The notes under the pieces are model-generated. The model did not search any database. It had not been told where the DNA came from and saw only the letters and a list, made by a program, of their open reading frames with translations. A stretch of DNA of 21,308 nt, counting the filler, from a bacterium (GTDB lineage: Bacteria; J088; JAWLBW01): NCBI GenBank assembly GCA_041690355.1. It is 2 parts of 2 records of this genome, joined end to end, with 100 filler letters (N's around TTAATTAATTAA, not from the genome) between each part and the next. Parts side by side here need not be neighbours in the genome. Positions count along the whole stretch, not along the records: positions 17,952 to 21,308 come from JAWLHK010000042.1; 1 more part is not named here. One strand, given 5' to 3'. Position 1 is the first letter of the stretch. Each line of letters begins with the position of its first letter. Both the position numbers and the translations under genes were made by a program. Below, in pieces: positions 1 to 21,308 of the stretch.

Positions 1-2
1 GC

Positions 3-284
3 GCCGGGCCCCGTTCTCCCTCGCCCCGGGGGGCGAGCCGCAACGAACGCCTCACGCGGGCGGTCGAGGCCGGTGAGGCGCGCTTCATACTTCAGGTCCG
101 CCGCCGCCGACCGTTCGGCCGCTGGGTCGACGTGGCCTGGTTGCACCTCGAGCGCCCGATCGACGCCGACGACCGGCGCCTGCACTTCTCGCCGTTCCGT
201 AACGGCATGGGCATCCGCCCGCGGGGGCTCGTGCAGATCATGCGGCGCAGGGCCTACCGGGCGGGCCAGGCAGCGCGGGGCTGA
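3..284 (+). CDS. C-terminal fragment of a probable catalase-like domain protein (5' end outside the window)
   Basis: Open frame from base 3 to TGA at 282-284, not in the ORF track: ...RFILQVRRRRPFGRWVDVAWLHLERPIDADDRRLHFSPFRNGMGIRPRGLVQIMRRRAYRAGQAARG*. The W-x2-VA-x-L...L-x-F-x-P...G-I-x-P-x-G...R-x2-AY-x2-(S/G)Q-x2-R pattern resembles the C-terminus of small catalase-related proteins. Confidence 0.55.
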   Translation, partial: AGPRSPSPRGASRNERLTRAVEAGEARFILQVRRRRPFGRWVDVAWLHLERPIDADDRRLHFSPFRNGMGIRPRGLVQIMRRRAYRAGQAARG

Positions 285-296
285 ACCCCGCGTTGC

Positions 297-331
297 CAGT
301 CTTCAGTCTTCGGTCGTCAGTCATCAGTCTC
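297..331 (+). repeat. Tandem heptamer repeat, 5 x C(A/G)GTCNY, followed by 7-nt-periodic A-tracts (340-368)
   Basis: CAGTCTT CAGTCTT CGGTCGT CAGTCAT CAGTCTC, then GAAAAAA GAAAAAC CAAAAAC g GAAAAAC. Confidence 0.85.
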
Positions 332-386
332 GACGAACGGAAAAAAGAAAAACCAAAAACGGAAAAACTCAAACCGACGCGCCGCT

Positions 387-395
387 TGGTAGACT
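387..395 (+). promoter_or_regulatory. Extended -10 promoter TGgTAGACT, probably giving a leaderless transcript
   Basis: TG-n-TAGACT ends 6 nt before ATG 402; no spaced SD. Confidence 0.55.
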
Positions 396-401
396 GTGGG
401 A

Positions 402-1649
402 ATGCGTTTTTCACGTCTCCCCCTTCTTGCATTCCTCTCCGTGCTTGCCCTCTCGGGTTGCCAGGAACTCAAACAGCGCGTCGTTCTGCTCATGACCCCC
501 GACTACGAGGCCGAGCCGACCGACGGCCATCTGCAGCCCATCTTCGAAGGACTCGACGCCGACCGCGAGCGAATCGCCGTGCGCCTGACCCCGTTTCTCA
601 CCGACGTGGCCCAGGTCACCGATATCCAATTCGCGCCCGCGGTGACCGGCGTGGAACCGTGGCTCGTCGTGCTGCAGAAAACCGGCGAAGGGCGCCGCTT
701 CGCGCTCGACGGGGCCCCGCGCGGCACTCTGTTCACCGTTCCCGTAGTCACCGGATCGGAGCAGGGGCTGCTCGGCCTCGCCTTCCATCCGCGGTTCGTG
801 CAGAACGGCCGCTTCTTCGTGAACGCCACCGTGCGCAAGGGGAACGAGGACGTCAGCCAGGTGCAGGCGTGGTCCATGAATCCCCTGGATCCGTCCGCAC
901 CCGCCCGCCCCGGAAGGGTGATTCTCGAAGTCGTGCAACCCTACCCGAACCACAACGCCGGCCAGCTCGCCTTCGGTCCCGACGGCATGCTCTACGTCGG
1001 CTGGGGCGACGGCGGCTGGCGCAACGATCCGCACGGTCACGGCCAGAATCGTTCCACATTGCTCGGCGCCATGCTGCGCATCGATGTGGATCGCGAAGAA
1101 CAGGGGCGCGCCTATGCGATTCCCCGCGACAACCCGTTCGTCGGCCAGAAGGGTGTCCGTCCCGAAATCTGGGCCTGGGGGTTCCGTAATCCGTGGCGTT
1201 ACGGCTTCGCGCCCGACGGCCGCCTCGTGGTCGCCGACGTCGGCCAGGATGCCTGGGAAGAGATCGATATCGTCGTGCGCGGCGGGAACTATGGGTGGAA
1301 CATCCGCGAAGGGAACCACTGCTTCGAGCCGAAGGAAGACTGCCCGGCCGAGGGGCTGGCAGATCCGATCTACGAGTACGGGCGTGACGAAGGGCAGTCC
1401 ATTACGGGCGGCTATGTGTATGCCGGGACCAGGATTCCCGCATTGCGGAACCTGTACGTCTTCGGCGACTTCGTCTCGGGACGGCTGTGGGCCATCCCCC
1501 TGCCGGCCGACGGCGCCCCCGTCAAGGCGGCGTTCACGCTCGCGAAGTGGCCGATTCTCGTTTCCACCTTCGGCCGCGACCCGGCCGGCGAACTCTATGT
1601 CGCCGACTTCGCCAGCGCCACCATCTTCCGCCTCGACCCCGGGGACTGA
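402..1649 (+). CDS. PQQ-dependent aldose sugar dehydrogenase (GSDH/YliI-type beta-propeller), lipoprotein
   Basis: Motifs EQGLLGLAFHPRF, NHNAGQLAFGPDGMLYVGWGDGG, GFRNPWR, DVGQDAWEEID, GGNYGW, SITGGYVY. Signal peptide ends in lipobox LSGC. ATG 402 preferred over GTG 396. Confidence 0.92.
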   Translation: MRFSRLPLLAFLSVLALSGCQELKQRVVLLMTPDYEAEPTDGHLQPIFEGLDADRERIAVRLTPFLTDVAQVTDIQFAPAVTGVEPWLVVLQKTGEGRRFALDGAPRGTLFTVPVVTGSEQGLLGLAFHPRFVQNGRFFVNATVRKGNEDVSQVQAWSMNPLDPSAPARPGRVILEVVQPYPNHNAGQLAFGPDGMLYVGWGDGGWRNDPHGHGQNRSTLLGAMLRIDVDREEQGRAYAIPRDNPFVGQKGVRPEIWAWGFRNPWRYGFAPDGRLVVADVGQDAWEEIDIVVRGGNYGWNIREGNHCFEPKEDCPAEGLADPIYEYGRDEGQSITGGYVYAGTRIPALRNLYVFGDFVSGRLWAIPLPADGAPVKAAFTLAKWPILVSTFGRDPAGELYVADFASATIFRLDPGD

Positions 1650-1650
1650 G

Positions 1651-1671
1651 CAGTCTTCAGTCGTCAGTCGA
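1651..1671 (+). repeat. Second heptamer array, 3 x CAGTCNN
   Basis: CAGTCTT CAGTCGT CAGTCGA starts 1 nt after the dehydrogenase stop; same unit as 297-331. Confidence 0.75.
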
Positions 1672-1857
1672 TTGCCGTTCGTATCGAGTCGACGGCCGGC
1701 AGCAGCGCCCCTCCCTCCCGTCGGGACAGGCTCCGGCGACGGCGAGACAGGCGCATGAGTGCCCAAGTGGGTCCTCTCGCTGTCGCGCTCACTCCGTTAC
1801 GCGCCGTCAGCTCGAGGCGAACGGGTTCCGGAATCGAAGCGAAAGACGACGCGCGCG

Positions 1858-3816
1858 TCAGCCCTCGTCCAGGACTTCGCGCAGCTTGCGGGCCAGCGAT
1901 TCCGGCGAGAACGGCTTCTGGAGAAACGACGTCCCCTTCTCGAGCACGCCGTGGTGCACGATGACGTCGTCGGTGTAGCCCGACATGAAGAGCACGCGCA
2001 GTTCGGGGCGCAGTCTGGCCGCTTCCCGCGCAAGTTCTGCCCCGTTCATGCCCGGCATGATGACGTCGGAAAAGAGCAGGTCGATCGGGCCGGCGTGCTC
2101 CCTGCAGATCACGAGCGCGTCGGCGCCGCTGCGGGCCTCGAGCACACGGTATCCATTCTTCTGCAGGATGCGCCGCGCCAGATCGCGCACCATGTCGGCG
2201 TCTTCGACAAGCAGTACGGTCTCGGTGCCGCGGCGCACGATGGGAGCCTCGACGGCGGCCGCTTCTTCGGCGGTCCCCTTCTGCGCAACCGGAAGATAAA
2301 TCTTGAACGTCGTCCCCTGCCCCGGCTCGCTGTACACCCAGACATGGCCGCCGCTCTGCTTCACGATGCCGTAGACGGTCGAGAGACCGAGCCCCGTGCC
2401 GCGCCCCTGTTCCTTCGTCGTGAAGAACGGCTCGAAGATGTGCTTCTGGGTCTCGACGTCCATCCCGATACCAGTATCGCTGACCATGAGCAGCACGTAT
2501 GAGCCGGGGCGCACTTCGAAGTGGCCGCTCGAATAGTTTTCGTCCAGCTCGACGTTGCGCGTTTCGAGAATGATCTTCCCGCCGTGCGGCATGGCATCGC
2601 GCGAGTTGACGACCAGGTTCATGATCACCTGTTCGATCTGGCCGGGGTCGGCCACGACGCTCCCCAGCGAACTGCCGAGGCGCGTCACGAACTCGACGTC
2701 TTCTCCGATGAGCCGCCGAAACATGCGCTCGATGTTTGTCACCAGCAGATTGAGGTCGAGCAGGCGCGGCTGCAGCACCTGGCGGCGGCTGAACGCAAGC
2801 AGCTGCCGCGTCAGCGATTCGGCCTTCTCGCTGGCCTTGACCACCGATTCGATTTCGTGGCGCACGGGGTGGTCCTCGTAGAGCTCCTCGAGGGCCATTT
2901 CGCTGTTGACCTTGATGACGGTGAGCAGATTGTTGAAATCGTGCGCGATGCCCCCGGCGAGGCGGCCGATGGCCTCCATCTTCTGGGCCTGACGCAGCTG
3001 CTCTTCGCTCTGTTCGAGCGCCTTTTCGGCGCGCGCGCGCTCCCGCGACTCCACCGTCAGCCGCTCGCCCAGCTCCTGGCGTGCGCGGCGCAGAATCGCC
3101 TCGGTTTCCTTCTGTTCCGTGATGTCGCGCGCGATGCAGAGAATGCGGATGCCGTCGGGCGTCTGCAGGGGACCCAGGCTGATGTCGACGGGAAACTCGC
3201 TGCCGTCTTTCCGGCGCGCGAACAGTTCCATTCCCGTGCCCATCTTGCGCATGTGGGGCGATTTCTGAAAGCCCTGACGGTGGCCGACGTGCTGCGCGCG
3301 AAAGCGCTCGGGCATGAGCATTTCCATGGGCCGTCCCACGAGCTCGCTGCGCTGAAACCCGAAGAGCGACTCGGCCTTGCCGTTCATGCGCGCGACGCTG
3401 CCCCGGTCGTCGATCACCAGGATCGCATCCGGCGCAAACTCGAACAGCCCTTCGAAAAGCAGGTAGTCCGGCGCAGCAGACTCGACGCGACCCTTTCCCT
3501 GCTCGCCGAGCGCGAGGGCGATCTGCTCTTCATCGAGCGAGGCGAGCACCGTCGCCCCCGCCTTCTGCAGGGCCTTGACGCGACTGCGCGGGGCGCCGTA
3601 GACGGCAAGACACGCGCCCGACTTCACGAGGCGCACGGCCTCGTGGGTCTTCAACGCATCGGCGGCCGCGAACACGAGTGCGTCTTCAATACCGTCGCGC
3701 AGCAGGGCCGTGCACGATCGGCTGACCTTGACCTGCAGGTCGCGGGCCTCGAGAAGCTTGCGGAGATGCGAACGGGATGCGGCGTCGCCGCCGAATAAAC
3801 ACACACGTACAGGCAC
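1858..3816 (-). CDS. Cytoplasmic hybrid sensor histidine kinase/response regulator (degenerate N-terminal domain, FixL-like PAS, HisKA, HATPase, C-terminal receiver)
   Basis: PAS: APDAILVID...LMPERFRAQH...RRKDGSEFPVDISL. H-box: GRLAGGIAHDFNNLL. N-box: QVIMNLVVNSRDAM. G boxes: DTGIGM, FEPFFTTK, GTGLGL. Receiver: LLVED...DLLFSDVIMPGMNG...FMSGY...KPF. GTG start is uncertain. Confidence 0.93.
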   Translation of the reverse strand: MPVRVCLFGGDAASRSHLRKLLEARDLQVKVSRSCTALLRDGIEDALVFAAADALKTHEAVRLVKSGACLAVYGAPRSRVKALQKAGATVLASLDEEQIALALGEQGKGRVESAAPDYLLFEGLFEFAPDAILVIDDRGSVARMNGKAESLFGFQRSELVGRPMEMLMPERFRAQHVGHRQGFQKSPHMRKMGTGMELFARRKDGSEFPVDISLGPLQTPDGIRILCIARDITEQKETEAILRRARQELGERLTVESRERARAEKALEQSEEQLRQAQKMEAIGRLAGGIAHDFNNLLTVIKVNSEMALEELYEDHPVRHEIESVVKASEKAESLTRQLLAFSRRQVLQPRLLDLNLLVTNIERMFRRLIGEDVEFVTRLGSSLGSVVADPGQIEQVIMNLVVNSRDAMPHGGKIILETRNVELDENYSSGHFEVRPGSYVLLMVSDTGIGMDVETQKHIFEPFFTTKEQGRGTGLGLSTVYGIVKQSGGHVWVYSEPGQGTTFKIYLPVAQKGTAEEAAAVEAPIVRRGTETVLLVEDADMVRDLARRILQKNGYRVLEARSGADALVICREHAGPIDLLFSDVIMPGMNGAELAREAARLRPELRVLFMSGYTDDVIVHHGVLEKGTSFLQKPFSPESLARKLREVLDEG

Positions 3817-3860
3817 CCTATCACGATCCCAGATCGGAGAGGAGAGAGCAAGGGCGATGT

Positions 3861-4685
3861 TCAGGGATTCTCAGGCTGAGACGCAGTGACGGGCTCTGCC
3901 TGTCCCATGCGTGGGGATCTGCGGAAGGGGAACGCCAGCAATCCGAGAAACGTGAGCCCGGCATCATCCGGCTCAGCCAGCCCGAGGGCAAACCCGTTCC
4001 GGGCACGCGACGTATAGGTCCCGAGCAGACGATCCCAGATCGACAGGCAGAAAGAGTAGTTGGAGTCGTGCTCGTCGCGTCGCTGCGAATGGTGTATGAG
4101 GTGCATCTCCGGGGTCACGAGCAACGCGCGCACCCAGGGTTCGCCGCGGCCGAGCGAAACGTTCGCATGCGTGAACAGGCTCATGGCGTTGAGGAGAACC
4201 TCGAACGCCACCACGGCCGCCGCGGGGATGCCCAATGCCACGATCCAGACGGCCTTGTATCCGAGCGAAAGCAGAATTTCGACCGGATGAAAGCGGATGC
4301 CGCTCGACACATCCATCGTGCGATCGGTGTGGTGAACGGCGTGCAGCCGCCACAGCCAGGGAACACGGTGAAAGAGGCGGTGCTGCAGATAAATGGCGAA
4401 ATCGAGCGCAAGAATGGCGGCGAGCACGCGCGCGGCCTCGGGGAGCGGAACCCGGTTCAGCAGGCCGAGCCCCTTGTCGGCCGCCCAGACGGAAATCCCT
4501 ACGGCCCCCAGCGGCGCAATTACACGCATCGCAACCGCGCCGGCCACCGAAAGCCCGAAGTTGAGCGGCCACCGCCGGCGCCGCGCCGAGGGGGCTCGAC
4601 GGGCGGGACGCGCCCCTTCCCAAAGTGCAAGCAACAGGACGAGCCCACCGAAAACCCCCACGCGAATGGCGACTTCAAACGACAT
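3861..4685 (-). CDS. Sterol desaturase / fatty acid hydroxylase superfamily membrane protein
   Basis: His boxes YLQHRLFH, LWRLHAVHH, RFHPVE, FTHAN, TPEMHLIHHS, then NY..WDRLLGTY. Likely start is ATG 4685 (MSFEVAIRVG); the longer ORF-track start overlaps the divergent gene. Confidence 0.9.
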   Translation of the reverse strand: MSFEVAIRVGVFGGLVLLLALWEGARPARRAPSARRRRWPLNFGLSVAGAVAMRVIAPLGAVGISVWAADKGLGLLNRVPLPEAARVLAAILALDFAIYLQHRLFHRVPWLWRLHAVHHTDRTMDVSSGIRFHPVEILLSLGYKAVWIVALGIPAAAVVAFEVLLNAMSLFTHANVSLGRGEPWVRALLVTPEMHLIHHSQRRDEHDSNYSFCLSIWDRLLGTYTSRARNGFALGLAEPDDAGLTFLGLLAFPFRRSPRMGQAEPVTASQPENP

Positions 4686-4832
4686 CCTCCCATTGTGCCC
4701 GAAAAAAAACGCGCCTTCAGCAAATGCATCTTGACAGAACACCCTGAATCGAAATAGAACAGTGGAATTCCCACCGATCAGCACCCTCGAGCGGACTCTG
4801 TGCGCCGCCTCACAGCGGGAAGCCCCTGCGCC

Positions 4833-4841
4833 TGATAGAAT
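4833..4841 (+). promoter_or_regulatory. Extended -10 promoter TGaTAGAAT for the small ORF-FIST operon
   Basis: Near-consensus TG-n-TAGAAT about 55 nt upstream of ATG 4896. Confidence 0.6.
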
Positions 4842-4895
4842 CTCTGTTTCGATTTTCCCGATCCGGCTGCCGTGCAGCCAAGGAGAACGCGCCTC

Positions 4896-5096
4896 ATGAG
4901 CAACGTGGAGAAACTGATCGACCTGATCTGCGCCGAACGGCAGCGGGTCACTGGCACGCCGCCGAATCTCACGCGAGCCCGCCTCTCGCTGAAGGTCGGC
5001 GTCGACCTGACCGACCGCCGCGAGCTGGACCGCGGCGCCAACCTCGAATCCAAAATCCGGGACGCCGCCCAGGCGCTCGGCATCACGCTCGCCTAA
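4896..5096 (+). CDS. Small hypothetical protein (66 aa), translationally coupled to FIST
   Basis: AAGGAG SD at 4880-4885, GC3-rich codon usage, and a stop TAA that overlaps the FIST SD (TAAGGAG). Sequence: MSNVEKLIDLICAERQRVTGTPPNLTRARLSLKVGVDLTDRRELDRGANLESKIRDAAQALGITLA. Confidence 0.8.
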   Translation: MSNVEKLIDLICAERQRVTGTPPNLTRARLSLKVGVDLTDRRELDRGANLESKIRDAAQALGITLA

Positions 5097-5106
5097 GGAG
5101 ACCCCC

Positions 5107-6237
5107 ATGAGCACCCAGATCACCGAATCGTTCGTCTCAGCCGCGAGCCGCGCCGAAAAAATCGCCGACGTCGTCGCCGACATCACGCGCCGCATCGACC
5201 CGAAAACCACCGTGCTGCTGAACGTCTTCTTCTCGTCGCGCTATCCGGCCCAGGAAATGGCCGCGGCGCTGCAGGCCGCCTATCCTGAAACGCACGTCAT
5301 CGGCTGCACCACGGCCGGCGAACTGAGCAACGAAGGGTTCACCGAGCAGGCCGTGTCGGCGTTCGGATTCATGAAGGGGGGCGTGAGCCGCCTGGCCGTG
5401 GCCGTGGCCGAGAACTGCAATCAGAATGCGGCTCCCATCTCGGCGGCCCTCAAGAAAATCGCCGGCGAGCTGAACGTCGATCTGAACCGCCTGGCCCCCG
5501 ATCGCTACCTCGGCATCGTGCTCACCGACGGCAACTCGGGGCACGAAGAGTTCGTCATGGATACCCTGGCCGCCGAAGCTTTCAACCTGACGTTCGTCGG
5601 CGGCTCGGCCGGCGACGACCTGCAGTTCAAGCAGGCCTTCGTACTGGCCGACGGCAAGGCCTACTCCAATTCCGCCGTGCTGGCGCTGATCGAGACGGCC
5701 CGCCCCTTCACCATCGTGAAGACGCAGAGTTTCCGCACGACGGGACGCATCTGGGAAGTGACGAAGGCCGACCCGAAAAACCGCATCGTCTATGAACTGG
5801 ACGGCAAGCCCGCGGCGCAGGCGTATGCCGAAGCCCTGAGCATTCCGAAAGAACAGATCGGCGACCGCTTCATGTCGAACCCCATCGGCCTGCTCGTCGG
5901 CAGCGTGCCGTTCGTGCGCAGCCCGCAGCGGCTCGAGGGTGACGCCATCCGCTTCTACTGCCAGGTCAACGAAGGCTCGCGCGTGCACCTGCTCGAGTCG
6001 GGTGACATGGTCACCGATACGCGCGCCGATCTGGAGAAGGCGCGCCAGGGCCTCGGGGCGCTGAGCGGCATGCTTGTCTTCAACTGCATCCTGCGTTATC
6101 TGGATGCGAAGAACCGCAACATCGTCGACCAGCTCGGTAAGACCTACGATCTGGCCCCGGCTGCCGGCTTCAATACGTACGGGGAACAGTACCTGGGACA
6201 CATCAACCAGACCGCCACGGTGGTCTGCTTCTCCTGA
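5107..6237 (+). CDS. FIST-domain (FIST_N + FIST_C; NosP-like) signal transduction protein
   Basis: Motifs FFSSRY, IGCTTAGE, LTDG, VGGSAGDD, VYELDGKPAAQAY, FNCILR, GFNTYGEQY.GHINQT; strong SD. Confidence 0.92.
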   Translation: MSTQITESFVSAASRAEKIADVVADITRRIDPKTTVLLNVFFSSRYPAQEMAAALQAAYPETHVIGCTTAGELSNEGFTEQAVSAFGFMKGGVSRLAVAVAENCNQNAAPISAALKKIAGELNVDLNRLAPDRYLGIVLTDGNSGHEEFVMDTLAAEAFNLTFVGGSAGDDLQFKQAFVLADGKAYSNSAVLALIETARPFTIVKTQSFRTTGRIWEVTKADPKNRIVYELDGKPAAQAYAEALSIPKEQIGDRFMSNPIGLLVGSVPFVRSPQRLEGDAIRFYCQVNEGSRVHLLESGDMVTDTRADLEKARQGLGALSGMLVFNCILRYLDAKNRNIVDQLGKTYDLAPAAGFNTYGEQYLGHINQTATVVCFS

Positions 6238-6258
6238 CGGTACCCCCGCGTTCGCTTC

Positions 6259-6284
6259 GGCCGCCTTCGGGCGGCCTTTTTTTT
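6259..6284 (+). terminator. Intrinsic terminator after FIST
   Basis: GGCCGCC-TTCG-GGCGGCC (cUUCGg loop) followed by T8. Confidence 0.93.
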
Positions 6285-6334
6285 GGTTCCCCCTCCGGAT
6301 ACGCCGGCCATCCCGATGCGCATATCATGGGGGC

Positions 6335-6805
6335 ATGCAGACCTTCTTCTGCGAATGGGAGCCGGAGGCATGCGCGCGCGTCCTCGATCGCCTGCGGCTC
6401 GGCAAGCAGCGCATCGAGGCCATCCAGGTGGCGCGCATTCTGACGGAAACCACCGACAAGCGCGGTTGGCGCGGGCATCCCGCCGTGCGCATGTGGCGGC
6501 CGTGGGTTCCCTACCTCGTGCACCGCTACATCCCGGCGCTGCTGGCCGAGTGGCGGGCGCGCGGCTACGAAAGCCCCCGCTGTGAAGCGTATCTGCGTGA
6601 GCTGCAGACCGTGGTTCCGCATGCGGGGCCGCGTCCGGCCTGGGTGACCGAGCCATTCATCCGCGCACACCGCGCGGCGCTCATTCGCAAGGCTCCCGAT
6701 CACTATGGCCGGCTGTGGCCCGGCGTGCCGGCCGAGCTGCCGCTTATCTGGCCGCCGGATGCCGGCGCAGGCGCCGCAAAGTCAGCCAGAGGGCCGAGGC
6801 CATGA
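6335..6805 (+). CDS. MSMEG_6728-family / pyrimidine-dimer DNA glycosylase (T4 endonuclease V-like) protein
   Basis: N-terminus MQTF...ARVLDRLRLGKQRIEAIQV...GWRGHPAVRMW...EWRARGY...HRAALIRKAPDHY...WP is characteristic. Start at ATG 6335, 6 nt after TATCAT. Confidence 0.85.
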   Translation: MQTFFCEWEPEACARVLDRLRLGKQRIEAIQVARILTETTDKRGWRGHPAVRMWRPWVPYLVHRYIPALLAEWRARGYESPRCEAYLRELQTVVPHAGPRPAWVTEPFIRAHRAALIRKAPDHYGRLWPGVPAELPLIWPPDAGAGAAKSARGPRP

Positions 6806-7733
6806 GCAGCCAACCCGACGCCCCCCCTGCCGAGCTGCAGCCCACCTCCTCCTCGACGGTCACGTCGCCGGCCGTCGAGCACGCATGCTCTGCATCGGCC
6901 GCAGCCCGCTCTTCAATCGCATCGGCGACGTGGTCGGTGATGAGGCCGTAGACCCCGCCCGCGAACAATCTGCGCATCGTGGGGCGATCGTTCACGGTCC
7001 AGGGCGAGAGGCGCGCGCCGTCGAGAAGGAGCCCCCGCCAGGTATCTTCGTCTTCGCTGACGACGAAATAGATCGGGTTCAGGCCGTAGAACCCCGCATC
7101 GGCCGCCTCCTGTTGCAGCGCGGTCAGCTCTTCGCCCCCCGTGGTCGTGAGAAACGCCACCTTCGCGTCGGCGTCCTCTTGAAGCATGGCCTCGAGCATT
7201 TCCCAAGAAAAACTCGAATAGACCACCCGCTCGCGCATGCCTGCCGCGAGAACTTCGGACGCAACGGCAGCGGCCAGGGCGTCGAGATCGGTCACCGGAC
7301 AGGCTCCGCCGGTGTTCACTTTGAGCTCGATGTTGATGGCCCCCGCGTCCCGGGCCGCCACCGCGTCGAGCACCTCCCGCAGCGTCGGGATGGAGGCCGC
7401 GGCCGCACCCGAACCGAGCGAGGCGTCGGCAGTCGCGAGCTCCGCATAGGTGCGCTCGGCCAGGCAACCGTGCAGGTCGGTCGTCTTCTGCAAGGTGAAA
7501 TCGTGCATCAGGACTGGCACGCCGTCGGCCGTCAACTGCGCGTCGAGCTCGACCATGTCGGCGCCGGCGTCGAGCGCGTGGAGCATCGAGGGGAGCGTGT
7601 TTTCTGCATGGGCGTTTTCAGCCGAACTGGCCCCCGAGCCGCGGTGACCGATGACGAGGGCGTCGCGCGGGGGTTCGGGACAGTAGGGGACGGCCAGCAG
7701 GGCCGCGAGCAGAAAAGTTCCGGTCATGAGCAT
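6744..7733 (-). CDS. Exported glycerophosphodiester phosphodiesterase (GDPD) with a MYXO-CTERM-like C-terminal anchor
   Basis: Catalytic motifs IGHRG, ENT, VELDAQLTADGVPVLMHD, IPTLREVL, NIELK, WTVND, GLITD. Hydrophobic N-terminus. C-terminal GCSS-linker-TM-RRLRR. Confidence 0.9.
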   Translation of the reverse strand: MLMTGTFLLAALLAVPYCPEPPRDALVIGHRGSGASSAENAHAENTLPSMLHALDAGADMVELDAQLTADGVPVLMHDFTLQKTTDLHGCLAERTYAELATADASLGSGAAAASIPTLREVLDAVAARDAGAINIELKVNTGGACPVTDLDALAAAVASEVLAAGMRERVVYSSFSWEMLEAMLQEDADAKVAFLTTTGGEELTALQQEAADAGFYGLNPIYFVVSEDEDTWRGLLLDGARLSPWTVNDRPTMRRLFAGGVYGLITDHVADAIEERAAADAEHACSTAGDVTVEEEVGCSSAGGASGWLLMASALWLTLRRLRRHPAAR

Positions 7734-7763
7734 ACTCGCAAAAGTGGGGCAGAGGAGTGTAGG

Positions 7764-7772
7764 ATCCTAGCA
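7764..7772 (-). promoter_or_regulatory. Extended -10 TGcTAGGAT for GDPD
   Basis: Minus-strand TG-c-TAGGAT about 30 nt upstream of the start codon. Confidence 0.45.
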
Positions 7773-7800
7773 CCGCCGCGGCCGCCCGGCAAGCCGGCCA

Positions 7801-7830
7801 TTGCCAAGCTGACCGCCGGGTGAGTATACT
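7801..7830 (+). promoter_or_regulatory. Sigma70-type promoter for the MCP
   Basis: TTGCCA-18 nt-TATACT, divergent from GDPD. Confidence 0.65.
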
Positions 7831-7883
7831 GCCAGATCGTATCCTTTTCCCCTGACGACGCCCCGACACGGGCCCGACAACGG

Positions 7884-9737
7884 ATGAAGCTTCAGACCAG
7901 AATTCTCGCCGGATTTCTCGCCGCCCTGCTGCTGCTCGGCATCCTCCTCACCGTGTCATCGGTTCTCGTGGTGCGCAACCGGCTGACGAGCGAAGGCGAG
8001 CAGCGCAGCCGCGCCTGGGCGCGCGCCCTCGCCAGCCGGGCCGCCGGCGAAGCTGAATCCCATGTGCGCATTCTCGACGGCACCCTGGCCGATCCGGCCA
8101 TCACTTTTGCCGTCTTTCTCGGACCGAATGGCGAGGTGCTGGCGCAGACCGGTTCGCTCGAAGGTGAAGTCCTGCAGCGGTTACAGGCGCGTCCCGAAGA
8201 ACTTTTCCACCACGGGCGCGTCGCGGTCGGCCGAGCCCCCATCTACGACCTGCTGCAGCCCGAATTGATCCGCGCCTGGGCGGTCGTCGGCTTTTCGCTG
8301 ACCGCCTGGGACGACCGCATATCTGAAATGCGCCTGGCCGCCCTGGTGATTCTCGTGCTCGCCCTCACCATATGCGGCCTGCTCGGGGTGCGTCTGCTGC
8401 GCAGGACGTTCGCTCCGCTCGCCGAGCTCGAAACCGTTGCCGTGCGCCTCGCCGGCGGCGATCTATCGGCGCGGCCGAACGCCATGGGCGACGACGAGGC
8501 GGGGCGCATCGGACAGGCCCTCGCCTTCATGGCCGACAATCTCGAGGGGGTCCTGCACGAAGTGCGGGCCACGAGCGATCGCATCATCGGCGAGTCCGAT
8601 CTGGTCGGCCGCGCCGCGCGCGACGTCCTGCAGGGATCTCGCGTGCAGGCCGACGCCAGTGAAGAAACCTCCGTGTCGATGGAGGAGATTGCCGGCCAGC
8701 TGCAGAGCGTCGCCGCGAGTACCGGGCGCCTGCGGCAGAACGTGGCCGAGTCGGCGAGCTCGGTAGAAGAGATGAGCGCGAACATCCGCCAGATTTCGCG
8801 CATCGCCGACGAGCTCGCCGAGAGCGTGCACACCGTGAGCGGACGTTCGGCCGCCATGATCGCCGCCTTTCAGTCCGTGGCCGGCCGCGTCGCCGAGGCC
8901 GAATCGAAAAGCCGGCATGCGGTGGACCAGGCCGATGGCGGCGGCAGCGCCGTCCTTCGTACCGTCGAGCGTATCCGGAGCATGGGCGCCACAATGGAGG
9001 CGATCTCGACCACCGTGGAGGGGTTGGGCAAGCAGGGCGAGAATATCCGCCAGGTCATCGACGTCATCGAGGAGATCGCCGATCAGACGAACCTGCTCGC
9101 ACTGAACGCGGCCATCGAAGCGGCCCGCGCGGGAGATGCCGGCCGCGGCTTTGCCGTCGTCGCCGACGAGATCCGCAAGCTGGCCGAGCGCTCGGTCGGC
9201 GCCACGGAAGAGATTCACCGCATGGTCGGCTCCATCTCGCGCGAGACGCGCGATGCCGCTCAGGCCTCGCATTCGGCGCTGGCCGAGAGCCGTGAAGGGA
9301 TCGCCCTCGCCGACGAAACCGCCGGTGCCATCGATCGCATCCGCGAGAGCGCGCGGGAGACGACGCGCATCATGGGCCACGTGCGCGAGGCCACGGCCGA
9401 GCAGGCCGAGGCCGGACGCCTCGTCACCGAGGCCATGGCCCGCATGAACGAGCTCACGGGGCAGATACACGCGGCCTCGGCCGAGCAGGCCCGCGGCGCC
9501 GCGCAGATCGTGCAGGCGGTCGAAGACATGCTGCACCAGACCGACGAAGTGCTCGTGGCCACCGAGCAGCAGCGGCGCGGCGGCGAGATGGTCATGGCGT
9601 CGATTTCGAACATCGCAGACATCGCCCGCGAGAACCTGCGCCAGATGCAGGACATGAACACGATTGCCGAGGGGCTGATTGTCGAAAGCGACCGCCTGCG
9701 CGAGAAGCTGGCGTTGTTCAAAGTGACGACCGGGTGA
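7884..9737 (+). CDS. Methyl-accepting chemotaxis protein (TM, small periplasmic domain, TM, HAMP, long signalling domain)
   Basis: Two TM helices, HAMP (PLAEL...GDLS...DEAGRIG), and hairpin tip [40 protein letters not shown]. Confidence 0.95.
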
Positions 9738-9765
9738 CGGTTTCTCGTTGCCGGTTTCTACTTGC
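9738..9765 (+). repeat. Degenerate 14-nt (2 x 7) tandem repeat between convergent genes
   Basis: CGGTTTCTCGTTGC CGGTTTCTACTTGC directly after the MCP stop, followed by a partly complementary A/C-rich tract. Confidence 0.55.
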
Positions 9766-9799
9766 AACAAACTGAAATCAGTCTTGTCAAAACAACCCG

Positions 9800-11563
9800 C
9801 TACTCGATCGTCACTTCCCGCTCCTCACCCTTCCGTAGAACTCGCACCACGAACGGTTCCTTCACCCCGCCCCGGCGCAGCAGGTAATCCAGCTCGTAGT
9901 AATTGGCCACGCGGCTCGGCCCGAGTCCGACGACGACATCGCCCGTCTGCAGGCGCCCCTCGGCAAAGGAGCCGGGAGGGATGCGGCCGATCCTGACGCC
10001 GTACTCCGGTGTCGCGTAGTCGGCGAGGATACCCAGTCTGCGCCGGATCAGGCCATCGTGCCCCGCGGCAAGAAGCACCTTGCCGTCCGGCGGAAGATAG
10101 GTGAGCCGATCGGCGTCGGCCGCCCGATCGATCAGATCGCGCGCCATCGCCACGACCGTGAGCGCGCCTTCGACATGGATGAGGTCGGGCGTGTCGGCCG
10201 GCGTATGGTATTCCTTGTGCGAGCCGGTGAAGAAGTGGAGTACGGGAACGCCGTTCACGTAAAAGGGAGTATGATCGCTGGGCCCGATGCCCGCGGGCTT
10301 GCGCAGCACCGACAGCCCCGGCGGCGTAACGTCGCTGACCCACTGGGGAAACTCGGCCGCCGTCCCCAGGCCGAAGAGCGTGAGGCGCGACCCGCGCAGG
10401 CGCCCGATCATGTCGAAGTTGAGCATGGTGTCGATGCGCCCCCACGCCGCCAGTTCCGTCTGCGCAAAGTAGGAGGAACCGACCAGGCCCGACTCCTCGG
10501 CCGAAAAGGCAAGGAAGAGCAGATTCACCGGCGGCTTCGGCCCACGCGCGTACCAGCGCGCGAGTTCCAGCAGACCTGCCGTACCGCTCGCGTTATCATC
10601 TGCGCCGTAGTGAACCCGTTCCGTGCTTCCGGTGACGGAGTAGGGGCCGCCGAATCCCAGGTGGTCGTAATGAGCGCCGATGACGATCGTACGCGCATCG
10701 TCTTCGCCGCGAATCACGCCGCCGACATTGCGCACGGGGAGCACCGTGCGCCGCAGGACCGCGCTGCCCGCCGCCGTCAGGTCGAGAAGGCGCGAGCGCG
10801 GCTTGAAGTCGGCGTCGATGGCATCCTGTTCGGCGCGCAGATCGATTCCTTGTTCCGCAAGCCGCGGCTCGATCACGCTCCGGGCAACATGGTACATCGG
10901 CATCCCGAAGCCATTCCCGGCCATCGGATCGCTCTGGGTGGGCACCAGCTCGTCGCCCCCCGCGGCGCTCTTGGGCCCGGTGACGAGAAGGACGGCGGCT
11001 GCGCCGTGACGCGCGGCGTTGAAGATCTTGTAGCGGAAGGTGGCGTACTCGCTCCACTCGCGACCGTCAAATACGCTGGCAGGGTCGTGCTCCTGCGGCT
11101 CGTAGCGAAGCAGGAGCACCGTCTTACCGCGCACGTCAACGCCGGCGTAATCGTCGTAGCCGTATTCCGGGGCCGAGATCCCGTATCCCGCGAAAACCAC
11201 CGGTGCGGTGAACGCCCCCGGAGACGAGAGCCCGAGCAGTGCAAACTTTCCCGGTTCGATGGAGGTGTTTCCAATCGTCAGCTCCGAGGCCGGAAGCACC
11301 TTCAGGCCTACGGTGGCCGAGAAGTTCTGGAAATAGTCATCGCCGAAAGCCGGGGCCAGCCCCTCGGCACGGAAGGTCGCGGCAATGAATTCCGCGGCAC
11401 GATCAATGCCCTGCGTGGCCAGCCCGCGCCCCTGGTACCCCGGTGAGGCGAGACGAACGACGTCGGCGCGGTACCGTTCGGCAGAAAGGGTTCGCTGATC
11501 GGGGCGCGGCGCGCAGGCGCTCAGCACCCAGGCTACAAGGAGAAAGGCTGTGCGGATGTTCAC
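9800..11563 (-). CDS. M28-family aminopeptidase lipoprotein with PA and C-terminal PDZ domains
   Basis: Lipobox LSAC. PA insert VVFAGYGISAPEYGYDDYAGVDVRGK. Metal ligands GAHYDHLG, GADDNASG, AEESG, NFDMIG, SDH, YHTPAD. PDZ-like tail LGI...GLQTGDVV-type. Confidence 0.92.
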   Translation of the reverse strand: MNIRTAFLLVAWVLSACAPRPDQRTLSAERYRADVVRLASPGYQGRGLATQGIDRAAEFIAATFRAEGLAPAFGDDYFQNFSATVGLKVLPASELTIGNTSIEPGKFALLGLSSPGAFTAPVVFAGYGISAPEYGYDDYAGVDVRGKTVLLLRYEPQEHDPASVFDGREWSEYATFRYKIFNAARHGAAAVLLVTGPKSAAGGDELVPTQSDPMAGNGFGMPMYHVARSVIEPRLAEQGIDLRAEQDAIDADFKPRSRLLDLTAAGSAVLRRTVLPVRNVGGVIRGEDDARTIVIGAHYDHLGFGGPYSVTGSTERVHYGADDNASGTAGLLELARWYARGPKPPVNLLFLAFSAEESGLVGSSYFAQTELAAWGRIDTMLNFDMIGRLRGSRLTLFGLGTAAEFPQWVSDVTPPGLSVLRKPAGIGPSDHTPFYVNGVPVLHFFTGSHKEYHTPADTPDLIHVEGALTVVAMARDLIDRAADADRLTYLPPDGKVLLAAGHDGLIRRRLGILADYATPEYGVRIGRIPPGSFAEGRLQTGDVVVGLGPSRVANYYELDYLLRRGGVKEPFVVRVLRKGEEREVTIE

Positions 11564-11676
11564 GGTCGTTCAGGTTACCACGCGCGCCTGGTCCCCCGCA
11601 GCCCGCGCCTGCCCCAAAGCGGCCCTCCGCGCCTCCGCGGCAACCCCGGATTCCGGAACAATCCCGCGATGGGAAC

Positions 11677-12024
11677 TCAGGCCGGTCGCGGCGCGGACGT
11701 GCGGGGCGTCGACATTGCCCACAACGCGAAGAGACTCACGGCGAGCCCCAGGATGATCACGTTCCACACCGCCGTGCGGCTTTCGAATCGCAACACGAAC
11801 GGCGAGATGATCAGCCAGATGCCGATGGCGAAGTTGGTCCACTCTTCCCATCGCCGGGGCACGAACAGCGCCAGGGCTGCAAAGAGGGCCACGCCGATGC
11901 CGAAGATGTAGGAGTTCCACGTCCCCGGTCCGCCGGTCGCGTACTGCAGAATCCAGGGAGAGAAGAAGAGCCAGGCGCCCAGAATCAGGTTGACCCAGTC
12001 TTGCCAGCGTTGACGTTCCCGCAT
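11677..12024 (-). CDS. SPW-repeat membrane protein (115 aa)
   Basis: WQDWVNLILGAWLFFSPW...WN and WEEWTNFAIGIWLIISPF...WN repeats; SD GGAGG before ATG 12024. Confidence 0.9.
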   Translation of the reverse strand: MRERQRWQDWVNLILGAWLFFSPWILQYATGGPGTWNSYIFGIGVALFAALALFVPRRWEEWTNFAIGIWLIISPFVLRFESRTAVWNVIILGLAVSLFALWAMSTPRTSAPRPA

Positions 12025-12124
12025 GATGACCTCCTGCGCTCGCCGCCCGGGCAGGATACCCGGCAGCATATCTACGCAGGATGTTGCGCCGGAATTCAGG
12101 GATGCGTCCAGCCCTGGCGTCCGC

Positions 12125-12685
12125 TCAGCCGGCGCTCCCGAGAACGCTGCGCACCGATTCGGCCCGAGCCTCGAATTCATCGGCCGCCACGGCCGGCAGG
12201 ACCTCGTCGACCGAAATGACTTCCCTGAGATCGACCCACGAGACGCACCCTGCATAGGATGGGTGCTCGGGGTGCATGACGGGCTTCGCGAGAATCCACG
12301 CGCGGATGAGCAGCACGTGCAATCCCGGATTGCGGTACGCGAACCGGCTGTCGAGGGTCGATTCCGAGAGCGCATGCTCAGGCAGACTCCGCAGGCGCCC
12401 CCGATCGGCAACCCACCAGTCGGCGACGATCTCGCCGGCGACGGCAAACGTGACGGGCGGCTGCGCGACGACCCGGCTCTGCGCCCGTTGGCCCACCGCG
12501 TTGAGCGCGGCGGGCGCCTGATGAAAGGCGGTGGGATAGAAAAGGAAACGCCGGTGAGGATCGTCGAAGACATCCGGCGTTTCGTAGAGCCCCCCTTTGC
12601 GCAGCAGAATCAGGGACTCGCCCATGCGGAGCGATTCCACCACGGCCGCCCACTCCTTCAGCGCGACTGGAAAACGGACCGCCAT
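12125..12685 (-). CDS. DUF1802-family protein
   Basis: ALKEWAAVVESL..GE..ILLRKGG..E, FLFYPT.FHQ, Y.GCVSWV; starts 5 nt after the argJ stop. Confidence 0.85.
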   Translation of the reverse strand: MAVRFPVALKEWAAVVESLRMGESLILLRKGGLYETPDVFDDPHRRFLFYPTAFHQAPAALNAVGQRAQSRVVAQPPVTFAVAGEIVADWWVADRGRLRSLPEHALSESTLDSRFAYRNPGLHVLLIRAWILAKPVMHPEHPSYAGCVSWVDLREVISVDEVLPAVAADEFEARAESVRSVLGSAG

Positions 12686-12690
12686 GGGGC

Positions 12691-13902
12691 TCAGGAGCGA
12701 TAGCTGCCGTTGATCCGCACGTATTCGTGCCCGAGATCCGAGCTGTAGAGAAAGGTCGAAGAACGTCCCGCATGCAGGTGGACCCGCACCGTGAACGCCG
12801 GTTTCCGGAGCACGGCGGTCGCGCGCGCTTCCCGGTTCGGCTCGGCCACGGCAATGCCGTTGCGCACGACGGCCACGTCGTCGAAGTCGATGTCGACCTT
12901 GGCCTGGTCGAACTTCACGCCGGCCGCGCCGGCCGCGCCGATGATGCGCCCCCAGTTGGCGTCTTCGCCGAACCAGGCCGTCTTCACCAGCGGCGAGTTG
13001 CCGATCTGCCGTGCCACGCGCACGGCATCCCGCTCAGAACGCGCGCCGAGAACTTCGATACGGGCGCACTTGGTGGCCCCTTCGCCGTCGACGACCATGC
13101 TGCGGGCCAGGTGATCGAACATGCCGGTGAGCGACTCGAGAAAGGCCTTGTAGCGCCGGGTTCCGGCATCCACCCGTTCGTTGCCGGCCAGGCCGCTCGC
13201 GAGCATGAGCACGGTGTCGTTCGTGCTCATGTCGCCGTCGACCGTCACCGAATTGAACGTCGGCTTCACGGCGGTCTTGAGCGCGGCCTGCAGGGCCGGC
13301 CGCCCGATGACGGCGTCGGTCATGACGAAGACGAGCATGGTCGCCATGTTGGGCGAGATCATACCGGCCCCCTTGCCGAAGGCCGCGATGCGGATCGTCT
13401 CCTTGCCCAGGGTGATCGTGTCGTAGGCGGTCTTCGTATACCGATCGGTCGTGAGGATGCTGCCCGCCGCGTCGGGCATGCCGTTCTCGCGCAGGCTCGC
13501 GACGAGGCCCGGGACGGCCGCGACCATTCTATCGACGGGCAGCTGTTCGCCGATGACGCCGGTCGAGGCCGTCAGCACCTCGGCCGGATCGCAGTCGAGG
13601 CGCGCCGCCAGGGTGCGCGAGAGCACCTCGACGTTGCGCACGCCGGCCGCTCCGGTGGCGGCGTTGGCGTTTCCGGAATTGACCAGGATCGCGCGCGCGC
13701 GCCCGCTGCGCAGGCGCTTGGCGTTCACGAGCACCGGGGCGGCCTTGACCTGATTGGTCGTGGCGACGCCGGCCGCGACGCACGGCGCGTCGGCGACAAT
13801 CAGCCCCATGTCGAGCTTGCCGGTCTTCTTGATGCCGGCGGCGAGGCCGGTTGCGCGAAAGCCGGGTACGCCCCGGGCCAGCGCCTCGAGTTCAATGTCC
13901 AT
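12691..13902 (-). CDS. argJ: Bifunctional ornithine acetyltransferase / N-acetylglutamate synthase
   Basis: NSGNANAATG, STGVIG, ILTTD, KGAGMISPNMATML (autoproteolysis site), DGDMSTNDT, DGEGATK, SPLVKTA..GEDANWGRI, DL.HEYVRIN..YRS. Confidence 0.97.
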   Translation of the reverse strand: MDIELEALARGVPGFRATGLAAGIKKTGKLDMGLIVADAPCVAAGVATTNQVKAAPVLVNAKRLRSGRARAILVNSGNANAATGAAGVRNVEVLSRTLAARLDCDPAEVLTASTGVIGEQLPVDRMVAAVPGLVASLRENGMPDAAGSILTTDRYTKTAYDTITLGKETIRIAAFGKGAGMISPNMATMLVFVMTDAVIGRPALQAALKTAVKPTFNSVTVDGDMSTNDTVLMLASGLAGNERVDAGTRRYKAFLESLTGMFDHLARSMVVDGEGATKCARIEVLGARSERDAVRVARQIGNSPLVKTAWFGEDANWGRIIGAAGAAGVKFDQAKVDIDFDDVAVVRNGIAVAEPNREARATAVLRKPAFTVRVHLHAGRSSTFLYSSDLGHEYVRINGSYRS

Positions 13903-13980
13903 TGGCGGTCTCGGAAAAAAGGATCACGGTACACTGCCGGAGCGGCCGGCGCAATGGCGCCCGGGGCTCCGGACCGGACC

Positions 13981-14014
13981 AAAAAAAGGCCGCCCCCGGT
14001 TGGAGGGCGGCCTT
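13981..14014 (-). terminator. Intrinsic terminator after rplL
   Basis: Minus strand AAGGCCGCCC-loop-GGGCGGCC followed by T7. Confidence 0.9.
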
Positions 14015-14036
14015 GGAAACGCGAACCGGAAGAAGG

Positions 14037-14414
14037 TTACTTGAGTTCGACCTTCGCGCCGGCTTCTTCGAGCTTCTTCTTGATGTTGTTGGCGTCGTCC
14101 TTGCTGACGGCTTCCTTGACGGGCTTCGGAGCGCCGTCGACCATTTCCTTGGCTTCTTTCAGGCCCAGGCCGGTGACTTCGCGGACCGCCTTGATGACGT
14201 TGATCTTGTTGGCGCCGGCGTCGGCGAGGATCACGTCGAATTCGGTCTTTTCTTCGGCCGGGGCACCGCCGGCAGCGGCGCCCGGAGCGGCGGCGACAGC
14301 CACCGGAGCGGCGGCGCTCACGCCCCACTTTTCTTCGAGAAGCTTGCTCAGTTCGGCCGCCTCGAGGACGGACAGGCTGCTGAGCTGGTCAACGAGTGCG
14401 TTCAGATCTGCCAT
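14037..14414 (-). CDS. rplL: 50S ribosomal protein bL12 (L7/L12)
   Basis: [52 protein letters not shown]. Confidence 0.99.
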
Positions 14415-14520
14415 TTTTCAATCTCCAACTTTGGTCTGTTCCCCATGACGGGGTAATTCGTAACAACGGATGTTAGTCTGCGAACGCGCCGACCCCGCCC
14501 GGGGCCAGGCACGTGAATGG

Positions 14521-15036
14521 TCATGCCTGCTTGTCGGCGTAGGCCTTGAGCACGCGGGCCACCTGGGCGCCCGGCGCCTGGAGCACCCCGACGATACGGG
14601 CGGCGGGCTGCTGAAGCATCCCGGCCAGCATCGCGCGAAGCTGGTCCAGACTCGGCAGATCTGCCAGAGCCTCGACGTCCTTGGCCGTGAGCTTGCGCCC
14701 GGCCATGGCCCCGCCACGGATCTGGAGCTTTTCGGCGTCCTTGGCGAAGTTCTTCAGCGCCTTGGCAACCGCCGCGATGTCGTCCTTGCCGATGACCACC
14801 GCAGTGGTCCCCGAAAAGAAGTCGACAAGCGACGCATACTCGGTGCCCTCGACGGCCCGCTCGAGCAAGGTGTTCTTGACCACCTTGAACGAACCGCCCG
14901 CCTTGCGCACGTCGGCGCGGAGCTTCGTCATCTGTTCGACGGTCAGCCCCCGATAGTCCGTGACGAAAATCCCGCCGGCGTCCTTGATGACGGCCGACAT
15001 TTCAGTCACGACCTGTTCTTTTTCCTGTCGGTTCAA
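14521..15036 (-). CDS. rplJ: 50S ribosomal protein uL10
   Basis: DYRGLTV, VVKNTL, LADLPS. Likely TTG start at 15036 (MNRQEKEQVV; GGTGA 5 nt upstream); ATG 15048 is an alternative. Confidence 0.96.
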   Translation of the reverse strand: MNRQEKEQVVTEMSAVIKDAGGIFVTDYRGLTVEQMTKLRADVRKAGGSFKVVKNTLLERAVEGTEYASLVDFFSGTTAVVIGKDDIAAVAKALKNFAKDAEKLQIRGGAMAGRKLTAKDVEALADLPSLDQLRAMLAGMLQQPAARIVGVLQAPGAQVARVLKAYADKQA

Positions 15037-15173
15037 CGAATTCACCATCCTCTCTCGGCTCGGTGTAGGGTAACCCGCTCCCGAAGGAACGGATCCGCGC
15101 CTGACAGCCCGGATCAGGCGCGCGGGTCCCCACAACCGAGTCGAGTCAGGCTTGCTTCCGCCGAAGCGGATCA

Positions 15174-15229
15174 GTCTCGGCGGGAAATTAAGTTCCGATT
15201 CAGCAACCGGAACACCCGCTGTCTTGGAC
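15174..15229 (-). ncRNA. L10 leader (rplJL autoregulatory RNA)
   Basis: Minus strand GTCCAAGACAGCGGGTGTTCCG...CGGAACTTAATTTCCCGCCGAGAC matches the AAGAC-GYRGG...UUAA...CCYRC-GAG pattern, in the expected position before rplJ. Confidence 0.85.
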
Positions 15230-15324
15230 TCAAGCCGTGGGGTTCTGCTTTGCGGCTGAAGCCGCTCGGCAGACGAACTTCTGCGAACCGGCGATCGCCC
15301 CCGCGGCGTCGCCGGCCGAAATCA

Positions 15325-16035
15325 TCAGCCCTTGCGGGCGAGCGACTGCAGATCAGCCGTATCGAGCGGTATGCCCGGGCTCATCGTGCTGGTCAGCGTG
15401 GCGCCCTTCATATAGACGCCCTTGGCCGTCTGCGGCTTCGCGCGCACGATGGCGTCGATGATGGCGACGCCGTTGTCACGGAGCTTGTCGAAGTCGAAGG
15501 TGACCTTGCCGAAGGCGACGTGCAGATTACCGGTCTTGTCGACACGATACTCCACCTTACCCGCCTTGGCTTCCTGGACCGCCTTGGCAACATCGAACGT
15601 GACCGTGCCGGTCTTCGGGTTCGGCATCAGGCCGCGGGGTCCGAGAACCTTACCGATCTTACCGACCGCACCCATCATGTCGGGCGTCGCAATGGCCGTA
15701 TCGAACTCGAGCCAGCCGCCGCGGATCTTCTCGACCAGGTCGTCGCCGCCGACGATGTCGGCCCCGGCGTCCTGAGCTTCTTTTTCCTTCTCGCCCTTGG
15801 CGAAAACGGCGACGCGGATCGTCTTGCCCAGACCGTGCGGCAGCACGATGGCGCCGCGAACCATCTGGTCGGCCTTGGCCGGATCGACGCCCAGGCGAAA
15901 GCTCAGCTGAGCCGTCCCCTTGAACTTCGCGTAGCTGACTTCGGGAAGAAGCTTGAGGGCTTCGTCGAAGGAATACCGCTTGTTGCGGTCGATGCGGGCA
16001 GAGGCTGCCGCATATTTCTTGCCAGTCTTCGGCAT
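15325..16035 (-). CDS. rplA: 50S ribosomal protein uL1
   Basis: [47 protein letters not shown]. Confidence 0.99.
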
Positions 16036-16079
16036 GATTCGACTCCTGATTTCCTGGAGGAAATCCGTCTCCTACCCGA

Positions 16080-16129
16080 TGAAAATTGCGGAAGCCTCGC
16101 CGGGGTAGTGGCGGCGAGGCTTCTCCTCA
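16080..16129 (-). promoter_or_regulatory. Possible L1-binding mRNA structure between rplK and rplA
   Basis: Perfect 12-bp stem (16091-16102/16112-16123) extended by UGAG/UUCA across an asymmetric GA / CGCAAUU internal loop, similar in geometry to L1 operators. Confidence 0.45.
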
Positions 16130-16135
16130 AATCGT

Positions 16136-16561
16136 TCAGCCGACGACTTCGACGCCCATCGAGCGGGCCGAGCCTTCGACGATGCGCACGGCGGCGTCGA
16201 CGTCGTAGCAGTTGAGGTCGGGAAGCTTGAGCTTCGCGATCTCGGCAACCTGCTCCTTGGTCACGGTGCCCACCTTGTTCTTGTTCGGCTCCGACGAGCC
16301 CTTGTCGATCTTGGCGGCCTTCTTCAGAAGAGCCGAGACCGGCGGGGTCTTCGTGATGAAGCTGAAGGAGCGGTCGGCATACACGGTGATGATGACCGGA
16401 ATGATCATCCCCTCCTGGTTGGCCGTCCGGGCGTTGTACTCCTTGCAGAACTGCATGATGTTCACGCCATGCTGACCGAGCGCCGGACCTACCGGCGGGC
16501 TCGGGGTCGCTTTCGCGGCCGCGATCGCGAGCTTGATCTGGCCGACAACTTTCTTTGCCAT
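16136..16561 (-). CDS. rplK: 50S ribosomal protein uL11
   Basis: [51 protein letters not shown]. Confidence 0.99.
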
Positions 16562-16599
16562 GATTCCGAACCACTTTCCGGGCCCCGGGGGCCCTCAGA

Positions 16600-17142
16600 T
16601 CAAACGGTGCGCTCGACCTGCGTAAAGTCGAGCTCGACGGGTGTGCTGCGGCCGAAAATGCTCACCAGCACCCGAACCTTGCCCTTTTCCTGATTGACTT
16701 CTTCGACCACGCCGTTGAAGTTGGCGAACGGGCCTTCGATGACCTTGACGTTCTCACCTTCTTCGATGTCGATCTTCACCTTGGGCTTCATCGTGCCCTC
16801 GGTAATCTGCTGATGGATGCGCTCGACCTCGCGGTCGGGCACCGGCGTGGGCTTGTTGCCCCCCAGAAATCCGGTTACACGCGGAATGTCCTTGATGACG
16901 TGCCAGATATTGTCCCGATCGGGACCATCCAGCTCGGCACGCACAAAGACATAGCCGGGAAAAAACTTCTGCTTGACGTTACGTTTGACGCCCTTGACGA
17001 CCTGGACTTCTTCCTGGGCGGGCACGAGCACGTCGGTGACCTTCTCCTCGAGACCGAGCTGCTTGATGGTCTCCTGCAGATGAAGGCGCACCTTGTTCTC
17101 AAAGCCGCTGTACGTATGTACGATATACCAGCGCAGTGCCAT
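16600..17142 (-). CDS. nusG: Transcription termination/antitermination factor NusG
   Basis: WYIVHTYSGFENKV, FFPGYV, VTGFLG, KOW motif GPFANFNG...VSIFGRSTPVEL. Confidence 0.99.
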   Translation of the reverse strand: MALRWYIVHTYSGFENKVRLHLQETIKQLGLEEKVTDVLVPAQEEVQVVKGVKRNVKQKFFPGYVFVRAELDGPDRDNIWHVIKDIPRVTGFLGGNKPTPVPDREVERIHQQITEGTMKPKVKIDIEEGENVKVIEGPFANFNGVVEEVNQEKGKVRVLVSIFGRSTPVELDFTQVERTV

Positions 17143-17149
17143 GCCGTCC

Positions 17150-17350
17150 TCAGCCGAGAATCTTTCCGAAGAGCCAGCTCACGAGGGCGTCGACGCCGAA
17201 CAGATAGAGGGCGACGACGATCGTGAACACGATGACGACCAGCGTCGACGCGGCAGTCTGCCGGGAGCCGGGCCAGGTCACCTTCTTCATTTCGGAAGCA
17301 ACGTCGCTCAGGAACTCCGTGCTTTTCTCAACCGGTGATGCCATATTCAT
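17150..17350 (-). CDS. secE: Preprotein translocase subunit SecE (single TM)
   Basis: FLSDVASEMKKVTWP plus one TM helix, between tRNA-Trp and nusG; start at 17350 or 17344. Confidence 0.96.
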   Translation of the reverse strand: MNMASPVEKSTEFLSDVASEMKKVTWPGSRQTAASTLVVIVFTIVVALYLFGVDALVSWLFGKILG

Positions 17351-17378
17351 CTCTGTTCTGGCGTTGTCGCCTGATAAA

Positions 17379-17454
17379 TGGCAGGCCAGGAGGGATTCGA
17401 ACCCACAACCCGCGGATTTGGAGACCGCTGCTCTGCCGTTGGAGCTACTGGCCT
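17379..17454 (-). tRNA. tRNA-Trp (CCA)
   Basis: 76-nt cloverleaf AGGCCAG...anticodon loop CTCCAAA...GGTTCGAATCC...CTGGCCTGCCA with encoded CCA end. Confidence 0.98.
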
Positions 17455-17519
17455 GTAATACCTAAACGATCCGGGCGTGCGCTGCGACCGCGGTGCGAGC
17501 CGCGGCGGCAGTACGCGCC

Positions 17520-17672
17520 TCAGACCTTGCCTTCCTTGTGCGGAGTATGGTTCCGGCAGAAGGGGCAGAACTTCTTGATTTCGAGTTTTTCCTTGGCCAG
17601 CTTCTTGTTCCGCGTCGTGTTATAGTTCCGACGCTTGCAGACGCCACAGGCCAGGCTGACGATATCGCGCAT
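17520..17672 (-). CDS. rpmG: 50S ribosomal protein bL33, zinc-binding (C+) type
   Basis: [50 protein letters not shown] (50 aa, below the ORF-track cutoff), with two CxxC motifs. Confidence 0.97.
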
Positions 17673-17685
17673 AAAAAAGTACCAG

Positions 17686-17724
17686 AAAAAGAATACCGGC
17701 GGGGGGTACCGGACCCCCCGCCAG
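17686..17724 (-). terminator. GC-rich hairpin with U-rich tail after tuf (terminator/attenuator-like)
   Basis: 10-bp stem GGCGGGGGGT/ACCCCCCGCC (17698-17722) followed on the minus strand by GGTATTCTTTTT. Confidence 0.6.
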
Positions 17725-17733
17725 TCGAATCAC

Positions 17734-17850
17734 TTACTTGATGATCTTCGAAACGACGCCGGCGCCGACGGTGCGGCCGCCTTCGCGGATTGCGAAGCGC
17801 AGACCTTCATCCATGGCAATCGGCGTGATGAGTTCAACCGTCATCTTGAC
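17734..17850 (-). CDS. tuf: Elongation factor Tu, C-terminal fragment truncated at the contig end
   Basis: [38 protein letters not shown]. Confidence 0.97.
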
Positions 17851-17851
17851 G

Positions 17852-17951
17852 NNNNNNNNNNNNNNNNNNNNNNNNNNNNNNNNNNNNNNNNNNNNTTAAT
17901 TAATTAANNNNNNNNNNNNNNNNNNNNNNNNNNNNNNNNNNNNNNNNNNNN
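17852..17951. other. Artificial contig-concatenation spacer
   Basis: 44 N + TTAATTAATTAA (17896-17907; stops in all six frames) + 44 N. Confidence 0.97.
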
Positions 17952-19285
17952 GGCGAAAATCGGGATCCGTGCGGGTCATGGGGCTTCCGGTGTCGCTCTC
18001 CTCTTCAGGCTCGCGCAGCACGCCTGGCGTGCGTTTCCGCACGGGCCCGGGCGACTGCGGTGACTTCAGGTTGCCGCCGGAAGGCGTTTCGTTCCAGAGG
18101 AAAATGCATCGATTCGAGCGGATTCGGGCGGGGGCCCCCTCGCCGCGCGTCGGCCGTTCGGGTCGTTCGGGTCGTGTCCCCGGAGGTGGTGTAGCTCGGG
18201 GCGGTCATCGAGGTCCTCGGTAGGGTCGGATTGCTGAGCCAACCTGGACCGAGGAAAGAGCCCGATGACCAAGCCCACGATGGACCTTCGCGCGCTGGTG
18301 GAGAAGAGCGCGGACGCGGACCTTCTTCGAGAGATGATCGGCTTCGCGGCCGAGCGGCTGATGGAGCTCGAGGTCGGCGCGAAGACGGGCGCCGACTACG
18401 GTGAGAAGTCCGCCGACCGGCTGGCGCGGCGGAACGGCTACCGAGACCGCGACTGGCAGACGCGCGCCGGGAACGTGGAACTGCGCATCCCGAAGCTGCG
18501 CACAGGCTCCTGCTTCCCGTCGTTCCTGGAGCCCCGGCGGGCCGTGGAGAAGGCGCTGACGGCCGTGATCCAGGAGGCCTACGTCAGCGGCGTCTCCACG
18601 CGCGCGATGGACGATCTCGTGCAGGCCATGGGCGGGACGGGCGTCTCCAGGAGCCAGGTGAGCCGACTGTGCGAGGAGATCGACGAGCGCGTCGACGCCT
18701 TCCTGACCCGCCCCATCGAGGGCGAGTGGCCCTATCTGTGGATCGACGCGACCTATCTGAAGGTGCGCCAGGGCGGGCGCATCGTGTCCGTCGCGGTCAC
18801 GCTCGCCGTCGGCGTCAACATGGACGGCAGGCGCGAGGTGCTGGGCATGGCCATCGGCGCCTCCGAGGCGGAGCCGTTCTGGACTGAGTTCCTGCGGGAC
18901 CTGGTGCGGCGGGGCCTGAGCGGCGTGAAGCTCGTGATCAGCGACGCGCACGAGGGCATCAAGGCAGCCACGGCGCGGGTGCTGTCCACCACCTGGCAGC
19001 GGTGCCGCGTGCATTTCCAGAGGAACGCTCTGGCCCACGCCGGCAAGAGCAGCCGGCGCGTAGTCTCGGCCTTCATCGCCACCGCCTTCGCCCAGCCCGA
19101 CCACGGCGCCGCCAGCGCCCAGTGGCGGCGCGTGGCGGACCAGATGCGCTCCAAGCTCCCCAAGCTCGCCACGCTCATGGACGGCGCAGAGGAGGACGTG
19201 CTCGCCTACATGACCTTCCCGGCCCAGCACCGCGCGAAGCTGCACAGCACGGATGACATCGACAAGACCTTTGTGCCCTATTGTG

Positions 19286-20632
19286 CTACCCTTCCGTTGT
19301 GCGGTCGACCTCGTGGCGAAGCGCGACGTGTCGGCTGGAAGCGTCGTCGGGCGGCCCATCGAAGCCCTGCCGAGGTGAGGCGGCCGCACACCGGTTTTCC
19401 TCATCGGGGAGCGTCGTGCAGGCCGCACCGCGACTTGCTTTCGGACGCGGCTGCCAAGCGGCGACGAAGTGCTCATAGCTCTCCTGTGCCCGCTCCGCGA
19501 TCTCCATCTCCTGGTTGCGCAGCGTCTTGACGTTGTAGGCGTAGGCCGGACCGCGAGCATTGCCTTTTTTCTGCGGCTTCCCGGCGGCGAGTTCCATTTG
19601 GCGGCGCTTGTGGGCGACGAGGCTCGGCCGCGCCCATCGGTAGTCCTCGCCTTTTGCCAGCCTGTGCCAGCACAGGACGGCCAGTTTGCGCGCGACGGCC
19701 ACGGCGGCAATCTGGTGCCCTCTCTTCGCCCGCACGCGGATGAAGAAGCCCCGCAGCGGCCCCGGCGCCTTGGCCGCCGCCCAGGCTGCTTCGACCAGCA
19801 TCGCGCGGGCATGGCTGCGCCCGGACTTACTGATGCGGCCGTGATGCGCGGCGCCGAGACCGGACTGGCGAACCCGCGGGTTCAGTCCGAAGTAGCTCAC
19901 CAGCTTTTGGGGGCTTGCGAAGCGGTCGATGCTGCCTGTCGCCGCCATGAGCCCCGCGGCGACGGTCAGGTTCACGCCGGTGATCGTCAACAGGCGATGG
20001 ATGGCCTCGTCTTCCAGCGCGTCCTGCGCGATGTCGCGGTCCAGAACGGCGAGGTCTTCGCCCAGCCGGTCGAGCTCGCGGACGTGACGCTCGATTGCTC
20101 TGCGCTCGTCTTCAGGGAGCGGTTGCGCTGCCAACCATGCGCGCCCGCGCTTGTTGAAAAGGTCGGCATGCGGGCACTTGGGGATCAGATGTGCATGCAA
20201 GATCGCATGCACCTCGTTCTTGATCCTCGTGCGATGACGGACGACCTGATAGCGCCGGGCGACCAGCCGTCGAAGACGCTCGGTGGCCGCGTCAGGTGTC
20301 CAGATCTGCGGCAGGTAGCCGGCTGCATGCAGGTTCGCCAGCGTGCCTGCGTCGACCTTGTCGGTCTTCACATGAGCATGGGCGATGGCCTTCACTTGCA
20401 GTGGGTTGGCGATCACCACCCGCGCCACGAAGGGTGTGAGGATCCGCGACACCGCCATGGCGTTGCCGGTCGCCTCAATCACCACCTCATCCGTGGGTCG
20501 GAGTTGTCTCGCGAAACCCTCCAGCGCCGTCCGGGTCATGTCGACCCGACCCTCGTGGCGGGTCAGCCCGTTCTCCCAGATCACCACCTCCCCGAAGGTC
20601 CGGTGTATGTCCATTCCGATCACGCGTCGCAT
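19286..20632 (-). CDS. IS110-family DEDD recombinase/transposase
   Basis: RuvC-like DEDD: GMDIH, VIEATG, KTDKVDA. Tnp20 domain: [22 protein letters not shown] (conserved Ser), GRISKSG, AVARKL. SD AGGAGG. Confidence 0.96.
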
Positions 20633-20661
20633 GCGCGCCTCCTGCGTCTGTTTCGATAGAC

Positions 20662-20861
20662 GGGAGCGGCGGGCGACACGACAACTACGGATCCGTGCTC
20701 ACGGCACAACCGGGCGAGTCGCAGAGGCGGCCAGCTACTAACACGAGCTCGCAGCTCATCGTGTGCATCGGCCTGCCCGCACCTTCGTGCTCCCGGTGCC
20801 TCCGTCCCGGACGCTCGCAGCATACGCCAAGTCCCGAAGAACCCGGCCGGACATCGGCACC
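20662..20861 (-). ncRNA. Putative IS110 bridge RNA
   Basis: About 200-nt multi-branched fold in the non-coding end upstream of the recombinase, with two parallel internal loops that carry donor- and target-matching guides (see findings). Confidence 0.75.
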
Positions 20862-21308
20862 ACAGATGACATACCGGTTACCAACCCGATCGAACGGCTG
20901 AACGGCGAGATCAAGCGGCGCACCGACGTCGTCGGGATCTTCCCGAACGAAGCCGCCATCCGCCGTCTCGTCGGTGCGATCCTCATGGAGCAGACCGAGG
21001 AATGGGCCGTGCAGCGGTCCCGCTACATGACGCTGGAAACCCTAGCGCCCGTCGGCGATGATCCCATCGTCAGCCTCCCTGCCGCACAGGGCGACTGACA
21101 AGCGCGGCGCTGCCGAGGCCGTCAGGCCGGACGCCAGCTACACCACGCCATGGGACACGACCCCGACCAGTTCAGCGCTCGTTGGCAAAGAGGTTTGCGA
21201 TCCTGTTTGCCAATCAGTGTGGTAGACTGCGCAACCCCAGATCCATATGCCCCTCACGACACGCTTACGGTTCATTGGGCCGCAGTCCGGCGGGCACTGC
21301 CGCCAAGG

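Follow-up and report, generated by a model that had tools for sequence, protein, structure and literature searches.

Does the insertion sequence at this locus carry an RNA that tells its recombinase where to go, and, if so, which part of that RNA reads the target and which part reads the element itself? The window, that is, the whole stretch of 21,308 nucleotides that we analysed, contains a minus-strand element of the IS110 family for which an earlier note had proposed a bridge RNA with a donor-binding loop matching the rejoined ends of the element. We estimate at about 80% the probability that this is an intact IS110 element whose upstream end would encode a bridge RNA, with a first arm (arm 1) serving as target loop, a second arm (arm 2) serving as donor loop, and guides in reversed order. 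The stems, loops, hexamers and coordinates of the earlier note all proved correct when the minus strand was read again, and its guide-RNA reading gains support from a conserved fold with compensatory changes and from one loop that covaries with the flanks.

The element occupies 19251-20879 (1,629 bp without the flanking core copies) and is intact. It lies on a separate contig of 3,357 bp, which forms 17952-21308 of the window and is joined by a run of N to the preceding 17,851 bases. Its ends were set with 72 left and 70 right ends of relatives and with an intact IS256-type gene; the left end begins at 20879 (AACCGG...) and the right end finishes at 19251 (...CATCC). The core dinucleotide GT is found at the left junction (20880-20881, AC on the plus strand) and at the right junction (19249-19250). 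Among the relatives, 72 of 73 loci have GT just before the left end, and 65 of 69 have it just after the right end, the other four reading GA. The insertion interrupts an IS256-type (Mutator) transposase gene on the plus strand, between ...AAG CTG CAC AGC AC and C AAC CCG ATC GAA..., and alignment with the intact gene, carried by a Phaeobacter plasmid (L218), places the insertion point in the Thr codon of KLHS-T-NPIE. The 5' part of the interrupted gene (18265-19250, plus strand, ending ...KLHS-T) matches Pfam Transposase_mut (1.9e-101, profile positions 13-339 of 379) and the NCBIfam IS256 model, and the 3' part (20880-21098, plus strand, starting with the same Thr) matches profile positions 331-377 and aligns with L218. 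The empty site in L218 has a single AC, whereas the interrupted copy in the window has AC at both junctions; the element is therefore 19251-20879 with a GT core, and its ends and core are those that the earlier note had given. The junction counts and the intact gene together describe a scarless insertion with a 2-bp core common to donor and target. The subterminal inverted repeat is short and imperfect, CTCAT/ATGAG (5 bp) in the family consensus and, by eye, GTCAT/ATGTC in the window. A search of the genome found a single copy of the IS110 element and no second copy of the IS256-type gene, and among the genomes of its own class (2 genomes) and phylum (5 genomes) the element was found in none besides the window's own.

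The recombinase gene (19286-20632, minus strand) encodes a protein of 448 aa that matches PF01548 (1.4e-15) and PF02371 (4.9e-21) and scores 228.9 bits against the NCBIfam model NF033542, 'IS110 family RNA-guided transposase' (cut-off 140). It is distantly related to the transposases of IS621 (8wt6_A, E 1.1e-10) and ISCro4 (E 1.6e-09), and its motifs IEATG, KTDKVDA and ISKSG align with the matching stretches of IS621. The essential residues described for IS621 are D11, E60, D102, D105 and S241 (PMC11208158). The N-terminal Asp of the present protein is found in GMDIH, at residue 8, and the IS621 alignment covers the C-terminal half. Taken together, the Pfam and NF033542 matches and the motif alignment identify a DEDD (RuvC-like) domain at the N-terminus and, at the C-terminus, a Tnp domain that carries a serine motif, so that the earlier assignment to the IS110 recombinases is upheld by the domains as well as by the distant kinship with IS621 and ISCro4. 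The element belongs to the long-transposase subgroup (about 400-450 aa), far from IS621. The earlier note had also claimed an AC/GT core and a subgroup apart from IS621; both claims stand, but the GT core is no novelty, as GT, AT and TT cores are also reported for the family in the published description (PMC11208158).

The relatives used throughout come from several searches. A scan of one genome per species supplied the best 80 of 396 relatives, with 74-86% protein identity and nearly all from Alphaproteobacteria, and a plasmid search added nine further relatives of 50-57% identity. A scan of metagenome contigs with a 15-nt motif listed 80 loci, of which 22 are real elements and the other 58 are chance matches. 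Left ends are 83-92% identical within the close subfamily, and the 72 aligned left ends span relatives of 50-86% protein identity. A distant query matched 3 of 401 sampled genomes in the class of genome G005. Relatives at 34% identity were examined to probe the invariance of AUCCGU, a hexamer of arm 2; these plasmid elements, from Rhizobium, Brucella, Allorhizobium and Ensifer, proved to be a different family, with the non-coding region downstream.

The non-coding left end is 247 nt long (20633-20879, minus strand) compared to 35 nt for the right end, and a Shine-Dalgarno sequence, AGGAGG (20643-20638, minus strand), lies directly downstream of its structured region. A small variable hairpin is found just before this ribosome-binding site. 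The structured bridge-RNA region, with predicted bounds at the 5' strand of stem P1 and the 3' strand of stem P2, runs over 20662-20861 (minus strand) and comprises 9 helices with 50 pairs. Folding of 20633-20879, which the earlier note had suggested as a check, gave no signal in energy: single-sequence folding is no better than that of shuffles (z-score +1.31, and +0.09 for 20662-20794) and does not single the region out, so that support for the fold comes from the relatives, by direct alignment. There the fold was retained. In the alignment of 72 distinct left ends, 95.2% of cells are paired versus 33-48% when the partners are slid, and 21 pairs have changed on both sides versus 10.2 +/- 1.3 in shuffles, of which none in 500 reached 21. 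An Rfam search of 19000-21308, with E up to 1, returned no match.

The 5' domain of this RNA (20795-20861, helices 1-3) consists of stem P1, GGUGCC/GGCACC (GGTGCC at 20861-20856 and GGCACC at 20800-20795 of the minus strand), around two hairpins (20848-20825 and 20823-20811); both-side changes are found in 3 of 6, 7 of 8 and 4 of 5 pairs of helices 1, 2 and 3, respectively. Stem P2 (helix 4), GGGAGC at 20794-20789 with GCUCCC at 20667-20662, is 94.4% paired, with no pair changed on both sides, and stem P3 (helix 5), GCGGGC at 20780-20775 with GCCCGC at 20674-20669, is 99.1% paired, with one such pair. P2 and P3 jointly surround both arms in a three-way junction. Helices 1, 4 and 5, that is, the 5' arm and the two enclosing stems, are retained in the relatives. 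As the helices are kept in the 72 left ends, the RNA is made of a 5' domain followed by two arms bound by two common stems, giving a long non-coding end with a structured RNA and two internal loops.

On the evidence of covariation, arm 1 (20773-20729), which the earlier note had left unassigned, is the target-binding loop. The sole variable stretch of the left end falls in this arm, which is built of a stem GGCC/GGCC, a 5' strand, a hairpin GAGCU-GCG-AGCUC (20757-20745) and a 3' strand (helices 6 and 7). The 5' strand, AUGCACACGAU (20758-20768, minus strand), is antisense to the core and right flank, GT GCTGTGCAG, at 7.5 of 11 positions in the window. Among 59 unique pairs from 66 loci, the match of this strand to the right flank averages 7.45 of 11 versus 6.60 +/- 0.12 after permutation (0 of 10,000 permutations reaching the score), and 15 unique pairs of distant relatives give a mean of 6.97 versus 4.49 +/- 0.42 (0 of 10,000), in a set that includes one mis-parsed locus and three low-scoring ISAtu7-like loci. 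These three ISAtu7-like loci seem to use a register shifted by one base. The 3' strand, GUGUUAGU (20737-20744, minus strand), reads in the sense of the left flank and core, GGGTTGGT, with 6 of 8 letters identical in the window. In distant relatives (20 unique pairs from 24 loci) it matches the left flank at 5.35 of 7 positions versus 4.33 +/- 0.21 (0 of 10,000). In the close subfamily this strand gave no covariation (6.18 versus 6.19, a score reached by 6,780 of 10,000 permutations), the match being one of consensus at 6 of 9 positions, with 2 of 9 never matching the target. Single loci illustrate the pairing: L103 and L136 have matched differences in both arm 1 strands and both flanks, and the guide of L086 pairs at 11 of 11 positions, two of them wobbles. 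Related loci are not independent and the covariation counts are somewhat overstated; the result was nevertheless accepted because the flanks are not inherited with the element. Thus one loop covaries with both insertion flanks, on opposite DNA strands, in three tests, the 3'-strand test in the close subfamily being null, and only an RNA or DNA guide can explain strands that covary with insertion flanks.

Arm 2 (20681-20722, minus strand; helices 8 and 9) has a stem GCGACU/AGUUGU (GCGACT at 20722-20717 and AGTTGT at 20686-20681), a 5' strand CGCCCGGUU, a hairpin GUGC-CGUGA-GCAC (20707-20695) and a 3' strand GGAUCCGU. Helices 8 and 9 are 96.3% and 99.7% paired, with both-side changes in 2 of 4 hairpin pairs; the hairpin stem GUGC/GCAC of the window reads GCGC/GCGC in most relatives, which is a compensatory change. 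The outer stem is 96% paired as GCGACU/AGUUGU, without a double change. For this stem RNAalifold favours the register GCGAC/GUCGU; within the loop it adds pairing between CGG in the 5' strand and CCG in the 3' strand, and the arm 2 loop may thus be partly closed in the free RNA. The loop holds two hexamers. CCGGUU (20708-20713, minus strand) is the reverse complement, at 6 of 6 positions, of AACCGG (20879-20874), the six bases with which the left end begins, and AUCCGU (20687-20692, minus strand) reads in the sense of ATCC-GT (19254-19249), which is made up of the final four bases of the right end and the core. In the window the match is 12 of 12 for both ends. None of the 72 aligned left ends has a change in AUCCGU, and of the 70 right ends 66 end in CATCC and 4 in TATCC. 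The left-end match is 6 of 6 in 69 of 88 loci, 58 with CCGGUU and AACCGG and 11 with CCGGAU and ATCCGG, so that one clean double change separates the two largest groups; in ISAtu7-like loci, CCCG faces CGGG. The palindromic centre CCGG cannot by itself tell which strand is read, whereas CCCG:CGGG is not palindromic and fixes it. Other lineages are mismatched, with CCGGUU facing ATCCGG or ATCTGG, or CCGGAU facing ATCAGG. The arm 2 bases that match the element ends are placed, relative to the hairpin and the closing stem, like the tested guides of arm 1, and the two 5'-strand bases that would face the core belong to the arm 2 hairpin stem. Arm 2 is the conserved arm among relatives, and in the published accounts of IS621 the second loop is likewise the more conserved one (PMC11208160, PMC11208158).

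How else could these features have arisen? In a G+C-rich sequence, stems and a 12-base match might be due to chance, as the minimum free energy, no better than that of shuffles, would allow, and both hexamers are indeed found somewhere in 62 of 20,000 dinucleotide-preserving shuffles of the left end minus its terminal 12 nt. However, only 10 of these 20,000 shuffles hold the hexamers 6-30 nt apart, the arrangement is retained in 72 of 72 aligned left ends and compensatory change affects 21 pairs, which makes chance extremely improbable. The match of the loop to the circle junction, as first pointed out in the earlier note, is real, with true odds somewhat weaker than 10 in 20,000 because the register had been freely chosen. 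A further reading, also very unlikely, is that the conserved structure serves as a 5' leader governing how the recombinase mRNA is translated or how stable it is, and has no guide role. Its position directly upstream of AGGAGG, where it may be co-transcribed with the gene, and the small variable hairpin preceding the ribosome-binding site would suit such a leader, but a leader function would account neither for covariation with the DNA flanking the element on both sides nor for the presence of 12 bases of the circle junction.

A different doubt concerns arm 2 only. Arm 1 might guide the target while AUCCGU and CCGGUU are protein-recognition or structural motifs, the ends being read by the recombinase via CTCAT...ATGAG or otherwise. 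Both hexamers and both ends are almost invariant in relatives down to 50% protein identity, and the match of AUCCGU to the right-end tip could reflect two separately constrained motifs. The earlier note had proposed covariation between the loop and the donor junction as a test: across 15 unique types the score was 4.6 versus 4.5 +/- 0.11 (reached by 2,301 of 10,000 permutations), which is not significant, and in the other half AUCCGU and the right-end tip are both invariant. Several lineages also tolerate a mismatch between arm 2 and the left end, and CGG and CCG of the two strands are able to pair with each other. Against this, the matching bases of arm 2 occupy the positions of the tested arm 1 guides, CCGGUU:AACCGG and CCGGAU:ATCCGG differ by a clean double change with CCCG:CGGG in a third group, the chance of the double hexamer match is about 5 in 10,000, and the equivalent loop of IS621 was shown to read the donor (PMC11208160, PMC11208158). 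We consider protein-recognition or structural motifs unlikely and arm 2 likely to be the donor-binding loop, an assignment that rests on position and consensus because one end is invariant and the other offers a single clean compensatory switch.

In both arms, the 5' strand is antisense to the top strand (core and right side) and the 3' strand is the sense of the left side and core. According to the published descriptions, an IS621 loop is ordered as stem, left guide, stem loop and right guide, with bottom-strand pairing by the left guide and top-strand pairing by the right guide, and in IS621 naming the left donor is the right-end tip and the right donor the start of the left end (PMC11208158, PMC11208160). 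The present RNA does not have this order, with the left guide 5' and the right guide 3' of the stem loop; read from the sequence matches, its guide order is in both arms the reverse of that of IS621 and matches that of IS1111 seekRNAs. The junctions also bear on the strand exchanged. Among the relatives of 50-57% identity, 25 of 26 loci have TT at the left junction and 15 of 16 have GT at the right junction, and the intact IS6-type targets L223 and L224 read GATGTTG-TT-GAGGTATTT; therefore, the left junction keeps the core of the target and the right junction that of the donor. The sixteenth locus, L089, is a mis-parse and its right junction is GT by eye. An exchange of the recombinase-sense strand on the 3' side of the core would produce this core pattern, which also fits the top-strand transfer described for CazIS110-1. 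Given the core pattern, simply turning the DNA by 180 degrees within a complex like that of IS621 would not account for the guide order. We put forward, as a tentative and rather doubtful generalization, that the long-transposase IS110 subgroup (the window element, ISAtu7-like and IS1328-like elements) may combine an upstream bridge RNA that has the IS1111 guide order in both loops with guides directed to the codons that surround the catalytic glutamate in DDE transposases.

Expression of the RNA may depend on the excised circle. A -35-like hexamer, TTGTCG, is found in the right end (19260-19265, minus strand; TTGTCG in 43 and TTGTCC in 22 of 70 right ends) and a -10-like hexamer, TATGTC, in the left end (20868-20873, minus strand). 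The relatives have TATGAG in 38, TATGAA in 17 and TATAAG in 11 of 73 loci at the latter position; TATGTC of the window occurs once and is the weakest of the 73. Across the joined circle junction the two hexamers are 17 nt apart, and by analogy with IS621 we infer that they act as a promoter rebuilt in the circle. A 160-nt contig from a metatranscriptome library spans 20679-20836, which is a weak hint of transcription, as DNA can occur in such libraries. No joint at the element ends was reported in the contigs from two RNA-library runs and two DNA runs.

From these elements the following pathway can be proposed. Excision would join the ends into a circle reading ...CATCC-GT-AACCGG..., in which TTGTCG, brought to 17 nt from the -10-like hexamer, would drive synthesis of the bridge RNA that the left end is predicted to encode upstream of the recombinase gene. 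In arm 1, the 5' strand would pair with the top (recombinase-sense) strand of the core and right flank, and the 3' strand with the bottom strand across the left flank and core. In arm 2, CCGGUU would pair with the first six bases of the left end, with AUCCGU in the sense of the right-end tip and GT. Recombinase and RNA would then recombine the circle with a DNA site matching arm 1. A target matched to arm 1 would read TCGATCGGGTTG-GT-GCTGTGCAG, which for the subfamily would correspond to the Thr-Asn-x-Ile-Glu codons of IS256-type transposase genes.

The resemblance to IS621 and ISCro4, as described by Durrant et al. 2024 (PMC11208160) and Hiraizumi et al. 2024 (PMC11208158), is clear in several respects: those elements also have a DEDD/RuvC-like domain and a Tnp domain with a serine motif, an RNA encoded upstream of the gene in a long left end, a 2-bp core at both junctions whose second base is T, and -35-like and -10-like hexamers divided between the right and left ends. 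There are also differences. The recombinase has 448 aa versus 328 and 341 for IS621 and ISCro4, with a similarity (E 1e-10) confined to the C-terminal half, and the core is GT, whereas that of IS621 is CT. When the RNAs are compared by published description, the two arms lie inside two common stems here, whereas the loops of IS621 stand in a row, and the donor guides are shorter than those of IS621 (6 + 6 nt). The account of seekRNAs by Siddiquee et al. 2024 (PMC11187229) provides further points of comparison. The IS110-type ISEc21 has, as here, an upstream non-coding region with segments matching both target strands; however, its top-strand match is 3' of the bottom-strand match, whereas here it is 5', and the transposases of the ISEc21 group have 345-385 aa, compared to 448 aa here. 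The subgroup that holds IS110 itself has transposases of 395-455 aa in the same account, a range that covers this element. IS1111 seekRNAs (ISEc11, ISPa11 and ISKpn4) have the complement of the top strand first, as found here, but IS1111 elements have their non-coding region downstream of the gene, subterminal inverted repeats of 7-17 bp and a transposase of 330-350 aa, whereas the present element has its non-coding region upstream, an imperfect repeat of about 5 bp and a recombinase of 448 aa (PMC11187229).

In the available text of the literature on bridge RNAs and seekRNAs, we found no statement on a reversed guide order in upstream bridge RNAs. The literature on ISAtu7, IS1328, ISHne5 and ISPpu10 held no description of the RNA of this family, and the literature found for IS900, IS117, IS116, IS1547 and IS901 does not mention 'bridge RNA'. 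Large surveys of bridge RNAs may already include this family: Durrant et al. inspected six diverse elements, including ISHne5 (PMC11208160, Extended Data Fig. 10c), and a 2026 preprint, as far as its available text goes, presents 86 bridge-RNA covariance models, many 'visibly deviating' from IS621. What is new here is where the target loop lies, that the guide order is reversed and that the target is an IS256-type gene; the RNA is a variant within the known bridge-RNA picture, as drawn in 2024, the basics of which are unchanged by these results. Bridge recombinases are under development as programmable means to insert, excise or invert DNA, and their characterisation has so far dealt mainly with IS621-like orthologues. 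An upstream bridge RNA whose guide order is opposite, whose arms meet in a three-way junction and whose core is GT would enlarge the range of possible designs and would offer a natural test of how guide order relates to the strand exchanged first.

From a biological perspective, the targets of this clade seem, judging by the genes in which it is found, to be conserved codons of catalytic motifs in other transposase genes. In the close subfamily, 69 loci have a left flank of sufficient length, and in 64 of these its translation, starting from the core, gives T-N-x-(I/L/V)-E... of an IS256/Mutator-type transposase; several different subfamilies of the IS256-type gene are hit by the close subfamily. 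L086 sits in an IS6-type gene, at its KYLNNI(I/V)E codons, and L084, by annotation, in an IS21 istA gene. The relative in the IS21 istA gene and another at a KGKVE-like motif fit the catalytic-codon pattern and are less well checked. There is a precedent for a mobile element that inserts at a conserved sequence of another mobile element, as is the case here, with the difference that the site of the precedent is a terminal repeat, whereas the site here is a coding motif in the transposase gene of the other element. If the clade does aim at these codons, each insertion would disable a competitor and at the same time find a conserved, multicopy site, and such a guide, directed to the codons that are most conserved in other transposase genes, would make a clear example of parasitism of one insertion sequence on another.

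The exact insertion point is the Thr codon of the T-N-x-I-E motif of IS256/Mutator-type transposase genes in 64 of the 69 close-subfamily loci, and the target genes span several subfamilies of this transposase type. The junctions of the window's own element with its IS256-type host gene lie at 19249-19251 and 20879-20881. Among the distant relatives (50-57% protein identity to the window's recombinase), the host gene was of the IS6 type in loci L086 and L082 and was IS21 istA in L084. In two close-relative loci, L033 and L064, we observed that the left flank comes from one IS256 subfamily and the right flank from another, a pattern that would be expected if two insertions had recombined or if one insertion had joined two elements.

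Variation was also seen at the element ends. The locus of Roseovarius sp. 217 (L008) carries the final 15-19 nt of the right end in three tandem copies (about positions 2815-2880 of the locus), and GATCTCATCCGT stands directly ahead of its left end (about 1230-1253). GATCTCATCCGT resembles a junction in which the right end, the core, and the left end follow one another. Four other close relatives (L030, L031, L053, and L060) have GA instead of GT after the right end.

Within the RNA-coding left end, the 3′ strand of the target-binding loop continues beyond the core as AGCU-GG (window 20736-20729, minus strand), and the 50-57% relatives have AUCU-GG at the same place. Given wobble pairs, both resemble the start of the left end (AACCGG, ATCCGG), a likeness that fails in the distant relatives L083 and L089. 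This continuation may be a handshake-like extension, or it may have arisen by chance. On the 5′ strand of the same loop, the lineage of L029-L031 and L036-L040 has CGUUG rather than CGAUG. The left end of L049, another close relative, carries an insert of ~50 nt that separates the RNA's two arms and lies immediately ahead of the donor-loop strand.

The contig with the element (window 17952-21308; 3,357 bp) consists solely of the IS110 element and the interrupted IS256-type gene, and is separated from the other contig by the N joint at 17852-17951. The element is absent from all other species genomes of the same class (2 in total) and phylum (5 in total). Its close relatives, taken as the best 80 of 396, are nearly all alphaproteobacterial, with left ends at most 92% identical, and G+C content is alike between the window's two contigs (0.56-0.69). 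The 3,357-bp contig may have been transferred recently, or it may be contamination introduced at the binning step. On the other contig, the ORF list shows open frames like nusG and secE beside an apparent tRNA region (16600-17650); this region is ordinary and has no relation to the IS110 bridge-RNA finding.

More distant IS110-family elements, with 34% identity to the window's recombinase, were found on plasmids of Rhizobium, Brucella, Allorhizobium, and Ensifer (L219-L222). Their left end is nearly missing and ~400 nt of conserved non-coding DNA lies downstream of the gene, an arrangement similar to the IS1111 layout.
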